From positions 1-23,777 of IMG/VR virus record IMGVR_UViG_2698536484_000001: DNA of 23,777 nucleotides; one strand, 5' to 3'. This DNA comes from a virus (lineage: Duplodnaviria > Heunggongvirae > Uroviricota > Caudoviricetes). This document shows, piece after piece, positions 1 through 23,777 of this stretch (positions are counted from its first letter, which is position 1; every line of letters starts with the position of its first letter). Below the pieces are notes generated by a model, which worked only from the letters and a program-made list of their open reading frames with translations, had not been told where the DNA came from and did not search any database. The translations under genes and the position numbers were made by a program.

Positions 1-739
1 ACGTCATAGCCGACTGGCCGATAAACCGGGTCGGCGAACTGCTCCCCTGGCGCGTAGCACTGCCGACTGAATAACACATCCCCGTCAATACGGTTCTTGC
101 TGCACGCTTACCCATATTGTGTGCATGATCCATAATTGTGTGTGATTGCCCTGAAAGTAGGGTACGTCCGACATCAATCCCGCGCCCGTCATCCCAGATA
201 CGAATGAAATCACCGCGTGCGTCAGGTAATGCCAGAGCCGGAAACACTTTCGCCAGCACAGGGTAATCAGTGGCAGAGAATTTCGCGCCGTTGAACTTCA
301 AAAACACCATACCGGACCAGCTATCGATTACGGTATCTGGCATTGCAGCGGACGGCCAGAAGAACGGAACGCCAATAGCTGGAGCTCCTTCTCCCAAACC
401 AAGGTTTTCGAGAGCCGTTTCCACCGTGCCATCCGATTTGATATCACCAAACGGATTCTTGCGGCTCAGGTATTCAACAGCAAACCCCGATCCCAGCAAT
501 TCAACAAAACCGGGCAGATCACCATTATCAAGCACATCCCGTTGCGTTTTGTCACTTACAAACTGGGCCAGAGCTGCAGCAATAAAGCTGGCCTGCCGAA
601 TAACCTTATTGACTTGCGCACTGGATGCTTTCCCTGCTGTAAATCCGGATAAAAGCGCAGGCAACGCTTCCCATTCCTCCTGCGACATAACATTGGCATT
701 CCGATCAGTTGCAAACGCTTTAAAGTCATTTTTCGCCAT
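1..739 (-). CDS. Tail fibre protein, N-terminal ~246 aa (gene continues beyond window start)
   Basis: Minus-strand frame open from ATG at 739 (shares one base with stop of upstream gene, TGATG) to the window edge with no stop; absent from ORF track because no in-window stop. My translation [33 protein letters not shown]...[13 protein letters not shown]...[62 protein letters not shown] carries the tail-collar type motif (LPDxRGxFxRxWDxGRGxD ... HxH) known from phage tail fibres. Position after the baseplate genes fits. Confidence 0.65.
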
Positions 740-1419
740 CAGAGTAATACTCCCCATGCCCCTACATCAAAACCACTGATGAATTCGTTATCCATATCAA
801 AACCAAAAAATTTTGAACCTTCCGATGGGGTTTCCACCGAAGGTGTTTCAATGCCACCCGCCCATACCCCGGCGGCTTTTACTGTGAGATACCCCTGTTT
901 AATTGCCGCAATTAACTCACGCGATACATCTGAAATATCAGTATCAGGAAAGACCCAGACCGATATCGTCATGTCATGGTTATCGACTATCTGCATTCGC
1001 AGTCCGGATCCTGCTGTTGCCGCGTCAAGAATTGCCGGAAGCGAATCATTCCGTCCGTCCCAGTTATTAATCGCAATCTTCGCTTTAAGGATGACACGAT
1101 AAGTTTCATCGCTGAGGTACATGTATCCGGAATCAGGATCGTATGGCCCCTGCCATACACCCTGATCATATCCAAGCCCGTCGGTATCCCAGCTGAAATA
1201 GACACCTGAAATAGGCTGGCTGACAACACGGCTACGTCCGATCCACAATCCCAGAATGTCAAGTTGCACACCAACCGCAGAGTCAATATCAAATGCAGTA
1301 ATCAGCCCTCTGGTGGCAGCCGCAACATCAATAAGCGGCCGGGTCATCAGATCAACATGTGCAAGAAATTTAGGTTTGGTGGCGTGGTAGTTTGTGATTA
1401 GTTCGGTGTATTTGCTCAT
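739..1419 (-). CDS. Baseplate/tail protein (Mu gp48-like position)
   Basis: 226-aa ORF immediately downstream of the J-like gene, start overlaps its stop; assignment by synteny with Mu-type baseplate order only. Confidence 0.45.
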
Positions 1420-2615
1420 GACTCCACCGTTATAACGATATTTTCCGGGGTACAGGACGCAGATTCGTTGTATCTGATATCAATGTTTGATGACGACAAA
1501 GCCCCCGGGGATTTCCCAATCGTCAGTTCCTGAATATCGTAATAGCGTGCATTCCCGCCACTCACCACGCCAAGATTCGCCGGTGAGTAAATGCGACTTA
1601 AAAGGACCGAATCACCGATCGTAAGACTATTGATATAGTCGGAAATAGCCTGCTGGATCTGCTGCCCTATCTGTGAGGTATAACCCGTAAAAACTTTTAA
1701 TTTAATCCGGGCATAAACAGGCACATCACTGGAACGCGAGAATTTGATTACATGGGGATTGCCGTATTTATCCGGAACCGTAACGGATGTTGTACCGTGA
1801 GTGGCTGTCCCCTGGCCTTTATTTCCTCTGATAGCCTGAGCAATATCCGTTACATCACCGCCATCCACAATTACAGCAACAGAGTGTGGCGGTAACCCGT
1901 TACCGTCCTCCGAACCAGTATCGTTTTCATAGAGTTTGTGGCGGGTTACACCGGTAACATTAGAAACAGCACCATCCAGTGCTTCAAATGGGGTTATTGA
2001 TGGCAACGCAACACTTTGCGACTGGCGGATACGTAACTCCGCATCAGTTTCTGCTGGAGTGCCTACAGTAGCTGCAGCAGGATTGGTTACCGAAACCCAG
2101 CCACGGGTTGGCGTATTAATTTCAGTGATAGTTCCAGCCAGCGCCGCCACTGCACCACTGACGGAACATTTTGCGGTCACCATCACTGTACCATCCACGC
2201 CGACCACCACTGAAGCAGGCAAACGCCATATCACATTATTACTGTCTTTCACGCTGCCATTAATGATGGTTGTTCCGGCAGTTCCTGTAAGAAGCAAATC
2301 AACCGTAGAATTCGTCGCGCCTTTACGTGAAATACCATTTATTTTCACGTTACTGGTCAGTGCAGCCCCATAGCCGGTTGCCGGTGAAAAACAGTTGTAG
2401 ACAGTTATCGCCATATTATTGACATCATGAATCGCCAGCGCCATCAGAGCCACCATCTGGCCGTCTTTGCTGTCCGGTTCGAGGTAGGCATCACTGCCAT
2501 AAATCTGCTGAAAATAGCTAATCAGGGTGCTGAGTATCGTCTGATAATCAGGCGCACTGATCCCCTCCGCGGTTACCTTTGCAGATAAACCGAGAGAATC
2601 AAGGTTCAGAGCCAT
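1416..2615 (-). CDS. Baseplate J-like protein (Mu gp47 / P2 gpJ position)
   Basis: 399-aa ORF, largest baseplate component, follows the small wedge gene with ATGA-type overlap; size and position typical of baseplate J family. Confidence 0.55.
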   Translation of the reverse strand: MALNLDSLGLSAKVTAEGISAPDYQTILSTLISYFQQIYGSDAYLEPDSKDGQMVALMALAIHDVNNMAITVYNCFSPATGYGAALTSNVKINGISRKGATNSTVDLLLTGTAGTTIINGSVKDSNNVIWRLPASVVVGVDGTVMVTAKCSVSGAVAALAGTITEINTPTRGWVSVTNPAAATVGTPAETDAELRIRQSQSVALPSITPFEALDGAVSNVTGVTRHKLYENDTGSEDGNGLPPHSVAVIVDGGDVTDIAQAIRGNKGQGTATHGTTSVTVPDKYGNPHVIKFSRSSDVPVYARIKLKVFTGYTSQIGQQIQQAISDYINSLTIGDSVLLSRIYSPANLGVVSGGNARYYDIQELTIGKSPGALSSSNIDIRYNESASCTPENIVITVES

Positions 2616-2968
2616 TACGCCTCCGATGTAACAGTCGTTATTCCATAGAGAGTGTCGATTTCAGCGGAAAACATGACACGTCGGGTCGTGGTATCCACCG
2701 TCGTATTGAAAGAGAGGATTGATTTAACGCCCTGCGTTTCCAGAATGCGCTTACGGATCGCCAGGTTGTAGGTTTCCGGCTTCTGCTTACCGAGTACGGA
2801 CTGGATCCACGGAGTCCCCTCGGTGGTGTCGAGAAACCATTGCCCATACCACAATTCGAATCGAGTTTTTACCGCCTGCGCCACGGCCTCCGGTGAGTTA
2901 ATCAGCCAAGTGTCATCACCGCTGCCAAAGGTGTAATCGCCATCGGCGTCTTCACGTCTGTATCGCAT
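2615..2968 (-). CDS. Small baseplate wedge protein (gp25/W position, Mu gp46-like)
   Basis: 117-aa ORF between spike and J-like genes with overlapping stop/start on both sides; assignment by synteny. Confidence 0.45.
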   Translation of the reverse strand: MRYRREDADGDYTFGSGDDTWLINSPEAVAQAVKTRFELWYGQWFLDTTEGTPWIQSVLGKQKPETYNLAIRKRILETQGVKSILSFNTTVDTTTRRVMFSAEIDTLYGITTVTSEA

Positions 2969-3720
2969 CAGTTTACTCCGTCGGTATTGCTTCCACCGCG
3001 CTGAACACCACCATGAGTGTGCGTATCATCGATTGGCTTGCCGTTAGCCTTCACGCTACCCAAAAACTCAACAGCACCAGTGATTTTTGAAGCCACACCA
3101 GAAACAACAGACCCCACCATGCCTCCCATCCAGGTTAACAGGCCATGAATGGTTACTTTCTCAGAAAAATCAGCCAGAGGGGCAACCACATCAAGGCCCC
3201 CCGGAGCGACAATTTTAATTTTCCTGGTATCAGGATTAAGCTCAAAATAGGTGCTGCCGTCATCACTACGCAACTGTGTGGCACTGGTATTAATACCGCT
3301 AATCTTCCTTGCCTGCGACTGGGGACCGACAATACAAAACGCATCCGATAAATCATGCATTCTGTCATCGACCGGCTCCTGTATCCCGCCACTCTGCCAC
3401 CAGAAATCAATACAACGATCGGCAAAAATCACCAAACATTCATCACCGGCTTTAACTGGAAACGTTAGCGTACAGCCTCCGCCACGCGGGAATACCACTG
3501 GCACATCCACCAGCAATGGGTAATTTTTGGTAATGCGGTTGCCGTCGTTATCAATTTCAACGTAACGGATAGCAGGCTGTACAACCGCCGTCACCGCATC
3601 AGGAGCGAATGACTGAACAATGCCAGGCAAGGCGACACGGATCTGGTTCTTTGTTGTTTCCCGTTCAGATTTAAATGTTTCGGCAAGGTCGCCGCTGCGG
3701 GTCTGGTCAGATACTGCCAT
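2968..3720 (-). CDS. Baseplate spike / assembly protein V-like (Mu gp45-like)
   Basis: 250-aa ORF; C-terminal ...DDTHTHGGVQRGGSNTDGVN resembles the His-rich apex (HxH..GG) of P2 gpV-type spikes; GGAG Shine-Dalgarno 8 nt upstream of ATG at 3720. Confidence 0.55.
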   Translation of the reverse strand: MAVSDQTRSGDLAETFKSERETTKNQIRVALPGIVQSFAPDAVTAVVQPAIRYVEIDNDGNRITKNYPLLVDVPVVFPRGGGCTLTFPVKAGDECLVIFADRCIDFWWQSGGIQEPVDDRMHDLSDAFCIVGPQSQARKISGINTSATQLRSDDGSTYFELNPDTRKIKIVAPGGLDVVAPLADFSEKVTIHGLLTWMGGMVGSVVSGVASKITGAVEFLGSVKANGKPIDDTHTHGGVQRGGSNTDGVN

Positions 3721-3739
3721 TTAGTAGGCTCCAGAAAGC

Positions 3740-3764
3740 AAAAAACCCGCCAAGTGGCGGGTTT
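3740..3764 (-). terminator. Rho-independent terminator ending the two-gene insert
   Basis: Minus strand reads AAACCCGCC-acuu-GGCGGGUUUUUU: 6-bp GC-rich stem (cccgcc/ggcggg, plus 3746-3761), 4-nt loop, followed by a 6-U tract; sits 21 nt after the stop at 3785. Confidence 0.65.
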
Positions 3765-3784
3765 GAATTTTGAGAAATTTCAGC

Positions 3785-4213
3785 TTATGCAGTTAACGAG
3801 TCATCACCAATCTTCAGTAATTGATTAACGATTGCATCGACCTCTTCCGCATCCAGAATTACACTTCTCGCGGTAATCCGGTTGATTTTCCGCTCAAGCT
3901 TGTAATCAGAATTAACACGTTGGGCATGCGTCATTTTCAGTTTAACGCCGATTTTCTTTACTGCGTTAACATCAACATCGTTAAGTGCAGCTGCCTCACC
4001 ACTACAAAAGGCCGTATAGACTCGCATGTGAACTCCACCTTTTAGTTTTTCACCATCTTGTGTAGCGGTCGGTACCAGATTGTTGGTGATCCGTAAGGCG
4101 GAATGGTACATACCATAGTATGCTCGGCTAATAGCATTTCTCGTCCACATCTCACCGTTTAGAGCCAGGGAATGCTTAGCCAATTCAAGAAAACAGGTAT
4201 GCTCAACCGACAT
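3785..4213 (-). CDS. Hypothetical protein B of inserted cassette (142 aa); possible HEPN-like effector
   Basis: ORF start ATG shares a base with the stop of the upstream gene (TAATG at 4211-4215), implying translational coupling. Contains R-AYYGMY-H (an R-x6-H arrangement), compatible with but not diagnostic of the HEPN Rx4-6H RNase motif. Visibly AT-richer than flanking tail genes. Confidence 0.5.
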   Translation of the reverse strand: MSVEHTCFLELAKHSLALNGEMWTRNAISRAYYGMYHSALRITNNLVPTATQDGEKLKGGVHMRVYTAFCSGEAAALNDVDVNAVKKIGVKLKMTHAQRVNSDYKLERKINRITARSVILDAEEVDAIVNQLLKIGDDSLTA

Positions 4214-4944
4214 TAGAGTTCCCCGGCTTCAAAGCATCCGACGCATTCTGAATCCGCAAGCCCCGCAATAATAATCTCATCAGCCAAGGCATTATTCATC
4301 TGCGAAAGAAGCACTGGATCGTCTGTTTTGACTTCAACGAACAGCGTATCAAGTTCTGACATTACATAAAAAGCATGAGCGCCAGCAAGACGAGCGCGGT
4401 ACTTTTCTGCAACGTTCATCATGAGCCGCCCAATAGTTTTTAGCTCCTGAGCATGATCTTTTTGGGTATGCAGATAATTGAGCGTGTCATACCATTTGCC
4501 CATATCTTCAGGGCGCGGCACTTCCATTGCAGTTAGCATCGGCATCACCTTTTCAAGCAAATCGATATCAACCCAGTATGCAGAAATTGTAGCAACCTCA
4601 GCCAATATCGTTGGATTAAGTGAATCAGATGCTTTCTGAATCATCACATACTGGCGAGCATGCAAACCTAAGTTACGCAGCGCAATCGTATAGTTACAAA
4701 AAGAAACTGGATCGTTAGGCGCTATTCTCAACCCCCGCTCACAGAGTGAACATCCTTCATCTATTTCACCAAGAACAAGCTTAGCTAAGCCTTCAATTGA
4801 TAGCCCCTGATAACGTTCAGGTAGTTTCTTCGCTTCACGAATGATTCGATGGATTTCAAACTCACTCAGAAGGTTTTCACCCTTAGTTAATGAAGGAGTC
4901 AGAAGATCTAACAGTTCTCCTGATTTTGGCTGCGCTAAGCTCAT
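4213..4944 (-). CDS. Hypothetical protein A of inserted cassette (243 aa)
   Basis: ORF with AGGAA ~10 nt upstream of ATG at 4944; two CxxC pairs (EGCSLCERG near the N-terminal third and SECVGCFEAGEL at the C-terminus) suggest a possible metal-binding site. No family recognised. Confidence 0.5.
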   Translation of the reverse strand: MSLAQPKSGELLDLLTPSLTKGENLLSEFEIHRIIREAKKLPERYQGLSIEGLAKLVLGEIDEGCSLCERGLRIAPNDPVSFCNYTIALRNLGLHARQYVMIQKASDSLNPTILAEVATISAYWVDIDLLEKVMPMLTAMEVPRPEDMGKWYDTLNYLHTQKDHAQELKTIGRLMMNVAEKYRARLAGAHAFYVMSELDTLFVEVKTDDPVLLSQMNNALADEIIIAGLADSECVGCFEAGEL

Positions 4945-5093
4945 GTTTTAGTTATTCCTGGCTTTAATGAAGTAGCATATCGATGGCAATCCACCATCAA
5001 AAAGTCAGTGCAGTGTAATCGCTCGTCTCAAAAAACAACAGTTTTTAGAGCACATTTTGTTGTTTTTCAGGCGTTACGAATTTCAGGTTACCT

Positions 5094-5435
5094 TCACCCA
5101 GCCACTTTTTTACAAGGGAAAGATCCGATGATTTTCGGCGCATCCATGCTGTTCTGCAGAAGCTGGACATTCAGGAATCGCGTTTCGGTACCAGGGCGAC
5201 GAATGTATTCAAAGCCGTAGTTGTTACCGTCTTTGGCAGGCATAAGCCCCATGTCTACTTTCAAACCATTGGTACCCAGTTCGGTGATTTTTTGAGAGGT
5301 AACTCTTTCACCGTTGATAGTCGATAACTCGCCCTGGTTTGCAACCATAGTGTAGCCACCGCATTTAACCGTGAAGCCATCCGCCCACGCGCTGCACGCA
5401 GAAAAGACAGCTAACAGAAAAATAATACCCCTCAT
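5094..5435 (-). CDS. Small secreted (periplasmic or lipo-) protein, 113 aa
   Basis: N-terminus MRGIIFLLAVFSACSAWA-DGF is a signal peptide with an A-x-A cleavage site (a Cys at FSAC could alternatively be a lipobox); two further Cys in the mature part. AGGGGA Shine-Dalgarno 6 nt upstream; start is 3 nt after the hub gene stop. Confidence 0.55.
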   Translation of the reverse strand: MRGIIFLLAVFSACSAWADGFTVKCGGYTMVANQGELSTINGERVTSQKITELGTNGLKVDMGLMPAKDGNNYGFEYIRRPGTETRFLNVQLLQNSMDAPKIIGSFPCKKVAG

Positions 5436-5438
5436 TGC

Positions 5439-6500
5439 TCATCCCCTTTGCAAAGCCGATCGCGTATACAGATCCGCCGCGCCACGCGCTTCGCACATCA
5501 TATCCATGTACCACGCCTGGCCCCTTGTGTCGCCAGTGTACATAATCCCGCGCACAATATAAACGCCATCCGTTGCGATGCTGGCAGGCTGCGATGTGGT
5601 GCCGCTTAGCGTGATATTTCCATCCGTGTTCTGGTCGGTGATCTGACCACCAGCCATCGCAATATCGTTGTTCGACAAGGCGGTACGATACACGGAAGCC
5701 TGATCCAGCTGAATAAGTCCGTTAACCCGGATGTTCGGATTAATAAGCGCGCGGACGTTTACGCCGTTACCGATAGTCTGCTGCGGCATGCCAATAAGCC
5801 CGGTAGCGCTGTTGAGCACAATCGCTTCATGAACATATTCGTTATTCGCCACCATCTGGCGCTGACCGTCCACGAATTGCCATGTTGTGCCACATTGCCC
5901 GGCTACGTTATCCATTAGATGCCGCGTCATGCCAAAGAGTACCCGCCCCCGGGGGAATACAGTAGCAGGCATTTCAGGCGTCAGGCCTTCGGTCGCGCCT
6001 TTGGCTTCGAAGTCTTTCATCAGCGCACGGTTTACATCAGCGACCGTGTAACCGGCAGCCAGCGTCTGTGAGGTTATACTGGTGGCAAAAGCCAGATCAG
6101 TATCTGCTGCCTGAATCAGGACGTAGGAATCAACCGGACTGTCTTTTCCTGTGACCGAGTAGCGAATTTCACCGCTGAAAATCAGTCCGTAGTTGCGGCC
6201 ATCACTCTGACCCACGTCCGCCGCGTCAACTTCCCGCACGGTCCCGACGTCGCTTGCCGACACCTCCGGCGCGATACCGTCGTAACCGGCAATCAGACGC
6301 ACTTTCGAAAACTCCTGCCCGGTGATTCGGTTCACAGTATCTGCCGAGAGGTTATAAATTTTGATAGTCCCTACCCGGGACGCGCTGCTGATGTTGAACC
6401 AGTCGATCGTAAAGGTGACTTTAAAATCACTTAGCTCAATTCCCTGACCGTTCCCGTCCACAAGCTGCAGCTCGAAATGTCTCATCCAGTTCTGTGACAT
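5439..6500 (-). CDS. Baseplate hub protein (Mu gp44/P-like, P2 gpD-like position)
   Basis: 353-aa ORF downstream of tape measure and two small tail genes; size and order match the Mu-type tail module. Confidence 0.5.
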   Translation of the reverse strand: MSQNWMRHFELQLVDGNGQGIELSDFKVTFTIDWFNISSASRVGTIKIYNLSADTVNRITGQEFSKVRLIAGYDGIAPEVSASDVGTVREVDAADVGQSDGRNYGLIFSGEIRYSVTGKDSPVDSYVLIQAADTDLAFATSITSQTLAAGYTVADVNRALMKDFEAKGATEGLTPEMPATVFPRGRVLFGMTRHLMDNVAGQCGTTWQFVDGQRQMVANNEYVHEAIVLNSATGLIGMPQQTIGNGVNVRALINPNIRVNGLIQLDQASVYRTALSNNDIAMAGGQITDQNTDGNITLSGTTSQPASIATDGVYIVRGIMYTGDTRGQAWYMDMMCEARGAADLYTRSALQRG

Positions 6501-6502
6501 GC

Positions 6503-6805
6503 TTACTCCGTTGATACCAGTAAATGGCTGCGACCGCCCAGGTCAGTTTTTGTGGGGTAATCCTGTGTGTTGTCATCACAGACCACCACCAGCTTAAAAC
6601 CAAGCCCCATACAGGCGTACTGCGCCAGCAGGTCAGCACCAGTGACGAGAGGAATACCGGAGATTACCGGCTCCCCTCTGTCGTTCTGCAGGTCCATAAT
6701 CCAGTACAGATCGCGCCATATGATGCTAATCCGCCAGGTGACACCACCCAGGACGATGCTGAACTGCTGGTTGTCCGCTGTCAGCGGAATTTCCTGAATT
6801 GTCAT
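6503..6805 (-). CDS. Small tail/baseplate protein (100 aa)
   Basis: ORF tightly packed between the 195-aa gene and the hub gene; function inferred from position only. Confidence 0.4.
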   Translation of the reverse strand: MTIQEIPLTADNQQFSIVLGGVTWRISIIWRDLYWIMDLQNDRGEPVISGIPLVTGADLLAQYACMGLGFKLVVVCDDNTQDYPTKTDLGGRSHLLVSTE

Positions 6806-7392
6806 TAGCCGCCCCCCAGTAATGACGCCACGTTACCCGTGATGCTTTTCAGCAGTGAAGTATCTGGAGGTTTTGTGGTTTTGTTGCCGCTGTTCTGTAC
6901 CGCCGACGTGCTGGCCCCTTCCTTCATGTTGGTTTTATCCGCGACGGTAATCTGCTGTGTCCGGGAGATAATGACCTCCCTCAGGGTGAGGACGGCGGAC
7001 AGGACGTTTTCGGTTGTCTTGTCCGTCGTCACTTCCAGCGCCCGGATCAACATGTTGCTGTACAGCCGTTTACCGGTTACCACATCGAAGGGGATACGGC
7101 TTTCCTGCAGATCCAGTAGCTCCTGATACGTCTGCTGAGGACTCAGGCCGAGCAGGCTGGTAGCCGTCAGGTTACTGGCAAAATCCAGCAATGCGCCGCC
7201 ACCGGCGAAACCAACCTCCATCACCACTTCTGACGGTTTTTTATAGGCATGATCAGCGACAGCGGCCCCGACCTCTACCGGATGCTCTGTTATTTCAAGC
7301 ATATCTGTATGCTTCTCTGAAATAACAACACTGGGAACAATCATTCCTATTTTTCTGCTCTGCTGATGAAAAAGTGTAGAGAGAATATCCAC
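6805..7392 (-). CDS. Tail protein following tape measure (195 aa)
   Basis: Start overlaps the tape measure stop; occupies the slot of Mu gp43 / PBSX XkdP but is shorter; function by position only. Confidence 0.4.
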   Translation of the reverse strand: MDILSTLFHQQSRKIGMIVPSVVISEKHTDMLEITEHPVEVGAAVADHAYKKPSEVVMEVGFAGGGALLDFASNLTATSLLGLSPQQTYQELLDLQESRIPFDVVTGKRLYSNMLIRALEVTTDKTTENVLSAVLTLREVIISRTQQITVADKTNMKEGASTSAVQNSGNKTTKPPDTSLLKSITGNVASLLGGG

Positions 7393-9377
7393 TAACCCAC
7401 CCTCACCTGATTACTTCGCATGACCTGAGCATTTGCAGACTGTTGCCGACGTGCAACCTCATTACCGACAGCGTGCGGATCTCCGCCACCGTAAATATGG
7501 TAGGTATTTTGCTGGTTAACCTCTGTCACTTTGCCACTAATTCCCGCCACGGCAGCCTTATTAATCAGCTCTCGAGAATAGATATTTCTTCCATTCTCAT
7601 GCTGGATAATGCTGCTCATCAATGCTGACATGGTTTGCGGATCGCTCATATTCAGGGCAGCCCGGGGATCCACTCCCAGTCGTTGCGATACAGCCCTGAT
7701 ATACGCGGTTGTGTTGTTATTATCAGACGCAGGTGCCCAGGTAGAGATAATTTTCTCCACACTGTTTATTCCCCGTCCGGCGTACAGCATTAACTGACGA
7801 GCAAGAGCCCGTAATCCATCAAAAGCGGTTTCAAATCTGGCAAATCGCCCGCCCGGTCGTTCAAGAGAAGCCCCCGCCTGACCAGCAAAATTAAGGTTTC
7901 CCGGATTGTTATTCCGTTCTCCTCGCTTCGTAGCCTGTGCATGTTGTTCCGGCTCAGCACCTGGAATATCTGACTGAATATTTGCGCCTTTTACGGTATG
8001 AGGATTACGACCAAAATCGGTATCAATGCCAAGCCAGCGCAATGAATCTCCAATATTTTGTTTCGTGTAATCCCAGGATGACTTCGCACTGGCACCAATA
8101 TTTTCGCGATCGGAGTACAAATAAGCAGCATAAGCCATCCAGCCTTTTAACCATGGAGGTACCGGCAAACCAGATATTTTCCCGAAAGCCCCCAGAACCC
8201 TGGATACCCAGACACCCGCGATGAATGTACCGAGGATTTCCAGTGCATTTTGCCAGCCGCCAACACCATCTTTTAGTTCCAGAAGGTGATCACGAAGCCA
8301 GGTGATCGCATCCTTCGCTTTATCTATTGCCGGTTGCCATTTTTCCCAGTCGATAAGACTGTTACCGCCTTCTTTCCATGTTTTGTAGTCTTCCCACAAG
8401 AGACCGAGAGCCACGATCAGACCGGTAATCAGCCCTATAGGTGACATCCAGAAAGTAGAGTTAAGTATCCGCATGGCGACAACCAGACCGCCGATAACCT
8501 CTATCAGGGTTTTCGTTTCGGCATCCAGTTTCCCCCACCACTCGATGATATCTCCGACACCATCGACTATCCGAAATGCTACCCGCCCGACTATCTCACC
8601 CAGCCAGAGGATCCCCTTTATGACCTTTGTGATGGTGACTTCAATTTTGGGAAAATTTTCAATTATCTTTTTGCGCAGGTTATCAATCTGCCCCGCCAGT
8701 CCGCCCGCAAGATTCGATCCGATTTTGTCCCGCGCCATCCCGGCCATTTCACCGAGCGATTTCAGCGAGGTCATAAACCGGTTTGACGATAAGGCAGCCT
8801 GATCGGCATTAAATCCGATCGCTTTCACCATTTCTGAATACTGAGCGCTGAACTGCCCCACTCCGCGACGCATAGCCATCAGGGTATTTTCGTCAATGCC
8901 CAGCATCTGCGCATACTGGTTAGCCCGGTAATACGGCATACCGCTGAGCTTCTGGCCTACACCTGTAAAAATAGCGGCCATGTCACGCATGTTGCCGCTG
9001 GCATCACGGGTCTGTACGCCCAGGCGATTCAGGAAGCCTTCCGCCCCGGGATTGTTACGAATAAACCGGGAGAGGCTTTCCAGAGAAGATCGCGCAGCGT
9101 CCACGCTGCCGCCAACCTGCGAAACCGCATAGCCAATAGACTGAATTCCCTGGACTGTCGCGCCGGTGCGCTGTGACGCCCAGTAAAGATTATCCAGACC
9201 GGAGGCGATCTTAGCCGTAAAGGCCACCACGGACAGCGCAGCTCCTTCAACAGCCAGCCCCATTTTGATGACATTTGCAGTTGTACCGGCGAGGACAGAA
9301 CCGAACTTTTTCGCTCCTGCATCATCCACACTGAAGCCAAGCGAGACGAGGAAATCTTTAATAGTTTCAGCGTTCAT
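7392..9377 (-). CDS. Tail tape measure protein
   Basis: Long ORF after the chaperone pair; track ORF starts at a TTG at 9398, but the first ATG (9377-9375, MNAETIKDFLVSLGF...) is preceded by GGAGAGAGG and is the likelier start. Middle region has hydrophobic helix-like segments (ILWLGEIVGRVAF..., IGGLVVAMRIL..., IGLITGLIVALGLLW) typical of tape measure proteins. Confidence 0.75.
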   Translation of the reverse strand: MNAETIKDFLVSLGFSVDDAGAKKFGSVLAGTTANVIKMGLAVEGAALSVVAFTAKIASGLDNLYWASQRTGATVQGIQSIGYAVSQVGGSVDAARSSLESLSRFIRNNPGAEGFLNRLGVQTRDASGNMRDMAAIFTGVGQKLSGMPYYRANQYAQMLGIDENTLMAMRRGVGQFSAQYSEMVKAIGFNADQAALSSNRFMTSLKSLGEMAGMARDKIGSNLAGGLAGQIDNLRKKIIENFPKIEVTITKVIKGILWLGEIVGRVAFRIVDGVGDIIEWWGKLDAETKTLIEVIGGLVVAMRILNSTFWMSPIGLITGLIVALGLLWEDYKTWKEGGNSLIDWEKWQPAIDKAKDAITWLRDHLLELKDGVGGWQNALEILGTFIAGVWVSRVLGAFGKISGLPVPPWLKGWMAYAAYLYSDRENIGASAKSSWDYTKQNIGDSLRWLGIDTDFGRNPHTVKGANIQSDIPGAEPEQHAQATKRGERNNNPGNLNFAGQAGASLERPGGRFARFETAFDGLRALARQLMLYAGRGINSVEKIISTWAPASDNNNTTAYIRAVSQRLGVDPRAALNMSDPQTMSALMSSIIQHENGRNIYSRELINKAAVAGISGKVTEVNQQNTYHIYGGGDPHAVGNEVARRQQSANAQVMRSNQVRVG

Positions 9378-9612
9378 TATCCTCTCTCCATTTCTCAATG
9401 CGCCGCTGGTTATCCGCTTTTACCGCCAGATGGTCATTCAAAAGAGCAATATCGTACAAATCGACAGAGCCATCTTTAAGTGCTGTATAAGGAATTAACC
9501 CGGCGTCAACCGGATTGAGAAGGTAGGACAGCCCGTCCGGCAGGCTGTTAAACGTCAGCCATGTTGCAGGCTCTGCGTCGTGCTGGTAAGGGGTGTAGGC
9601 AAAAAATTTCCC
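9367..9612 (-). other. Programmed -1 frameshift extension of the tail assembly chaperone (G/GT-type)
   Basis: In-frame chaperone codons CUG GGA AAU UUU UUG (9614-9600) contain overlapping slippery heptamers G_GGA_AAU / U_UUU_UUG. The -1 frame from the slip site is open for 78 codons with no Met (FAYTPYQHDAEPATWLTFNSLPDG...IEKWREDNER) and stops at TGA 9369-9367, just inside the tape measure start. It exactly fills the otherwise unexplained 9399-9554 gap. Confidence 0.55.
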
Positions 9613-10007
9613 AGCGAATCGGCGACCACCCGCGCCACCAGCTGCAGCATGACCAGCAAGTCAATATCATCAAACATCAGTTCGCCCTGGGTAAATACCG
9701 GAACCCATCCGTCCATATGACGCCGCGATACCACCGCAAGACAGGGATGAATAATCGCATCGGTGTCATCTTCGGTCAGGGAAGACAGTTCCTCAGCGAT
9801 ACGCGGGAGCATGGTTTCAAACACCGGTTTTAACTGCTCGAATTTCACGGTGTCGATTTTGCCATCAGCAGGCAAACGGGAGCGAATGCTCCCGAAATCT
9901 GACATCATTCCTGCCAGCACCGGCAGAAGTTTGCGGGTCACTTTCAGCTGATCAAAAACGCTGAGTTTTGCCGCGCGATATTTCACGCCTTTGATTTCGA
10001 ATTCCAT
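9555..10007 (-). CDS. Tail assembly chaperone (zero-frame product)
   Basis: 150-aa ORF between tube and tape measure genes, the conserved chaperone position; carries the slippery site near its 3' end. Confidence 0.6.
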   Translation of the reverse strand: MEFEIKGVKYRAAKLSVFDQLKVTRKLLPVLAGMMSDFGSIRSRLPADGKIDTVKFEQLKPVFETMLPRIAEELSSLTEDDTDAIIHPCLAVVSRRHMDGWVPVFTQGELMFDDIDLLVMLQLVARVVADSLGNFLPTPLTSTTQSLQHG

Positions 10008-10010
10008 GTA

Positions 10011-10451
10011 TTAAAACTCCCCGAGAACCTGGTCAATCTTGCCGCAGTCAAACACCCACGGCATCGTATTACCGGTTTTAGCGTTGGCATTATCCGGTTG
10101 TTTCTGGAACGCAACACTACGTGCCGTGATGATGTCGCCGCTGACCTTGTTTCGGATCACAATAACGTTATTCCCCCATGTGGCAGAAGACTGGCTCTGT
10201 GCGTTATACGCCAGCGACAATTTTTTATTTGTCGGTGATGTCTTCAGAAGGTTAACGGTAATCGTCCCGCTTTTATCTGCATGGAGACTGTGCATCACTT
10301 CGCCATCAGCACCGATGGTCATGGTGTTTTTAGGACCGCCCATCGCAACCACAATCCCCTCTTCAGAACTTGCAGAACCGTACCCGAGGTCAATCGAACC
10401 GGTCGGCCCGGTCAGCGTCGCAGTAACATCCATAAAAGAATAGGTAGACAT
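10011..10451 (-). CDS. Tail tube protein
   Basis: 146-aa ORF directly after the sheath gene; size and position typical of contractile-tail tube proteins. Confidence 0.6.
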   Translation of the reverse strand: MSTYSFMDVTATLTGPTGSIDLGYGSASSEEGIVVAMGGPKNTMTIGADGEVMHSLHADKSGTITVNLLKTSPTNKKLSLAYNAQSQSSATWGNNVIVIRNKVSGDIITARSVAFQKQPDNANAKTGNTMPWVFDCGKIDQVLGEF

Positions 10452-10461
10452 TCACTTCCCC

Positions 10462-11607
10462 TTAGCGAACAACGTTAATCTGTACGTCAGCGTAATGAAC
10501 CGCGCCTGCAAGTTTTATTGCAGCCTGAATCACCGGAGCCTTACGGGCTTCACGTTCTGATTGTGCCTGTTCATCCAGCGGCTGGGCGTATACGTAATAA
10601 CCTTTGGGCAGCGTGTCACCTGATGACAACTGGCCAAGGTCGCCCCCGTTCCATACGCCCGGAGCAATCAGTCCATTCTGAACGGCCTGATCCAGTGATT
10701 TTTCAACATTTGATAACAGTCGGGTAATACCGGCTTCAGTCTGGGGAACTTTCGTGGTGCTGGTATAAAGCAGGTTATAGAGGTTGGTCTGCACATAATT
10801 CTGTAACCAGTCCAGGCCGTGGCGTTCATCAAAGAAATCGCCGTTAGCCATCACTCCCTGCTGGAGGATAGCTGTATCATTCTGGTAGTACACGAACACA
10901 TTGCAGTTTTTTGCATCAAGTGCCGATGCCTGGCTGACTGTCAGTGTTTCATACCCGACACCCGGCTCCTGCTTAAACTTGAGCGTAATCGCGGTATTAC
11001 TGCCATTGAAATTAACCGTGAATGCCCGGCCAAATGCAGATAACGCAGCGTATTTATTACCCGATGAATACTGAATAAAACTGCGTGAATATCCGGCGGT
11101 TTTCAGTTTTGATGCCAAATCATCGCTGGATGCAGTCTGCAGGCATTTATCATCGCTTGTCGTAATCGCCAGAATACGGCTTACAGAAGAGGATTCGATC
11201 GCCGCAGCCACTTTCAGCCAGTCTGCATCCGGAATATCTTCATCGTCTGCAATCCCCAGCCCATACCATGAAGTATAATCGAGCATGGCATTCACAGCCT
11301 GCTCCAGCGTCTCAGGCGTGGCCTGTTCGCTGTCTCCCTTCGTTTTCACCCAACGACCAACAAAAACCTCCTGAGGTTTCGGTGATTGAGAGAAAAACAC
11401 CTGCGCAGCCTTATATTCTGGTGATTCCACGCCAAAATCTTTTCCAATATCTTCCGCGGCAGAATAACGGCGAATGCGCTCACTTACCGGAATGATTGTG
11501 GACGGGCCGAGAATGAGTAATGCACCAAAATTTCGCCCTGATGCTGCACGCGGCGACATGATCACATCAACATTAACAACGTTTGATACAGGCAAGCCCT
11601 GTGCCAT
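10462..11607 (-). CDS. Tail sheath protein
   Basis: 381-aa ORF preceding tube and chaperone genes; the sheath-tube-chaperone-tape measure order is diagnostic of a contractile tail. Confidence 0.65.
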
Positions 11608-11610
11608 AGC

Positions 11611-12177
11611 TTAATCTCCGAAAAAGATGACTGGTGCTTCCACCAGCGATTTAATACCGTACTCGCGCACAACCTTCCGGCGCAGACGCACCGTCATATC
11701 GTAGCGGCGGACCCATTGCTGATTAATAAGTTCAGGGAAGGGAGTCAGACCTGTGTAATCGCCAAGAGACAGCCCCAGCGCATTCAGTGCTGCATTGTTC
11801 TGCGGCACAGATATACCGTCACGAAACCGGGACGCATACACCATCCCCGCCGGTCCATAAAACGAAGCCATACACTCAATCGTTTCATGCCGCCAGAGCT
11901 GAGAGCCATCATCGGTCTGTCTGGTGAATGCCGGACTGTCATCACCTGACCATCCGATAACCCCAAACGCACACCAGTTCGTTTCAACCGGTAGCAGTGG
12001 CGGCTGCTCTTTCTGCCAGCGCGGGAGAACCATCCCGGCAGACAGGCCGGAAACGTTACGCATCCACTGGCTTAACAGCCTGTCGAGCGCTTCGTCATAA
12101 TCCGGATCGCCACTGGTTGGTATCAGCCATCCGAGCTCTGTACTGGTGTTATTGCTCAACCGGAGTTCCCCCATCAA
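11611..12177 (-). CDS. Head-tail joining / tail completion protein (188 aa)
   Basis: ORF between capsid-proximal connector genes and sheath; overlaps upstream gene; function by position. Confidence 0.4.
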   Translation of the reverse strand: MMGELRLSNNTSTELGWLIPTSGDPDYDEALDRLLSQWMRNVSGLSAGMVLPRWQKEQPPLLPVETNWCAFGVIGWSGDDSPAFTRQTDDGSQLWRHETIECMASFYGPAGMVYASRFRDGISVPQNNAALNALGLSLGDYTGLTPFPELINQQWVRRYDMTVRLRRKVVREYGIKSLVEAPVIFFGD

Positions 12178-12538
12178 ACGGCATCAACTCACAATGCGCC
12201 TGAACGAATCCGGCCCCATAAGCTGTATACGGGTCGACGAAGGTCACACGATAATCACGGCCCTGATACGTCACGATATCGGCATCACGCCCAGTCTGTC
12301 CCTGCGTCAGTCGCTCAGTCGTCACAATCAGAATTGCACCGCTGATTACCTGCCCTGCCTGCATACGGCGGTTTTCCAGAGAGCGATCAACAGTTACGAC
12401 TCCGGCAAACTGCTTTTTAACTTCACTGTCGCTACCGATCCCGTCCTCATCCACCGTTTGCACACGGCGTGTTACCCACAAATTGAAGTCGCAAAAATCG
12501 GGGTCAAAAAGCACATCTGTTACATCAAGAGTCGGCAT
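12149..12538 (-). CDS. Head-tail joining protein (129 aa)
   Basis: Packed ORF in the connector block; function by position. Confidence 0.4.
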   Translation of the reverse strand: MPTLDVTDVLFDPDFCDFNLWVTRRVQTVDEDGIGSDSEVKKQFAGVVTVDRSLENRRMQAGQVISGAILIVTTERLTQGQTGRDADIVTYQGRDYRVTFVDPYTAYGAGFVQAHCELMPFDGGTPVEQ

Positions 12539-13079
12539 CTTTATCCCTCACAACATGGGTAATAGCTCTGCGATATTGCCCGGTGTCAATTAATGGTTTC
12601 GCCAGATCGGTTCCGGGAGATTCGCCAGCAGCGCGCCGGGCAAGTTCCAGTGTTGCCCCCTTGCGCCCCCGACGAGCCCGGGCTTCAACAGTGCTGTCAG
12701 CAAGCGGCGTAAAGCCGGTAATGGTCATGTAACGCCTGACGCCATTAGCGGCCAGCGTTCCGGCACGGTTGAGTGCGCGTTCTGCTCCCGCAGCATTACC
12801 ATCAAGTGCAGCCTGCGCCGCGGCTTTGAGCTGCGGCACCGTCTGCTCTTCTGCCGATTTAACGCCGGGGACCAGGTGAGGTCGTGGCGGGATGTTCTGC
12901 TCTGGTGAGCCGTATTCGTTGAGGTAACCGATGCCCGCATTACCAAACGGAACATCATCCCGCCCGCTGTCTTCCGAAGGGATGCCGACCAGCACATCTT
13001 TTTTGGTTAACGACCTGAGCGCATCCAGAATGGCCTTAGCGTTATCCACCCTCGTTGTTACACCGCTTTTGAAACTCAT
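12525..13079 (-). CDS. Head-tail joining protein (184 aa)
   Basis: Packed ORF in the connector block; function by position. Confidence 0.4.
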
Positions 13080-13483
13080 AGCTGGCGACCGCCTGCACCG
13101 AACATCGTGATCAACTGATAAAATTCAGCGCCATATCGGGTGTTATTCCAGAAACCTGCATCAGGATTCAGCGTCGCGCTGGTGTCATAGCTGACGCTTA
13201 CCTTGTCAACGGACTTGGAGGATTGAACACCATTGGTTGAACCGCCCGGGCCGCCAACCAGCATTGCCCGACTATCTGCCGCCCATAGCGTCATGTAGTG
13301 AGCCACGAACAACCCGGCAAAGTACGGAAACAACTTTTTTCCGGTGACGTTTTCGCTCAGCAGTTCATCGGCCAGATTCAGACGAAACTGGATTTGCGCT
13401 TCGGGATATTTGGCAGGGTCAGCAAACTGCGGGAAGTCGCGGCGAAAATCACTTACCGCTGGCAGACTTTGATTCTTTGGCAT
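13076..13483 (-). CDS. Head-tail connector/adaptor protein (135 aa)
   Basis: ORF downstream of the capsid gene block, overlapping neighbours; function by position. Confidence 0.4.
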
Positions 13484-13670
13484 TTTTTACCTCGTTACGC
13501 GCGTCTGTGGCTTTGCCAACGGATACCTCCGCGTGCGCACGAGTGAACCAGTGCGTGGCAACGTCTTCCTCCACAGCATGACGGCCTTTAAGAAACTCGC
13601 GCCGTGAACCGTCGGGAAGCGTGAGCACAAACGGGGTATGTACGTGTATTACTGCATTATTTTTTGCCAT
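13449..13670 (-). CDS. Small hypothetical protein (73 aa)
   Basis: Track ORF 13449-13901 overlaps the major capsid gene; the internal ATG at 13670-13668 ([14 protein letters not shown]...) has AAGGA 7 nt upstream and avoids the overlap, so the short form is preferred. Confidence 0.35.
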
Positions 13671-13710
13671 CAGGTCATCCTTAATGACCCCGCCAGGGGC
13701 CATGTGGCTG

Positions 13711-14652
13711 TTAAATGCCATCAACGTACGAAATGGTTTCTTTGTACACTGGCTCAACCGCACCCAGCTTGCCGTAGTAAGTGACGATCTGATACAGACC
13801 GCGATACTGCACCGGCACGCTCTGAAGCGGAACCAGCGGGTAGCGGACGTATTTTTTATCGTTGGTGTACGCAACCATGCGATCCTTTTTCCCCACACCA
13901 CGGCCTTTCAGCCATTTAACCGCGCGGATATTCAGCGGAACACCGTTCTGGTGATAGCTGATGGTGTTGGTCTGAAGATACGTCAACAGGGACTGGTTAC
14001 CCGCAGATGAAACGATGATGCTGGACAACAGAGCAAACTGCTCAGGCGGGATCAGCAAATCACGCGGAACCACAGAGTAACCGGAAGCGGCCCACGCATC
14101 AGACAGCACCTGGTTAATGCTTGCGCGGATTTCGTCCGGTGTTGAGGTTGCCCACGTTTTGGCAGCGTTGTTGGCAGGAACACCGTCCAGGGTAACAAGA
14201 CCTTTCAGGTTTAATGCGGAATCGCCAACATACACCTGTTCATCGTTATCCATCTGCCATTTCAGTTGCATCCCGTCATACTTCTGCGTATCGATCGGGC
14301 GTCCGACCTGCTGAGCAGCCTGCAATTCTATGACCGTCCAGCCAAGCTCCATCCCCCACAGGTTCAGCGGGTTACCGGATTTGCCGATATCCACGTTTAC
14401 GCCAGCAATAGCGGTTGAGTCTTTGCCTACCCAGTTTTTGCCATTCGGATTTGCACCAGTACCCGCAGCGGCGAAGCTGGTATTCGTCCAGCTGGAAATG
14501 TCATCTGCGATAGAGACATCTTCACGCAACTGAATATCGCGGGTCCAGGTGTACCCCACCAGTGGCAGGTTCAGCGTCTGGTCGAGTCGCTCCAGCTCCC
14601 CGATGAGAAAGGCACCAGAGCTGTCAACGGTTGCCTGATCAAAAGTAATCAT
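13711..14652 (-). CDS. Major capsid protein
   Basis: 313-aa ORF after scaffold and decoration-like genes and before the connector block; size and position. Confidence 0.65.
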   Translation of the reverse strand: MITFDQATVDSSGAFLIGELERLDQTLNLPLVGYTWTRDIQLREDVSIADDISSWTNTSFAAAGTGANPNGKNWVGKDSTAIAGVNVDIGKSGNPLNLWGMELGWTVIELQAAQQVGRPIDTQKYDGMQLKWQMDNDEQVYVGDSALNLKGLVTLDGVPANNAAKTWATSTPDEIRASINQVLSDAWAASGYSVVPRDLLIPPEQFALLSSIIVSSAGNQSLLTYLQTNTISYHQNGVPLNIRAVKWLKGRGVGKKDRMVAYTNDKKYVRYPLVPLQSVPVQYRGLYQIVTYYGKLGAVEPVYKETISYVDGI

Positions 14653-14663
14653 TCGTCTGTTCC

Positions 14664-15170
14664 TTAAATCTTCCAGGAAATTTCTGCATTGCCGTCAGCA
14701 TCACCGGCACCTGTGAATTCAGCGTTGGTCAGCACCACGTTTTTGCCACTGACTGACGTGGACATGAATCCACCCAGCGGCACTTTGATGGATTCATCAG
14801 TGGAGACGACAACGTATACCGGGTCGCCTTTTTTGATGGTGCTGGCATCAAAATCAGAACCGAGATTAACGGTCACGTAGCCACGCTTCATGGCGTCGCC
14901 CGGGAAGTTCTTGCCACTCCCCACCTGGCGAACCATGTCCGGCTGCGAAGTGGTCGGATAAGGGCGCACGTAGATCCCCTTCACCTTGTCTGCGGTATCA
15001 CCATCTGCCAGCGGCACGAAAAAACCGTCATCATCGTATTTACCAGCCAGCCCATAAGCAGCGAAGGCGTTATCGGATTTAAGGACTACCGGTTCGACGG
15101 TTAAGTCCTGCGGGCGAGAGACAGCCCCGGCAATGCCAACAGGCATCCGGTACAGAAATACATTATTCAT
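14664..15170 (-). CDS. Head decoration / cement-like protein (168 aa)
   Basis: Small ORF between scaffold-like and major capsid genes; position typical of decoration proteins. Confidence 0.4.
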   Translation of the reverse strand: MNNVFLYRMPVGIAGAVSRPQDLTVEPVVLKSDNAFAAYGLAGKYDDDGFFVPLADGDTADKVKGIYVRPYPTTSQPDMVRQVGSGKNFPGDAMKRGYVTVNLGSDFDASTIKKGDPVYVVVSTDESIKVPLGGFMSTSVSGKNVVLTNAEFTGAGDADGNAEISWKI

Positions 15171-15173
15171 TTT

Positions 15174-16394
15174 TTACCCTTTACGGTTTGCCCAGAATTC
15201 AGCGTTTTGTTTGTTCAGGGAAGCGATACTGGTCATGCCCATGTTTGGGCGCTGTGCATCGCCGGTGGTGGCGCGGGTGTTTCGCCCTTTGGCAATCTCA
15301 GACACGGCATTAAACGCCATGTCGACCGATTGTTTCGGTAATTTGCGGATATCCGCATCACCGACTATCTGGCGAACCAGCGTTTTGTCAGCAGAAGCCA
15401 GAACCTCACGTTTGAACGCGGTCGGTTTCATCTTACGGCTCAGATCGATACCCGGAACGATAACTTCGGCACGCCAGGCTGAGTCACCAGTAATCGTGGT
15501 TTCCTCTTCATCGTCCTCGCCGTCACCGGTCGGATTATCGTCAGGCTTATTGTCGTTATCGCCCGTCGCATTTCCTTCCAGCTTAGCCAGCAGGGCTTTC
15601 AGTAATGTTTTGAGGTCATCATCACTGTCGCCGGTTGGACCTCCGCCCATCTCTGGTGCTTTGTCCGGTAGCGGTTGCTGCGGGGACAGGTTGATGTTGA
15701 GATTAACGCCCTGCGGCAAATCCCCCTCATCTCCTGTAACCGATGCGGGAGCCGACTCCACCAGTTCGTTCATGGTGTCAGCGTCACCCGTTTTGATGGC
15801 CGTGCGCATGCGGGTCCACCAGCTTTTCTTTTGATTTGCCATTGTGTCTCTGTCTCCAATTGCACAACGATTTCCGGCTCTGCCTTTAGGGACAAGAGCC
15901 ACATGGTTTCCGGTAATATCGACCTGCTGAGCCTTACCCGGCTCAGCCTGTTTATATTCCGCGTCATAGCCACACGACACTTCGCGCAGGCCATCTTCGA
16001 TCAGCTGAATGGCGTTTTCGTCTTTGACGATAAGGTCAGCCAGCATCAAATCAGACTGCACACCCGCCCCGCGCCGGACATTCTGAAGATGCCCGACCGC
16101 GAGCTCTTTCCAGTTCTCTGGATTCACCAGCCGCACATCCCCGTTTTCATCCTCGGGATGCAACACCGTGATACTCATTCCTTCGAATGAGGCAAGCGTG
16201 GCGGGATGGAATACCTGCTCAGGAGAACGCGTGACGACTATTTCACCGAACTTATCGGGTTTCAGTTTTGGCAGGTCATCAGCACCATAGAGCTGCTTAC
16301 CTGTTCGTCCTATCGGCACGTCTTTGCACAGCAACGAGCCGTCAGCCAGCTGATAGCGGGTTTCCCCCAGCCGGGTATTGAAAAAATATTTCAT
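15174..16394 (-). CDS. Scaffold / prohead maturation protein
   Basis: 406-aa ORF between head morphogenesis and capsid genes; central highly acidic Gly/Asp-rich low-complexity linker (TGDSDDD...GDNDNKPDDNPTGDGEDDEEETT). Confidence 0.5.
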   Translation of the reverse strand: MKYFFNTRLGETRYQLADGSLLCKDVPIGRTGKQLYGADDLPKLKPDKFGEIVVTRSPEQVFHPATLASFEGMSITVLHPEDENGDVRLVNPENWKELAVGHLQNVRRGAGVQSDLMLADLIVKDENAIQLIEDGLREVSCGYDAEYKQAEPGKAQQVDITGNHVALVPKGRAGNRCAIGDRDTMANQKKSWWTRMRTAIKTGDADTMNELVESAPASVTGDEGDLPQGVNLNINLSPQQPLPDKAPEMGGGPTGDSDDDLKTLLKALLAKLEGNATGDNDNKPDDNPTGDGEDDEEETTITGDSAWRAEVIVPGIDLSRKMKPTAFKREVLASADKTLVRQIVGDADIRKLPKQSVDMAFNAVSEIAKGRNTRATTGDAQRPNMGMTSIASLNKQNAEFWANRKG

Positions 16395-16408
16395 GTGTTA
16401 CCTGCGAT

Positions 16409-17197
16409 TCAGGCGGGATAAGAATGGGAGGTGGGAAAAACGATTTCTTTATAACAGCGACAATTCGGGAGCTCTCCAGCGTGACCGGTCATGCCATCAA
16501 GCGTTGGAGGTTTGCCCCATTCGACAAATTTACCTTCCATTTCCCGATGAGAATGCCTGACGTCACCATCTTCGGCTGTACGCCAGATATAACCATTCGA
16601 ACCAATTGACAGCGCACGCGCCTGATCCAGCGCGCCGGTTGCACGTCCAAGTTCAGTACGGGCAATCAGGTCAGCTCTGGACTTTGCTATATCACCCGAT
16701 GCGGCTATTTCTTTAGCAAAATGTTCCGCTCTCCCACCGGTCACAACAGCTTCTGTCGCCCGATTCTGGATGTCGTACACCCTGTCAGCCGCCTCGAGGG
16801 GGAGCGATTTGATGTACTTAACCTGTTCAGCAACGATGGATTTCATCACCTGCCCTGGAGGGGCACTGTTTACCAGATTGCGTAGCTCACGGCTGATGGT
16901 TTTGCTGTGTTTACGCCACTGCTCATCATTCTTGCGCACAATGTCGGCAGTAAAGTTTTCCGCGACCTTTGTCGCCCAGGGGGTGATGATTTCACTGTAG
17001 CGTTCCAGCGCCTCAATAATTTCCGTGATACTGTCATTTGAACCATCGTAGCGACCATTTACGATGTCCCCGACCGCCCGCGCTATCCTGCGTAGGCTGG
17101 TTCGATAGCGGATTTCCGCCTGACGGTTCCTGCGGTTCGTCATCAGGTTCGCCGATGCCGGGCGGCGCTTCGTCTTCGGCATTCTCGATGTCCTCAT
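16409..17197 (-). CDS. Head morphogenesis protein (Mu F / SPP1 gp7-like)
   Basis: ORF immediately after portal; basic N-terminus and C-terminal region (...GYIWRTAEDGDVRHSHREMEGKFVEWGKPP...) resemble the Mu F-like family. True start uncertain: first ATG 17197 and next ATG 17143 both lack an obvious Shine-Dalgarno and both overlap the portal 3' end. Confidence 0.6.
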   Translation of the reverse strand: MRTSRMPKTKRRPASANLMTNRRNRQAEIRYRTSLRRIARAVGDIVNGRYDGSNDSITEIIEALERYSEIITPWATKVAENFTADIVRKNDEQWRKHSKTISRELRNLVNSAPPGQVMKSIVAEQVKYIKSLPLEAADRVYDIQNRATEAVVTGGRAEHFAKEIAASGDIAKSRADLIARTELGRATGALDQARALSIGSNGYIWRTAEDGDVRHSHREMEGKFVEWGKPPTLDGMTGHAGELPNCRCYKEIVFPTSHSYPA

Positions 17198-18500
17198 CGG
17201 TAATGGATGCCCCGATGCCGGTTACGTCAGAATTTTCGCGCAAATCGGTCATAGCGGCTTTCAGTGTCATCAGACCATCACCCAGCGCTGTACTGATTGC
17301 GTTGGTGGTGTTTAACGCCACCGTTGAGCGATCGACATCAGACATTTGCCAGAGCGGGTTAAACTCAAACGTGAAATCATCCGGGAGCGGCTTGCCAAGT
17401 TCCGAACGATGCATGATGTCCAGTATCCGACGCACCGGAAGACGTAAACGCCTCTCCTGCAACGAACTGATGCGGTCGTAATAGTTGGCAAGGTCTGCAT
17501 CACCGGTAGAAAATCCTTTCGGGGACTGTCCGAACAACCGCACCAGTGGGATACCAACAGCGCCACTAATCTGTTCTGCAAACTGTGATAGGATGTCATC
17601 CAGACCACTGAAGCTGTACTGATGCGTTTCAAACTTATCCCGCGAGTCCATGAGCGTCATGCCTTCATTGCTCTGGAACTGTCGAATCAGGTCGATATTC
17701 TTCAGCAACGCTTCATACGCAGGACCACCAAGTGCGATAAGCTCGCGTAGCTTCTCCACGCTGTAGGTACGCAAATGCGCTTTGTAGACCAGCTGCGCCG
17801 CGCCGACAGTAGCGCTGTCGAACGCGGTAAGACGATCCCAGATACGCTCTACAACCGACATTCCCCATTCGTTCTCGGTCATCTTCTGCTGAAATGGCAG
17901 CGTGACGCCATCAAAGCGAATCAGTCGACTGTGATGAATGCGCCAGGCAGGAATTCCCGTTGCTGTGGTCACCACATCGTAAAACTCAGGTTTACCCAGG
18001 TCCGGCCCCATATCTTTAATGCGGCGGGTCAGTACCGGGTCAATCATCCAGCGGTCGAGCGGGAGAATCCCCTTAAACTTGCCCTTACCGATGGTTTCGG
18101 GTCGCAGCGGGGTCATTGGTGCCTGCCCCTCAATCATGATGAAACCCACCGCGCCGCCGTAGAGGCGCGACCATTTCAGCACGTCATTCAGCGCATCCCA
18201 GATTTGCAACTCATCCAGTTGTGATTCGAGAATGCCGCGATCTTTTGCATCAATTTCCGAAGTGATGCGAATGCCTTTGCGGGTCATATCATCCGGGATA
18301 GCATCGACTGCTTCGCCGATGATCCAGGATGAACGATAGGACCATTCCACCAGCATGCGGTTACGACTGGTGAAATTAGCCCGGTAGGTGGATGCTGAGT
18401 GCTGGTTAGGTGTCTGCATCCCTACGCGGGCAATAAAATTCTCATAACCATCAGCTGTAGCCTGCGCAGTTCGCCGCAGGGCTTGTTTGTTTCGTGCCAT
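17034..18500 (-). CDS. Portal protein
   Basis: 488-aa ORF directly after the large terminase with ATGA overlap; acidic C-terminal tail; size and position. Confidence 0.75.
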   Translation of the reverse strand: MARNKQALRRTAQATADGYENFIARVGMQTPNQHSASTYRANFTSRNRMLVEWSYRSSWIIGEAVDAIPDDMTRKGIRITSEIDAKDRGILESQLDELQIWDALNDVLKWSRLYGGAVGFIMIEGQAPMTPLRPETIGKGKFKGILPLDRWMIDPVLTRRIKDMGPDLGKPEFYDVVTTATGIPAWRIHHSRLIRFDGVTLPFQQKMTENEWGMSVVERIWDRLTAFDSATVGAAQLVYKAHLRTYSVEKLRELIALGGPAYEALLKNIDLIRQFQSNEGMTLMDSRDKFETHQYSFSGLDDILSQFAEQISGAVGIPLVRLFGQSPKGFSTGDADLANYYDRISSLQERRLRLPVRRILDIMHRSELGKPLPDDFTFEFNPLWQMSDVDRSTVALNTTNAISTALGDGLMTLKAAMTDLRENSDVTGIGASITDEDIENAEDEAPPGIGEPDDEPQEPSGGNPLSNQPTQDSAGGRGHRKWSLRWFK

Positions 18501-20122
18501 CAGGCCTGTCTCCCTAGCAGCTCCCAGATGTTCAGGGCTGAATTCATTGGGGCATAGTTGATCATCACCGAGTCGGCAAGGTTTGGCGATCGGGTTCCAT
18601 CAGGCTGTTTATCAATAACGATTTTTCCCACACCATTAATGGAATAGGTCGGCTGCGAAAGCTCGATGATGAGTTTATCTTTGAGTGCCATGCTACTGCT
18701 GATTGAGATGATTTCGTCCGGGTTGTAAGCCATACCTTCAACCACGGCGCGCCAGGTATTCTGAAAAAGTTTACGTAACCGCCACCAGCTCTGGGCTTTG
18801 GCGTTAGCGAAGAAGTCCTTGTTCAGACGTGCTGCTTGCCCGTTGTCCCCGCGAACAGCTTCATCATCCGGATCAAATACCGCGCCACTACCTCGAAACG
18901 GTGTGGCAAGTATTGACGGTCGACGCGCAGCGTTACGCAGTTCGTTGATAGCGCGTGCATCGCCGCGAACGCCAGCGCCCAGCCCGTCCTCGTCAAAGCG
19001 AAACTCTTCGAGGTTGTCCTGTTCGCAAAAGCCGAAAACCTTCTCGACGGACTGATAAATGTCGCTGCCCACACCGGACCATTCCCGCACATTTTCCAGG
19101 AGGAAGCCATGACGGGTGGAAAAGGCATTTTTGTCCCTGCCTTCGTCGGCGACATCCATCGCGCCAAGTCGTTTGCCTGTTGGCTGGATACCCAGTTTGA
19201 TATGCGCATCAACGGCAGCCTGTACCCATTCGGATGGAATCAGAACGCCTTCCGCTGATGCGCTGTAGTTCAGATCAAGTTCCTGTGCCACCACCACCGG
19301 ATTATCGATTTTCTCGCATTCCCTGCGATACCACTCTTCATCCTTGCGAGGATCATCCCGCCAGTGGAATGTGAATACCGGTATCTTCCCGCCATGACGC
19401 TTCTGAGCGAACGGGTTAGCCATGCCGTTAACTGAACTCAGGTCGATACGGCAACGCGTCGTTTGTGACAACGCCGCATCAATCAGCAGAGGACGCTGAA
19501 GGAATGCAGCCTCATCAACCAGATAAAGCGTGGTACGGTCACCACGACCAATATTATCGCCAGCCTCGCCTTTGATAACGGCACCAGTTTCAGGAAACTC
19601 AACACGCATATATGGCGCGTGCTTCTTCTCACTCCACGAACCGCGAAACTCTACAGGTAGCGTTTCCACGAACTTGCGTGCCTTCCAGAACAATGCTTTC
19701 GGGTCACCAGTGCTGTCGACGTATTCCTCTTTACGGGAGCCGAAACCGATAACCATTTCTTTGTTGAAGAGACAAAGCGAGCAGGCCAGTCCGATCGCGG
19801 TCCAACTGAGCCCCATTTCACGGGATTTTTCGGTAATACCATTCTCCCGATTGCCCCAGCGTTCCATAATCCAGTGGATCCACTCCTCCTGCTTAGGGAA
19901 GAGTAAAAACGGAATGGTCACCGGCAGGCCATAATCAATATTACGCGGGTCCGTTGTCATGCCCCAGTCGATGATGAACTGAGCCGGATTGGTTCGGTAA
20001 AACTGCTTCAATACGGGCAATATTTCAGGATTCTGGCGAATGCGCTGTAGGCGTTCCATCCGCCATTCAAAAACCATCTGGTAATCAGGATGTTTAAAAT
20101 CGAAGGGGAATGGTAACGGCAT
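18500..20122 (-). CDS. Terminase large subunit
   Basis: 540-aa ORF following the small terminase with a 2-nt gap; Walker-B-like [11 protein letters not shown]; size and position. Confidence 0.8.
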
Positions 20123-20124
20123 AC

Positions 20125-20697
20125 TTAGCCCATCATTTTTCTATACGCCTCTGCAGCCTGCTCCGGCGTTAAGTTGGTAATTTCTGTTCTGACGGGTCCT
20201 CCATCAGCGCCAGTCACTTCATTTTTGACGTTGTCTTTAAACGCCTGAACAGAAACATGACGCCCAAGCAACTCAAGGTTTTTAACCTTATCAGGCCACT
20301 TAATCTTTTTAAGGATCCCGACCATTTCTCTGTCATCTCCTCGCCCCTCAAACATTTCAGCGAGGTTAAATCCACTCAGGTACCGACGCCACGATTCCGG
20401 CCACGCAGACAGAGGCTTAATACTTAAATCGTCCTCCAGGATGTCAGCCACATCGAGCCTGTCGATCTCAACCAGTCGCATCAGCACATAATTCGCATCA
20501 ATGCCCAGTTGATCAATACGCTCCTGCTTTAGCTCGTTAATACGGGCGCGTATCTCAGGTTTACCGTATAGTTCAGCCCCCGTAACATGTGCTCGACTGG
20601 AGACGTAGCCTGCGCGAATAGCTGCTTGTGTAGCATTCAGATCGACAAGAAACTCGCGACAAAACACCTCGTGTTTTGCTTTCAGCTTCTTAGTCAT
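20125..20697 (-). CDS. Terminase small subunit
   Basis: 190-aa ORF; N-terminus [31 protein letters not shown] matches the conserved motif I know from small terminase subunits (KxxxFCxEYL...[12 protein letters not shown]). Confidence 0.75.
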
Positions 20698-20758
20698 TTT
20701 ATTTTCCAGTTATCAGGTCATTATCGAAGCCCCTCCTGGAAGAGCTTCTGTAATGCTA

Positions 20759-21283
20759 TTACCGGGACTGTTCTATTTGTCGGACACCAGCCAACTGGTT
20801 ATTCGCCTTCTCGATGGCAGCCAACAATGGGTTAATCCACAGAACAGCCTGGCAATATGTCAACGTTCTGGTGGTAGTGGCACGATCACCGGCTGAGTCA
20901 ATGTCCCCGGAATCGGCGTGCAATGCGCTGGCGCGTAAACGGTTCGCGTAGTTGAGCAACCCGACAGCAATATCAACAGGAACAGGGAAATCACAGTTCT
21001 TTTCACGGAGCAGAACCTCACGGTATTTGATGACTGTCTTCTCGTGACCGATGTCGACCAGAGAATTTAATCGGCTTGCGTTTTCTGCTATCTGGTTAAA
21101 ACGATTGAAGTTTAATGCCTGATTAGCTATCACTTTCCCTTGATATTCAGCTTCACCTTCCGCTTTATCAGCCCGCAACTTTTCTGCCTGATACTTGCTG
21201 TGGTAATGGTTTGCAGACCAGACGAGCGCCCCAAAGGCAGAGAAGAAAAATGCCGCGATGACAATCTTATAAGTCAGCTTCAT
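20759..21283 (-). CDS. Rz: Rz-like i-spanin
   Basis: 174-aa ORF overlapping the endolysin 3' end; N-terminal transmembrane segment (IVIAAFFFSAFGALVW) followed by WSANHY (compare lambda Rz WAVNHY) and a coiled-coil-like region; contains an embedded +1 lipoprotein ORF. Confidence 0.75.
   Translation of the reverse strand: MKLTYKIVIAAFFFSAFGALVWSANHYHSKYQAEKLRADKAEGEAEYQGKVIANQALNFNRFNQIAENASRLNSLVDIGHEKTVIKYREVLLREKNCDFPVPVDIAVGLLNYANRLRASALHADSGDIDSAGDRATTTRTLTYCQAVLWINPLLAAIEKANNQLAGVRQIEQSR
20860..21006 (-). CDS. Rz1: Rz1-like o-spanin lipoprotein embedded in Rz (+1 frame)
   Basis: Hand-translated +1 frame inside Rz: GTG start at 21006-21004 (GAGG 9 nt upstream), MKRTVISLFLLILLSGC-STTRTVYAPAHCTPIPGTLTQPVIVPLPPER, stop TGA 20862-20860. 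Signal peptide with LSGC lipobox and a Pro-rich mature part with a second Cys, as in lambda Rz1. There is no internal ATG in Rz, so a GTG start is required; 48 aa is too short to appear in the ORF track. Confidence 0.65.
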   Translation of the reverse strand: MKRTVISLFLLILLSGCSTTRTVYAPAHCTPIPGTLTQPVIVPLPPER

Positions 21284-21743
21284 TTACCACCCCACCAGCA
21301 TCTTTAAACCTGGAAATCAGGTCACCGATTTTATGTTCATACTGACCGTAACCTGCACCAGGTAACGACGCCCAGATATTGCTGCAACGGTCGATTGCCT
21401 GACGAATATCGCCACGGTCAATCATCGGTAAAGCGCCACGCTCTTTAATCTGCTGCAGCGCCACAGCGTCCTGACTTTCTGGCGAAAAATCTTTCAGGCC
21501 AAGCTGCTTACAGTAGGCATCCCACCAGCGTGAAAGAAGCTGATACCGGCCTGCGGCTGTTGATTTAAGCTTCGGGTTTAGCGTGACAAGTTTGCGAGGG
21601 TGATCGGAGTAATCAGTGAACAACTCACCTCCGACGATAACGTCATAACCGTGATTACGTGTCGGTTGTCGCCCGTTATCCGTTCCTTCTGACCATGCCA
21701 CCATATCCAGGAAAGCTTTACGTTGGGAATTTAGTGTCTGCAT
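21267..21743 (-). CDS. R: Endolysin, lambda R-type lytic transglycosylase
   Basis: 158-aa protein is near-identical over most of its length to phage lambda R as I recall it (NSQRKAFLDMVAWSEGTDNGRQPTRNHGYDVIVGGELFTDYSDHPRKLVTLNPKLKST...RYQLLSRWWDAY...), including the catalytic Glu in AWSEGTD. Confidence 0.9.
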   Translation of the reverse strand: MQTLNSQRKAFLDMVAWSEGTDNGRQPTRNHGYDVIVGGELFTDYSDHPRKLVTLNPKLKSTAAGRYQLLSRWWDAYCKQLGLKDFSPESQDAVALQQIKERGALPMIDRGDIRQAIDRCSNIWASLPGAGYGQYEHKIGDLISRFKDAGGVVNEADL

Positions 21744-21746
21744 GAA

Positions 21747-22106
21747 TTACTCCTTAGAGCCACCAAACTTGTTACCGATTACTCGCATTGCAGCCCCACG
21801 AATAGCATCGACACCGATCAGCCCAACACCACCACCAATGGCAACAGAAAGCGATTTAGGCCATCCGACATACTCAAGAGCGGATGCAAAAGTCAGCGTC
21901 AGAGCACCACAGAGCAAAATCTCAAGCGTTTTTCGTTTCCAGCCGCCGCCACCGCCAAAATAGGCAATGCGCAAGCCAGCCATAACAATTGACATAACCA
22001 CTGCGCCCAACGGCGTATCTCCACGCCACCAACTTTGTAAGAGTTCCAGTAAGTCAGGCCAGGAATGAGGAGCATTGTGCATTTTCATACTTCCCACCTC
22101 CGCCAT
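21747..22106 (-). CDS. S: Class I holin (lambda S family); probable true start at 22088
   Basis: Three predicted TM segments and a charged C-terminus; alignable by eye with lambda S (RIAYFGGGGGWKRKTLEILLCGALTL vs lambda [26 protein letters not shown]). Track ORF begins MAEVGS-MKMH, but the first six codons encode the Shine-Dalgarno GGAGGTGGG, so the real starts are probably Met7 (22088) and Met9 (22082), an M-K-M dual start like lambda S107/S105. Confidence 0.8.
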   Translation of the reverse strand: MAEVGSMKMHNAPHSWPDLLELLQSWWRGDTPLGAVVMSIVMAGLRIAYFGGGGGWKRKTLEILLCGALTLTFASALEYVGWPKSLSVAIGGGVGLIGVDAIRGAAMRVIGNKFGGSKE

Positions 22107-22533
22107 TACGGGGTGTTGTTGAAAGGCGGGCCCTGCGTATACGCCCGTAGGATTGGGTTATGAGCCGTCCTTCGGTGGGCCCTGAATACAAAAAAAGTTC
22201 GCCATAGCGAACCTTGTTAAATTTGTTAAAAAAGGAGGTTATTTAACATAATGTACGTTATAGGAACCACACGATCCCCGCTCGCAATAGATTTGCGATG
22301 AAAGGCCTATTTAATCAACTTAAGTGGTCCAGAATGACGAAATTCGAGTGAATAAAAGGTGCATAAAAAAGGGCAAAAACTGCATAGCGTTTTTTCGCAG
22401 CGAAAGCCCTGTTTTATTAACTTTTCCCCAGAATGGGGCAATAAAAAAGGCCCCCTTGCGGAAGCCTCTTCGTGATGAACTGTTTTCAACAGATATCAGG
22501 CTAATCGGCTTTTTGGAATTCCACAACTATTTT
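22107..22533 (-). promoter_or_regulatory. Late regulatory intergenic region (candidate late promoter, Q-utilisation site, leader)
   Basis: 427-bp non-coding gap between the 113-aa gene and the holin, the canonical place for the Q-dependent late promoter; contains several GC stems with U tracts (GGGGC-cuuuuuuauu-GCCCC, plus 22435-22454; CCCC-auucu-GGGG) and a 10-bp palindrome GCGTATACGC (22135-22144). Exact -35/-10 elements could not be assigned. Confidence 0.4.
22190..22212 (-). terminator. tR'-like intrinsic terminator upstream of the holin
   Basis: Minus strand reads GUUCGC-uaug-GCGAAC followed by UUUUUUU: 6-bp stem (plus 22197-22212), 4-nt loop, 7-U tract, about 85-100 nt upstream of the holin start, analogous to lambda tR' downstream of pR'. 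Confidence 0.4.
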
Positions 22534-22875
22534 TTATCTTACCTTGATGCCTGATGCCGTCAGATGTTTACGACAGTCCTGAATACCTTCGTTATAACCC
22601 GCATCGTAGAAGCTATCCGGCTTTGCCTTCAGCGCAGGAAGCGTAACGCTGGTAGCTCTTCGTTCGGCCAGAACACCTGCCTGAAAGAGTGTCCACATCA
22701 ACTGAACTGCTGAATCACAGTAAGTAACATCTTCACTGTACAATTCTCGTTCAATCCTGATGCCAAGTTGAGCCTTCATTGATGCGCCAATATTACCTTT
22801 GACCTGCAACGACAGGTCTGGGTACCTCTGTTCCATGAAGCTTTCAAATCTGTTGCGAACGCTGATCAGAGCCAT
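22534..22875 (-). CDS. Hypothetical protein (113 aa) between Q and the lysis cassette
   Basis: ORF with AAGGGAA 6 nt upstream of ATG at 22875; no family recognised; occupies the Q-to-S slot where lambdoid phages often carry morons. Confidence 0.45.
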   Translation of the reverse strand: MALISVRNRFESFMEQRYPDLSLQVKGNIGASMKAQLGIRIERELYSEDVTYCDSAVQLMWTLFQAGVLAERRATSVTLPALKAKPDSFYDAGYNEGIQDCRKHLTASGIKVR

Positions 22876-22906
22876 CTGGTTCCCTTACGTGATTGATTGC
22901 TGGATA

Positions 22907-23329
22907 TTATGCCGCCGAGCAGCTCCTACGCAAAGTCCTGATAGCCTGAGGCTTTGACTGAACCGACTGATCCATTTCGAGCACCACATCCAGCATGGCT
23001 AAGCAACCGTCAATAAATCCCTCTGCCGCCTGAAGCCTCTTCAGAACGTGGGTGTGAGATACGCCGAGCTTCTCACCCATCGCCCGCACGGGCATGGCCT
23101 GGACGTAATGCCACTCAAGGAGCGTGCACAGATACGGATCTTTTTTCTTCAGGCAGCTCATAGCGGAGTTGATGATAAGACCGTCATTGTCACTGCATTT
23201 CAGCCTTCCAGACTGCGTCGCGGGTAGCAGATTCTTAAACCCGGCTGCAACAGGAGGAAAGTAGACGCTACCACCTTCACTCGCTGCCCAGCCACCCCAG
23301 CGCTCTAAAACCTGTTGAATATTACGCAT
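22907..23329 (-). CDS. Late-gene antitermination protein Q (QuuD / phage 82-21 type)
   Basis: 140-aa protein begins MRNIQQVLERWGGWAA...AAGFK and ends ...LKRLQAAEGFIDGCLAMLDVVLEMD, matching the pattern I recall for the E. coli DLP12 QuuD Q-family antiterminator (MRDIQMVLERWGAWAA...AAGFK...KRLQKAEGIIEGML..LD..LEMD); sits upstream of the lysis cassette as expected. Confidence 0.75.
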   Translation of the reverse strand: MRNIQQVLERWGGWAASEGGSVYFPPVAAGFKNLLPATQSGRLKCSDNDGLIINSAMSCLKKKDPYLCTLLEWHYVQAMPVRAMGEKLGVSHTHVLKRLQAAEGFIDGCLAMLDVVLEMDQSVQSKPQAIRTLRRSCSAA

Positions 23330-23374
23330 AGCTCTGACCTCTACGTTTTGCTACGTTTGGAAATTTTCTACTAC

Positions 23375-23605
23375 TCAATACTCGTTGAATGTCAGGTGGC
23401 CGCTAACACTGACGTTTGGCCCGTCAGATAACACAAGCTGGAAATTGTCGTCGCAAACAGAGCAGCCGAGGTCAATAACTACCGTTTTGTCGTGTTTATG
23501 CGCTCGCATGGCGACATCGCGAATAAACACGCTGTTACTAGCGCAGCGTGGGCAGGTAATTTCGTTATTTCCGTCGATATGATTTTTTAATCCTGAAACT
23601 TTCAT
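23375..23605 (-). CDS. Small hypothetical protein with two CxxC pairs (possible zinc ribbon)
   Basis: 76-aa ORF upstream of Q containing CPRC and CSVC (CxxC-x25-CxxC); function unknown. Confidence 0.4.
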   Translation of the reverse strand: MKVSGLKNHIDGNNEITCPRCASNSVFIRDVAMRAHKHDKTVVIDLGCSVCDDNFQLVLSDGPNVSVSGHLTFNEY

Positions 23606-23627
23606 GTTGTTTACTCCAGCTAGTTAT

Positions 23628-23643
23628 TTGCAAATATTTGCAA
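23628..23643. promoter_or_regulatory. Perfect 16-bp palindrome TTGCAAATATTTGCAA (operator-like)
   Basis: Read directly from the sequence; also a tandem repeat of tATTTGCAA (23625-23644); lies 23 bp upstream of the 23375-23605 gene start in an AT-rich intergenic region. Confidence 0.3.
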
Positions 23644-23777
23644 GTTAATTTCCGGGTGACGGCTAGGGAAGGTGCGAATAAGCGGGGAAATACTTCTCGG
23701 CTGACTCAGTCATTTCATTTCTTCATGTTTGAGCCGATTTTTTCTCCCGTAAATGCCTTGAATCAGCCTATTTAGAC

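Follow-up and report, generated by a model that had tools for sequence, protein, structure and literature searches.

A two-gene cassette in the prophage tail region

The window analysed here, a stretch of 23,777 nt (IMG/VR record IMGVR_UViG_2698536484_000001, Caudoviricetes), belongs to a prophage of E. coli and carries in its tail region a cassette of two genes, A and B, preceded by a non-coding region (Table 1). Both open reading frames were found as given in a preliminary description of this DNA, with one base in common in a TAATG overlap, and the 149-bp gap upstream of A was likewise present.

Table 1. Positions of the cassette, its genes and the adjoining prophage features within the window.
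Feature	Position	Strand	Basis or remark
Variable accessory cassette (non-coding region in front of A, both genes, 20-nt tail)	3765..5093	-	blastn boundaries, GC, patchy presence
Gene A, 243 aa, putative antitoxin or sensor and non-enzymatic partner of B	4213..4944	-	
Gene B, 142 aa, HEPN-fold protein, putative effector or toxin	3785..4213	-	AF2, Foldseek, profiles
Cassette-borne 5' non-coding region, 149 bp, candidate regulatory elements	4945..5093	-	Part of the variable cassette
Intrinsic terminator, stem 3743-3764 and U-tract	3735..3764	-	Backbone element; downstream edge of the slot
113-aa ORF, N-terminal signal peptide	5094..5435	-	Backbone gene; upstream edge of the slot, outside the cassette
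Baseplate hub gene (flank)	5439..6500	-	PHROG 196 baseplate hub, E 2e-88; Pfam E217_GP41, weak
Membrane-puncturing spike gene (flank)	2968..3720	-	Pfam spike N-terminal domain 3.6e-43 and Apex motif; RefSeq annotation

The GC content of the cassette is 43.3%, against 51.6 +/- 2.3% in same-size windows elsewhere (z = -3.5), which makes it the lowest-GC stretch in the entire window. Furthermore, GC3 is 0.39 in A and 0.41 in B, compared with 0.47-0.64 in the adjoining tail genes, and the earlier impression that the cassette is AT-richer than its flanks was thus confirmed by calculation. The cassette had also been placed directly between the baseplate hub and spike genes; it does lie in this part of the tail region, but the 113-aa signal-peptide ORF stands between the hub gene and the cassette, which therefore does not abut the hub. 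This ORF matches PHROG 3443, found no match when Pfam and NCBIfam were searched, and is kept in relatives with other cargo.

The terminator hairpin, followed by a U-tract, starts 20 nt past the stop codon of B and has a folding energy of -15.7 kcal/mol (z = -4.4), with none of 200 shuffles as stable (0/200). It had been regarded as the cassette's own strong terminator; the hairpin is indeed strong, but it is a backbone element common to all cargo variants of the slot, since homology with prophages carrying other cargo spans the hairpin and breaks at its 5' edge, at about 3764-3767. In this regard, the hairpin is kept in 689R2, in SEN34 and in the variants with YafO, DUF4282 and DUF2335 cargo.

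On the upstream side, the sigma70-like element put forward as a candidate promoter (TTGATG-15-TATGCT, 5000-4974) agrees at 8/12 positions, has a 15-nt spacer and falls under the scan threshold, and this element of the E. coli copy is not kept in the Salmonella or Cronobacter copies; promoter candidates in the window copy are weak overall, with 7-8/12 matches. Other candidate regulatory elements of the region are a hairpin rich in AU, with its arms at 5058-5067 and 5031-5040 and a U-run behind it (-8.6 kcal/mol, z = -2.5), a -10-like TACACT at 5012-5017 that is invariant across six copies, and a ribosome-binding site AGGA at 4956-4959. The region as a whole is kept along with the cassette in E. 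coli, Citrobacter and Pseudocitrobacter. At the equivalent position, the Ewingella, Klebsiella and Enterobacter lineages have a conserved promoter of the TTGAA[AG]-17-TACACT type, the spacer of which holds a perfect palindrome (TTACC-N5-GGTAA), and in these three lineages a terminator lies directly 3' of B. This palindromic operator is absent upstream of A in the E. coli window copy, for which we infer a promoter function from the comparison with these other lineages.

Two further candidate features of the cassette were rejected. A 12-nt direct repeat at its edges (3776-3787 and 5079-5090), considered as an insertion signature, is probably due to chance, since a single further E. coli copy retains only part of it and conservation does not extend to the copies in Citrobacter, Pseudocitrobacter and Salmonella. 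A non-coding RNA within the cassette was discarded as well, all Rfam matches being sub-threshold and those at 3728-3835 reflecting the terminator hairpin.

The cargo slot and the distribution of the gene pair

The host element is a SEN34/Brunovirus-like myovirus prophage, in which the slot lies between the 113-aa gene and the terminator upstream of the spike gene. In blastn comparisons with six prophages or phages that differ in their cargo, homology stops at about 3764-3767 and resumes at about 5094-5107. The slot flanks were found in 353 of 5426 E. coli genomes (about 6.5% of complete genomes), and about 33 of these 353 (about 9%) carry A and B. The other cargo in the same slot consists of a 190-aa gene with YafO, DUF4282, DUF2335, STY1065/STY2022, an HMG-box gene and unnamed genes. 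The comparison with related prophages that had been proposed earlier thus revealed a hypervariable slot where unrelated genes replace A and B, which are not conserved in all relatives.

The gene pair is, moreover, present in several other contexts. It lies between the tail chaperone and tape-measure genes in a Klebsiella siphovirus-type prophage, in an Enterobacter myovirus, ahead of a tape-measure gene beside Fic and YafO cargo, and between replication and lysis genes, in an early-type region, in Klebsiella phage vB_Kpn_Chronis; chromosomal, non-phage sites carry it as well. Taken together, these data support the view of the cassette as a horizontally exchanged, non-structural accessory unit of the moron type. 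The moron layout originally suggested holds for the exchanged cargo, the deviant GC and the terminator downstream, but not in full, the terminator being backbone-derived and the promoter being seen only via other lineages.

The slot had also been thought to be of a kind known as a hotspot for anti-phage systems in tail modules. This found no support, as none of the eight alternative cargo proteins of the slot (0/8) matched PADLOC v2, and the literature searched does not describe this slot as a hotspot. Like the cargo hotspots of P2/P4 prophages and the morons of lambdoid ones, it is a fixed backbone site with sharp bounds, deviant and exchangeable cargo and a terminator at its edge (PMC9122126); unlike them, it is situated between the hub-adjacent gene and the spike gene of SEN34-like myoviruses. 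The slot is, in short, a sharply bounded cargo site in a common enterobacterial prophage family.

Predicted folds and conserved residues of A and B

The HEPN fold is typical of RNA-cutting toxins. The AF2 model of B (pLDDT 91.8) has helices at 4-16, 20-42, 81-103 and 111-131 and an insert at 43-80, and in Foldseek against the PDB its best seven matches all belong to the HEPN family (including 2hsb, 2q00, 1ufb, 3o10 and 8xeh), with a probability of 1.0 and TM values of 0.67/0.74 for 2hsb. A family profile of 80 sequences points in the same direction, matching the PDB HEPN entries 9xbd (7e-10) and 2hsb (1.7e-6). The Pfam HEPN model PF05168 is matched by 26/80 B relatives at E <= 0.01 (best 1.4e-7) and, among close relatives, by 2/21 at E of about 0.14, while B itself reached no Pfam model above threshold, PF05168 included.

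In the alignment of 80 relatives (23-47% identity), the near-invariant polar residues of B are E21, R25, R30, Y32, Y33, H37, H62, R99, D103 and Y104. B had been proposed as a HEPN-type RNase because of its R-x6-H; the HEPN assignment stands on the fold model, Foldseek and profiles, but R30-x6-H37 is ruled out as the HEPN catalytic motif by its position in helix 2, the canonical site being the end of helix 3 (PMC3710099). R30 and H37 are conserved all the same and could contribute to the lining of the site. Where helix 3 ends, B reads R99-V-N-S-D103-Y104, with Arg, Asp and Tyr invariant or nearly so across the 80 relatives, and the canonical HEPN Rx4-6H is absent there, no His being found at this place in the alignment. 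H62, within a GG-x-H-x-R in the insert between helices 2 and 3, is invariant in the close family and present in at least 90% of the 80-sequence alignment. In AF0298-like HEPN proteins an Asp replaces the motif His and a second conserved His comes from the helix 2-3 insert, and an alternative active site has been proposed for them (PMC3710099). Considering the modelled fold, the profiles, D103 in place of His and H62, B has a HEPN fold and is probably of Class II (AF0298/PF05168).

A has a TPR-like helical repeat at about 1-180, with tandem helix-turn-helix repeats and a TPR signature, and a small beta-beta-alpha-beta C-terminal domain at about 185-239. No conserved catalytic residues were seen among its relatives and no recognisable DNA-binding domain was found; the GSX10DXD motif and Pfam NTP_transf_2 are both absent, and A as a degenerate MNT was accordingly discarded. 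Two CxxC pairs had been noted along with the idea of A as a sensor or antitoxin. A zinc-binding or sensor role for these pairs was rejected, since the cysteines are not conserved: C65, C68 and C236 vary even in close relatives, and C233 is invariant in close relatives only and lost in distant ones. Membership of a known defence system, for which a check had been suggested, was not borne out for either protein, the matches in PADLOC-DB v2 being PDC-M71B for A (E 0.037) and, as its sole match, HEPN_IX for B (E 0.009, 14 bits), the latter a generic HEPN profile matched by 36/80 B relatives.

The two genes are strictly associated, with B directly downstream of A in 33/33 IMG/VR viral loci and in every other locus examined. 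Among 13 pairs the two proteins co-diverge (Mantel r = 0.96, 0/5000 permutations), A being the one that changes more rapidly. In relatives of B, the partners encoded upstream are still homologues of A (hhalign E 6e-27, 4e-8, 1e-6 and 1.5e-5); for a 304-aa partner from Pararobbsia, the support for a relationship to A is weak (hhalign E 0.08). Members of the B family that have partners of the A type occur in proteobacterial phages and in other bacterial chromosomes. Canonical MNT genes precede B relatives of 26-32% identity in archaeal loci and in a Nevskiaceae bacterium locus, which were located by a motif scan (MNT motif GS..RG..DIDLL), and such MNT partners were found only beside these much more distant relatives. 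The upstream, one-base-overlapping position held by A is thus shown to be that of the MNT antitoxin in distant relatives of B.

Proposed function and relation to known HEPN systems

A role of A-B as a toxin-antitoxin or anti-phage module is plausible. In our judgement, the chances are about even that the pair forms a mobile toxin-antitoxin or abortive-infection-like accessory module in which B would be repressed by a swapped TPR-like partner. Under this proposal, the cassette would be transcribed in the lysogen from its own upstream region and halted at the shared terminator, which late phage transcription would need to pass in order to reach the spike gene. A would bind B through its repeat surface and keep it inactive, in the manner of a type II antitoxin; B might then be freed once host shut-off has led to the depletion of A or a phage protein has titrated it, and freed B would act on RNA, so that growth stops. 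The outcome could be an abortive-infection-type protection of the lysogen or a stabilisation of the prophage. Among the features of type II toxin-antitoxin systems, the overlap and the gene order are present in the window copy, and the promoter palindrome in other lineages only. For a type II antitoxin, it is unusual that A is larger than B and has no DNA-binding domain, an observation that speaks against this assignment. Counting against the module as a whole is that B has neither the canonical Rx4-6H nor RX4HXY and stays below the Pfam thresholds with a single PADLOC match, that the promoter of the window copy is weak and has no palindromic operator, and that the eight alternative cargo proteins include no known defence protein.

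The missing catalytic His is also the starting point of the best-surviving alternative, unlikely though with some weight, according to which B is a non-catalytic nucleotide- or RNA-binding HEPN that forms a regulatory or adaptor pair with the TPR protein and is not a toxin. Such a pair could serve lysogenic conversion, counter a host defence or act in the lytic programme. In line with it, RNase activity is undemonstrated for Class II (PF05168) HEPN proteins, in which no RNase motif was found and for which biochemistry was unreported as of 2020 (PMC7641770), and inactive HEPN domains that serve as binders are documented (PMC3710099). Moreover, the pair is found in the early-type region of vB_Kpn_Chronis, a phage isolated from sewage. 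That location could mean a role in lytic growth of the phage, which would also weigh against the toxin-antitoxin or abortive-infection reading. Nevertheless, some ten polar residues show little or no variation among the 80 relatives, which looks like an active or ligand site and fits the alternative active site proposed for AF0298-like proteins (PMC3710099). Two genes so strictly linked, one of them a rapidly evolving partner, are moreover typical of conflict systems.

Somewhat harder to sustain, and in our opinion improbable, is the view of A-B as a plain addiction or stabilisation toxin-antitoxin pair, whose post-segregational killing would benefit the prophage or the cassette with no part in phage exclusion. 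The gene layout matches toxin-antitoxin systems, the cassette travels among many mobile contexts, a YafO-family toxin pair is an alternative cargo in the same slot, and the eight slot proteins include no known defence system in PADLOC. However, many prophage-borne toxin-antitoxin modules have proved defensive (PMC10440598), TPR-type repeat domains are frequently sensors in defence systems (PMC9122126), and the toxicity of B is only putative here, as it is in the explanation we prefer. Finally, a structural or assembly role of A and B in the baseplate or tail can be set aside as extremely improbable in spite of their position inside the tail/baseplate operon and in the same orientation, given that few of the related E. 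coli prophages carry them and unrelated genes substitute there, that chromosomes and unrelated phages carry them elsewhere, that their composition is deviant and that HEPN and TPR folds are not structural ones.

Among known systems, the closest resemblance of the proposed module is to Class II HEPN/MNT (PF05168 and PF01909; AF0298-type, 2hsb), with which it shares the fold of B, the helix-2 signature SRAYYxMxH, the alternative His in the helix 2-3 insert, the R-x3-[DE]-Y that closes helix 3 (PMC3710099) and an upstream partner gene that overlaps a small downstream HEPN gene. It differs in that A is a TPR-like repeat protein and no nucleotidyltransferase, in that B itself is under the Pfam HEPN threshold, and in its occurrence, the B family with A-type partners being from proteobacterial phages and other bacterial chromosomes, whereas Class II HEPN/MNT modules are described as more prevalent in archaea than those of Class I. 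HepT/MntA type VII (Class I HEPN/MNT) likewise has the HEPN gene downstream of its partner and a conserved Tyr beside the helix-3 Arg motif, which in B is the invariant Y104, whereas B has no RX4HXY and the cassette encodes no MNT or other transferase. Since the cassette is without an MNT, neutralisation by AMPylation is not expected, and any neutralisation by A would be through binding.

In this context, the proposed logic resembles that of the anti-T4 systems RnlAB/LsoAB, where a non-enzymatic protein encoded alongside binds the HEPN effector, keeps it inactive and lets it go upon infection (PMC3710099, PMC8266594). A sequence relationship to these systems is undetectable; RnlA is a large protein of several domains that has the canonical motif, and its antitoxin RnlB is small, whereas A (243 aa) is larger than the HEPN protein B (142 aa). 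Tha, a tail-activated system of S. aureus prophages, offers a further parallel as a HEPN protein of prophages for which an abortion of infection by other phages has been proposed or shown. It faces the same autoimmunity problem upon induction (PMC11087260), but it belongs to another HEPN family, lies next to the integrase region and has an antisense-encoded inhibitor in place of a TPR partner. Operons of HEPN and repeat-protein genes are also known in conflict systems from LA2681 and AbiU2, HEPN families tied to TPR/Sel1 genes (PMC3710099, Table 1), which unlike B keep Rx4-6H and form separate Pfam families to which B has no match. An identity of A-B with a validated E. coli system from DefensePredictor was considered and rejected, the sequences of its two-gene HEPN system DS-28 being unrelated and the gene order opposite; accessions and peptide strings of A and B were absent from the searched parts of the supplements of the DefensePredictor E. 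coli screen.

Operons that link HEPN genes with TPR or Sel1 genes are on record (PMC3710099), and HEPN toxins restrained by a protein, as in RnlAB, have been described, as has HEPN-based defence by prophages, as in Tha (PMC8266594, PMC11087260). Going beyond these precedents, we tentatively consider, as possible though on balance doubtful, that A-B belongs to a widespread, so far undescribed class of HEPN conflict modules of phage and chromosomal sites, in which the fast-evolving TPR-like A would replace the nucleotidyltransferase, restrain the effector and sense a protein of an infecting phage, and B would be catalytic via the non-canonical R/D/Y and the insert His. If true, this would give a first activity and biological role to the Class II HEPN branch. 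An active A-B pair would also provide function and trigger logic for Class II (PF05168-type) HEPN proteins, an abundant branch, and would mean that a non-enzymatic repeat protein can take over the antitoxin slot of HEPN modules. As a small system of about 1.3 kb in E. coli, A-B is directly testable. The other cargoes of the slot, namely the YafO pair, small membrane proteins and several unknowns, are candidate genes of phage-phage competition too.

Slot boundaries and cargo

The window represents the late region of a myovirus prophage resembling SEN34/Brunovirus, with all its tail genes on the minus strand, and positions 2900-6600 share 100% identity with E. coli O55:H7 DEC5E. The physical layout noticed in the preliminary description (two overlapping ORFs, a hairpin, an upstream gap and AT-richness) proved to be correct on calculation. 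The hairpin has a folding energy of -15.7 kcal/mol (z = -4.4), and the GC content of 3765-5093 is 43.3% against 51.6 +/- 2.3% in same-size windows elsewhere (z = -3.5), being the minimum of the whole window.

This unit is an exchangeable accessory cassette. When compared by blastn with relatives carrying other cargo (phages 689R2, YP3 and SEN34; E. coli prophages with YafO, DUF4282 or DUF2335), homology stopped at ~3764-3767 and restarted at ~5094-5107. In the alignments, the upstream break coincides with the stop codon of the 113-aa ORF, so that the 149-bp upstream region is part of the cassette. On the other hand, the 689R2, SEN34, YafO, DUF4282 and DUF2335 variants have in common both the terminator hairpin and the ribosome-binding site of the spike gene; consequently, the terminator is a backbone element, and not the cassette's own as previously supposed. 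Since the interval from the hairpin to the spike ATG is too short for a promoter, late transcription would have to read through the hairpin.

Comparison with related prophages, suggested earlier as a check, revealed differing cargo in the slot, whose flanks were present in 353 of 5426 complete E. coli genomes, 33 of them with A and B. The slot is therefore a cargo hotspot, although its proposed anti-phage character was not demonstrable, as none of eight alternative cargo proteins matched PADLOC models. The terminator hairpin (window 3735-3764) is the exact downstream recombination boundary, and a near-identical hairpin (ACCCGCCACCTGGCGGGT) follows the pair in an unrelated Enterobacter myovirus (L013 8166-8183), suggesting that such terminators may act as shared joints in cargo exchange. 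A 12-nt direct repeat just inside both cassette edges (3776-3787 and 5079-5090; 11/12 bases identical) was retained only in part by one other E. coli copy and not conserved in those of Citrobacter, Pseudocitrobacter and Salmonella, being probably due to chance. Separately, the N-terminus of the 113-aa ORF is clearly a signal peptide (MRGIIFLLAVFSACSAWA/DG), and most relatives retain this ORF immediately after the hub gene, regardless of cargo; it matches PHROG 3443 (function unknown), with no match in Pfam or NCBIfam. It is thus a predicted secreted or periplasmic protein within a baseplate operon.

Features of the window, alternative cargo of the slot and sites of the A-B pair (L-numbers are comparison loci with their own coordinates)
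Feature	Position	Strand	Setting
Hub gene	5439-6500	-	First in gene order
113-aa ORF with signal peptide	5094-5435	-	Between hub gene and non-coding stretch
Non-coding stretch, 149 bp	4945-5093	-	Upstream of ORF A
ORF A, 243 aa	4213-4944	-	
ORF B, 142 aa	3785-4213	-	ATG overlaps TAA of A by one base (TAATG)
Spacer, 20 nt		-	Between ORF B and hairpin
Hairpin	3743-3764	-	Then UUUUUUGCUUUCU
Spike gene	2968-3720	-	22 nt beyond hairpin
190-aa gene + YafO-family toxin	L005 1164-2154		Alternative cargo
DUF4282, 79 aa			Alternative cargo
DUF2335, 190 aa			Alternative cargo
STY1065/STY2022			Alternative cargo
HMG-box gene			Alternative cargo
Several unnamed genes			Alternative cargo
A-B pair			Hub-spike slot; prophages of Salmonella, Ewingella, Citrobacter, Pseudocitrobacter
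A-B pair			Between tail chaperone and tape-measure genes; Klebsiella siphovirus-type prophage
A-B pair			Enterobacter myovirus
A-B pair			Before tape-measure gene, adjoining Fic + (198-aa gene + YafO)
A-B pair			Before gpJ
A-B pair	L068 5001-6157		Between replication and lysis genes; Klebsiella phage vB_Kpn_Chronis, gp57/gp58
Remote A-like/B-like pair	L069 1710-2911		Chromosomal, between dnaJ and DEAD-box helicase gene
Remote A-like/B-like pair	L071 1697-2947		Chromosomal, adjoining Rhs toxin gene + transposases
Remote A-like/B-like pair	L023 4087-5420		Pararobbsia chromosome, between transporter gene and mutS
TTGAA[AG]-17 element + palindrome	L011 ~7880-7910; L008 ~7891-7920; L013 6907-6935; L018 ~6905-6934		Upstream of A

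A linked pair of a HEPN protein and its partner

The linkage of A and B is strict, and the two genes co-evolve. B directly follows A in 33/33 IMG/VR loci (30 in the hub-spike slot, three elsewhere) and in all other loci examined, and the proteins encoded upstream of B relatives match the A profile near full length (hhalign E 6e-27, 4e-8, 1e-6 and 1.5e-5). Moreover, pairwise identities were tightly correlated across 13 A/B pairs (Mantel r = 0.96; 0/5000 permutations), with A diverging faster than B (e.g., 25% vs 40% identity).

B belongs to the Class II type of HEPN proteins. It had no Pfam or NCBIfam match, and its sole PADLOC match, to HEPN_IX, was weak; its AlphaFold model is confident (pLDDT 91.8), and the top Foldseek PDB matches were all HEPN, namely AF0298 (2hsb), 2q00, TT1696 (1ufb), the sacsin HEPN domain and a HEPN-MNT complex. 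Close relatives of B are few (~30) and belong exclusively to Enterobacterales. A profile search returned 1096 hits among 1.84 billion representative proteins. In an alignment of 80 family members (23-47% identity to B), 26 of which matched Pfam HEPN PF05168, E21, R25, Y32, R99 and Y104 were invariant, and R30, Y33, H37, H62 and D103 nearly so. The family profile matched the PDB HEPN entries 9xbd/9xbc (7e-10) and 2hsb (1.7e-6).

The suggestion that R-x6-H in B is compatible with a HEPN RNase motif thus stood as to the fold, but not as to the residues, since the canonical Rx4-6H motif is located at the end of helix 3 (PMC3710099), whereas R30-x6-H37 is the conserved helix-2 signature of the AF0298-like branch (SRAYYxMxH). 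In AF0298-like proteins Asp replaces the motif His, and an alternative conserved His is provided by the helix 2-3 insert (PMC3710099), a pattern fitted exactly by R99-x3-D103-Y104 and H62 of B. This branch corresponds to the "Class II" HEPN proteins of HEPN/MNT pairs, for which an RNase motif was not found and biochemistry was unreported as of 2020 (PMC7641770), so that an activity of B can only be inferred. The best solved-structure matches, 9xbd and 9xbc, both belong to a single "HEPN domain-containing protein" and differ by a Tyr-to-Phe exchange within R-x3-D-Y, which suggests that this tyrosine is being probed experimentally; our literature search found no paper for either entry.

Regarding A, an alignment of 12 sequences, down to 16-31% identity, presented F237 as the sole invariant residue and no catalytic constellation; the two CxxC pairs, from which a sensor or antitoxin had been proposed, were not conserved. 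In the genomes of three archaea and one Nevskiaceae bacterium, B relatives of 26-32% identity follow canonical MNT genes (LFGSxARG...DIDLL) instead; hence A holds the position that the MNT antitoxin has there. A, a non-enzymatic protein of TPR-like type in antitoxin position, is most readily understood as a binding protein.

Proposed function and novelty

We propose that A would restrain B by binding, and that B may be an RNA-targeting effector set free upon infection or loss of A, possibly resulting in abortive infection and/or prophage stabilisation. Alternatively, the module may serve addiction only, or the pair may be non-toxic with a regulatory or counter-defence role; a structural role is very unlikely. 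HEPN effectors, the linkage of HEPN with TPR genes and cargo hotspots in prophages are already-known concepts. The A-B pair itself was undescribed in the literature searched (including the HEPN census, NetFlax, P2/P4 hotspot paper, DefensePredictor and HEPN-MNT papers) and absent from Pfam, NCBIfam and PADLOC, while PHROGs lists both proteins with function unknown.

Distribution and upstream regulation

The remote A-like/B-like pairs lie in non-phage chromosomal settings, and therefore the module is not phage-restricted. Among 50,697 deposited phage genomes, a protein-level A homologue was identified in one, vB_Kpn_Chronis, which exists as a cultured isolate and would allow the pair to be studied; there, the region is early-type. 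At locus L028 (516-3441), the tape-measure gene is preceded by a row of three conflict-type cargoes, namely a Fic-domain gene, a 198-aa gene with a YafO toxin, and an A-B homologue pair; the second resembles the 190-aa gene plus YafO-family toxin of the E. coli hub-spike slot.

In Ewingella, Klebsiella, Enterobacter and JGI copies, each with a terminator after B, A is preceded by a promoter-like TTGAA[AG]-17-TA[CAT][AG]CT (-10 variants TACACT, TAAACT and TATGCT) with a perfect palindrome, TTACC-N5-GGTAA, within its spacer. Both move with the cassette across three different phage backbones. The palindrome looks like a putative operator; a recognisable DNA-binding domain was not found in A. In the window's lineage, an invariant TACACT (5012-5017) lies at equivalent distance from the start codon, with no good -35 element, and the previously noted TTGATG-15-TATGCT is conserved among the closest copies but not beyond them. 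Independent transcription of the window's copy is plausible. The palindrome's place is taken in this lineage by an AU-rich inverted repeat (window 5031-5067, minus strand; AAAAACAACA-N17-TGTTGTTTTT; arms 5058-5067/5031-5040; -8.6 kcal/mol) followed by a U-run. It is located just past the 113-aa ORF, within the cassette, is conserved across the copies of E. coli, Citrobacter and Pseudocitrobacter, and could act as a weak terminator insulating the cassette or as a regulatory site.

What the first reader, a model, noticed from the sequence alone, without database searches (positions are those of the whole stretch)
5094..5435. Small signal-peptide protein gene coupled to the baseplate hub gene
A 113-aa protein with a clear N-terminal signal peptide (cleavage after AWA, or lipidation at the FSAC Cys) and two Cys in the mature part is encoded 3 nt after the hub gene with a strong Shine-Dalgarno. 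Secreted proteins are unexpected inside a baseplate module. Phage-encoded periplasmic or outer-membrane lipoproteins in tail regions (Cor, Llp type) mediate superinfection exclusion by blocking receptors; this could be an analogous function, or part of the same inserted cargo as the neighbouring two-gene cassette.
Basis: partly seen in the sequence, partly recalled or inferred. Interest (0 to 1): 0.5.

Follow-up and report, generated by a model that had tools for sequence, protein, structure and literature searches.

The report
Exported accessory protein beside baseplate hub
A small gene wedged between two tail-tip genes of an E. coli prophage encodes a protein exported to the periplasm that is not part of the virus particle and most likely acts as an envelope-level shield against other phages, though its function has not been tested.

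Summary
The ORF is real. It lies on the minus strand at 5094-5435, encodes 113 aa, and starts 3 nt after the hub stop behind a GGGGA ribosome-binding site. It has a signal peptide and two invariant cysteines.

It belongs to a narrow, uncharacterised prophage family of Enterobacterales (PHROG 3443; RefSeq 'STY1065/STY2022 family'). The AlphaFold model (pLDDT 83) is a small up-and-down beta-barrel with only generic fold matches.

The 'lipobox' cysteine is not conserved, so the family is mostly soluble and periplasmic, not Cor/Llp-like lipoprotein.

The gene is accessory. Five related prophages join hub directly to spike. In 72 of 72 loci with any insert, the first gene after the hub encodes an exported protein, and in 65 it is this family.

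It assorts independently of the neighbouring 243+142-aa cassette. It evolves faster than the flanking tail genes, has a hypervariable N-terminal hairpin, and forms a six- to seven-copy tandem array in one Serratia prophage.

A promoter-like element under synonymous constraint inside the hub gene, plus a strong terminator before the spike gene, frame a moron-type unit.

Best guess (about 0.4): periplasmic superinfection exclusion. Function is untested.

The parts
5094..5435 (-). Coding sequence of the 113-aa exported protein (stop codon 5094-5096)
   Evidence: ORF list and translation. PHROG 3443 over the full length, E = 8e-48. 396 homologues with E <= 1e-3. RefSeq name 'STY1065/STY2022 family phage-derived protein'.
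5382..5435 (-). Signal peptide (aa 1-18, MRGIIFLLAVFSACSAWA). Probable signal peptidase I site after AWA. It contains a non-conserved lipobox-like FSAC.
   Evidence: This is the most variable segment in sequence (2.38 bits mean entropy), yet it keeps its basic/hydrophobic/A-x-A character across the family. It is modelled as a lone helix, H3-15.
5097..5381 (-). Mature domain (aa 19-113): a 7-8-stranded up-and-down beta-barrel. C25 lies in the first strand and C108 in the last. Residues 19-39 form a hypervariable N-terminal hairpin.
5442..5449 (-). Shine-Dalgarno AAAGGGGA, lying within the last codons of the hub gene. The hub stop TGA is at 5439-5441, followed by a 3-nt spacer.
   Evidence: Read directly from the sequence.
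5535..5563 (-). Candidate sigma-70 promoter inside the 3' end of the hub gene: TTTATA (5563-5558), 17 nt, TACACT (5540-5535). It lies about 95 nt upstream of the small gene's ATG.
   Evidence: PWM score 10.65, above the 99.99th percentile of the window. The -10 hexamer is made of the Tyr-Thr codons of the hub motif YTGDTRG. That Thr codon is ACT in 52 of 59 divergent loci, against 32 of 119 at two neighbouring conserved Thr codons. The motif is present in 62 of 72 cargo-bearing loci and 0 of 5 cargo-free loci. Function is inferred, not shown.
3735..3764 (-). Intrinsic terminator (AAACCCGCCACTTGGCGGGTTT plus a T-run) that closes the accessory unit just before the spike gene.
   Evidence: Terminator scan: 9-bp stem with 6 GC pairs. 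An equivalent terminator lies within 200 nt upstream of spike in 62 of 64 loci with more than one cargo gene. It co-occurs with the promoter-like -10 in 61 loci.
5439..6500 (-). Baseplate hub gene (context). It lies upstream of the small gene and is translationally coupled to it.
   Evidence: PHROG 196 'baseplate hub', E = 2e-88. Pfam E217_GP41, E = 6.5e-5, below the curated cut-off.
3785..4944 (-). Independent downstream cargo in the same transcription unit: a 243-aa protein (4213-4944) and a 142-aa HEPN-like protein (3785-4213).
   Evidence: PHROG 22649 and PHROG 5176. Weak PADLOC HEPN_IX hit, E = 0.009. It assorts independently of the small gene.
2968..3720 (-). Baseplate spike gene (context). 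It is the downstream border of the insertion hotspot.
   Evidence: Pfam spike N-terminal domain PF18352, E = 3.6e-43, plus the Apex motif.

Best explanation
Shown or strongly supported:
- The gene encodes a Sec-exported, disulfide-bonded, mostly soluble periplasmic beta-barrel protein.
- It is not a virion part.
- It is the first and most stable gene of a moron-type accessory unit inserted between the baseplate hub and spike genes of SEN34-like (Brunovirus-type) temperate myophages.

Inferred about expression:
- It is made late, through translational coupling to the hub gene.
- It is probably also made in lysogens, from a promoter embedded in the hub gene's 3' end. That transcript would stop at the terminator before spike, while Q-antiterminated late transcription reads through.

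Inferred about function:
- It acts as a periplasmic binding protein that blocks an envelope-crossing step of incoming phages (superinfection exclusion).
- The hypervariable N-terminal hairpin supplies specificity for a variable foreign target, such as proteins ejected from or exposed at the tail tip.
For: - Export: signal-peptide features are conserved in kind but not in sequence. Two cysteines are invariant and lie in the first and last barrel strands. UniRef names the protein 'Secreted protein'.
- Not structural: hub abuts spike with no gene between them in L064, L080, L084, L085 and L086. In the solved virion of phage E217, which has a homologous hub, the hub gp41 binds the tip gp43 directly, and the intervening gp42 is never mentioned among the virion proteins (PMC10329688).
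- Positional rule: 65 of 77 loci have this family as the first gene after the hub, 7 have another exported protein or lipoprotein, and none has a cytoplasmic protein first. All 80 IMG/VR family loci have a hub gene ending within about 22 nt upstream.
- Moron features: GC is 0.41-0.48 against 0.53-0.57 in the hub. There is a strong terminator at 3764-3743. The promoter-like element shows synonymous-site constraint and co-occurs with the terminator. A Q antiterminator is present.
- Arms-race-like evolution: mean pairwise distance is 0.50, against 0.38 for hub and 0.34 for the spike N-terminal domain. There are recombination breakpoints within the gene. The hairpin is hypervariable. A Serratia aquatilis prophage carries 6 intact copies and 1 broken copy in tandem.
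- Neighbours in the same hotspot are defence-like: a HEPN-like pair, a Phd/Doc pair, a T5orf172 protein, and an exported OB-fold protein matching PHROG 8545 'superinfection exclusion Sie-like'.
- Host breadth: hosts span animal-, plant- and insect-associated Enterobacterales. This favours a phage-centred role over a role aimed at host immunity.
Against: - No experiment or homology links the family to exclusion. Pfam, NCBIfam, PADLOC and a PDB sequence search give nothing.
- The protein's divergence does not track the phage's own tail-tip parts once hub distance is accounted for. Partial correlations are about 0. The type of the tape-measure protein's (TMP) lysin domain is unrelated to the protein's subgroup. 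A self-directed, type-specific blocker therefore has no support.
- Six loci that carry only the small gene lack the promoter-like -10 hexamer, and five of these six also lack the terminator. In those lineages the gene may be expressed only late.
- The statistics on related loci are not phylogenetically independent.
Confidence: 0.4

Rival explanations
1. Inhibitor of peptidoglycan hydrolases. It would act like PliC/MliC/PhiA-type barrel inhibitors, or like T4 Spackle: in the periplasm it would neutralise the lysin carried by an incoming tail (here the C-terminal domain of the TMP) or host lysozymes.
For: - It is a small periplasmic beta-barrel with a disulfide.
- The phage group carries a lysin domain in its TMP. 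The window's is endolysin-like (7q47, E = 5.5e-14), and relatives carry an SLT (lytic transglycosylase) domain instead.
Against: - There is no Pfam MliC/PliC match.
- Avidin-type barrels score higher than the inhibitors.
- Protein subgroup and TMP lysin type are unlinked: A-SLT 14, A-NNPGN 13, B-SLT 16, B-NNPGN 9 (NNPGN is the endolysin-like type, as in the window). L011 and L012 have nearly the same small protein but different lysin types.
- Correlation with the TMP C-terminus is r = 0.18, partial -0.09.
Confidence: 0.15
2. Outer-membrane lipoprotein of the Cor/Llp type that masks the phage's outer-membrane receptor from the periplasmic side.
For: - The window protein has a lipobox-like FSAC with Ser at +2.
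- A few relatives are fused behind a clear lipoprotein domain: L008, L034 and L053, with LSGC, VTGC and VAGC.
- The gene lies in the tail region.
Against: - Only 16 of 295 members have a lipobox-like context. Relatives 82-91% identical have no cysteine there.
- There is no sequence relation to any named PHROG or Pfam family.
- A conserved host receptor would not be expected to drive a hypervariable hairpin or tandem arrays.
- The gene is tied to the hub, not to the receptor-binding fibre genes.
Confidence: 0.12
3. Immunity or protection factor against periplasm-acting toxins (type VI effectors, bacteriocins), or another host-fitness factor carried as prophage cargo.
For: - Tandem arrays of diversified small exported proteins resemble orphan immunity arrays.
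- The neighbouring cargo is defence- and toxin-antitoxin-like.
Against: - Ordinary cargo is sporadic. This family keeps one exact position next to the hub across hub identities from 97% down to about 45%.
- There is no homology to known immunity families.
Confidence: 0.12
4. A late-phase periplasmic helper of the phage's own lytic cycle. Examples would be preventing progeny from being wasted on cell debris, or tuning lysis.
For: - It is translationally coupled to a late tail gene.
- In six loci the small gene is the only insert and there is no promoter-like -10 hexamer. Five of these six also lack a terminator. This suggests purely late expression there.
Against: - The lysis cassette is elsewhere and looks complete: holin, endolysin and an Rz-like gene at 20759-22106.
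- Most loci have the promoter/terminator frame typical of lysogen-expressed morons.
- Five lineages lack the gene altogether.
Confidence: 0.12
5. A structural or assembly component of the baseplate.
For: It sits between the hub and spike genes, and PHROGs places it among phage proteins.
Against: - A cleavable signal peptide and a periplasmic disulfide are incompatible with cytoplasmic tail assembly.
- Five relatives lack the gene.
- In phage E217 the hub binds the spike directly.
Confidence: 0.03

Closest known systems
Phage morons (extra transcription units between conserved late genes, as defined for HK97/lambda; for example the HK97 gp15 superinfection-exclusion moron in the tail region). 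Comparison from my own knowledge.
   Same: - Present or absent between two conserved adjacent structural genes.
- Lower GC than its flanks.
- Its own terminator and a promoter-like element.
- Lies in the tail module.
- Envelope-directed product.
   Different: - HK97 gp15 is an inner-membrane protein unrelated in sequence.
- Here the product is a soluble periplasmic barrel.
- The gene is also translationally coupled to the upstream structural gene.
- The slot is far more stable than a typical moron.
T4 Spackle (Sp), a periplasmic inhibitor of the gp5 tail lysozyme. Comparison from my own knowledge.
   Same: A small protein of about 100 aa with a cleavable signal peptide, soluble in the periplasm and phage-encoded. 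It is a plausible model for blocking a tail-tip activity after outer-membrane penetration.
   Different: - Spackle is helical and is an early gene not linked to the tail genes.
- There is no sequence similarity.
- There is no association between this family's variants and the type of TMP lysin domain.
Cor (phi80/N15/HK022) and Llp (T5) exclusion lipoproteins
   Same: Small exported phage proteins encoded near tail genes and thought to act at the periplasmic side of the outer membrane.
   Different: - Both are obligate lipoproteins that target FhuA.
- This family mostly lacks a lipobox.
- It has no sequence match.
- It is tied to the hub, not to the receptor-binding protein.
PliC/MliC/PhiA periplasmic lysozyme or muramidase inhibitors
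   Different: - No Pfam PF09864 match.
- Higher structural scores to avidins and to uncharacterised barrels.
- Those inhibitors are chromosomal housekeeping or virulence genes rather than a prophage tail-module gene.
PHROG 3443 / RefSeq 'STY1065/STY2022 family phage-derived protein'
   Same: This is the family itself: a full-length match and the RefSeq product name for the 113-aa ORF at the same position in a prophage matching the window region at 98.8% DNA identity.
   Different: Both labels are names only. No function, structure or paper is attached.

Membership tests
PHROG 3443 / STY1065-STY2022 family | Full-length profile match | tested here: met
   E = 8.4e-48, residues 2-112 against profile positions 2-114 of 115. 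RefSeq gives this product name to the 113-aa ORF at the same position in a closely related prophage (98.8% DNA identity over the query region).
Phage moron | Gene present in some and absent in other otherwise collinear relatives, between conserved neighbours | tested here: met
   Hub abuts spike in 5 loci, and the insert is present in 72.
Phage moron | Own terminator downstream | tested here: met
   Terminator at 3764-3743. An equivalent is present in 62 of 64 loci with more than one cargo gene. It closes the whole accessory unit, not the small gene alone.
Phage moron | Own promoter, active in the lysogen | tested here: inconclusive
   Promoter-like TTTATA-17-TACACT at 5563-5535, with synonymous-site constraint and co-occurrence with the terminator. 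No transcript data are available.
Phage moron | Base composition different from the flanks | tested here: met
   GC 0.41-0.48 over 3650-5450, against 0.53-0.57 in the hub.
Cor / Llp exclusion lipoproteins | Conserved lipobox cysteine (lipoprotein) | tested here: not met
   16 of 295 members have a lipobox-like context. C14 is absent in relatives 82-91% identical.
Cor / Llp exclusion lipoproteins | Sequence homology | tested here: not met
   The only PHROG hit is 3443 (unknown function), and there is no Pfam hit.
Cor / Llp exclusion lipoproteins | Blocks an FhuA-dependent (or other receptor-dependent) infection step | not testable with these tools
   Needs plating and adsorption assays.
PliC/MliC lysozyme inhibitors | Pfam MliC (PF09864) profile match and conserved inhibitory loop motifs | tested here: not met
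   No Pfam family at E <= 0.01.
PliC/MliC lysozyme inhibitors | 8-stranded periplasmic barrel fold | tested here: inconclusive
T4 Spackle-like tail-lysozyme inhibitor | Specific pairing with the tail-borne lysin | tested here: not met
   No association between protein subgroup and TMP lysin type. Partial correlation -0.09. Direct inhibition was not testable.
Baseplate structural protein | Cytoplasmic protein, universally present with hub and spike, found in the virion | tested here: not met
   The protein has a signal peptide. The gene is absent from 5 relatives. In the E217 virion the hub contacts the tip directly. Virion proteomics of this phage were not available.
Known anti-phage defence proteins (PADLOC) | Profile match | tested here: not met
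   No PADLOC family at E <= 0.1.

The most novel reading that the evidence does not exclude
SEN34-like temperate myophages keep a dedicated 'exported-protein slot' between the hub and spike genes, driven by a promoter written into the hub's own codons. The resident family would be a new class of soluble periplasmic exclusion or immunity proteins. Its specificity would be set by a swappable, hypervariable N-terminal hairpin and could be stacked in tandem arrays, as in the six to seven copies in a Serratia prophage.
Probability: 0.3. Interest if true: 0.65.

Novelty: new member of a known kind. Interest (0 to 1): 0.45.

Why it matters
- Prevalence: prophages of this type are common in E. coli, Salmonella and Klebsiella. 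This region matches 353 of 5426 complete E. coli genomes, and this gene variant is present over at least 80% of its length in 96.
- Phage therapy: if the protein excludes other phages at the periplasmic stage, it would add an uncharacterised layer of prophage-conferred resistance. That bears on phage therapy against these hosts.
- Tool value: the hairpin and array architecture would offer a natural system for studying how specificity evolves in envelope-level defence.
- Wider principle: a promoter embedded in a structural gene under synonymous constraint would show how phages hard-wire cargo expression into essential genes.
- If none of this holds, it is simply one more conserved hypothetical exported prophage protein.

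Tried and rejected
**Searches that gave nothing**
- Pfam, NCBIfam and PADLOC gave no hit for the protein.
- A PDB sequence-profile search gave nothing (E = 1.3 at best).
- Foldseek against PDB and BFVD gave nothing significant. The afdb50 library was unavailable.
- A literature search for STY1065/STY2022 found only unrelated papers. The SEN34 paper has no virion proteomics. A general search on exclusion, signal peptide, baseplate and moron found nothing specific.

**Ideas tested and set aside**
- Specific inhibitor of the phage's own TMP lysin. Rejected as a type-specific pairing.
- Co-evolution with the spike C-terminus, hub C-terminus, plug, Dit or TMP. None remains after controlling for hub distance.
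- Same mobile unit as the 243+142-aa cassette. Rejected.
- A sigma-70 promoter in the 149-nt spacer between the small gene and the cassette. Only weak matches were found.
- Pfam and PHROG scans of the other exported proteins in the slot. Most are unknown. One second-position protein is Sie-like.
- The N-terminal lipoprotein domain of the fusion proteins has no Pfam match.

Full report
**The observation.**
The window is a prophage late region read on the minus strand. It runs from a Q antiterminator (PF06530, E = 5e-42) through lysis, terminase, portal and head genes. It continues through sheath, tube, chaperone and tape-measure protein (TMP) to a Dit-like protein, plug, hub, spike and wedge proteins.

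The flagged ORF is on the minus strand at 5094..5435 and encodes 113 aa. The hub ORF ends with TGA at 5441-5439 and the small gene's ATG is at 5435-5433. The spacer is therefore 3 nt, and AAAGGGGA lies 6 nt upstream of the ATG.

**It is a real, conserved gene of unknown function.**
- It matches PHROG 3443 ('unknown function') end to end (E = 8e-48).
- It has no Pfam, NCBIfam or PADLOC match.
- RefSeq calls the 113-aa ORF at the same position in a closely related E. coli prophage 'STY1065/STY2022 family phage-derived protein'. No paper mentions those names in a biological sense.
- A word-indexed search found 396 homologues, all from Enterobacterales and all 'hypothetical' or 'secreted/exported protein'.
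- A profile search of 1.84 billion representatives found only 67 clusters, so the family is narrow.
- The surrounding 3.7-kb region (window 2900-6600) is 100% identical to prophages in E. coli O55:H7 DEC5E and strain CAU16175. It matches 353 of 5426 complete E. coli genomes. This variant of the small gene is present over at least 80% of its length in 96 of them.

**Export.**
- In a 42-sequence alignment reaching 25-34% identity, the N-terminal 18-25 residues vary freely in sequence. They keep a basic start, an uncharged hydrophobic core and a small-x-small site. C25 and C108 are invariant.
- A simple signal-peptide heuristic flags 242 of 295 distinct family members. Most of the rest, by inspection, start at a miscalled internal start codon. 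The heuristic flags 28 of 979 neighbouring structural ORFs.
- The FSAC cysteine that suggested lipidation is absent from relatives 82-91% identical. It occurs in a lipobox-like context in only 16 of 295 members.
- The family is therefore mainly a signal-peptidase-I substrate, soluble in the periplasm. This particular variant could still be lipidated, and I could not run LipoP.
- Three relatives (L008, L034, L053) are fused behind an unmistakable lipoprotein domain. Anchoring is thus optional within the family.

**Fold.**
AlphaFold2 with that alignment gives pLDDT 83.3. The model is a leader helix followed by seven or eight strands in an up-and-down barrel. C25 lies in the first strand and C108 in the last, which suits a barrel-closing disulfide. 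This is an inference, because I had no coordinates.

- the Cap15 barrel at 8.0;
- a type VI immunity protein at 7.1;
- PhiA at 6.4 and PliC at 6.3.

Foldseek against PDB and viral models finds nothing significant. The fold says 'binding module' and no more.

**It is accessory, but unusually faithful to one position.**
I scanned one genome per species with a hub alignment, which gave 78 loci with hub identity from 97% down to 39%. Combined with the phage records and the window, 77 loci contain both the hub end and the spike start.
- In 65 of them this family is the first gene after the hub.
- In 7 the first gene is another exported protein or lipoprotein. Five of these belong to one family, the one my BLAST clustering grouped together.
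- In 5 the hub directly abuts the spike.
- In none is the first gene cytoplasmic.

Seen from the family's side, all 80 IMG/VR loci have a hub gene ending within about 22 nt upstream. In the solved virion of phage E217, which has a homologous hub, the hub gp41 holds the tip gp43 directly. The intervening gp42 is never mentioned among the virion proteins. A signal peptide, absence from some relatives and a complete baseplate without it together argue strongly against a structural role.

**It is not part of the neighbouring cassette.**
- Phage YP3 matches the window through the small gene (97% protein identity) and diverges right after its stop codon.
- Among 40 IMG/VR loci whose small protein is at least 96% identical, 7 carry the near-identical 243+142-aa pair and one more (L107) carries a version about 70% identical. 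The others have at least seven different distances to the spike gene.
- The identical cassette also sits next to a small protein only 73% identical.
- The region downstream of the small gene is a very diverse hotspot, with 49 clusters among 112 ORFs. It includes HEPN-like pairs, a Phd/Doc pair, a T5orf172 protein and further exported proteins. One of these matches PHROG 8545 'superinfection exclusion Sie-like'.

**Transcription frame.**
GC falls from 0.53-0.57 in the hub to 0.41-0.48 across the insert. A strong intrinsic terminator lies at 3764-3743, just before the spike gene. An equivalent terminator is present in 62 of 64 loci with more than one cargo gene.

The best promoter-like site on this strand in the region is TTTATA-17-TACACT at 5563-5535, inside the hub gene about 95 nt upstream of the small gene. 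On its own this would be weak evidence. However, the -10 hexamer is made of the Tyr-Thr codons of the conserved hub motif YTGDTRG.
- That Thr codon is ACT in 52 of 59 divergent loci. Two neighbouring conserved Thr codons use all four codons evenly (32 of 119 ACT; Fisher p = 3e-15).
- The hexamer TA[TC]A[AC]T is present in 62 of 72 insert-bearing loci and in none of the 5 insert-free loci.
- It co-occurs with the terminator: 61 loci have both, 6 have neither and 5 are discordant.

The loci are related, so these p-values overstate independence. Even so, neighbouring synonymous sites in the same loci are saturated, which serves as an internal control. I read this as a probable lysogen-active promoter that frames a moron unit. 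Q-modified late transcription would read through the terminator. Six loci where the small gene is the only insert lack the -10 hexamer, and five of these six also lack the terminator. The gene can apparently also live as a purely late gene.

**Evolution.**
- The protein diverges faster than its structural neighbours: mean distance 0.50, against 0.38 for hub and 0.34 for the spike N-terminal domain.
- Against phage vB_EcoM-606R2, whose flanks are about 97% identical, identity is lost from about 30 nt before the hub stop through two thirds of the small gene. It returns for the last ~100 nt.
- Chimeric variants exist (P0005, P0046).
- After the signal peptide, the most variable segment is residues 19-39, the first hairpin.
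- A Serratia aquatilis prophage carries six intact copies and one broken copy in tandem between hub and spike. Most copies have near-identical C-terminal halves, and they differ mainly in their hairpins.

**Tests of specific mechanisms.**
The window's TMP ends in an endolysin-like domain (PDB 7q47, E = 5.5e-14; Gp29 of 9vvp, E = 8e-21). Many relatives carry an SLT domain instead. If the small protein neutralised its own phage's lysin, its variants should follow the lysin type. They do not: the counts are 14, 13, 16 and 9 across the four combinations, and L011 and L012 share the protein but differ in lysin. Distance correlations with the TMP C-terminus, spike C-terminus, plug, Dit and hub C-terminus vanish once overall hub distance is removed. 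I found no co-evolving partner among the phage's own tail-tip proteins.

**Conclusion.**
Shown or strongly supported: the protein is an exported, disulfide-bonded small barrel; it is non-structural; and it occupies the first, very stable position of an accessory unit between the hub and spike genes, independently of the cassette next to it. Probable: it is expressed in lysogens from a promoter embedded in the hub gene.

The function is inferred only. The pattern is fast evolution, a swappable hairpin, tandem arrays, defence-type neighbours, and hosts ranging from gut to plant and insect bacteria. It fits best a periplasmic binder that blocks an envelope-crossing step of other phages. I put this at about 0.4. 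The rivals are:
- a peptidoglycan-hydrolase inhibitor (0.15);
- a receptor-masking lipoprotein (0.12);
- toxin immunity or a host-fitness factor (0.12);
- a late-cycle helper (0.12);
- a structural role (0.03).

It is a new family within a familiar kind of element, of moderate interest.

Noticed in passing
window 5535-5563 (minus strand), and the equivalent site in L001-L088: A promoter-like TTTATA-17-TA(T/C)ACT lies inside the hub coding sequence. There is strong synonymous-codon constraint on the Tyr-Thr codons that form the -10 hexamer: ACT in 52 of 59 loci, against 32 of 119 at neighbouring Thr codons. The motif is absent from the 5 loci with no insert.
   Followed up: yes
L059:7092-11980 (Serratia aquatilis CP173186 prophage): Six intact paralogues and one broken paralogue of the small exported protein lie in tandem between hub and spike. 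Most have near-identical C-terminal halves, and they differ mainly in their N-terminal hairpins. The array is interrupted by about 1.4 kb of non-coding-looking sequence.
   Followed up: partly
window 3785-4944 (minus strand): The two-gene cassette comprises a 243-aa protein (PHROG 22649) and a 142-aa protein. The latter has an R-x6-H motif (ISRAYYGMYH) and a weak PADLOC HEPN_IX hit (E = 0.009). Distant homologous pairs occupy the same place in L018, L041 and several IMG/VR loci. This looks like a candidate defence or toxin pair.
   Followed up: partly
hub-spike interval of L011-L088: The interval is a highly diverse cargo hotspot, with 49 protein clusters among 112 ORFs. It includes a Phd/YefM + Fic/Doc pair (L070:7429-8270), a T5orf172-domain protein (L051:2830-4059), and an exported OB-fold protein matching 'superinfection exclusion Sie-like' PHROG 8545 (L013:7419-8159).
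   Followed up: partly
window 7392-9398 (minus strand), about aa 485-620 of the TMP: The TMP ends in an endolysin-like domain with an NNPGN motif (PDB 7q47 'Endolysin', E = 5.5e-14; 9vvp Gp29, E = 8e-21). In many relatives the same position holds an SLT lytic-transglycosylase domain (27 against 38 loci). The tail-borne lysin is therefore a swappable module.
   Followed up: partly
L008:8001-8879, plus L034 and L053 (296-aa and 288-aa ORFs after the hub): These are fusion proteins. An N-terminal lipoprotein domain of about 190 aa (clear lipobox, no Pfam match) is joined to the small barrel domain, in the same position after the hub. By eye, a similar N-terminal domain occurs alone in the 374-aa lipoprotein at L028:7086-8210. 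I did not test this.
   Followed up: no
L003 (SEN34 NC_028699, SEN34_20) and L005 (ST340-VIM1phi10.1, QBP27692): The deposited annotations start this gene at an internal Met (77 aa), which cuts off the signal peptide. The full ORF is 113 aa and begins right after the hub stop. In vB_EcoM-606R2 the hub is annotated as two CDSs, which suggests a frameshift or a sequencing error.
   Followed up: partly
L078:4545-5535 and L076:7032-7277: In two loci the first gene after the hub is an 80-aa exported Thr/Gly-rich protein (TGTTYCTGTDS repeats). In L078 it is followed by two more exported proteins. One of them (136 aa) looks like a very divergent relative of the barrel family but falls below the profile threshold.
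   Followed up: no
window 5008-5093 (minus strand), the spacer after the small gene: There is an AT-rich hairpin (AAAAACAACA ... TGTTGTTTTT followed by a T-run) directly after the small gene's stop. It is too weak for the terminator scan. It might attenuate read-through into the cassette.
   Followed up: no

Follow-up and report, generated by a model that had tools for sequence, protein, structure and literature searches.

Chaperone locus and neighbouring genes

The window, by which we mean the whole 23,777-nt stretch of DNA that was analysed, is the block of late genes from an E. coli prophage of SEN34-like (Brunovirus-like) myovirus type. On the minus strand, Pfam and PHROG assignments give the order sheath, tube, chaperone, gap and tape measure. 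The features that concern us are as follows.

10462..11607 (-): tail sheath gene (Pfam PF11863 DUF3383, E 3.9e-101; PHROG 205 tail sheath)
10011..10451 (-): tail tube gene, directly upstream of the chaperone gene (Pfam PF11681, E 8.8e-61)
9555..10007 (-): tail assembly chaperone gene ('G'-like), 150 aa, 0 frame (PF21822 Phage_TAC_15; PHROG 1688)
9600..9612 (-): slippery run GGGAAATTTTTTG (direct sequence reading)
9603..9609 (-): A_AAT_TTT, the heptamer most likely used (conservation in relatives; heptamer class)
9367..9603 (-): -1 frame extension ('T'-like), 78 residues plus stop, with DUF6889 (translation; PF21829; phrog_4364)
9367..10007 (-): predicted fusion CDS, 213 aa, complement join(10007..9603, 9603..9367) (assuming a slip at A_AAT_TTT)
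7392..9377 (-): gene for the 661-aa tape measure protein (PHROG 2276 tail length tape measure protein, E 1.4e-265)

The chaperone gene is located between the tube (10451-10011) and the tape measure (9377-7392), the position between major tail or tube gene and tape measure that characterises a lambda G/GT-type pair. Its residues 6-136 match Pfam PF21822 Phage_TAC_15 (E 2.9e-31); with 109.1 bits against a gathering cut-off of 22 and profile positions 1-120 of 127 covered, the protein belongs to this family. It also matches the PHROG 1688 tail assembly chaperones (E 9e-62) and is named 'phage tail assembly chaperone' in RefSeq. A Pfam scan to E 10, in which speed filters removed most matches above E ~0.1, gave only PF21822, PF21829 and a chance SopA match; the families of lambda gpG/gpT and P2 gpE/gpE' were not among the matches listed up to this value. 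The likeness to the lambda and P2 chaperones appears to be one of mechanism and layout only. A PDB sequence search found no relative, NCBIfam holds no model for the fusion, and an AlphaFold model of it (mean pLDDT 40.6 with a 46-row alignment) was too poor to use.

A first-pass annotation of this DNA had described a gap of 156 bp between chaperone and tape measure. There is indeed an unannotated gap, whose proposed size assumes a TTG-extended tape measure ORF (7392-9398). With the tape measure ATG at 9377-9375, a start identical to that in RefSeq, the gap measures 177 bp (9554-9378).

The -1 frame extension

The first-pass annotation had also proposed that the gap is filled by -1 frameshifting on a slippery run 14 codons ahead of the chaperone stop, into a frame open for 78 codons without Met. 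The run is where it was said to be, with 14 codons between its last codon and the stop. Counted from the slip, the -1 frame does comprise 78 Met-free codons; the whole open run is longer, at 97 codons (9660-9370), beginning just past a stop at 9663-9661, 16 codons ahead of the slip. Read in -1 from the GGG, it yields 81 residues and no Met, and the extension contains no ATG, GTG or TTG before residue 49 of 79; in the open frame as a whole, none occurs ahead of its last third. The frame ends, as had been claimed, at the tape measure start, with a TGA at 9369-9367 and an 11-nt overlap. The extension therefore overlaps the 3' end of the chaperone gene, lacks a start of its own and terminates at the tape measure start.

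The extension matches PF21829 DUF6889 (E 8.8e-20) and phrog_4364 (E 1.4e-22). Against PF21829, residues 173-211 of the fusion score 70.6 bits (gathering cut-off 23.9) over profile positions 2-40 of 40, which places the segment in the family and demonstrates conservation at the protein level. Some nr entries name the DUF6889 protein 'NTP pyrophosphohydrolase'. Beyond the chaperone stop, the -1 frame has a pN/pS of 0.07-0.09 and the other two phases 1.9-4.1, with variable sites distributed 7:5:32 over the three -1 codon positions. Within the overlap the -1 frame is again the more constrained (0.42-0.49 versus 1.3-2.3); two sequences with indels were left out of these counts. The -1 segment encodes a conserved protein, and this is the only frame in which it experiences strong purifying selection.

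These results bear on the idea that the gap is non-coding spacer, and the open frame and slippery run a coincidence. By our estimate, a 78-codon open frame arises by chance in roughly 2% of cases at ~50% GC. However, the 97-codon frame is the longest off-frame run in the window, where -1 open runs inside genes have a mean of 11.4 codons and a maximum of 88, none reaching 97. Together with the PF21829 match, the frame-specific purifying selection and a conservation that extends down to 27% chaperone identity among relatives, this refutes coincidence, to which we attach virtually no probability.

The comparison of relatives bore out the first-pass reading. All 16 diverse loci, which span 27-100% identity, keep the -1 frame open from the slip as far as the tape measure start, with no stop in between. 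An LPxG...RPV...DLxDIAxMND block lies at a constant 21-24 codons past the Phe codon (28 in one phage), and 12 of the 16 loci have no canonical start codon upstream of it. Chaperone matches, for their part, end where the frames diverge: 40 of 40 tblastn matches in phage genomes stop at residue 134 or 135, exactly the slip site.

The DUF6889 segment could instead be a separate small gene with its own non-canonical start. RefSeq (PGAP) calls such a gene, WP_071819661.1 (54 aa, CTG start, 9531-9367), and some phage records call short ORFs in the gap between chaperone and tape measure. We regard this as improbable. The called CTG has no well-spaced Shine-Dalgarno sequence and cuts off the family-wide LPDG block just upstream; upstream of the CTG, inside the overlap, the -1 frame is still more constrained. 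Among relatives, no start codon is conserved and the called products vary from 43 to 78 aa, whereas the distance from slip to conserved block is constant.

Even less credible is reinitiation, in which ribosomes that have released the chaperone at its stop (9557-9555) start again close by in the -1 frame and make a free T protein. The genes of this block are tightly packed and overlapping, and a CTG at 9561-9559 adjoins the stop, but there is no ATG, GTG or TTG near it. In relatives the stop lies 12 to 23 codons after the slip while the slip site is fixed, and constraint on the -1 frame is seen already ahead of the stop. A fusion produced by frameshifting fits these observations best.

Of 5426 complete E. 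coli genomes, 338 contain a close relative of the locus; many Enterobacterales, Acinetobacter, Burkholderia, Bordetella and Ralstonia have related loci. Six loci considered as counter-examples (L105, L124, L139, L148, L150 and L151) were rejected, being decayed prophages with several disruptions, some of them in insect endosymbionts; a further relative, L056, differs by one indel within the T part. Gene callers seldom find the T part, which is represented by only 26 protein clusters versus 686 for the chaperone. As far as the sequences tell, DUF6889 is the T part, encoded by frameshifting, of the tail assembly chaperone in widespread DUF3383-sheath myoviruses and prophages. The value of this assignment is mainly one of annotation, DUF6889 being filed in Pfam as 'unknown function'. 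The locus leaves the understanding of frameshifting and tail assembly unchanged and is an ordinary example missed by standard annotation.

The probable slip site

In the chaperone frame, GGGAAATTTTTTG reads CTG GGA AAT TTT TTG and carries three overlapping in-phase X_XXY_YYZ heptamers, all canonical: G_GGA_AAT (9612-9606), A_AAT_TTT (9609-9603) and T_TTT_TTG (9606-9600). There are 23 in-phase heptamers in the window's 21.6 kb of coding sequence. A long -1 frame continuing beyond the 0-frame stop follows only the three at the slip site, apart from one case at 6817 that trivially enters the frame of the next gene.

Of 85 close relatives, 84 share the run letter for letter; the remaining one is an assembly with seven T that had been deliberately included in this set. 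Among 87 distinct relatives (27-100% identity), the second heptamer position (X_XXT_TTT, A_AAT_TTT type) is canonical in 82 and the flanking ones in 71 and 55, so that a slippery heptamer is conserved in phase within the overlap. Codon choice at the site is just as restricted. The glycine codon is GGA in 78 of the 87 distinct genes, which use GGA for only 52 of 684 Gly codons elsewhere; asparagine is AAT in 79 of 79, against an AAT:AAC ratio of 162:175 elsewhere in the same genes; and phenylalanine is TTT in 86 of 87, all counts from genes that are not phylogenetically independent. This near-fixation of synonymous codons indicates that the slip motif is under selection at the nucleotide level.

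Natural variants that have lost the first heptamer (CTC GGA) or the third (TTT ATT) retain the second. In E. coli, A_AA.U_UU.U belongs to the H_HH.U_UU.Y class, which is among the most efficient, and U_UU.Y ranks among the best tetramers (PMC4066793). A_AAT_TTT is most likely the heptamer used. TTTTTTG is probably not the essential site here, because many relatives have TTT ATT instead. Two of the 16 diverse phages, ZHS and E192a, have the T_TTT tetramer only and no canonical heptamer.

A homopolymer of six T also raises the question of whether RNA polymerase, rather than the ribosome, slips here and adds one U to some transcripts. From such a +1U transcript the identical 213-aa fusion would be translated, and variants of the run with seven and five T occur in public assemblies. 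A run of six T is short for E. coli RNA polymerase to slip on efficiently. Relatives in Acinetobacter and Burkholderia keep only four T (AAT TTT ATT, CCT TTT ATT), and the run is missing altogether from one Bordetella phage (GGA AAT ACT TTC); what is conserved is the in-phase heptamer pattern, including GGA and AAT, and not the length of the run. One review regards the cases in tail chaperones as ribosomal (PMC5009743). Polymerase slippage therefore seems to us about as improbable as a separate gene, and ribosomal frameshifting remains the preferred reading.

The first-pass annotation had raised RNA folding downstream of the slip site as a possible stimulator, and nothing of the kind was found: folds of the window sequence had z-scores of -0.56 and -1.0, and an RNAalifold consensus of 17 relatives reached -0.32 kcal/mol with 2 invariant pairs and no conserved structure. 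An 8-bp hairpin ~50 nt downstream was rejected as a stimulator, being too distant from the slip and not conserved in Klebsiella phage Mulock. A missing stimulator is usual for lambda- and P2-type sites (PMC3091744). A GGGTGG conserved 13 nt upstream of the slip would be explained by coding. The family also provides a clean natural data set, which points to A_AAU_UUU or C_CCU_UUU, without an RNA stimulator, as the functional slip site.

More speculatively, the three heptamers might form a stimulator-free multi-site slip region that sets the fusion unusually high, or in a buffered ratio, relative to the short product and yields two fusion isoforms, and the six T might act as an on/off switch for the tail in prophages. 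The first two heptamers would produce an isoform with ...GNFFAY... and TTTTTTG one with ...GNFLAY.... The thought of a mutational switch comes from the public assemblies, in which seven T would give fusion only and five T no fusion. We consider this combined proposal doubtful.

Frameshifting model and known systems

We are confident that the chaperone gene makes a -1 frameshift fusion in the ordinary arrangement of tailed phages, as judged from position, frame, slip motif and termination, all of which fit the conserved G/GT-type organisation put forward in the first-pass annotation. The fusion that it predicted also stands, at 213 rather than roughly 215 residues. Its junction, ...ADSLGNF|FAYTPYQ..., is identical to the in-frame protein of the rare assemblies with seven T. 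A literature search returned no experimental paper on the PF21822/DUF6889 chaperone family and no demonstrated fusion in any member; DUF6889, PF21829, PF21822 and 'Klebsiella phage Mulock' gave no matches.

In the proposed mechanism, most ribosomes would terminate at the chaperone stop at 9555 and produce the 150-aa chaperone. At the run at 9612-9600 a minority would shift into the -1 frame, which they would follow to 9367, giving the predicted 213-aa fusion. This one-base backward slip would most probably occur on A_AAT_TTT, while tRNA-Asn occupies the P site and tRNA-Phe the A site. We infer the slippage, its efficiency and the choice of heptamer, as we do the binding partners, which are taken by analogy from lambda G/GT and P2 E/E+E'. 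The common N-terminal part should bind the tape measure protein, and the C-terminal DUF6889, present only after frameshifting, would be expected to bring in the tube protein for polymerisation of the tube around the tape measure. Both products would be expected to be absent from the virion.

In lambda, G/GT arises by -1 frameshifting at G_GGA_AAG (Levin 1993; Xu 2004, 2013, 2014; reviewed in PMC5009743), with a product ratio of 30:1. As in the prophage, the gene lies just upstream of the tape measure, the -1 extension has no start and no stimulatory RNA is needed. The prophage G_GGA_AAT differs from the lambda heptamer by one base, and the lambda roles, with the G part on the tape measure and the T part on the tube or tail subunit, would be expected here. 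Unlike lambda, the prophage is a contractile-tailed myovirus with a DUF3383-type sheath, no lambda family is among its Pfam matches listed up to E 10, and its relatives point to A_AAT_TTT, not to a GGGAAA heptamer.

P2 produces E/E+E' by -1 frameshifting at TTTTTTG (Christie 2002, cited in PMC3091744), a heptamer identical to 9606-9600 here. It shares with the prophage the myovirus type, the order of sheath, tube, chaperone pair and tape measure, and the missing downstream hairpin. The two differ in that no P2 family is among the Pfam matches listed for the prophage proteins and the short product has 150 aa here versus 91 aa in P2. The frameshift sites of dnaX and IS3/IS911 share the X_XXY_YYZ tandem-slippage logic and the same host translation machinery (PMC4066793), but they require a Shine-Dalgarno-like element on the upstream side and, on the downstream side, a hairpin or pseudoknot; no such feature is evident here.

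The closest counterparts are true homologues. Klebsiella phage Mulock (GenBank MN098327, gp14/gp15) has a chaperone that is 59% identical, and Burkholderia phage Magia (NC_070954, gp15/gp16) one that is about 42% identical over the aligned C-terminal part. Both records name a 'tape measure chaperone frameshift product', joined annotations that are bioinformatic rather than experimental; the RefSeq record of the E. coli prophage is without one. The two phages and the prophage have the same domain pair and the same aligned slip position, at which Mulock carries a run identical to that of the prophage and Magia carries C_CCT_TTT.

Gene context of the gap

The gap between the chaperone and tape measure genes very probably holds the frameshift-encoded part of a tail assembly chaperone of the G/GT type. 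Every gene of the region lies on the minus strand, and the gap separates a 150-aa ORF from the tape measure gene.

Genes around the gap (window positions, strand, matches)
11607-10462, minus: tail sheath gene (PF11863 DUF3383; PHROG tail sheath)
10451-10011, minus: tube gene (PF11681)
10007-9555, minus: 150-aa ORF, the chaperone (PF21822 and PHROG 1688 in its frame)
9377-7392, minus: tape measure gene, from its ATG (PHROG 2276, E 1e-265)

The first-pass annotation gave the gap as 156 bp; the gap exists, and measures 177 bp when the tape measure ATG is used. Baseplate genes (Dit-like, plug, hub, Baseplate_J) lie 3' of the tape measure gene, and tail terminator, capsid, portal, terminase and holin genes 5' of the sheath gene; together with the tail genes, these make the window a myovirus late-gene block. 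A DNA search matched the window in 338 of 5426 complete E. coli genomes, chromosomally in every case, with O55:H7 DEC5E as the top match (99.9% identity). Four induced Escherichia phages (vB_EcoM-606R2 and others) share 97.9% identity with it, Yersinia phage YP3 85% and Salmonella phage SEN34 (Brunovirus) 77%. Judged by these matches, the window belongs to E. coli prophages.

Over its C-terminal third (about residues 407-649), the tape measure protein (7392-9377, minus) matches PHROG endolysin and tail injection transglycosylase families, and its RefSeq name is 'lytic transglycosylase'; it therefore has a probable peptidoglycan-cutting domain. The longest ORF of the Mu F-like head protein (16409-17197, minus) shares 164 nt with the portal ORF (17034-18500, minus), and the true start of the former is probably further downstream.

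Coding in the gap and probable entry from the chaperone frame

The 150-aa ORF ends ...GAT TCG CTG GGA AAT TTT TTG CCT ... GGC TGA. As had been claimed, it contains a slippery run before its stop: GGGAAATTTTTTG at 9612-9600 (minus) holds three overlapping canonical heptamers in the frame of the ORF. After eight stops within 9954-9661, the -1 frame is open for 97 codons (9660 to 9370), and its stop, TGA at 9369-9367, falls within ATGAACGCTGA at the tape measure start. Translated from the slip, it reads GKFFAYTPYQHDAEPATWLTFNSLPDGLSYLLNPVDAGLIPYTALKDGSVDLYDIALLNDHLAVKADNQRRIEKWREDNER, again as claimed without Met. Over the entire -1 ORF, no ATG, GTG or TTG comes before a TTG within the conserved domain, at residue 49 of the extension's 79 residues.

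A chance origin of the open frame and slippery run is disfavoured. Open -1 runs within genes of the window average 11.4 codons (maximum 88) and never reach 97. The window's coding sequence (21.6 kb) contains 23 in-phase heptamers; apart from a trivial case at 6817, these three alone lead into a long -1 frame passing the 0-frame stop. There, GGGGGGC (6811-6817, minus) lies in phase in the Dit-like gene (7392-6805), three codons 5' of its stop, and the -1 frame, open for 104 codons, is that of the next gene (6805-6503); this is probably a trivial coincidence of the 4-nt gene junction.

In the predicted fusion, scanned against Pfam and PHROG, residues 6-136 hit PF21822 Phage_TAC_15 (E 2.9e-31) and the tail assembly chaperone family PHROG 1688. 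Its C-terminal part hits PF21829 DUF6889 (E 8.8e-20) over residues 173-211 and phrog_4364 over residues 161-213. Among 60 distinct gap-free relatives (76-100% identity), variable sites 3' of the chaperone stop are distributed 7:5:32 by codon position of the -1 frame. The -1 frame has pN/pS values of 0.07 and 0.09 against SEN34 and YP3, versus 1.9-4.1 in the other two phases; in the overlap it is again the more constrained (0.42-0.49 versus 1.3-2.3, on small counts). The gap thus codes for protein in the -1 frame.

A tblastn search of 50,697 phage genomes with the chaperone gave 40 matches, down to 27% identity, and every alignment stops at residue 134 or 135, exactly the slip position. We compared 16 diverse loci from phages of Escherichia, Salmonella, Yersinia, Klebsiella, Hafnia, Bordetella, Edwardsiella, Providencia, Burkholderia, Ralstonia and Acinetobacter, together with an unassigned phage and one filed under Elizabethkingia. 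In all but one, the -1 frame stays open between the aligned slip position and a point no more than a few bases from the tape measure start; in the exception, an Acinetobacter contig, it ends 93 nt short. The distance from the aligned Phe codon to the start of the conserved block LPxGxxxLxRPV...DGxxDLxDIAxMND is a constant 21-24 codons (in one phage, 28), and 12/16 loci have no canonical start codon upstream of the block. These three features argue against an independent start of the extension; termination-reinitiation is likewise disfavoured. Entry from the chaperone frame, without an independent start, is supported by the comparison.

The RefSeq model at 9531-9367 (minus), a 'DUF6889 family protein' of 54 aa, begins at a CTG and thereby cuts off the conserved LPDG. 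Gene callers place the chaperone in 686 protein clusters and the extension in only 26, with ragged N-termini (43-78 aa). 'NTP pyrophosphohydrolase', the name that many nr entries give to the same 9367-9531 (minus) ORF, seems to be a misnomer that has been propagated.

The slip site

The slip site was aligned in 87 distinct chaperone genes, a set reached by adding 55 species-level genome loci and 32 further viral contigs.

Overlapping heptamers of the window (minus strand) and their state in the 87 genes
9612-9606: heptamer 1, G_GGA_AAT, ending at the Asn codon; canonical in 71/87
9609-9603: heptamer 2, A_AAT_TTT (X_XXT_TTT), ending at the Phe codon; canonical in 82/87
9606-9600: heptamer 3, T_TTT_TTG, ending one codon past the Phe codon; canonical in 55/87

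The Gly codon of the aligned site is GGA in 78 genes (elsewhere in them the rarest Gly codon, 52/684), the Asn codon AAT in 79/79 (elsewhere AAT:AAC 162:175) and the Phe codon TTT in 86/87; these counts are phylogenetically non-independent, but the contrast with elsewhere is large. The site is thus under selection as nucleotide sequence. Natural variants lacking heptamer 1 (CTC GGA) retain heptamer 2, as do Acinetobacter and Burkholderia variants lacking heptamer 3 (TTT ATT). GC-rich Burkholderia phages carry C_CCT_TTT, Ralstonia has G_GGT_TTT plus T_TTT_TTC, and non-canonical sites still carry at least a T_TTY tetramer. In E. coli, Sharma et al. (PMC4066793) rank H_HH.U_UU.Y heptamers and U_UU.Y tetramers with those most prone to shifting, a top class that excludes G_GG.A_AA.U and U_UU.U_UU.G. 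Because heptamer 2 is the commonest, is kept in the variants and belongs to this class, we infer that A_AAT_TTT is the working slip site. Slippage there would yield ...ADSLGNF-FAYTPY..., a fusion of 213 aa, where roughly 215 had been predicted.

The only rival with some substance is RNA polymerase slippage on the T6 run. Rare public assemblies have T7 (window 9600-9606; 1896-1909 in relative locus L097), giving a genomically in-frame 213-aa fusion (cluster P0001, 16 members, including E. coli ISC7 CDL28562.1), or T5, with a 152-aa +1 product (a cluster of 24 members, of which some lie on 5-Mb NCBI contigs). However, the arrangement is kept in relatives with only T4 or no run at all, and the phased heptamer is conserved whereas run length is not. 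These T7 and T5 variants may reflect either sequencing errors in the homopolymer or genuine inactivating mutations.

Three loci (L109, L086, L152), 50-75% identical to the enterobacterial chaperone, are filed under Chryseobacterium sp. 18061, Elizabethkingia phage EKP1 and Bacillus sp. (a 395-bp contig), likely through contamination or misassigned host. Decayed copies of this tail module (L148 and L150, from Arsenophonus, L105, L124, L139, L151), some in insect endosymbiont genomes, have multiple frameshifts and stops in chaperone and extension alike and look like eroding prophage remnants.

The first-pass annotation had proposed a fold prediction for a stimulatory structure downstream of the slip. 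None was found: the 113 nt and 60 nt 3' of it are no more stable when folded than shuffled sequences (z -0.56 and -1.0), and 17 relatives gave no consensus structure (-0.32 kcal/mol). GGGTGG (9625-9630, minus), 13 nt 5' of GGGAAAT and conserved in most Enterobacterales relatives (L002 and others), could be a weak Shine-Dalgarno-like element, pairing weakly with the anti-Shine-Dalgarno (GGUG); the conserved ARVVAD coding sequence fully explains its conservation.

Comparison with known tail chaperones

Domains, selection, slip-site conservation and annotated relatives make it highly likely that this is, as first proposed, the conserved G/GT-type arrangement of tailed phages. Such an arrangement is ordinary and already known: within this chaperone family, GenBank annotates the frameshift in Klebsiella phage Mulock, whose slip run is identical (GGGAAATTTTTTG), and Burkholderia phage Magia. 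A literature search found no experimental demonstration for this chaperone family. The added value is modest: DUF6889 is very probably the frameshift-encoded part of the chaperone, its RefSeq gene model is exposed as a workaround, and comparison indicates A_AAT_TTT as the functional heptamer.

Lambda produces G and GT in a ratio of 30:1, G binding the tape measure and T the tail tube subunit, and the virion contains neither (PMC5009743). In P2 the slip, on TTTTTTG, is 2-3 fold more frequent (PMC5009743; PMC3091744). The window's site resembles those in P2 and related phages, which also lack hairpins (PMC3091744); in general, the motif itself is the primary determinant of shifting (PMC4066793). 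By sequence the window's chaperone belongs to a different family from those of lambda and P2, with no detectable homology, yet it would work alike, through the same conserved frameshift arrangement.

Follow-up and report, generated by a model that had tools for sequence, protein, structure and literature searches.

A putative embedded o-spanin gene in an SfV-like Escherichia coli prophage and its relation to the overlapped spanins of the LysC type

The spanins of phage lambda comprise an inner-membrane subunit (Rz, the i-spanin), which has an N-terminal transmembrane domain and two periplasmic cysteines, and an outer-membrane subunit (Rz1, the o-spanin), a small proline-rich lipoprotein with one further cysteine whose gene is embedded in the +1 frame of Rz. 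Lambda Rz1 starts at ATG. An overlapped layout is found in SfV, SfIV, SfII and Mulock (the 'Mu' o-spanin family of SpaninDB; Pfam LysC, PF23793), where the o-spanin is one long ORF (105–145 aa as annotated) that runs beyond the end of a 130-aa Rz. In their census of spanins, Kongari et al. (2018; PMC6139136) placed HK225, ZF40 and mEp237 in one embedded i-/o-spanin family; according to their tables, the o-spanins of HK225 (44772–44919) and mEp237 are 48 aa long with a mature part of 32 aa. They also reported that no family combines the embedded layout with another one, and took the layouts to have evolved in parallel.

Here we describe the spanin locus of a stretch of 23,777 nucleotides (hereafter the window), which belongs to an SfV-like E. 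coli prophage. Its DNA is 99.5% identical to that of four induced E. coli phages (vB_EcoM-606R2 and relatives), and prophages 97.9–100% identical to it are present in 123 of 5426 complete E. coli genomes. On the minus strand, an antiterminator Q-like ORF (23329..22907), a small ORF and a terminator-like hairpin precede a lysis cassette arranged S-R-Rz-terS-terL, with terS recognized as PF03592. A search of the window against Rfam gave no match. The features of the lysis cassette are as follows.

21747..22106, minus strand: holin S, lambda family (PF05106, E 1.2e-27), with an MKM dual-start motif at 22088
21267..21743, minus strand: endolysin R, lambda R-like, overlapping the start of Rz by 17 nt
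20759..21283, minus strand: Rz, the i-spanin coding sequence (174 aa), with an N-terminal transmembrane helix, a helical periplasmic part, a linker and a C-terminal helix, as predicted
21015..21019, minus strand: Shine-Dalgarno-like GAGGT, 8 nt ahead of GTG 21006
20860..21006, minus strand: putative Rz1 (o-spanin) coding sequence in the +1 frame of Rz, with 48 codons followed by a stop (from GTG 21006–21004 to TGA 20862–20860)
20959..21006, minus strand: predicted lipoprotein signal peptide MKRTVISLFLLILLSG, with K2 and R3 in the n-region, a hydrophobic core and the lipobox LSGC at 20967–20956
20863..20958, minus strand: mature o-spanin of 32 aa, with a cysteine predicted to be lipidated, Ser at +2, seven prolines and a second cysteine at mature position 13
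20762..20869, minus strand: Rz C-terminal module (residues 139–174), RTLTYCQAVLWINPLLAAIEKANNQLAGVRQIEQSR, sharing homology with overlapped LysC/SfV/Mu-type o-spanins in their C-terminal half
20858..20871, minus strand: frame junction, shared by the final o-spanin codons (PP-ER-TGA) and Rz codons R139-T140-L141-T142

Relatives of holin S are annotated as 113 aa long. The embedded ORF (21006..20860) lies beside the holin and endolysin genes, wholly inside the i-spanin gene (21283..20759) and in another frame (+1). It ends 101 nt ahead of the Rz stop, its own TGA being formed from TTG (L141) and the A of ACA (T142) of Rz. The frame opened by GTG 21006 reads MKRTVISLFLLILLSGCSTTRTVYAPAHCTPIPGTLTQPVIVPLPPER over its 48 codons, and the minus-strand product of 21006..20860 is MKRTVISLFLLILLSGC followed by STTRTVYAPAHCTPIPGTLTQPVIVPLPPER (translation, GTG read as Met). 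An earlier note on this DNA had proposed an o-spanin here from a hand translation, which proved identical to the program translation, and had listed hallmarks of Rz1 that are indeed all present: a K/R n-region, a hydrophobic core, an LSGC lipobox, seven prolines and a single further cysteine. In our assessment, this stretch very probably encodes the o-spanin of a two-component spanin, its gene nested in the i-spanin gene Rz (+1 frame) within the prophage's late lysis cassette, starting at GTG 21006 and corresponding to the N-terminal half of a LysC-type o-spanin.

The locus most closely resembles that of HK225 and its kin. SpaninDB assigns proteins to one family when they are 40% or more identical across 40% or more of their length. 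Compared with HK225, Rz of the window is 66.9% identical over 127 of 174 aa and its putative Rz1 is 76% identical over 46 of 48 aa, which places both in the HK225/mEp237/ZF40 family. The likeness extends to the +1 embedded layout, the 48-aa o-spanin, the 32-aa mature part and, for HK225 and mEp237, a GTG at the homologous codon, GTG being the start of both curated o-spanins at the published coordinates. The difference from HK225 is confined to the N-terminal 47 residues of Rz, with nothing else essential. The first ~116 nt of the window's Rz are SfV-like, so that mosaic recombination is evident within the gene. The 174-aa ORF matches phrog_214 ('Rz-like spanin') end to end (E 1.6e-58); its homologues number 1603, and most among the matches listed are about 165–195 aa long.

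The relation to lambda is of another kind. The window shares with lambda Rz/Rz1 the presumed job, the embedded +1 layout, the small proline-rich outer-membrane lipoprotein with one further cysteine and the i-spanin partner with an N-terminal transmembrane domain and two periplasmic cysteines; it differs in that no sequence homology was detected and in that its Rz, of 174 aa, bears a LysC-like C-terminal module. Alignment with Rz1 of lambda and phage 21 had been suggested as a check on the embedded gene. Profile searches with both proteins of the window recovered neither Pfam Rz1 nor Phage_lysis up to E 1, and BLASTP of the window's Rz1 against HK022/HK97-type Rz1 gave no match. The embedded gene is thus a functional analogue of lambda Rz1, as far as can be judged from its sequence, without detectable homology to it. 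As for general profiles, the 48-aa peptide scored 18.5 bits against LPAM_1 (Pfam), just below the 20-bit cutoff, and an NCBIfam search returned generic lipoprotein-signal noise and no specific family. Neither Pfam nor NCBIfam has a model that covers the window's i-spanin.

We compared the locus with its relatives. For that purpose, 157 related loci, with Rz proteins 38–100% identical to that of the window, were fetched from genomes and viral contigs; the sequences examined numbered 162 (161 loci and the window), and the relatives came from more than 20 enterobacterial genera, including Escherichia, Salmonella, Citrobacter, Enterobacter, Kluyvera, Kosakonia, Pantoea, Erwinia, Serratia, Rahnella, Tatumella, Providencia and others. 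The +1 ORF is present in 154 of the 162 sequences, 123 of them unique, so the possibility that this frame is not kept open in related Rz genes, which would have spoken against the earlier proposal, is not borne out. In all 154 intact relatives, exactly 2 nt separate the stop of the ORF from the TYCQAVLW motif that follows in the Rz frame. The 123 unique relatives do not form phylogenetically independent cases; counted over them, the mature peptide has 32 residues in 121 (consensus CSTTRTVYVPAQCTPIPGTLTQPVIAPLPPAR), the lipobox conforms to L[VATS]GC almost throughout, all 123 have Ser or Thr at +2 and none has Asp, the second cysteine is at mature position 13 in 117, and the prolines number 7–8. 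Within the mature peptide, the +1 frame has an amino-acid identity of 0.77 and the Rz frame one of 0.52, and nucleotide variability by +1-frame codon position is 0.317 at the third position versus 0.091 and 0.099 at the first and second. Such conservation of the +1 frame, together with the wobble pattern, is the signature of a coding frame under purifying selection.

These data bear on whether the ORF is a chance by-product of the codon composition of Rz. Shuffling the codon order of Rz often gives long +1 ORFs (70%), and a lipobox-like motif, loosely defined, combined with at least 25 further codons in the +1 ORF arises in ~4% of trials. The evidence from the window's own sequence is accordingly modest; the comparative evidence is decisive. 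Conservation of the ORF across the family and the wobble-position pattern both run against a chance origin, and the latter by itself already refutes it, so that we regard the probability of this explanation as negligible. The embedded o-spanin therefore stands as a real gene, its ORF, stop, lipobox and wobble pattern being conserved among relatives.

The start codon could be examined in the same set. Indeed, the 525-nt Rz gene contains, in any frame, no ATG other than its own start, as the earlier note had pointed out, and the in-frame candidates ahead of the lipobox in the window are GTG 21021, GTG 21006 and GTG 20994. Counting codons backwards from the lipobox cysteine in the 123 unique relatives, we found the following.

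Position -32: no start candidate in the window; ATG in 58 relatives, but with a stop intervening in 33
Position -21: GTG 21021 in the window, the start of the GenBank 53-aa form; GGG in 88/123 relatives
Position -16: GTG 21006 in the window; GTG in 95 relatives, ATG in 7 and TTG in 4, the remaining 17 having a start at -24
Position -12: GTG 20994 in the window; GTG in 99/123 relatives, otherwise an Ala codon or GTA (internal residue) in 24/123

The 17 relatives that have no start at -16 carry TTG (ATG in one) eight codons upstream, at -24. A GGAG lies 10 nt upstream of the homologous -16 start in 89/123 relatives. In the window, GTG 21006 overlaps Rz codons Arg93-Glu94 (CGT GAA). Among the six Arg codons, CGT alone yields a start (GTG) in the +1 frame, and the Arg codon over the -16 start is CGT in 90 of 92 Arg cases, although CGT makes up 28% of all Arg codons in the same genes. 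For -16 to be ATG, Rz would need His, Asn, Asp or Tyr at this site, and the relatives with ATG there do carry His, Asn or Tyr. The start at -16 is therefore not ATG because its codon overlaps a conserved Rz Arg codon (CGT), which makes the gene a clear case of one reading frame imposing a non-ATG start on another that overlaps it.

Could translation of this gene begin at another in-frame GTG, giving the 53-aa form (21021) or a 44-aa form (20994)? Both codons are in frame ahead of the lipobox, and annotators have used both (BAI31869.1 for 21021; PGAP, on the frame-fused allele P0138, for 20994). Furthermore, retention of GTG at -12 in 99/123 relatives means that 20994 could serve as a minor start. 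However, the codon homologous to 21021 is GGG in most relatives, and in the window GTG 21021 is part of the Shine-Dalgarno sequence itself and has no such sequence upstream of it. As for 20994, Ala or non-start Val codons replace it in 24/123 relatives, the resulting peptide would have no charged n-region, and the Shine-Dalgarno sequence would be at least 20 nt away. By contrast, position -16 varies among start codons only, and the overlapping Arg codon shows a 98% bias to CGT. A start at either of the other GTG codons is therefore unlikely, and GTG 21006, the start put forward in the earlier note, is the best supported; every candidate start yields an identical mature lipoprotein.

The peptide is related in sequence to the overlapped o-spanins, in an unusual way: the match to Pfam LysC (PF23793, P2 LysC-like overlapped o-spanins) is split, positions 1–33 of the profile matching the +1 ORF and positions 31–68 matching Rz residues 136–173 at the same place in the DNA. 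Alone, the 48-aa peptide scores 16.9 bits, below the gathering cutoff of 27, and does not qualify as a LysC member. When the two halves are joined into a hybrid (…VIVPLPP + RTLTYCQAVLW…), the score rises to 43.1 bits over LysC positions 1–68/69, against ~17 bits for each half and the cutoff of 27, and the score with the o-spanin family phrog_456 increases from 29.8 to 52.9 bits. The hybrid also aligns with SfV Rz1 without a gap over 73 aa across the junction (42% identity, E 9e-16), and the C-terminal module of Rz matches phrog_3001 (E 3e-7). The 48-aa peptide is thus, on these matches, the N-terminal half of a LysC/SfV/Mu-type o-spanin, the C-terminal half of which is in frame with Rz (residues 139–174).

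SfV and its group have homologous parts in the overlapped layout. The body of the SfV i-spanin resembles that of the window (34% identity over residues 1–126, E 1e-19), the alignment of the 130-aa SfV Rz ending at residue 126 of the window's Rz; the o-spanin signal, the TRTVYVP...P(I/L)P..LT core and the LTY...IR.IE C-terminal module match the joined hybrid; and the adjoining S and R genes are 86–89% identical in DNA. Unlike the long ORF of this group, however, the o-spanin of the window stops after PLPPER and the C-terminal module is fused in frame to Rz. The cysteines are also placed differently (GQCN in the SfV module; TYC in Rz and AHC, or AQC, in Rz1 of the window), which suggests, as speculation only, that the move of the module was followed by a rewiring of the disulfide pattern.

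A tblastn search of phages sorted the loci into two classes, the two-frame loci including HK225, mEp237, Flotzy, LLS, ZF40 and OS31, and the one-frame loci including SfV, SfII, SfIV, Mulock, APSE and Yersinia phages. More single-frame o-spanins spanning the junction came from an exhaustive phmmer search that used a natural fused allele (P0138) as query. P0138 itself (78 aa, named LysC by NCBI) was rejected as the ancestral single-frame form, being a single-strain indel allele of the window's locus. P0162 was rejected as a single-frame link because its gene has no entry on record and 31 of 31 relatives have a match length of 3n-1 and are thus split-frame, and it is probably a sporadic indel; P0159, P0160 and P0163 were rejected since their frame switches at other points. 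Two Pantoea loci (L080, L081) matched the C-terminal module only, but their sequences are masked with runs of N, and they are uninformative.

A LysC profile divided between two frames is what would be seen if the locus were a decayed, frameshifted LysC-type o-spanin gene, its 48-codon ORF and long Rz being non-functional remnants; spanins can be dispensed with under many conditions, and sporadic broken or fused prophage alleles do occur (L027, L072, P0138, P0069, P0139). The split layout is, however, kept in 123 unique sequences from more than 20 genera and in the isolated phages HK225, mEp237, ZF40, PSTCR3 and vB_EcoM-606R2, with both frames open, the stop fixed, the +1 frame constrained in the manner of coding sequence and the Rz C-terminal module invariant. 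Decay is thus very unlikely. A -1 shift near PLPP is less probable still: at CCA-CCA-G, it would turn the +1 ORF into an 82-aa LysC-like o-spanin, made besides or instead of the 48-aa product, and would give an end-to-end LysC match. Yet the junction lacks an X XXY YYZ slippery heptamer, the stop position is strictly conserved, the single-frame versions in databases stem from indels at differing sites, and SpaninDB takes the 48-aa product as complete. We consider such a shift exceedingly improbable and retain the 48-aa, GTG-initiated o-spanin as the product of the +1 ORF.

The closest overlapped relatives of the window family form a lineage of Providencia-type prophages and viral contigs (L167–L179; P0202). 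Unlike the window, they have a short i-spanin (118–126 aa), and their o-spanin, read in a single frame, bears an additional DSDGK linker. The lysis cassette of P0202 is a normal one: its i-spanin has 118 aa, the o-spanin overlapping it by 71 nt, and at least 12 viral contigs have this layout (80–90% identity). The i-spanin of this layout aligns with residues 22–129 of the window's Rz (E 3e-20) and then ends, and the C-terminus of the L167 o-spanin is 53% identical to Rz residues 139–174 (E 5e-10). An HMM built from the Rz C-terminal module alone (Z = 10^6) picked out the C-terminal end in the o-spanins of P0202 (44 bits), L168 (39 bits), P0211 (29 bits) and P0221 (22 bits); against SfV-type proteins, it gave weak scores (13–17 bits) at the colinear position.

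Providencia phage PSTCR3 has the embedded layout and a nearly identical signal peptide. Between an embedded locus of Providencia stuartii (L079) and an overlapped one (L168), the i-spanins are 60.5% identical, the N-terminal parts of the o-spanins are 62% identical, and the C-terminus of the L079 Rz is 47% identical to the C-terminus of the L168 o-spanin (E 5e-8). The DNA of the two loci differs by an indel of 13 nt that immediately follows the PLPP codons and by TAA versus CGA at the end of the short i-spanin. By the threshold of Kongari et al., these sequences are to be read as one i-spanin family and one o-spanin family in two layouts. Opinion could fall on either side of the wider proposal, for which we find the case evenly balanced: that the HK225-type embedded pairs and the LysC/SfV/Mu-type overlapped pairs would be one family, interconverting by a 3n+1 indel after PLPP together with loss or gain of the short i-spanin stop, so that a helical module of ~35 aa would move between the outer- and inner-membrane subunits, either way. 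Deep outgroups have the overlapped layout, and the overlapped i-spanin of L168 is closer to the embedded Providencia Rz than the latter is to the window's Rz; phage mosaicism confounds the direction of the change.

The AlphaFold2 model of Rz is of low confidence (pLDDT 56, pTM 0.26) and was used for secondary structure only. It predicts helices at residues 4–76, 82–94, 103–121 and 143–173, the last being the LysC-like module. These low-confidence helices, along with the phrog_214 match, agree with an i-spanin partner that has an N-terminal transmembrane domain and a helical periplasmic domain. An unstructured stretch, the lowest in confidence, spans residues 117–139 and lies within the Rz codons (~109–141) overlapped by mature Rz1, which fits with an o-spanin overprinted on a tolerant linker of Rz.

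We infer the spanin function of the window family from lambda Rz/Rz1, and the pathway would be as follows. The GAGGT sequence would direct ribosomes to initiate at GTG 21006, 8 nt downstream, and the 48-aa prolipoprotein would be exported, lipidated at Cys17 and cut by signal peptidase II after LSG, as in lipoprotein biology generally. The expected marks of a lipoprotein signal and of outer-membrane sorting are present (LSGC, a K/R n-region, Ser at +2), and because Ser follows the lipobox cysteine, the Lol system would route the lipoprotein to the outer membrane. There, by analogy with the lambda spanins, the proline-rich 32-aa mature peptide would bind the periplasmic C-terminal part of the inner-membrane Rz and, once the murein has been cleared away by holin and endolysin, the complex would disrupt or fuse the outer membrane. 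In the sequence itself, the C-terminal helical module of an ancestor-like o-spanin is read here as the last 36 residues of Rz, whereas the Providencia-type sister lineage retains it on the o-spanin.

The embedded o-spanin is correct but ordinary, since both the peptide and the gene type are already on record. The gene had been described as unannotated, which is right in part: GenBank holds a 53-aa form starting at GTG 21021 (BAI31869.1, 'putative lipoprotein Rz1 precursor', from E. coli O103:H2 12009; also KRR57707.1), while RefSeq/PGAP and the closest phage records omit it. The RefSeq re-annotation of strain 12009 dropped the o-spanin and calls Rz a 'hypothetical protein'; in all, the gene is dropped and the i-spanin left 'hypothetical' by RefSeq/PGAP in more than 120 E. 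coli genomes. The claim that automated callers routinely miss this gene agrees with the 196 o-spanins that gene callers had left unannotated in the 2018 census (Kongari et al. 2018; PMC6139136). For annotation, its weight is small: that gene callers miss embedded o-spanins is a known and common failing.

The frame switch between layouts, which bears on the origin of embedded spanin genes, is the sole part that may be new to a specialist. A literature search for a later account of a link between embedded and overlapped spanins found none, which is not proof of absence. If true, the relation would make this the first family to span the embedded and overlapped layouts, reported by Kongari et al. 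(2018) not to exist, and would allow the embedded layout to be reached in one or two steps. It would also mean that the module works on whichever partner carries it, and the frame-switch relation would then amount to a natural domain-transfer experiment on which subunit must bear the C-terminal helix.

In more distant members of the family, no start codon occupies the position 16 codons before the lipobox cysteine of Rz1 (the -16 position). These members are Serratia, Rahnella, Pantoea, Erwinia, Tatumella and Providencia loci (L051, L054-L059, L062-L067 and L073-L079), and their Rz1 start shifts to a conserved TTG, or in one case ATG, located eight codons ahead of the -16 position, which gives the o-spanin a longer, K/R-rich n-region (LNT/LNI...).

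We also observed that annotated o-spanin starts disagree among the records of Serratia phage OS31 (L164), SfII (L002) and SfV (L162): OS31 Rz1 is 108 aa long as called, from a far-upstream TTG, and SfII RZ1 is annotated with 145 aa versus 113 aa in SfV, the mature parts of the two proteins being near-identical. These starts are probably mis-set. As for the 174-aa i-spanin (window 20759-21283), no Pfam or NCBIfam model matched it above cutoff; it is labeled 'hypothetical protein' in RefSeq and 'endopeptidase Rz' in phage records, the latter a label older than the spanin model.

Note that public genomes contain sporadic alleles of the Rz/Rz1 locus (related loci L004 (CP157170.1), L072 and L027; database proteins P0138, P0069 and P0139). 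One-nucleotide indels join Rz1 to the LysC-like C-terminal module of Rz, a product that PGAP names 'LysC' (P0138); other indels join Rz to Rz1 (P0069, P0139 and L072), and one copy carries a stop within the Rz1 signal peptide (L027).

Three further features were identified in or upstream of the lysis genes:

22194-22215, minus strand: 9-bp GC-containing hairpin and downstream T run
22082-22106, minus strand: start region of the holin ORF, N-terminus MAEVGSMKMHNAP
21167-22100, minus strand: DNA similarity to SfV/SfIV/SfII, with a mosaic breakpoint inside Rz

With the Q-like ORF (22907-23329) on one side and the holin on the other, the hairpin and T run occupy a position resembling that of lambda tR', on which Q antitermination acts. 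Holin relatives are annotated with MKM as the start (113 aa), a dual-start motif like that of lambda S105/S107; the ORF contains an additional in-frame ATG six codons upstream of MKM.

Finally, SfV, SfIV and SfII share 86-89% identity with the window across S and R and on into Rz for its initial ~116 nt. This SfV-type similarity breaks off sharply near 21167, within Rz, so the gene joins an SfV-like 5' end, which encodes the TMD, to an HK225-like remainder.

Follow-up and report, generated by a model that had tools for sequence, protein, structure and literature searches.

The holin gene and its lysis cassette

The window, by which we mean the whole 23,777-nucleotide stretch of viral DNA that was analysed, carries a holin gene as the first gene of a holin-endolysin-Rz/Rz1 cassette, with the antiterminator gene Q and terminator-like hairpins upstream and TerS (PF03592) downstream of the lysis genes. 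Every gene identified in this neighbourhood, between Q and TerS inclusive and with the lysis genes among them, is on the minus strand. The E. coli phages vB_EcoM-606R2, 689R2, 611R5 and 683R1 match the segment at 99.8% identity. The holin product matches Pfam family PF05106 (Phage_holin_3_1, the lambda S family; E=1.2e-27, 96.7 bits against a cut-off of 23.8) and PHROG 126, 'holin/anti-holin' (2.8e-39), and displays three hydrophobic blocks by Kyte-Doolittle hydropathy, which align with those of lambda S, as well as a short, charged C-terminus (GNKFGGSKE). These matches, the three hydrophobic segments and the site directly 5' of the endolysin and Rz/Rz1 genes bear out the identification as a holin that had been made in an earlier, sequence-only reading of this DNA, and we predict that the gene encodes a class I holin of the lambda S family belonging to an E. 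coli lambdoid (SfV/606R2-like) prophage.

The remaining members of the cassette follow on the same strand. The endolysin (21267..21743, minus strand) is lambda R-like, with a match to PHROG 90 (1.6e-62), zero Pfam-A matches at E<=0.01, and relatives annotated as endolysin or GH24; the RefSeq name is glycoside hydrolase family 24. The Rz spanin (20759..21283, minus strand; PHROG 214, 1.6e-58) contains an embedded ORF of 53 aa (21021..20860, minus strand; PHROG 456, 8.5e-07) that is a candidate Rz1 lipoprotein. This ORF has a GTG start and an LLSGC lipobox, lies out of frame within Rz as in lambda, and draws a weak Pfam match to LysC (0.0078).

Upstream, the antiterminator Q (22907..23329, minus strand; PF06530, E=5e-42) is separated from the holin by a 113-aa ORF (22875..22534, minus strand), which is annotated as hypothetical in relatives and matches PHROGs 37465, 15831 ('head closure') and 343 without a Pfam match. 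An intrinsic-terminator-like hairpin of 9 bp followed by U7, resembling tR', lies upstream of the holin leader (22194..22215, minus strand; z=-3.65), and a terminator is likewise found shortly upstream of the holin leader in relatives. A second terminator-like hairpin, of 12 bp with a U-run, lies between Q and the 113-aa ORF on one side and the holin on the other (22471..22440, minus strand); it also draws sub-threshold Rfam matches (ctRNA_p42d, E=0.004). Both hairpins are probably tR'-like sites read through by Q, and Q should drive late transcription through them into the lysis cassette. Lambda has the same gene order, namely Q, terminator, S, R and Rz/Rz1.

Read directly from the minus-strand letters (cgtaATGGCGGAGGTGGGAAGTATGAAAATGCAC), the mechanical holin ORF (22106..21747, minus strand) encodes 119 aa beginning MAEVGS-MKMH, and the leader RNA runs CAACAACACCCCGUA followed by AUG GCG GAG GUG GGA AGU AUG AAA AUG CAC. 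The layout proposed from sequence alone, with this N-terminus and a GGAGG 8 nt ahead of Met7, is exact on these letters. The strong Shine-Dalgarno sequence (SD), GGAGGUGGG at 22093..22101 on the minus strand, has its GGAGG core at 22101-22097, 8 nt from the Met7 ATG (22088-22086) and 14 nt from the Met9 ATG (22082-22080), so that this single strong SD is well placed for Met7 only; the duplex of GGAGGUG with the 16S 3' end (the anti-SD) is calculated at -10.8 kcal/mol. Between the two ATGs is the Lys8 codon AAA (22083..22085, minus strand), for which relatives in Yersinia, Serratia and Erwinia have AGA or CGU, both coding for Arg, so that the residue stays basic. Between the leader hairpin described below and Met7 lies a single-stranded purine tract, GGAAGU (22089..22094, minus strand). 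Its duplex with the anti-SD is calculated at -4 to -5 kcal/mol and it lies 7 nt 5' of the Met9 AUG, making it a candidate weak SD for that start. Initiation at Met7 would give a long form of 113 aa (MKMHNAPH..., 21747..22088), the proposed antiholin, and initiation at Met9 a short form of 111 aa (MHNAPH..., 21747..22082), the proposed effector holin. The first in-frame ATG (22104..22106, minus strand; the 'Met1' of the 119-aa ORF, hereafter ATG1) had been described as lacking an SD, and this holds in terms of duplex energy, as no 9-nt window upstream of it reaches -3 kcal/mol with the anti-SD. Public annotation also begins downstream of ATG1: in near-identical GenBank phage records a 342-nt 'holin/antiholin component S' begins at Met7, and the RefSeq PGAP protein WP_000781776.1 has 113 aa, again from Met7.

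The leader hairpin and the position of ATG1

The sequence-only reading had called for RNA structure prediction around the start codons in search of a stem like lambda sdi, and such a stem is predicted. The hairpin, CACCCCGU-AAUG-GCGG(A)GGUG at 22095..22115 on the minus strand, consists of a 5' arm (22115-22108), a 4-nt loop (22107-22104) and a 3' arm (22103-22095) in which A22099 is bulged; the 3' arm holds most of the SD, and the loop, AAUG, contains ATG1. By itself the hairpin is calculated at -10.3 kcal/mol. Folding of a 45-nt context gives -13.9 kcal/mol (z=-2.4; a single one of 200 shuffles did equally well) and the hairpin as the centroid structure. It is this local hairpin alone that stands out, since the fold of a 151-nt context is unremarkable (z=-0.43). 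Nor does the probability of the SD being paired separate real from shuffled upstream flanks, these leaders being C-rich and the shuffles themselves yielding 0.65-0.84. Rfam covariance models gave no match at 22080-22130, and the four matches in 21700-22950 were below the gathering threshold and lay elsewhere. A small hairpin over both AUGs, GUAU/AUGC, was considered and rejected, as it is intrinsic to any AUG-NNN-AUG.

The same geometry recurs in relatives whose leaders are otherwise unrelated in sequence. A hairpin of this kind is the centroid structure in six leader types, and each of the other leader types can form one from a sequence of its own, as in 473R12 (CACC-A-UCCGA-ACUC-UCGGA-GGUG), locus L056 (CACUUCCG-AUAAC-CGGAGGUG), SfV (CACC-CGC-AAAUAUC-GCG-A-GGUG), SfII (CACC-UGCUG-UAU-CAGCG-A-GGUG) and Klebsiella (CACC-CGCA-ACCC-UGCG-A-GGUG). 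Over the leader types the energies range from -8.3 to -11.6 kcal/mol, compared to -9.7 for lambda sdi in the same calculation. When only the 20 nt upstream of the SD were shuffled, 1000 times, the window hairpin was matched by 20 of the shuffles and lambda sdi by 16, while the 473R12, L056, L063, SW-37, SfV, SfII and Klebsiella types were matched by 3-22 and the Raoultella, Enterobacter, L101, Serratia fonticola and Fels-1 types by 26-53. By this test the hairpin did not reach significance in the leader of Izhakiella, nor in the GC-rich leaders from Serratia and Yersinia.

Covariation was assessed in an alignment of 18 distinct leaders (A5), which was made by hand with N-padding, a MAFFT alignment (A4) having lost the register of the SD; being hand-fitted, its pair counts lean towards the structure. 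Within it 95.4% of cells are standard pairs, compared to 81.6% after shuffling (with not one of 500 shuffles attaining the 95.4%) and 34-57% with slid partners. Changes on both sides occur at three pairs, one of them CG in 10 leaders and GC in 7, a second GC in 9 and CG in 8, and the third present as AU, UG, GC, GU and UA. RNAalifold, run on the same alignment with no structure imposed, recovers a core of 4+3 bp, two of the seven pairs being compensatory. The outer stem CACC/GGUG hardly varies and is little informative. The pattern of substitution indicates that the hairpin is conserved with compensatory changes, and its structure under selection, across the SfV/Fels-1-like clade.

The distribution of ATG1 is far narrower. 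We examined 84 close loci, comprising four phage records (L001-L004, with holins 86-100% identical) and 80 IMG/VR loci (holins at least 96% identical), the leaders of which fall into several unrelated sequence types. ATG1 is present in 22 of the 84, all of the window leader type, and is absent from all other types; in the 92%-identical 473R12 type its position is CTC. In contrast to this restricted codon, GAGGUG and the Met9 ATG are invariant across all leader types (alignment A1), from which we conclude that the six codons are conserved as an RNA signal and not as protein. The claim that ATG1 is unused therefore gains from its lack of an SD, its place in a 4-nt hairpin loop, its absence from other leader types, the onset of homology to 92%-identical relatives only downstream of it, at 22102, and the annotations that start at Met7, and very probably ATG1 does not serve as a start codon; we interpret the MAEVGS codons as leader RNA and ATG1 as an accident of the loop sequence. 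Megablast homology with other leader types starts at 22102, in searches of both phage and E. coli genomes, which places a mosaic joint just inside the six-codon extension, within the hairpin's 3' arm; ahead of the coding sequence the leader types have only the SD and a conserved 5' GCACC in common. Among 5,426 complete E. coli genomes, 388 carry the holin 5' end and 138 carry it together with the window-type leader (at least 80% coverage); E. coli 2011C-4251 (NZ_CP027388.1) is one strain in which the segment is identical.

Several public gene calls for relatives are over-extended upstream. These include the calls at 401-760 of locus L110 (E. coli GCA_012244845.1) and at 401-757 of locus L112 (Erwinia pyrifoliae), as well as protein P0001. 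One such call is a 119-aa 'MCEVRDDEMPHN' ('MCEVRDDE...') holin that starts from an in-frame AUG in the hairpin loop of its own leader, another ('MRDMRM') starts from a GTG inside the SD, and a third, of 152 aa, starts in the loop of the upstream terminator.

Conservation and loss of the upstream start

In 17 species-level genomic loci with holins of 49-89% identity, the start reads M-K-M in nine, M-R-M in six and M-T-M in one, and the upstream start is missing from one; this sample is biased, as the motif itself was one of the two scan patterns. Genome contigs were scanned with a profile built without lambda S. A protein search that was not anchored at the N-terminus yielded 120 cluster representatives, of which 86 carry M-[KR]-M. 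An in-frame upstream start is missing from a further 18, where 16 calls begin at the codon equivalent to Met9 and two are longer upstream calls; the remainder are fragments. It is because of this conservation, and not from the single sequence, that the motif can be regarded as more than chance. Among relatives the codon between the two methionines is AAA, AGA or CGU; AAA and CGU differ at all three positions and yet both encode basic residues, which speaks for a long form that is translated and whose positive charge is under selection. The resemblance to the lambda motif noted earlier, with a Lys between two starts, is thus upheld by the retention of a basic residue through different codons and by the 86 of 120 representatives. 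The single M-T-M locus is that of Rouxiella sp. T17 (L100, about 340-410), where the SD is weak (GGAGA) and an SD hairpin is not apparent; this may be a dual start that lacks the positive charge, or the gene may have one start only.

Close relatives have lost the in-frame upstream start by at least four distinct routes, namely ATG to ATA substitution (loci L082 and L083), deletion of one nucleotide (L059, L077 and L081), insertion of two nucleotides that puts the upstream AUG out of frame (SfV and mEp460), and ATA combined with a longer spacer (SfII and L091). The Met9 ATG is consequently the sole in-frame start in SfV, SfII, L059, L077, L081, L082 and L083, and also in two large protein clusters, with 331 and 427 members. 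Since the upstream start has been lost in close relatives, Met9 must be sufficient and the antiholin start dispensable there, and the antiholin start could be functionally weak in the window phage too.

The closest characterised phages are Shigella SfV, SfII and SfIV and coliphage mEp460, whose holins share 86-89% protein identity with that of the window. These phages also share its lysis cassette and the CACC...GGUG hairpin that includes the SD. SfV and mEp460 have no in-frame upstream start, their AUG being out of frame, and SfII and SfIV have ATA. The SfIV genome paper describes the holins of SfI, SfII, SfIV and SfV as having no dual start, and their timing control as unknown (PMC3851460). 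In SfV (1472-1482, locus L003), mEp460 (L090) and L110 (about 415-425) a well-spaced AUG follows the hairpin and SD outside the holin frame (ATGACGAAATG in SfV, offset 8; ATGATGAAATG in L110); in SfV it would open an overlapping upstream ORF of 30 aa. This AUG may be what remains of the antiholin start, or may act as a decoy. It is not conserved, ATA being found at the position in SfII, SfIV and L091.

The holin of the Salmonella prophage Fels-1/ST64B belongs to the same clade (58% identity over the aligned part) and starts MKMH, and the Fels-1 record is itself annotated 'Dual start motif'. There a hairpin of a C-run and a G-run abuts the SD. The spacing of GGAGG is only 2 nt to the first AUG but 8 nt to the second, an arrangement that leans towards the holin start.

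Start choice and lysis timing

In lambda, according to the summary in a 2025 preprint (bioRxiv 10.1101/2025.05.14.654169), a near-consensus SD, GGGGG, serves Met1 and yields the antiholin, access to it being controlled by an upstream stem-loop, while an unusual SD, UAAG, serves Met3 and yields the holin, which is the majority product; an intragenic stem (nt 31-47) contributes, and the antiholin:holin ratio is about 1:2. The extra positive charge of the lambda antiholin blocks insertion of its first transmembrane domain (TMD1) until the membrane depolarises (PMC9636201). Phage P22 gene 13 and phage 21 S21 (S71/S68) also have dual starts, the longer product with its basic residue being the antiholin (Nam et al. 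1990; Barenboim et al. 1999, as cited in PMC9841429 and PMC9636201); we liken these two to the present gene by their description in the literature, S21 being a class II pinholin of another family.

The window holin shares with lambda S (S107/S105) its Pfam family and the M-K-M start, despite only 23% protein identity and a tail before TMD1 that is four residues longer. In both, the strong SD forms the 3' arm of a hairpin, at equal distance from the start and with similar stability (-9.7 kcal/mol for lambda sdi, AUCCCC-UUAUU-GGGGGU, and -10.3 here), although the SD itself is GGGGG in lambda and the canonical GGAGG in the window. Both also have a short purine tract between the hairpin and the first AUG, UAAGAC in lambda and GGAAGU here. 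The window has the first three elements of lambda, namely the gated SD, the purine tract as candidate weak SD and M-K-M, in the same order and spacing. Unlike lambda it has no conserved intragenic stem downstream, as RNAalifold applied to positions -6 to +80 of 17 relatives found just two invariant pairs (-0.31 kcal/mol), and it has the accidental in-frame ATG in its hairpin loop.

We consider it likely that the gene is a lambda-style dual-start holin initiating at M-K-M, with the MAEVGS leader RNA folding into a hairpin that hides the SD. From the sequence features, family, predicted fold and covarying conservation described above, we infer that both starts would be used, and that the long form would act as antiholin. 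With an open hairpin, the 30S subunit would bind GGAGG and, given the 8-nt spacing, come to lie on the Met7 AUG, yielding the 113-aa antiholin, in which the extra Lys and the free amino terminus would hold TMD1 on the cytoplasmic side. When it is closed, only the free GGAAGU would be available, 7 nt from the Met9 AUG, and the product would be the 111-aa lethal holin. Hairpin stability would then set the antiholin:holin ratio and hence the time of lysis. Service of Met9 by the free purine tract past the hairpin, as in the two-SD arrangement of lambda, seems to us the more likely route to the short form; relatives have AGG, GGAAU or AGAGA in the place of GGAAGU, and in the single-start SfV type the purine tract is the sole plausible SD for the holin AUG. 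The N-terminal tail of the short form, MHNAPHSWPDLLELLQSWWRGD, is net negative, which would fit N-out insertion, and the long form adds the Lys.

Relatives in which the in-frame upstream start is gone nevertheless retain the hairpin and SD module, again with compensatory changes, and in SfV, mEp460 and L110 this module would direct ribosomes to the out-of-frame AUG that overlaps the holin start. It is conceivable, though in our view doubtful, that hairpin and strong SD form a family-wide timer of lysis that acts at the RNA level independently of any antiholin protein, in which case the module would throttle initiation at the holin AUG or divert it to a decoy start, whether or not an antiholin is made.

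Four further explanations are all less consistent with the pattern of conservation than the dual-start reading. Met9 might simply be residue 3 of a single 113-aa holin begun at Met7, with no antiholin, as the 14 nt between the strong SD and the Met9 AUG are too far for efficient use and the purine tract binds the anti-SD weakly. We judge this unlikely, because Met9 is invariant and its status as the sole in-frame start in SfV, SfII and the clusters of 331 and 427 members implies that initiation there works without the Met7 codon, while the corresponding weak SD of lambda, UAAG, serves Met3 and gives the majority product.

Conversely, the hairpin might shut off the strong SD in vivo, leaving Met9 as the only start and the Met7 codon and Lys as relics. 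The repeated loss of the upstream start in close relatives would accord with this, as would a hairpin stability about equal to that of the SD:anti-SD duplex, but the retention of M-[KR]-M in most of the family and across genera, its middle residue staying basic whether the codon is AAA, AGA or CGU, would be unexpected for an untranslated relic, and we regard exclusive use of Met9 as very unlikely.

That the hairpin has no role in translation, being instead a chance GC-rich fold, an element of mRNA stability or the terminator-like site flagged on the plus strand at 22098..22113, is highly improbable, even though the SD often pairs with shuffled flanks and the 151-nt fold is unexceptional. The plus-strand site is merely the reverse complement of the minus-strand hairpin, its tail (TGTTGTTGAA) lacks a continuous T run and the neighbouring genes are on the minus strand, so that the terminator reading was rejected; and a geometry with the SD as 3' arm, a loop of 3-7 nt and about -10 kcal/mol recurs with compensatory changes in unrelated leaders and in lambda, where it is functionally defined. 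A start at ATG1, which would yield all 119 aa of the MAEVGS-MKMH protein either as the sole product or as a third isoform, is extremely unlikely, for although the ORF is open from ATG1 and some gene callers make similar long calls in relatives (P0001, P0004), this codon sits without an SD in the loop of a single leader type (CTC in 473R12), codons 2-5 are conserved as SD and stem and not as protein, and RefSeq and GenBank ignore it.

Public annotation already contains the dual-start idea, the family and the start at Met7. What is added here is the conservation of the hairpin with covariation, the interpretation of ATG1 as a loop accident, and the alleles that differ in the antiholin start. No new principle is involved, as the gene would work like lambda S, and this holin matters mainly for annotation and for the understanding of lysis timing. 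For annotation, this common E. coli prophage gene is predicted to make proteins of 113 and 111 aa, not 119 aa. For lysis timing, the lambda arrangement of a hairpin-gated SD and M-K/R-M extends over a holin clade that is 23% identical to lambda S, within which the antiholin start has been gained or lost between alleles of 87-96% identity. These alleles therefore provide natural pairs for testing the contribution of the antiholin to fitness.

Follow-up and report, generated by a model that had tools for sequence, protein, structure and literature searches.

The 427-bp gap between the stop codon of the 113-aa ORF (orf113; 22534) and the holin gene is probably a mosaic of four units, all on the minus strand like the late genes of the window (the whole 23,777-nt stretch of DNA analysed here). 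These are a candidate Q-dependent late promoter, pR', with its terminator T1; a putative Xer recombination site of the plasmid type; a further terminator, T3; and a folded holin leader (Table 1). The sequence elements, their conservation, the compensatory changes within them and their co-occurrence with Q are directly seen. The gap region was found in 139-146 of 5,426 complete genomes.

An earlier note on this DNA had described a terminator, GC hairpins and a palindrome in the gap, and each of these structures is present where it had placed them. It had also expected the late promoter to lie here and not upstream of the 113-aa gene; this is borne out, since the candidate promoter falls within the region, downstream of that gene. 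Searches against Rfam, at gathering thresholds over the whole window and at permissive E-values over 22050-22600, returned only terminator-like chance matches on T1, and no tRNA genes were found in the window.

Table 1. Predicted elements of the gap and its borders, with positions in the window
Feature	Position	Strand	Basis or remark
-35 hexamer of candidate pR', TTGTGG	22521-22526	-	hexamer, spacing and -10 type the same in relatives
17-bp spacer of candidate pR', AATTCCAAAAAGCCGAT; possible Q-binding element	22504-22520	-	AATTCCAAAA(A/G) kept in relatives
-10 hexamer of candidate pR', TAGCCT	22498-22503	-	family pattern TA(A/C/G)(A/C/T)(C/T)T, 17 bp after TTGTGG
Leader start: -10-like TATCTG (22495-22490) and small hairpin CUGUUGAAAACAG (22492-22480)	22480-22495	-	fold; spacing in relatives
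T1, best tR' candidate, ending the ~50-nt leader	22443-22471	-	12-bp stem, GCAA loop, U6
Small hairpin CCCCAUUCUGGGG between T1 and cassette	22425-22437	-	compensatory CCCG/CGGG in some relatives
Accessory region of putative Xer site, ~159 bp, XerC side	22269-22427	-	conserved in 113 unique copies, 37 clusters
T2, two-way terminator-like hairpin (UAAAA.CAGGGC ... GCCCU.UUUUA)	22364-22416	both	outer end of accessory region
Three phased boxes: CTATGCAGT 22387-22379, TTATGCACC 22366-22358, TTATTCACT 22355-22347	22347-22387	-	candidate accessory-protein site
Predicted ~160-nt non-coding RNA, Rcd-like	22260-22420	+	runs from core through accessory region to T2
28-bp putative Xer core: XerC arm GGTTCCTATAA 22268-22258, central CGTACA 22257-22252, XerD arm TTATGTTAAAT 22251-22241	22241-22268	-	
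Opposite-strand promoter-like site: -35 TTGTTA 22223-22228, 18 bp, -10 CATAAT 22247-22252	22223-22252	+	consensus scan
Sense-strand -10-like CATTAT, without -35 hexamer	22248-22253	-	symmetric with opposite-strand -10
T3: 9-bp stem AAGGUUCGC/GCGAACUUU at 22215-22194, U7 to 22190	22190-22215	-	
Folded holin leader: GGGCCC/GGGCCC helix (22182-22177 with 22133-22128) enclosing smaller hairpins	22128-22182	-	fold
CCGCC..GGCGG stem over Shine-Dalgarno sequence and dual start ATGAAAATG	22082-22120	-	fold

A putative plasmid-type Xer site in the middle of the gap

The middle of the gap is taken up by a cassette of ~210 bp (22427-22220) that is present in >150 phage and metagenome contigs and contains a dif-like core. 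The dif site of E. coli reads GGTGCGCATAA TGTATA TTATGTTAAAT (PMC2731167), and the XerD arm of the cassette is identical to that of dif (11/11); it should be noted that the invariance of this arm among copies is partly imposed by our search patterns, and that independent anchor tests cover about six loci only. The XerC arm of the window agrees with dif at 8/11 positions, making it the most divergent among the common variants; family-wide, XerC arms match at 7-10/11 positions in nearly all copies, commonly at 9-10/11 in relatives, and in nine copies the XerC arm is the same as that of psi (for cer and psi, we read the cores from the ColE1 and pSC101 sequences). The XerC arm is also the more variable arm in known sites (PMC2731167). 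The central region measures 6 bp in essentially all 113 unique copies, and its sequence differs between lineages. The core occurs once in the 23.8-kb window, with 0 occurrences expected by chance.

The conserved region on the XerC side of the core agrees in position and length with the accessory DNA of cer, which spans ~180 bp and is served by PepA and ArgR, and with that of psi, which is served by PepA and ArcA (PMC5357621; bioRxiv 10.64898/2026.02.23.706985). The three boxes within it lie ~80-120 bp from the core, near the distance of the ArgR box in cer, and their 21-bp and 11-bp spacing is constant in the indexed class representatives (the window, class B, class C L232 and L271), copies with a decayed T2 stem or core among them. 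No canonical ArgR box and no ArcA box (TGTTA repeats) was found in the accessory region, and the boxes are direct repeats without the palindrome of an ARG box; PepA sites follow no simple consensus that a scan could use. The comparison points to the cassette being a putative cer/psi-type dimer-resolution site, at which host XerCD, together with architectural proteins, would resolve dimers of the circular phage genome. Literature searches turned up no cer/psi-type site described from a tailed phage, and a prophage that integrates has no obvious need of one.

The cassette also occurs in phages lacking Q and in phages whose Q is just 45% identical, and the structured elements in the middle of the gap are not Q-related. 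Its gene contexts number at least five: it lies between Q and lysis genes, between HTH and structural genes, between terL and portal genes, between terS and terL, and directly before another gene. In every one of these, flanking transcription comes in from the accessory side, the orientation rule also followed by ColE1-type sites (PMC2831885), and the distance from the core down to the start of a gene or operon is 45-170 nt. About 87 plasmids also carry this core with its flank. Carriers of the cassette include myovirus-like prophages with Q and lysis cassettes, podovirus prophages of the T7-portal type, and phages of Klebsiella, Hafnia and Yersinia.

Promoter-like elements and a predicted RNA within the cassette

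TTGTTA-18-CATAAT is the sole consensus-like sigma-70 site in the region, both in the window and in two divergent relatives. It faces away from the late genes, and its -10 hexamer falls within the XerD arm and central region; its -35 block shows no variation, and 7 nt in the spacer vary at constant length. The borders of the conserved cassette are set by this -35 hexamer at one edge and by the U-tail of T2 at the other. A sigma-70 promoter at this position would make a ~160-nt RNA over the accessory region, stopping at T2, and by analogy binding of XerCD would be expected to occlude it. The region of the predicted RNA has no 3-nt periodicity and no Rfam match on either strand. RNAalifold gave no convincing consensus fold for either strand of the cassette, and single-sequence z-scores for the body of the RNA were weak (0 to -2.3).

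Several other candidate features of the cassette were discarded. An opposite-strand ORF of 17-22 aa recurs in the family, but its start codon is often absent and it has neither a Shine-Dalgarno sequence nor 3-nt periodicity. Phage 611R5 has an annotated 38-aa ORF that lacks conservation, and a 7-codon mini-ORF (ATG TTA AAT ... TTT TAA) is accounted for by the XerD arm. As an antitermination signal of the rrn boxA type, TTTTTTAACAAAT resembles CTCTTTAACAAT, but the GCTC core is missing.

On the sense strand, the -10-like CATTAT and the opposite-strand -10 pair mutually through their positions 2 and 6, and the two predicted starts lie ~18 bp apart, a common geometry for bidirectional promoters (bioRxiv 10.1101/2020.01.31.928960). 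The predicted transcript from CATTAT, ~55 nt long, would end at T3. This arrangement would suit a version of late control in keeping with the earlier note, which had seen a tR'-like terminator in T3: the late promoter would lie between T2 and T3, with CATTAT (22253-22248) as its -10 and T3 as tR'. Such a leader would be similar in length to that of phage 21, the start of a gene or operon shortly past the core in each context would suit a promoter, and T3-type terminators follow the cassette solely in Q-encoding phages (7/13 clusters by scan vs. 0/24 Q-less clusters; 8/13 if L293 is counted, whose hairpin has just 4 T in the 8 nt after it). We nevertheless consider this version unlikely. CATTAT has no -35 hexamer, its sequence is fully accounted for as XerD/XerC core, and a promoter that covaries with Q sits elsewhere in the gap (see below). 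Furthermore, the core is identical in Q-less phages and in phages with 45%-identical Q alleles that differ across the predicted helix-turn-helix, and so it cannot carry an allele-specific Q-binding element.

The cassette might also be a regulatory unit, either a small-RNA moron or a promoter cassette for the downstream genes, that is merely dif-like. The coincidence of its borders with a promoter -35 and a terminator U-tail would fit this idea, as would its varied, moron-like intergenic positions. In addition, TTTTTTAACAAAT, which follows the XerD arm, is invariant and resembles the rrnB boxA region (CTCTTTAACAATTTATC), a block that a bare Xer core leaves unexplained. The explanation is quite unlikely, however, because the fit of both arms to dif, the central region of exactly 6 bp and the fitting length and side of the accessory DNA would hardly come together by coincidence. 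Homologous cores with their flank on plasmids argue against it too, as does an RNA body without conserved fold or coding signal, and in one context the promoter core has decayed and the accessory boxes persist.

Keeping to an Xer site, we tentatively propose that enterobacterial temperate tailed phages carry a plasmid-type, accessory-factor-dependent site with an embedded Rcd-like RNA gene, inserted in intergenic gaps of late operons, which they would use with host XerCD to keep a circular replicating or plasmid-state genome monomeric. The RNA could report dimers left unresolved and slow host division, in the manner of Rcd in ColE1.

A candidate late promoter downstream of Q and orf113

Q is a 140-aa ORF (22907-23329, minus strand) matching Pfam PF06530 (E = 5e-42), and orf113 lies between it and the candidate promoter. 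PF06530 is the Q21/Q933W family, to which Q21 has been assigned (bioRxiv 10.1101/651190); a PDB sequence search with the Q of the window gave a marginal match to Q21 alone (phmmer E = 0.13 vs. 6P18). The pR' motif occurs a single time in the window, where chance would give 0. Its fit to the sigma-70 consensus is weak (3/6 + 3/6 = 6/12), TAGCCT agreeing with TATAAT at positions 1, 2 and 6, and a simple consensus scan does not call it. The earlier note had failed to assign convincing hexamers; this holds for such a scan, which yields a single site, on the opposite strand, but not when co-occurrence with Q is considered, which singles out 22526-22498.

The pattern TTGTGG-N17-TAnnCT was present in 5/5 relatives identified through homology of Q (L347, L349, L350, L351 and L352), where it follows Q, with or without an orf113 homologue in between. 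The Q proteins of these relatives are 64-71% identical to that of the window and were found by protein alone; their motif can be written TTGTGG-AATTCCAAAA(A/G)N6-TAnnCT. Its place is next to the end of the orf113 homologue or across the Q stop codon, with a U-run hairpin 45-60 nt further on, and the order Q-orf113-promoter recurs in L347, L349 and L350. An independent scan with the DNA pattern gave 27 promoter variants, and among the 22 loci at which context was checked, all of those with upstream sequence (21/21) have a Q1-family gene directly upstream. Phages with Q2, the 45% identical Q, share T1 and everything downstream, and their promoter region is different and poorer. The 62 genome loci with a Q of ≤53% identity had no DNA in common with the region, and literature searches on the promoter motifs found nothing relevant.

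Judging by spacing and by the mapping done in Stx phages, transcription from pR' is predicted to start at ~22491 ± 3. TATCTG of the window holds the slot of TAAGAG in relatives and in 434/Stx-type phages, and may be a sigma-dependent pause element like that of phage 21. The initial transcribed sequence, TATCTGTTGAAAACAG, is unlike that of most relatives (TAAGAGTGGTYAC), which makes Q loading at the pR' of the window less certain. The pR' spacer may contain a Q-binding element, and no direct repeats of the kind seen in the phage 21 QBE were found in it. Two copies of TTTAACAA (22228-22213), considered as Q-binding direct repeats, are not kept among Q-encoding relatives and were set aside.

We propose that pR' would start a ~50-nt leader and that, without Q, transcription would stop at T1. 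Q made from just upstream would load at pR' and carry polymerase past T1, T2 and T3, so that the holin, endolysin and terminase genes are transcribed.

A promoter-like pair over the Q stop (TTGCGT 22933-22928, 16 bp, CATAAT 22911-22906) would give another late promoter, with orf113 in the leader of a constitutive transcript terminated at T1. It fits the consensus better than pR' (3/6 + 5/6), is kept in a copy with a 91% identical Q and in the 611R5 phage, and has a parallel in the Stx-phage late promoter, which overlaps the end of Q. We think this very unlikely all the same: the site lies inside coding sequence, so that its conservation is uninformative, and it is not kept in the 66-71% relatives, which retain the non-coding TTGTGG...TAnnCT downstream of orf113. 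The 611R5 phage, for its part, is without most of orf113 and yet keeps the downstream promoter.

T1 and T3 are conserved as predicted minus-strand terminators

The leader and T1 together fold at -19.1 kcal/mol (z = -3.0). T1 occurs in 11 sequence variants with ~9 distinct stems, and the hairpin and U-run are present in every one; nine variants fold better on the minus strand, seven of these by 5-10 kcal/mol. The small CCCCAUUCUGGGG hairpin that follows is broken in other relatives (CTCTA..TCAGT); it makes up, with the 3' half and U-run of T1, the GC hairpins that the earlier note had seen at 22425-22454.

T2 folds in both directions (-16.7 kcal/mol, z = -3.1, on the minus strand; -15.2 kcal/mol, z = -2.3, on the plus strand), with U-rich tracts either way. 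Its stem is degenerate in class C, where the cassette lies within the late operon. T2 did not appear among the structures listed earlier.

T3 corresponds to the intrinsic terminator previously noted at 22190-22212 and has a predicted fold of -10.4 kcal/mol (z = -2.2). We found six sequence variants of it, with compensatory and G-U changes workable on the minus strand only. T1 and T3 are more than chance hairpins, since differing stem sequences in relatives all keep hairpin and U-run, with G-U pairs that fold well on the minus strand only. The likeness to lambda pR'-tR' drawn in the earlier note is upheld as regards Q-dependent late control with intrinsic terminators, but not in its choice of terminator, T1 and not T3 being the first after pR'. 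We read T3 as a Q-linked downstream back-up terminator, the third in the series. It would stop polymerase lacking Q modification, also when this has started at the weak sense-strand half of the symmetric core promoter, and we propose that lysis is made strictly Q-dependent because unmodified polymerase is halted there.

A conserved folded leader precedes the holin gene

The holin matches Pfam PF05106 and belongs to the lambda-S family. The ORF list starts it at an upstream ATG (22106); identical genomes annotate the ATG at 22088, and the gene has a dual start. The palindrome GCGTATACGC, counted in the earlier note among the elements of the late regulatory region, is present at 22135-22144; its place is in a conserved folded holin leader, as a small GCG-UAUA-CGC hairpin nested in the long GGGCCC helix. 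Alignment with L071-type relatives revealed compensatory changes in this leader (GGGCTC/GAGCCC, CTG/CAG for CCG/CGG, and GCGC-TT-GCGC). The stem at the holin start presumably resembles the sdi structure of lambda S. The structured leader and the dual start would control holin translation.

Comparison with known systems

That the promoters are active, that Q loads, that Xer recombination takes place and that the RNA exists is inferred here from sequence comparison, and known systems offer partial parallels. The pR' unit is like that of phage 21 in that both Q proteins fall in PF06530, the promoter directly follows the regulatory gene or genes, a -10-like element lies at the transcript start and an intrinsic terminator ends a ~50-nt leader. 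In the phage 21 annotation the QBE lies between -35 and -10. The -35 and spacer sequences of the window are different, however, with no 8-bp direct repeats like ATTGAGCA/AATGAGCA of phage 21, and the window has orf113 between Q and the promoter and two more terminators plus a recombination site before the lysis genes. The window resembles Stx phages (933W/Min27-type, including their StxS short RNA) and 434-type phages, whose Q is 42-47% identical, in the placing of its candidate promoter at or just beyond the Q terminus, ahead of a hairpin and terminator, and in the use of the slot between tR' and the lysis genes for inserted cargo. Relatives of the window have the initial transcribed motif TAAGAGTGGTTAC in common with Min27 and 434; that of the window itself differs, as noted above, and its cargo is an Xer site in place of tRNA or toxin genes. 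In Stx phages 258 nt separate PR' from tR' (PMC7547250), vs. ~50 nt in the window.

Among Xer sites, psi of pSC101 (GGTGCGCGCAA-GATCCA-TTATGTTAAAC) likewise has a dif-like core with a 6-bp centre and a long conserved accessory region on the XerC side, its XerD arm differing from ours by one base. The accessory sequences, on the other hand, are not alignable, the cassette lacks ArcA-type TGTTA repeats, its host is a chromosomally integrated tailed prophage and a predicted promoter overlaps its core.

In cer of ColE1, the core is also accompanied by ~160-180 bp of accessory DNA, with an ARG box (TTGCATAGGTATTCATAC) 96 bp upstream, and the Pcer promoter inside the site drives the Rcd small RNA and would be repressed by XerCD (PMC4393325; PMC2831885). 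A promoter inside the site, a small RNA (predicted here) and an orientation fixed relative to incoming transcription would, by analogy, be common to both. The centre of cer is 8 bp, however, and its XerD arm reads TTATGGTAAAT; Rcd is ~70 nt long and the RNA predicted here ~160 nt, and no similarity in sequence came to light, the comparison covering the Rfam families.

It is extremely improbable that the cassette is a replication or packaging site whose boxes are DnaA boxes, iterons for the upstream VapE-type primase or sites for the terminase small subunit. The boxes do fit TTATNCACA at 8/9 positions, are separated by 2 bp and show phasing of 11 and 21 bp, classes A and B encode a ~90% identical primase 0.8-1.4 kb upstream, and several contexts adjoin terminase genes. 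Single 8/9 DnaA-box matches, however, occur at chance rate (15 found vs. 19 expected), such a primase is absent over 5-11 kb in class C and at other loci, the position relative to terminase genes is inconstant, and phased sites ~100 bp from an Xer core are the accessory layout of cer and psi.

The putative site is finally comparable to dif and to IMEX of the CTX-phi type in its 11-6-11 layout and its XerD arm, and there is precedent for phages that exploit host XerCD (PMC5357621). It differs from dif, which has no accessory sequences and is FtsK-dependent, and from IMEX, which are mostly filamentous phages integrating at dif, in that the cassette sits in the late-operon leader of tailed phages with replication and packaging genes of their own.

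Implications for phage biology

For an E. coli prophage group that is widespread, our analysis puts forward a late promoter and a terminator that can be tested, and it defines TTGTGG-AATTCCAAAAA-N6-TAnnCT as the promoter signature of a Q subfamily. A hairpin that is conserved in the stretch from Q to the lysis genes is not necessarily part of the antitermination circuit, and the third terminator finds an explanation in that it would shield the lysis genes from a promoter that arrived with the recombination site. An active Xer site would mean that tailed phages use the dimer-resolution machinery of the host as small plasmids do, with consequences for the upkeep of circular phage genomes as monomers ahead of packaging and for phage-plasmid lifestyles. 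It would also add a possible host-control RNA of the Rcd type to the phage repertoire.

Organization of the late region and of the holin leader

In this part of the window, every gene is carried by the minus strand. A prophage of E. coli O55:H7 DEC5E has 100% identical DNA, and near-identical copies occur in 139-146 of 5,426 complete E. coli genomes, chromosomal in every case, as well as in four induced phages of the vB_EcoM-611R5 group. The orf113 gene, which precedes the 427-bp gap (22107-22533), recurs in several lineages as an optional gene between Q and the late promoter (L347, L349, L350; homologues in L347 and L350 show 44-45% identity). Since vB_EcoM-611R5 keeps only a deletion remnant (L001, 2971-3060), orf113 is dispensable for phage growth. 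A promoter-like sequence overlapping the Q stop codon could drive orf113; it is kept in close relatives, but as coding sequence, and is not kept at 66-71% Q identity.

Features of the late region, in minus-strand order
Feature	Position	Strand	Remarks
76-aa ORF	23605-23375	-	upstream of Q; weak, zinc-ribbon-like Pfam matches only (E about 0.01-0.05)
Q antiterminator	23329-22907	-	PF06530, E = 5e-42
Promoter-like TTGCGT-16-CATAAT	22906-22933	-	overlaps Q stop codon
orf113 (113 aa)	22875-22534	-	no Pfam match
Candidate pR', -35 TTGTGG	22526-22521	-	same -35 and spacer as Q relatives
Candidate pR', -10 TAGCCT	22503-22498	-	then TATCTG, then T1
T1	22471-22444	-	GCAA loop, U-run to 22443
Small hairpin	22437-22425	-	between T1 and cassette
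Conserved cassette	about 22427-22220
T2	22416-22364	both	folds on either strand; U-rich tracts flank both sides
Three phased boxes	22387-22347		spacing 21 and 11 bp
Xer-like core	22268-22241	-	GGTTCCTATAA-CGTACA-TTATGTTAAAT
Weak sense-strand -10 CATTAT	22253-22248	-	faces lysis genes
Putative promoter, -10 CATAAT	22247-22252	+	18 bp from -35
Invariant block TTTTTTAACAAAT(T)	22220-22233	-	after XerD arm
Putative promoter, -35 TTGTTA	22223-22228	+
T3	22215-22194	-	9-bp stem, U-run to 22190
Long helix of holin leader	22182-22177 with 22133-22128		GGGCCC/GGGCCC
Palindrome	22135-22144		GCG-UAUA-CGC hairpin
Holin, ORF-list start	22106	-	upstream ATG
Holin, dual start ATGAAAATG	22082-22088	-	ATG 22088 annotated in identical copies
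Lambda-S-family holin	downstream of orf113 and gap	-	PF05106
Endolysin-sized ORF, Rz-sized ORF, terminase small subunit	after holin	-	terminase small subunit, PF03592

Between the last terminator (T3) and the holin gene, the RNA is predicted to fold into a long helix enclosing smaller hairpins, one of them formed by the palindrome. Alignment with L071-type relatives showed that pairing is kept through base changes (GGGCCC/GGGCCC to GGGCTC/GAGCCC, CCG/CGG to CTG/CAG, and GCG-TATA-CGC to GCGC-TT-GCGC). In the fold, the Shine-Dalgarno region that precedes a lambda-like Met-Lys-Met dual start is sequestered in a CCGCC/GGCGG stem reminiscent of the lambda S sdi structure. This suggests holin/antiholin control like that of lambda S105/S107.

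A candidate late promoter that travels with Q

Because a simple consensus scan of the gap gave no minus-strand promoter, we turned to a comparison with relatives. Q relatives collected by protein alone (64-71% identity) share one conserved non-coding motif, TTGTGG, AATTCCAAAA(A/G)N6 and TA(A/C/G)(A/C/T)(C/T)T, with a -10-like TAAGAG two bases past it and a GC hairpin and U-run 45-60 nt further on. In three relatives (L347, L349 and L350) the motif directly follows the orf113 homologue, and in two others (L351 and L352) it overlaps the stop codon of Q. When viral contigs were scanned independently for its first 16 bases, 27 true variants of the promoter architecture came up; among 22 contexts checked, all 21 loci with upstream sequence had either a Q1-family gene (the window's Q subfamily) whose end meets the promoter or Q followed by orf113. 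The promoter therefore travels with the Q subfamily, as expected of a cognate late promoter. In the window, the full motif occurs once, with no occurrence expected by chance.

We conclude from this comparison that 22526-22498 is the putative late promoter pR', and that T1, the first terminator, would end a leader of about 50 nt and is the probable tR' equivalent; by inference, transcription would start near 22491. This assignment has three main weaknesses: the pR' hexamers match the consensus poorly, the early transcribed sequence is unlike that of most relatives, and it resembles that of phages with a second Q allele, Q2, only 45% identical to the window's Q. In L005 (2420-2462, E. coli EC20017429) and other Q2-type loci, the 3' end of Q2 carries two direct copies of the 10-bp TGCGCTACGC, with a period of 16 bp and in two different reading frames, just upstream of a -10-like TACGCT; this repeat may be the Q-binding element of that allele.

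The layout of pR'-T1 has precedents. In phage 21, judged by annotation and sequence, the -35, Q-binding element, -10, start site and terminator all lie within about 50 nt. For Stx phages, with the Min27 sequence used for comparison, the late promoter is described as "closely associated with Q", and termination of its transcript occurs further downstream (PMC7547250). The start-region motif TAAGAGTGGTTAC is common to phage 434, Stx phages and the window's relatives.

The leader and T1 fold at -19.1 kcal/mol (z = -3.0). From relatives we collected eleven T1 and six T3 sequence variants, every one of which retains a hairpin of 8-12 bp with a U-run after it, and most variants fold more stably on the minus strand than as the reverse complement, often by several kcal/mol, because of their G-U pairs. 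T1 and T3 are, on this sequence evidence, more than chance hairpins. All the structures named in the earlier note are present, including the palindrome and the GC hairpins at 22425-22454, which correspond to the small hairpin and the 3' half of T1. Its analogy with lambda pR'-tR' holds for a Q-controlled late region with terminators, but the terminator that it placed after the promoter, at 22190-22212, is T3; this can be read as a Q-bypassed terminator, the promoter-proximal one being T1.

A proposed cer/psi-like Xer site within the gap

The middle of the gap is conserved independently of its flanks, as seen against a 79%-identical E. coli prophage. Exact-pattern scans found this cassette in 50 viral and 96 metagenome contigs, a different anchor in five further viral contigs and the core pattern in one more (L140); the total is 155 loci, with 113 unique sequences in 37 clusters at 95% identity. 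Its gene contexts number at least five. In one, that of the window, it lies between Q-T1 and the lysis genes; in a Q-less prophage with a T7-type portal, it follows an unrelated 89-aa HTH protein and immediately precedes the structural genes; elsewhere it separates the terminase large subunit from the portal (as in Klebsiella phage Mulock) or, with a decayed core, the terminase small subunit from the large one, or stands directly before another gene. The decayed copies (E. coli EC2001, L520 3493-3688; Hafnia phage yong1, L522) have lost 2 bp of the XerD arm and their -35 block is now a Shine-Dalgarno sequence, while the three phased boxes and a T2-like stem are kept. Q alleles upstream of cassettes share 32-47% identity with the window's Q, with differences across the predicted helix-turn-helix region; the cassette therefore cannot be an allele-specific Q target. 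We also tested the cassette as a structured RNA, as a small protein, as an origin or DnaA-box region and as an rrn boxA-like signal, and dropped each of these readings.

A literature search with the invariant 13-mer CATTATGTTAAAT led to dif/Xer papers. Compared with E. coli dif, GGTGCGCATAA-TGTATA-TTATGTTAAAT (PMC2731167), the window's core matches the XerD arm at 11/11 and the XerC arm at 8/11 positions, around a 6-bp central region; the window has a single copy of the core pattern, against a chance expectation of none. We read ColE1 cer as GGTGCGTACAA-TTAAGGGA-TTATGGTAAAT and pSC101 psi as GGTGCGCGCAA-GATCCA-TTATGTTAAAC. Among the 113 unique copies, nearly all match the dif XerC arm at 7-10/11 positions, nine have the psi XerC arm exactly, and essentially all have a 6-bp central region whose sequence differs between lineages. 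The invariance of the XerD arm is partly by construction, since the search patterns included it; the arm was also present in about six loci retrieved with a different anchor.

On the XerC side, the core is flanked by about 159 bp of conserved DNA, the same side as the accessory sequences of cer (about 180 bp, binding PepA and ArgR) and psi (PepA and ArcA) (PMC5357621; bioRxiv 10.64898/2026.02.23.706985). The phased boxes, neither canonical ArgR nor canonical ArcA sites, lie about 80-120 bp away from the core; in cer, ARG box and core are 96 bp apart. Core-plus-flank homologues were found on about 87 plasmids. NZ_CP070025.1 (L524, 1096-1330) and about 87 others share the core GGTGCCGATAA-CGTCCA-TTATGTTAAAT and a similar flank, adjoining a RelE/ParE toxin-antitoxin pair; many are non-mobilizable and of 47-49 kb, a size at which they may be phage-plasmids. 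The cassette reads as a cer/psi-like Xer site, at which recombination would occur, and the middle hairpins that the earlier note took for late-control elements belong to it instead.

A 722-aa primase-polymerase/VapE protein (DUF5906) is encoded 0.8-1.4 kb upstream of the cassette in L105 and about 20 other loci of classes A and B (in the window, this would lie beyond the right end). Between myovirus-like Q/lysis phages and T7-portal podovirus prophages its identity is 84-100%, so that very different virion modules share both the early replication block and the Xer cassette.

A putative promoter inside the proposed Xer site

A single consensus-like sigma-70 site was found in the region, on the plus strand, as in two divergent relatives. 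Its -10 falls within the XerD arm and central region, and the -35 lies immediately beyond the arm. The 13-bp block that includes this -35 is invariant, more than a -35 hexamer needs, and the 7 intervening bases vary at fixed length. The block, present in all cassette copies, also resembles the rrnB boxA region CTCTTTAACAATTTATC (13/15 positions in class B copies), without the GCTC core. A plus-strand RNA of about 160 nt would cross the accessory region and end at T2; the two ends of the conserved block are exactly this promoter signal and T2. The predicted RNA parallels Rcd of ColE1, made from the XerCD-repressed Pcer inside cer (PMC4393325; PMC2831885). ColE1-type sites have a fixed orientation, read-through transcription entering from the accessory side (PMC2831885); likewise, flanking genes are transcribed into the cassette from that side in five of five phage contexts. 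The -10 is symmetric (ACATTATGT), and with the weak sense-strand -10 would give two starts about 18 bp apart, as is usual for bidirectional promoters (bioRxiv 10.1101/2020.01.31.928960).

T3 starts some 5 nt past the cassette. A hairpin and U-run follow the cassette in 7/13 clusters with an upstream Q (8 if L293, with only 4 T in 8 after its hairpin, is counted) and in 0/24 without Q, where a hairpin lacking a U-run, or a gene, comes directly. The simplest reading is that T3 would halt polymerase not modified by Q, including any from the cassette's own promoter, so that lysis would depend on Q loaded at pR'. We infer promoter activity, Q loading, recombination and the RNA of the gap from sequence. 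No description of cer/psi-like Xer sites in tailed phages turned up in the literature searched, an absence that is not proof. Whereas its antitermination part adds one more ordinary member to the Q21/Q933W type, what is unexpected in the gap is the embedded cer/psi-like Xer site.

Follow-up and report, generated by a model that had tools for sequence, protein, structure and literature searches.

A small accessory gene of the phiTE_015 family between the antiterminator gene Q and the inferred late promoter of an Escherichia coli prophage

Phage genomes often carry small extra genes, and their positions relative to the regulatory switches are of interest. In lambda, the nin genes are non-essential delayed-early genes located between P and Q, and their expression from the early rightward operon precedes the action of Q. 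The moron of HK97/HK022-type phages is a gene that lies between a promoter and a terminator of its own and is expressed from the prophage. In phages whose antiterminator belongs to PF06530, the Q21/Q933W family, Q is part of a cassette with the order Q, pR′, pause element, terminator and late genes (10.1101/651190). In the annotated record of 933W, the end of Q is overlapped by pR′; qut and a terminator come next, and another terminator is found about 180 nt beyond the first; stx is found in this record after pR′, the two terminators and tRNAs. Here, we describe how a reading frame of 113 codons (hereafter the ORF) located between Q and the holin gene compares with these systems. The window, that is, the whole stretch of 23,777 nt that was analysed, matches a prophage of E. 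coli O55:H7 DEC5E with 100% identity.

On its minus strand, the window begins this region with a 76-aa zinc-ribbon ORF, which is followed by Q and the ORF; about 430 non-coding nt then precede the holin gene, the endolysin gene, Rz/Rz1, TerS and TerL (Table 1), and the structural genes further on are myovirus-like. Since genes for a tail sheath, a baseplate and a tape measure are present, the host element is, by its gene content, a myovirus-type prophage, and it is equipped with a lambdoid-style Q-lysis cassette. The stop codon of Q is separated from the start of the ORF by 31 nt. The ORF reads on the minus strand; its position, its length and its exact amino acid sequence agree with the original prediction, as do its good Shine-Dalgarno sequence (AAGGGA, 5 nt before the ATG) and its location between Q and holin, with a PF06530 protein encoded upstream and a PF05106 protein downstream.

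Table 1. Features of the Q-to-holin region of the window, listed from Q to the holin gene.
Feature	Position	Strand	Basis and remarks
Q antiterminator, 140 aa	22907..23329	minus	PF06530, E 5e-42; phrog_79; Q21/Q933W family
Shine-Dalgarno AAGGGA	22881..22886	minus	5 nt 5′ of the ORF ATG; direct read of the sequence
113-aa ORF	22534..22875	minus	ATG start; PHROG 343 / PF26207 member; identical to RefSeq WP_001174014.1
-35 region GTTGTGGAATTCCAAA of inferred pR′	22512..22527	minus	No variation among the loci of this Q subtype
Inferred pR′ -10, TAGCCT	22498..22503	minus	17 nt after the -35; alignment with relatives and 933W
Terminator T1	22438..22471	minus	12-bp stem, -17.1 kcal/mol, U-run (fold)
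T1-T2 spacer, ~220 nt	22216..22437	minus	Nearly invariant across prophages with different Q alleles
Terminator T2	22184..22215	minus	9-bp stem, -10.4 kcal/mol, U7; before holin, as in 933W
Lambda-S-type holin	21747..22088	minus	PF05106, 1.2e-27; RefSeq start 22088; Met-Lys-Met dual start

Several small features are found in this neighbourhood. The 76-aa ORF just 5′ of Q (23375-23605, minus strand) has two CxxC pairs in a zinc-ribbon-like manner and no family match above threshold; its position is occupied by unrelated ORFs of 96 and 139 aa in the sibling prophages L004 and L005, and it is therefore another variable slot. The longest reading frame of the holin gene starts at 22106, 18 nt 5′ of the RefSeq start on the minus strand, and the leader from T2 to this gene (22107-22190, minus strand), a GC-rich stretch in which GGGCCC recurs, may fold over the ribosome-binding site. 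Inside the Rz-like spanin gene (phrog_214, 20759-21283, minus strand), an Rz1-like ORF (20860-21021) is encoded out of frame, and its product contains a lipobox-like LLSGCS. A small 'HEAT repeat domain' ORF is present on the opposite strand between TerS and TerL in two sibling E. coli prophages (L001, 6310-6516; L003, 5328-5540) and after the lysis genes in a Rahnella prophage (L007, 10355-10564); the window has no such ORF, its TerS and TerL abutting each other (20125/20122).

Is the ORF a functional gene? Homologues of 106-113 aa are found in Escherichia, Rahnella, Yersinia and metagenomes, the length and motifs are kept across genera, and purifying selection is strong, with a dN/dS of 0.05-0.18 at a dS of about 1.3, which is saturating. 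As judged by these comparisons, it is a genuine gene and no chance reading frame, because homologues occur in several genera and dN/dS is low. The product has a computed mass of 12.7 kDa and a computed pI of 8.6. Neither a signal peptide nor a transmembrane segment was found in it, the N-terminus being hydrophilic and the 19-residue Kyte-Doolittle maximum being 0.94, which agrees with the earlier remark that no signal peptide is visible. The predicted fold is compact, consisting of three helices and short strands (pLDDT 78, alignment A6), and no solved relative of this fold was detected: a profile search for relatives of solved structure was empty, and a single-sequence search gave only a chance match (E 0.42). 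Searches of Pfam-A, NCBIfam and folds detected no enzyme family, nuclease, helix-turn-helix (HTH) or other DNA-binding family or fold, and those of Pfam-A, NCBIfam and PADLOC detected no toxin or defence family.

The profile and structure searches proposed along with the original prediction thus gave no solved structural relative, and they did give a family, PF26207 / PHROG 343, named the 'phiTE_015 family' in RefSeq, so that the protein can no longer be called unassignable. The phrog_343 match covers residues 5-112 of the product (E 2.8e-18), and the same PHROG is matched by all of the 23 aligned relatives. PF26207 (Phage_phiTE_015) is precomputed on 14/14 homologue clusters, although flagged as 'weak' at individual loci, and the identical protein WP_001174014.1 bears the RefSeq name 'phiTE_015 family protein'. 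When a diverse profile of the ORF family was compared by hhalign with single members, the probability was 96.8% for HK022 gp59 (HK022_59), 96.5% for ST64T gp32 (ST64Tp32, 'similar to D3 orf41') and 90.2% for phiTE gp015 (phiTE_015; E 1.5e-6); with a shallower profile, it was only 13.9% for phiTE_015. The kinship to phiTE_015 is a distant one, because BLASTP alone is blind to it, a pairwise comparison of the ORF product with phiTE_015 having given no similarity. On these profile comparisons, membership of the ORF in PF26207 / PHROG 343 is real but distant. In the copy of Pfam-A that was searched, the ORF product and 23/23 relatives were unmatched, the PF26207 model being probably absent from that copy; the product was likewise unmatched in NCBIfam release 20, and the NCBI name may stem from a rule outside that release.

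When 1.84 billion representatives were searched exhaustively with a profile, only 16 matches were obtained, several of them truncated copies or repeat artefacts, and the close subfamily of the ORF is therefore small. It is marked by an invariant motif, P-x-x-x-Y-D-A-G-Y-N-E-G (also given as P-D-x-F-Y-D-A-G-Y-N-E-G), and is, as far as profiles and motifs tell, a divergent branch of the phiTE_015 / D3-Orf41 / HK022-gp59 superfamily. Members of PF26207 / PHROG 343, including phiTE gp015, Pseudomonas phage D3 Orf41, HK022 gp59 and ST64T gp32, are small proteins (86-135 aa) encoded by accessory genes, like the ORF. They share a helix with R-x-x-F-E at the N-terminus; a central helix that contains W leads into (V/I)-x-L-P, and the C-terminal part has the pattern (G)YN-x-(A/G)-I-x-x-C...L...G-(I/V)-K-V. 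Unlike the classic members, the ORF subfamily has a variable, disordered insert of 25 aa (residues 26-50), the extended invariant motif of the YDAGYNEG type and a site at the Q/pR′ junction. The genes for HK022 gp59 and ST64T gp32 are located in the nin region, among homologues of NinB, RusA and NinX, 2.5-3 kb before Q. That for phiTE gp015 is in the early/replication region of a virulent myovirus, beside the genes for DNA polymerase and primase, with no Q annotated nearby, and Pseudomonas phages of about 92 kb are included in the tblastn match lists. No functional work on phiTE_015, PF26207, WP_001174014 or D3 orf41 was found in the literature.

Some other matches were set aside. The match to phrog_15831, labelled 'head closure', is confined to the C-terminal 53 residues, the gene is not part of the structural module, and the label is outweighed by phrog_343, which every member matches over its full length. 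The phrog_37465 match covers the N-terminus only, and this family represents E. coli copies that are frameshifted or truncated (P0021, P0022 and P0025). An apparent Q-ORF fusion (P0019) sits in a decayed prophage remnant, and two repeat proteins from the profile search (P0023 and P0027) are low-complexity false positives.

Where does late transcription start relative to the ORF? The 16-nt element GTTGTGGAATTCCAAA, in which the -35 hexamer TTGTGG (22526-22521) is joined by the first part of the spacer, aligns with pR′ as annotated in 933W, and the -10 of the window aligns with TAATCT, TAGCCT or TATTGT of its relatives and with TATCAT of the 933W pR′. In five distant loci encoding the same Q recognition helix, Q is followed by an ORF homologue (about 45% identical) and, within 8-12 nt, by GTTGTGGAATTCCAAA; after a further 17 nt there is a TAnnnT hexamer, and behind it a GC hairpin that has a T-run; this array is found 8-12 nt after the ORF stop in every type-I locus. 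Among the best 80 Q-centred IMG/VR loci, 12 have the ORF and then the motif, and 10 have no ORF and carry the motif at the end of Q, between -22 and +21 nt from the Q stop. The alignment of 933W with the window and related loci extends through the -35, the spacer, the -10 and the terminator; T1 aligns with the first 933W terminator, and every sibling has a hairpin of its own at the T1 position. Because this segment follows Q directly in the relatives lacking the ORF and aligns with the pR′ of 933W, pR′ has been placed 3′ of the ORF: most likely, pR′ of the window is at 22498-22527, T1 is the equivalent of tR′, and the ORF is wedged between Q and pR′. We infer these promoter and terminator assignments from comparison and consensus.

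An alignment of four siblings is near-invariant from the T-run of T1 to the start of holin, and the differences between phages are found in the stem of T1 and in the approximately 65 nt before it. This pre-T1 segment follows the Q allele: it is the same in L004, whose Q is 89% identical, and differs in L003 and L005, whose Q proteins (44% and 29%) diverge in the C-terminal HTH region. The T1-T2 spacer contains no credible ORF and has no Rfam match, and at the gathering score no RNA family was found by Rfam in the whole Q-to-holin interval. TATAAC and TTGATT in the stretch between T1 and T2 were considered as candidates for pR′ and were overruled by the comparative footprint and the 933W alignment. 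A 16-mer scan of genome contigs gave chance matches in unrelated phyla only. The only promoter-like site above the scan threshold in the interval is TTGTTA-18-CATAAT on the plus strand (22223-22252), which is antisense to the late leader and directed towards the ORF and Q.

The leader downstream of pR′ is a point of departure. In the window, it is about 9 nt shorter than those of the relatives and lacks TAAGAGTGGTTAC, which is conserved in 933W and these relatives. The alignment of 933W with related loci, the window excepted, continues through a leader GATAAGAGTGGTTAC..GCCACG, which is near-identical in 933W, L196, L182, L007 and L162 and missing from the window (22472-22497). Thus, the cassette of the window has Q, -35 and -10 hexamers and a terminator homologous to those of 933W, with the pause/leader element of the relatives missing. 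Since TAAGAGTGGTTAC is lacking, the late switch of this prophage may work differently or be impaired; that is, its pause or Q-loading signal may be different or defective.

With pR′ and T1 both located 3′ of it, the ORF would belong to the transcription unit of Q and lie outside the slot after pR′. The gap between Q and the ORF is between -1 and 31 nt in all intact type-I loci, the stop and start codons overlapping by one base in L008, and no conserved promoter was found at the junction among the type-I loci compared. Because of this tight gap and the lack of a conserved junction promoter, co-transcription with Q is favoured, the Q transcript most likely having the ORF as its final gene. A weak promoter-like sequence, TTGCGT-16-CATAAT (score 8/12), overlaps the Q stop in the window. 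It could allow independent expression of the ORF, and as a promoter of the ORF's own it was rejected, not being conserved in relatives. From the position 5′ of pR′ and the tight gap to Q, we infer nin-like delayed-early expression, before Q acts. T1 is counted as a part of the pR′ cassette rather than as the ORF's own terminator, because it is also present in relatives without the ORF. Compared with a moron, then, the ORF does not come with a promoter and a terminator of its own, and it is moron-like in being present in some genomes and absent from the same site in close relatives.

The distribution of the ORF is patchy. Of 5,426 complete E. coli genomes, 62 have the full ORF, each with one copy on the chromosome, and the adjacent lysis cassette matches 1,240 E. 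coli genomes. In the sibling comparison, three classes can be told apart among the prophages that have the Q-holin interval in common: those with Q and the ORF; one with the same Q and a remnant of the ORF, in which the Shine-Dalgarno sequence and ATGG are joined out of frame to the last approximately 55 nt (L004); and those without any gene in the Q-to-holin interval (L003 and L005). Frameshifted copies are found in L152, L153, L161 and FDAARGOS_1059, and as P0021, P0022 and P0025. Given this occurrence in 62/5,426 genomes, its absence or remnant in siblings and its frameshifted copies, the ORF is, on genome comparison, accessory and often lost. The expectation of accessory cargo was thus borne out by the absent, deleted or frameshifted copies in sibling prophages, and the related prophages do not show it to be a conserved core late gene of known function present in all relatives. 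In the prophage of E. coli O121 (NZ_CP119441.1), an IS1A is inserted in the Q-to-holin interval, and the prophage is otherwise 99.3-99.5% identical.

More distant homologues, with an identity of 35-51%, adjoin antiterminator-type genes of other kinds: Q-lambda-type genes of PF03589 in L006 (phage Pm34), L157, L158 and L160, DUF1133 genes in L164-L170 and another PF06530 subtype in L162. In the loci inspected (L006, L158, L160, L162 and L165), Q is followed by a promoter and a terminator, and the ORF comes next, with another terminator after it. The segment after Q in the Q-lambda-type loci aligns with lambda pR′ at the -35, AA-TTGG, the -10 and the ATGG/GTGG pause motif, and the promoter of L162 is built in the same way as the type-I motif region. 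Consequently, by the comparison of these loci, the ORF subfamily occupies both sides of the pR′-tR′ cassette, and because the homologues of distant loci come after pR′-tR′, expression timing would not be uniform across the family. The subfamily with the YDAGYNEG motif adjoins an antiterminator gene at 35 of the 36 IMG/VR loci and at 6/6 other loci examined; at the sole IMG/VR exception, the homologue follows HicAB. In the Q-lambda-type contig L160, tRNA genes for Gln-TTG, Met-CAT and Gly-TCC are located 3′ of the ORF homologue and its terminator (3423-3724), a layout that recalls the tRNA cluster between pR′ and stx of 933W. In L008, which carries an ORF homologue, a weak Pfam match to an Acb2/Tad1-hairpin (anti-CBASS/Thoeris sponge) is found just after the lysis cassette (7666-7938). 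Hairpins bounding the ORF in L008, L160, L162, L165 and L196, phages otherwise unrelated, have alike stems (CCTCGC-loop-GCGGGG with a T-run), and these common stems could serve as microhomology for shuffling of the gene around the Q/pR′ junction.

What does the product do? Overall, the ORF probably encodes an accessory, cytoplasmic, nin-like binding protein that is co-transcribed with Q and has a role in the lytic cycle. It would be a small soluble protein of the cytoplasm, translated from a Q-ORF transcript that forms the end of the early/middle operon and terminates at T1. It would be made when Q is made, just before the late genes are switched on, and the ORF would be neither a Q-dependent late gene nor a conversion gene expressed from the prophage. 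The protein would act stoichiometrically in lytic growth and use the conserved YDAGYNEG motif, residues 90-97 at the start of helix 3, to bind a macromolecule of the host or the phage, as a dispensable helper in host takeover or anti-defence or of the nin-like kind. An enzyme, a toxin or a structural protein is unlikely, and the binding mechanism, which is what one assumes by default for small phage accessory proteins, is put forward with modest confidence. That the ORF is a decaying relic without function, merely annotated as a gene, is hardly credible: frameshifted and truncated copies and a deletion remnant do occur in E. coli prophages, but the window carries an intact copy, length and motifs have been kept from genus to genus, and dN/dS is 0.05-0.18 even at a saturating dS. 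A conversion or toxin-type moron, that is, cargo expressed in the prophage or late and altering the host phenotype as stx does, also seems very improbable. The ORF is accessory and physically between Q and holin, its distant homologues come first after pR′-tR′, at one locus with tRNA genes as in Stx phages, and leaky read-through of tR′ might give low expression in a lysogen. Against this, the ORF of the window is upstream of pR′, has no conserved promoter of its own, encodes neither a signal peptide nor a transmembrane segment and has no match among toxin or defence families; members of the superfamily are found in nin regions and in phiTE, a virulent phage, with matches also in the ~92-kb Pseudomonas phages, and prophage copies are often frameshifted or deleted, which is unexpected for a gene beneficial to the host. 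It is mainly the position before pR′, the lack of an export signal, the relatives in phiTE and the frequent decay in prophages that disfavour this reading.

Another question is whether the constant company of Q reflects function. The product might be a dedicated modulator of the Q late switch that tunes Q loading, sigma-dependent pausing or read-through via RNA polymerase, sigma70 or NusA. Adjacency to Q is indeed kept across PF06530, PF03589 and DUF1133 antiterminators and on either side of pR′-tR′, while the replication and lysis modules vary. Nevertheless, many phages of the same Q subtype lack the ORF, the homologues do not co-vary with the Q family (identity is 35-51% whichever Q adjoins), the HK022 and ST64T members are 2.5-3 kb from Q, phiTE has no Q annotated nearby, and one member follows HicAB. 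Moreover, the Q/pR′ junction is a known mosaic boundary, and therefore the adjacency may reflect recombination hot spots; we regard such a modulator as unlikely. Somewhat more speculative still is the idea that the YDAGYNEG subfamily is an unrecognised component of the middle-to-late switch, independent of the Q family and acting on sigma70-paused RNA polymerase or NusA, although action on machinery common to all Q types would explain its repeated recruitment to the Q/pR′ junction. As doubtful as the dedicated modulator is a helper of DNA metabolism (recombination, replication or repair) comparable to NinB/Orf, NinG/Rap and RusA. It would accord with the relatives among NinB, RusA and NinX homologues in HK022 and ST64T, with the phiTE member beside the DNA polymerase and primase genes and with the mildly basic pI of 8.6, but the searches detected neither a nuclease nor an HTH nor any other DNA-binding family or fold, and the nin-block neighbourhood is weak evidence because nin blocks are functionally heterogeneous. 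An accessory binding protein made together with Q is retained as the preferred reading.

By its family assignment, the ORF is a further member of a catalogued, uncharacterised family of phage proteins. A candidate virulence or conversion gene can be struck off for the window, in which nothing occupies the true stx-type slot behind the late terminators, and the late promoter and terminators of a widespread myovirus-type prophage of E. coli have been mapped by homology to 933W. The phrase 'between Q and holin' covers two transcriptionally different compartments, one before and the other after pR′. The original prediction of cargo in this interval thus stands as to an accessory gene and falls as to the classic toxin slot: the stx slot of 933W is 3′ of pR′-tR′, the ORF is 5′ of the inferred pR′, and the hint at a toxin or conversion gene is countered by the missing export signal, the missing conserved promoter and the relatives in virulent phiTE. 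The consistent link of the PF26207 subfamily with the Q/pR′ junction provides a starting point for the function of a large family.

How, then, does this locus compare with the known systems? With cargo of the stx type it has little in common: an exported, toxic or surface-altering product is not indicated by any signal peptide, transmembrane segment, or toxin or defence family, and a position 3′ of pR′ and tR′ is taken only by the distant homologues near other Q types. The ORF is like the morons in being an extra gene that is absent in close relatives and followed by a terminator, and unlike them in having no conserved promoter of its own and in that its terminator belongs to the pR′ cassette. 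With the nin-region genes of lambda it shares small size, dispensability and mosaic occurrence, and its relatives in HK022 and ST64T are in nin blocks; no sequence relation to any named Nin protein was found, and the nin genes precede Q, whereas the ORF follows it. 933W and the window are alike in a Q of PF06530, in the layout of the -35 and -10 and in the first terminator, with a second terminator about 200 nt on. They differ in the leader, which contains the conserved TAAGAGTGGTTAC in 933W and is devoid of it in the window, and in the slot after the terminators, which holds tRNAs and stx in 933W and is empty in the window. Finally, pR′ overlaps the end of Q in 933W, whereas in the window a gene appears to have been inserted between the two.
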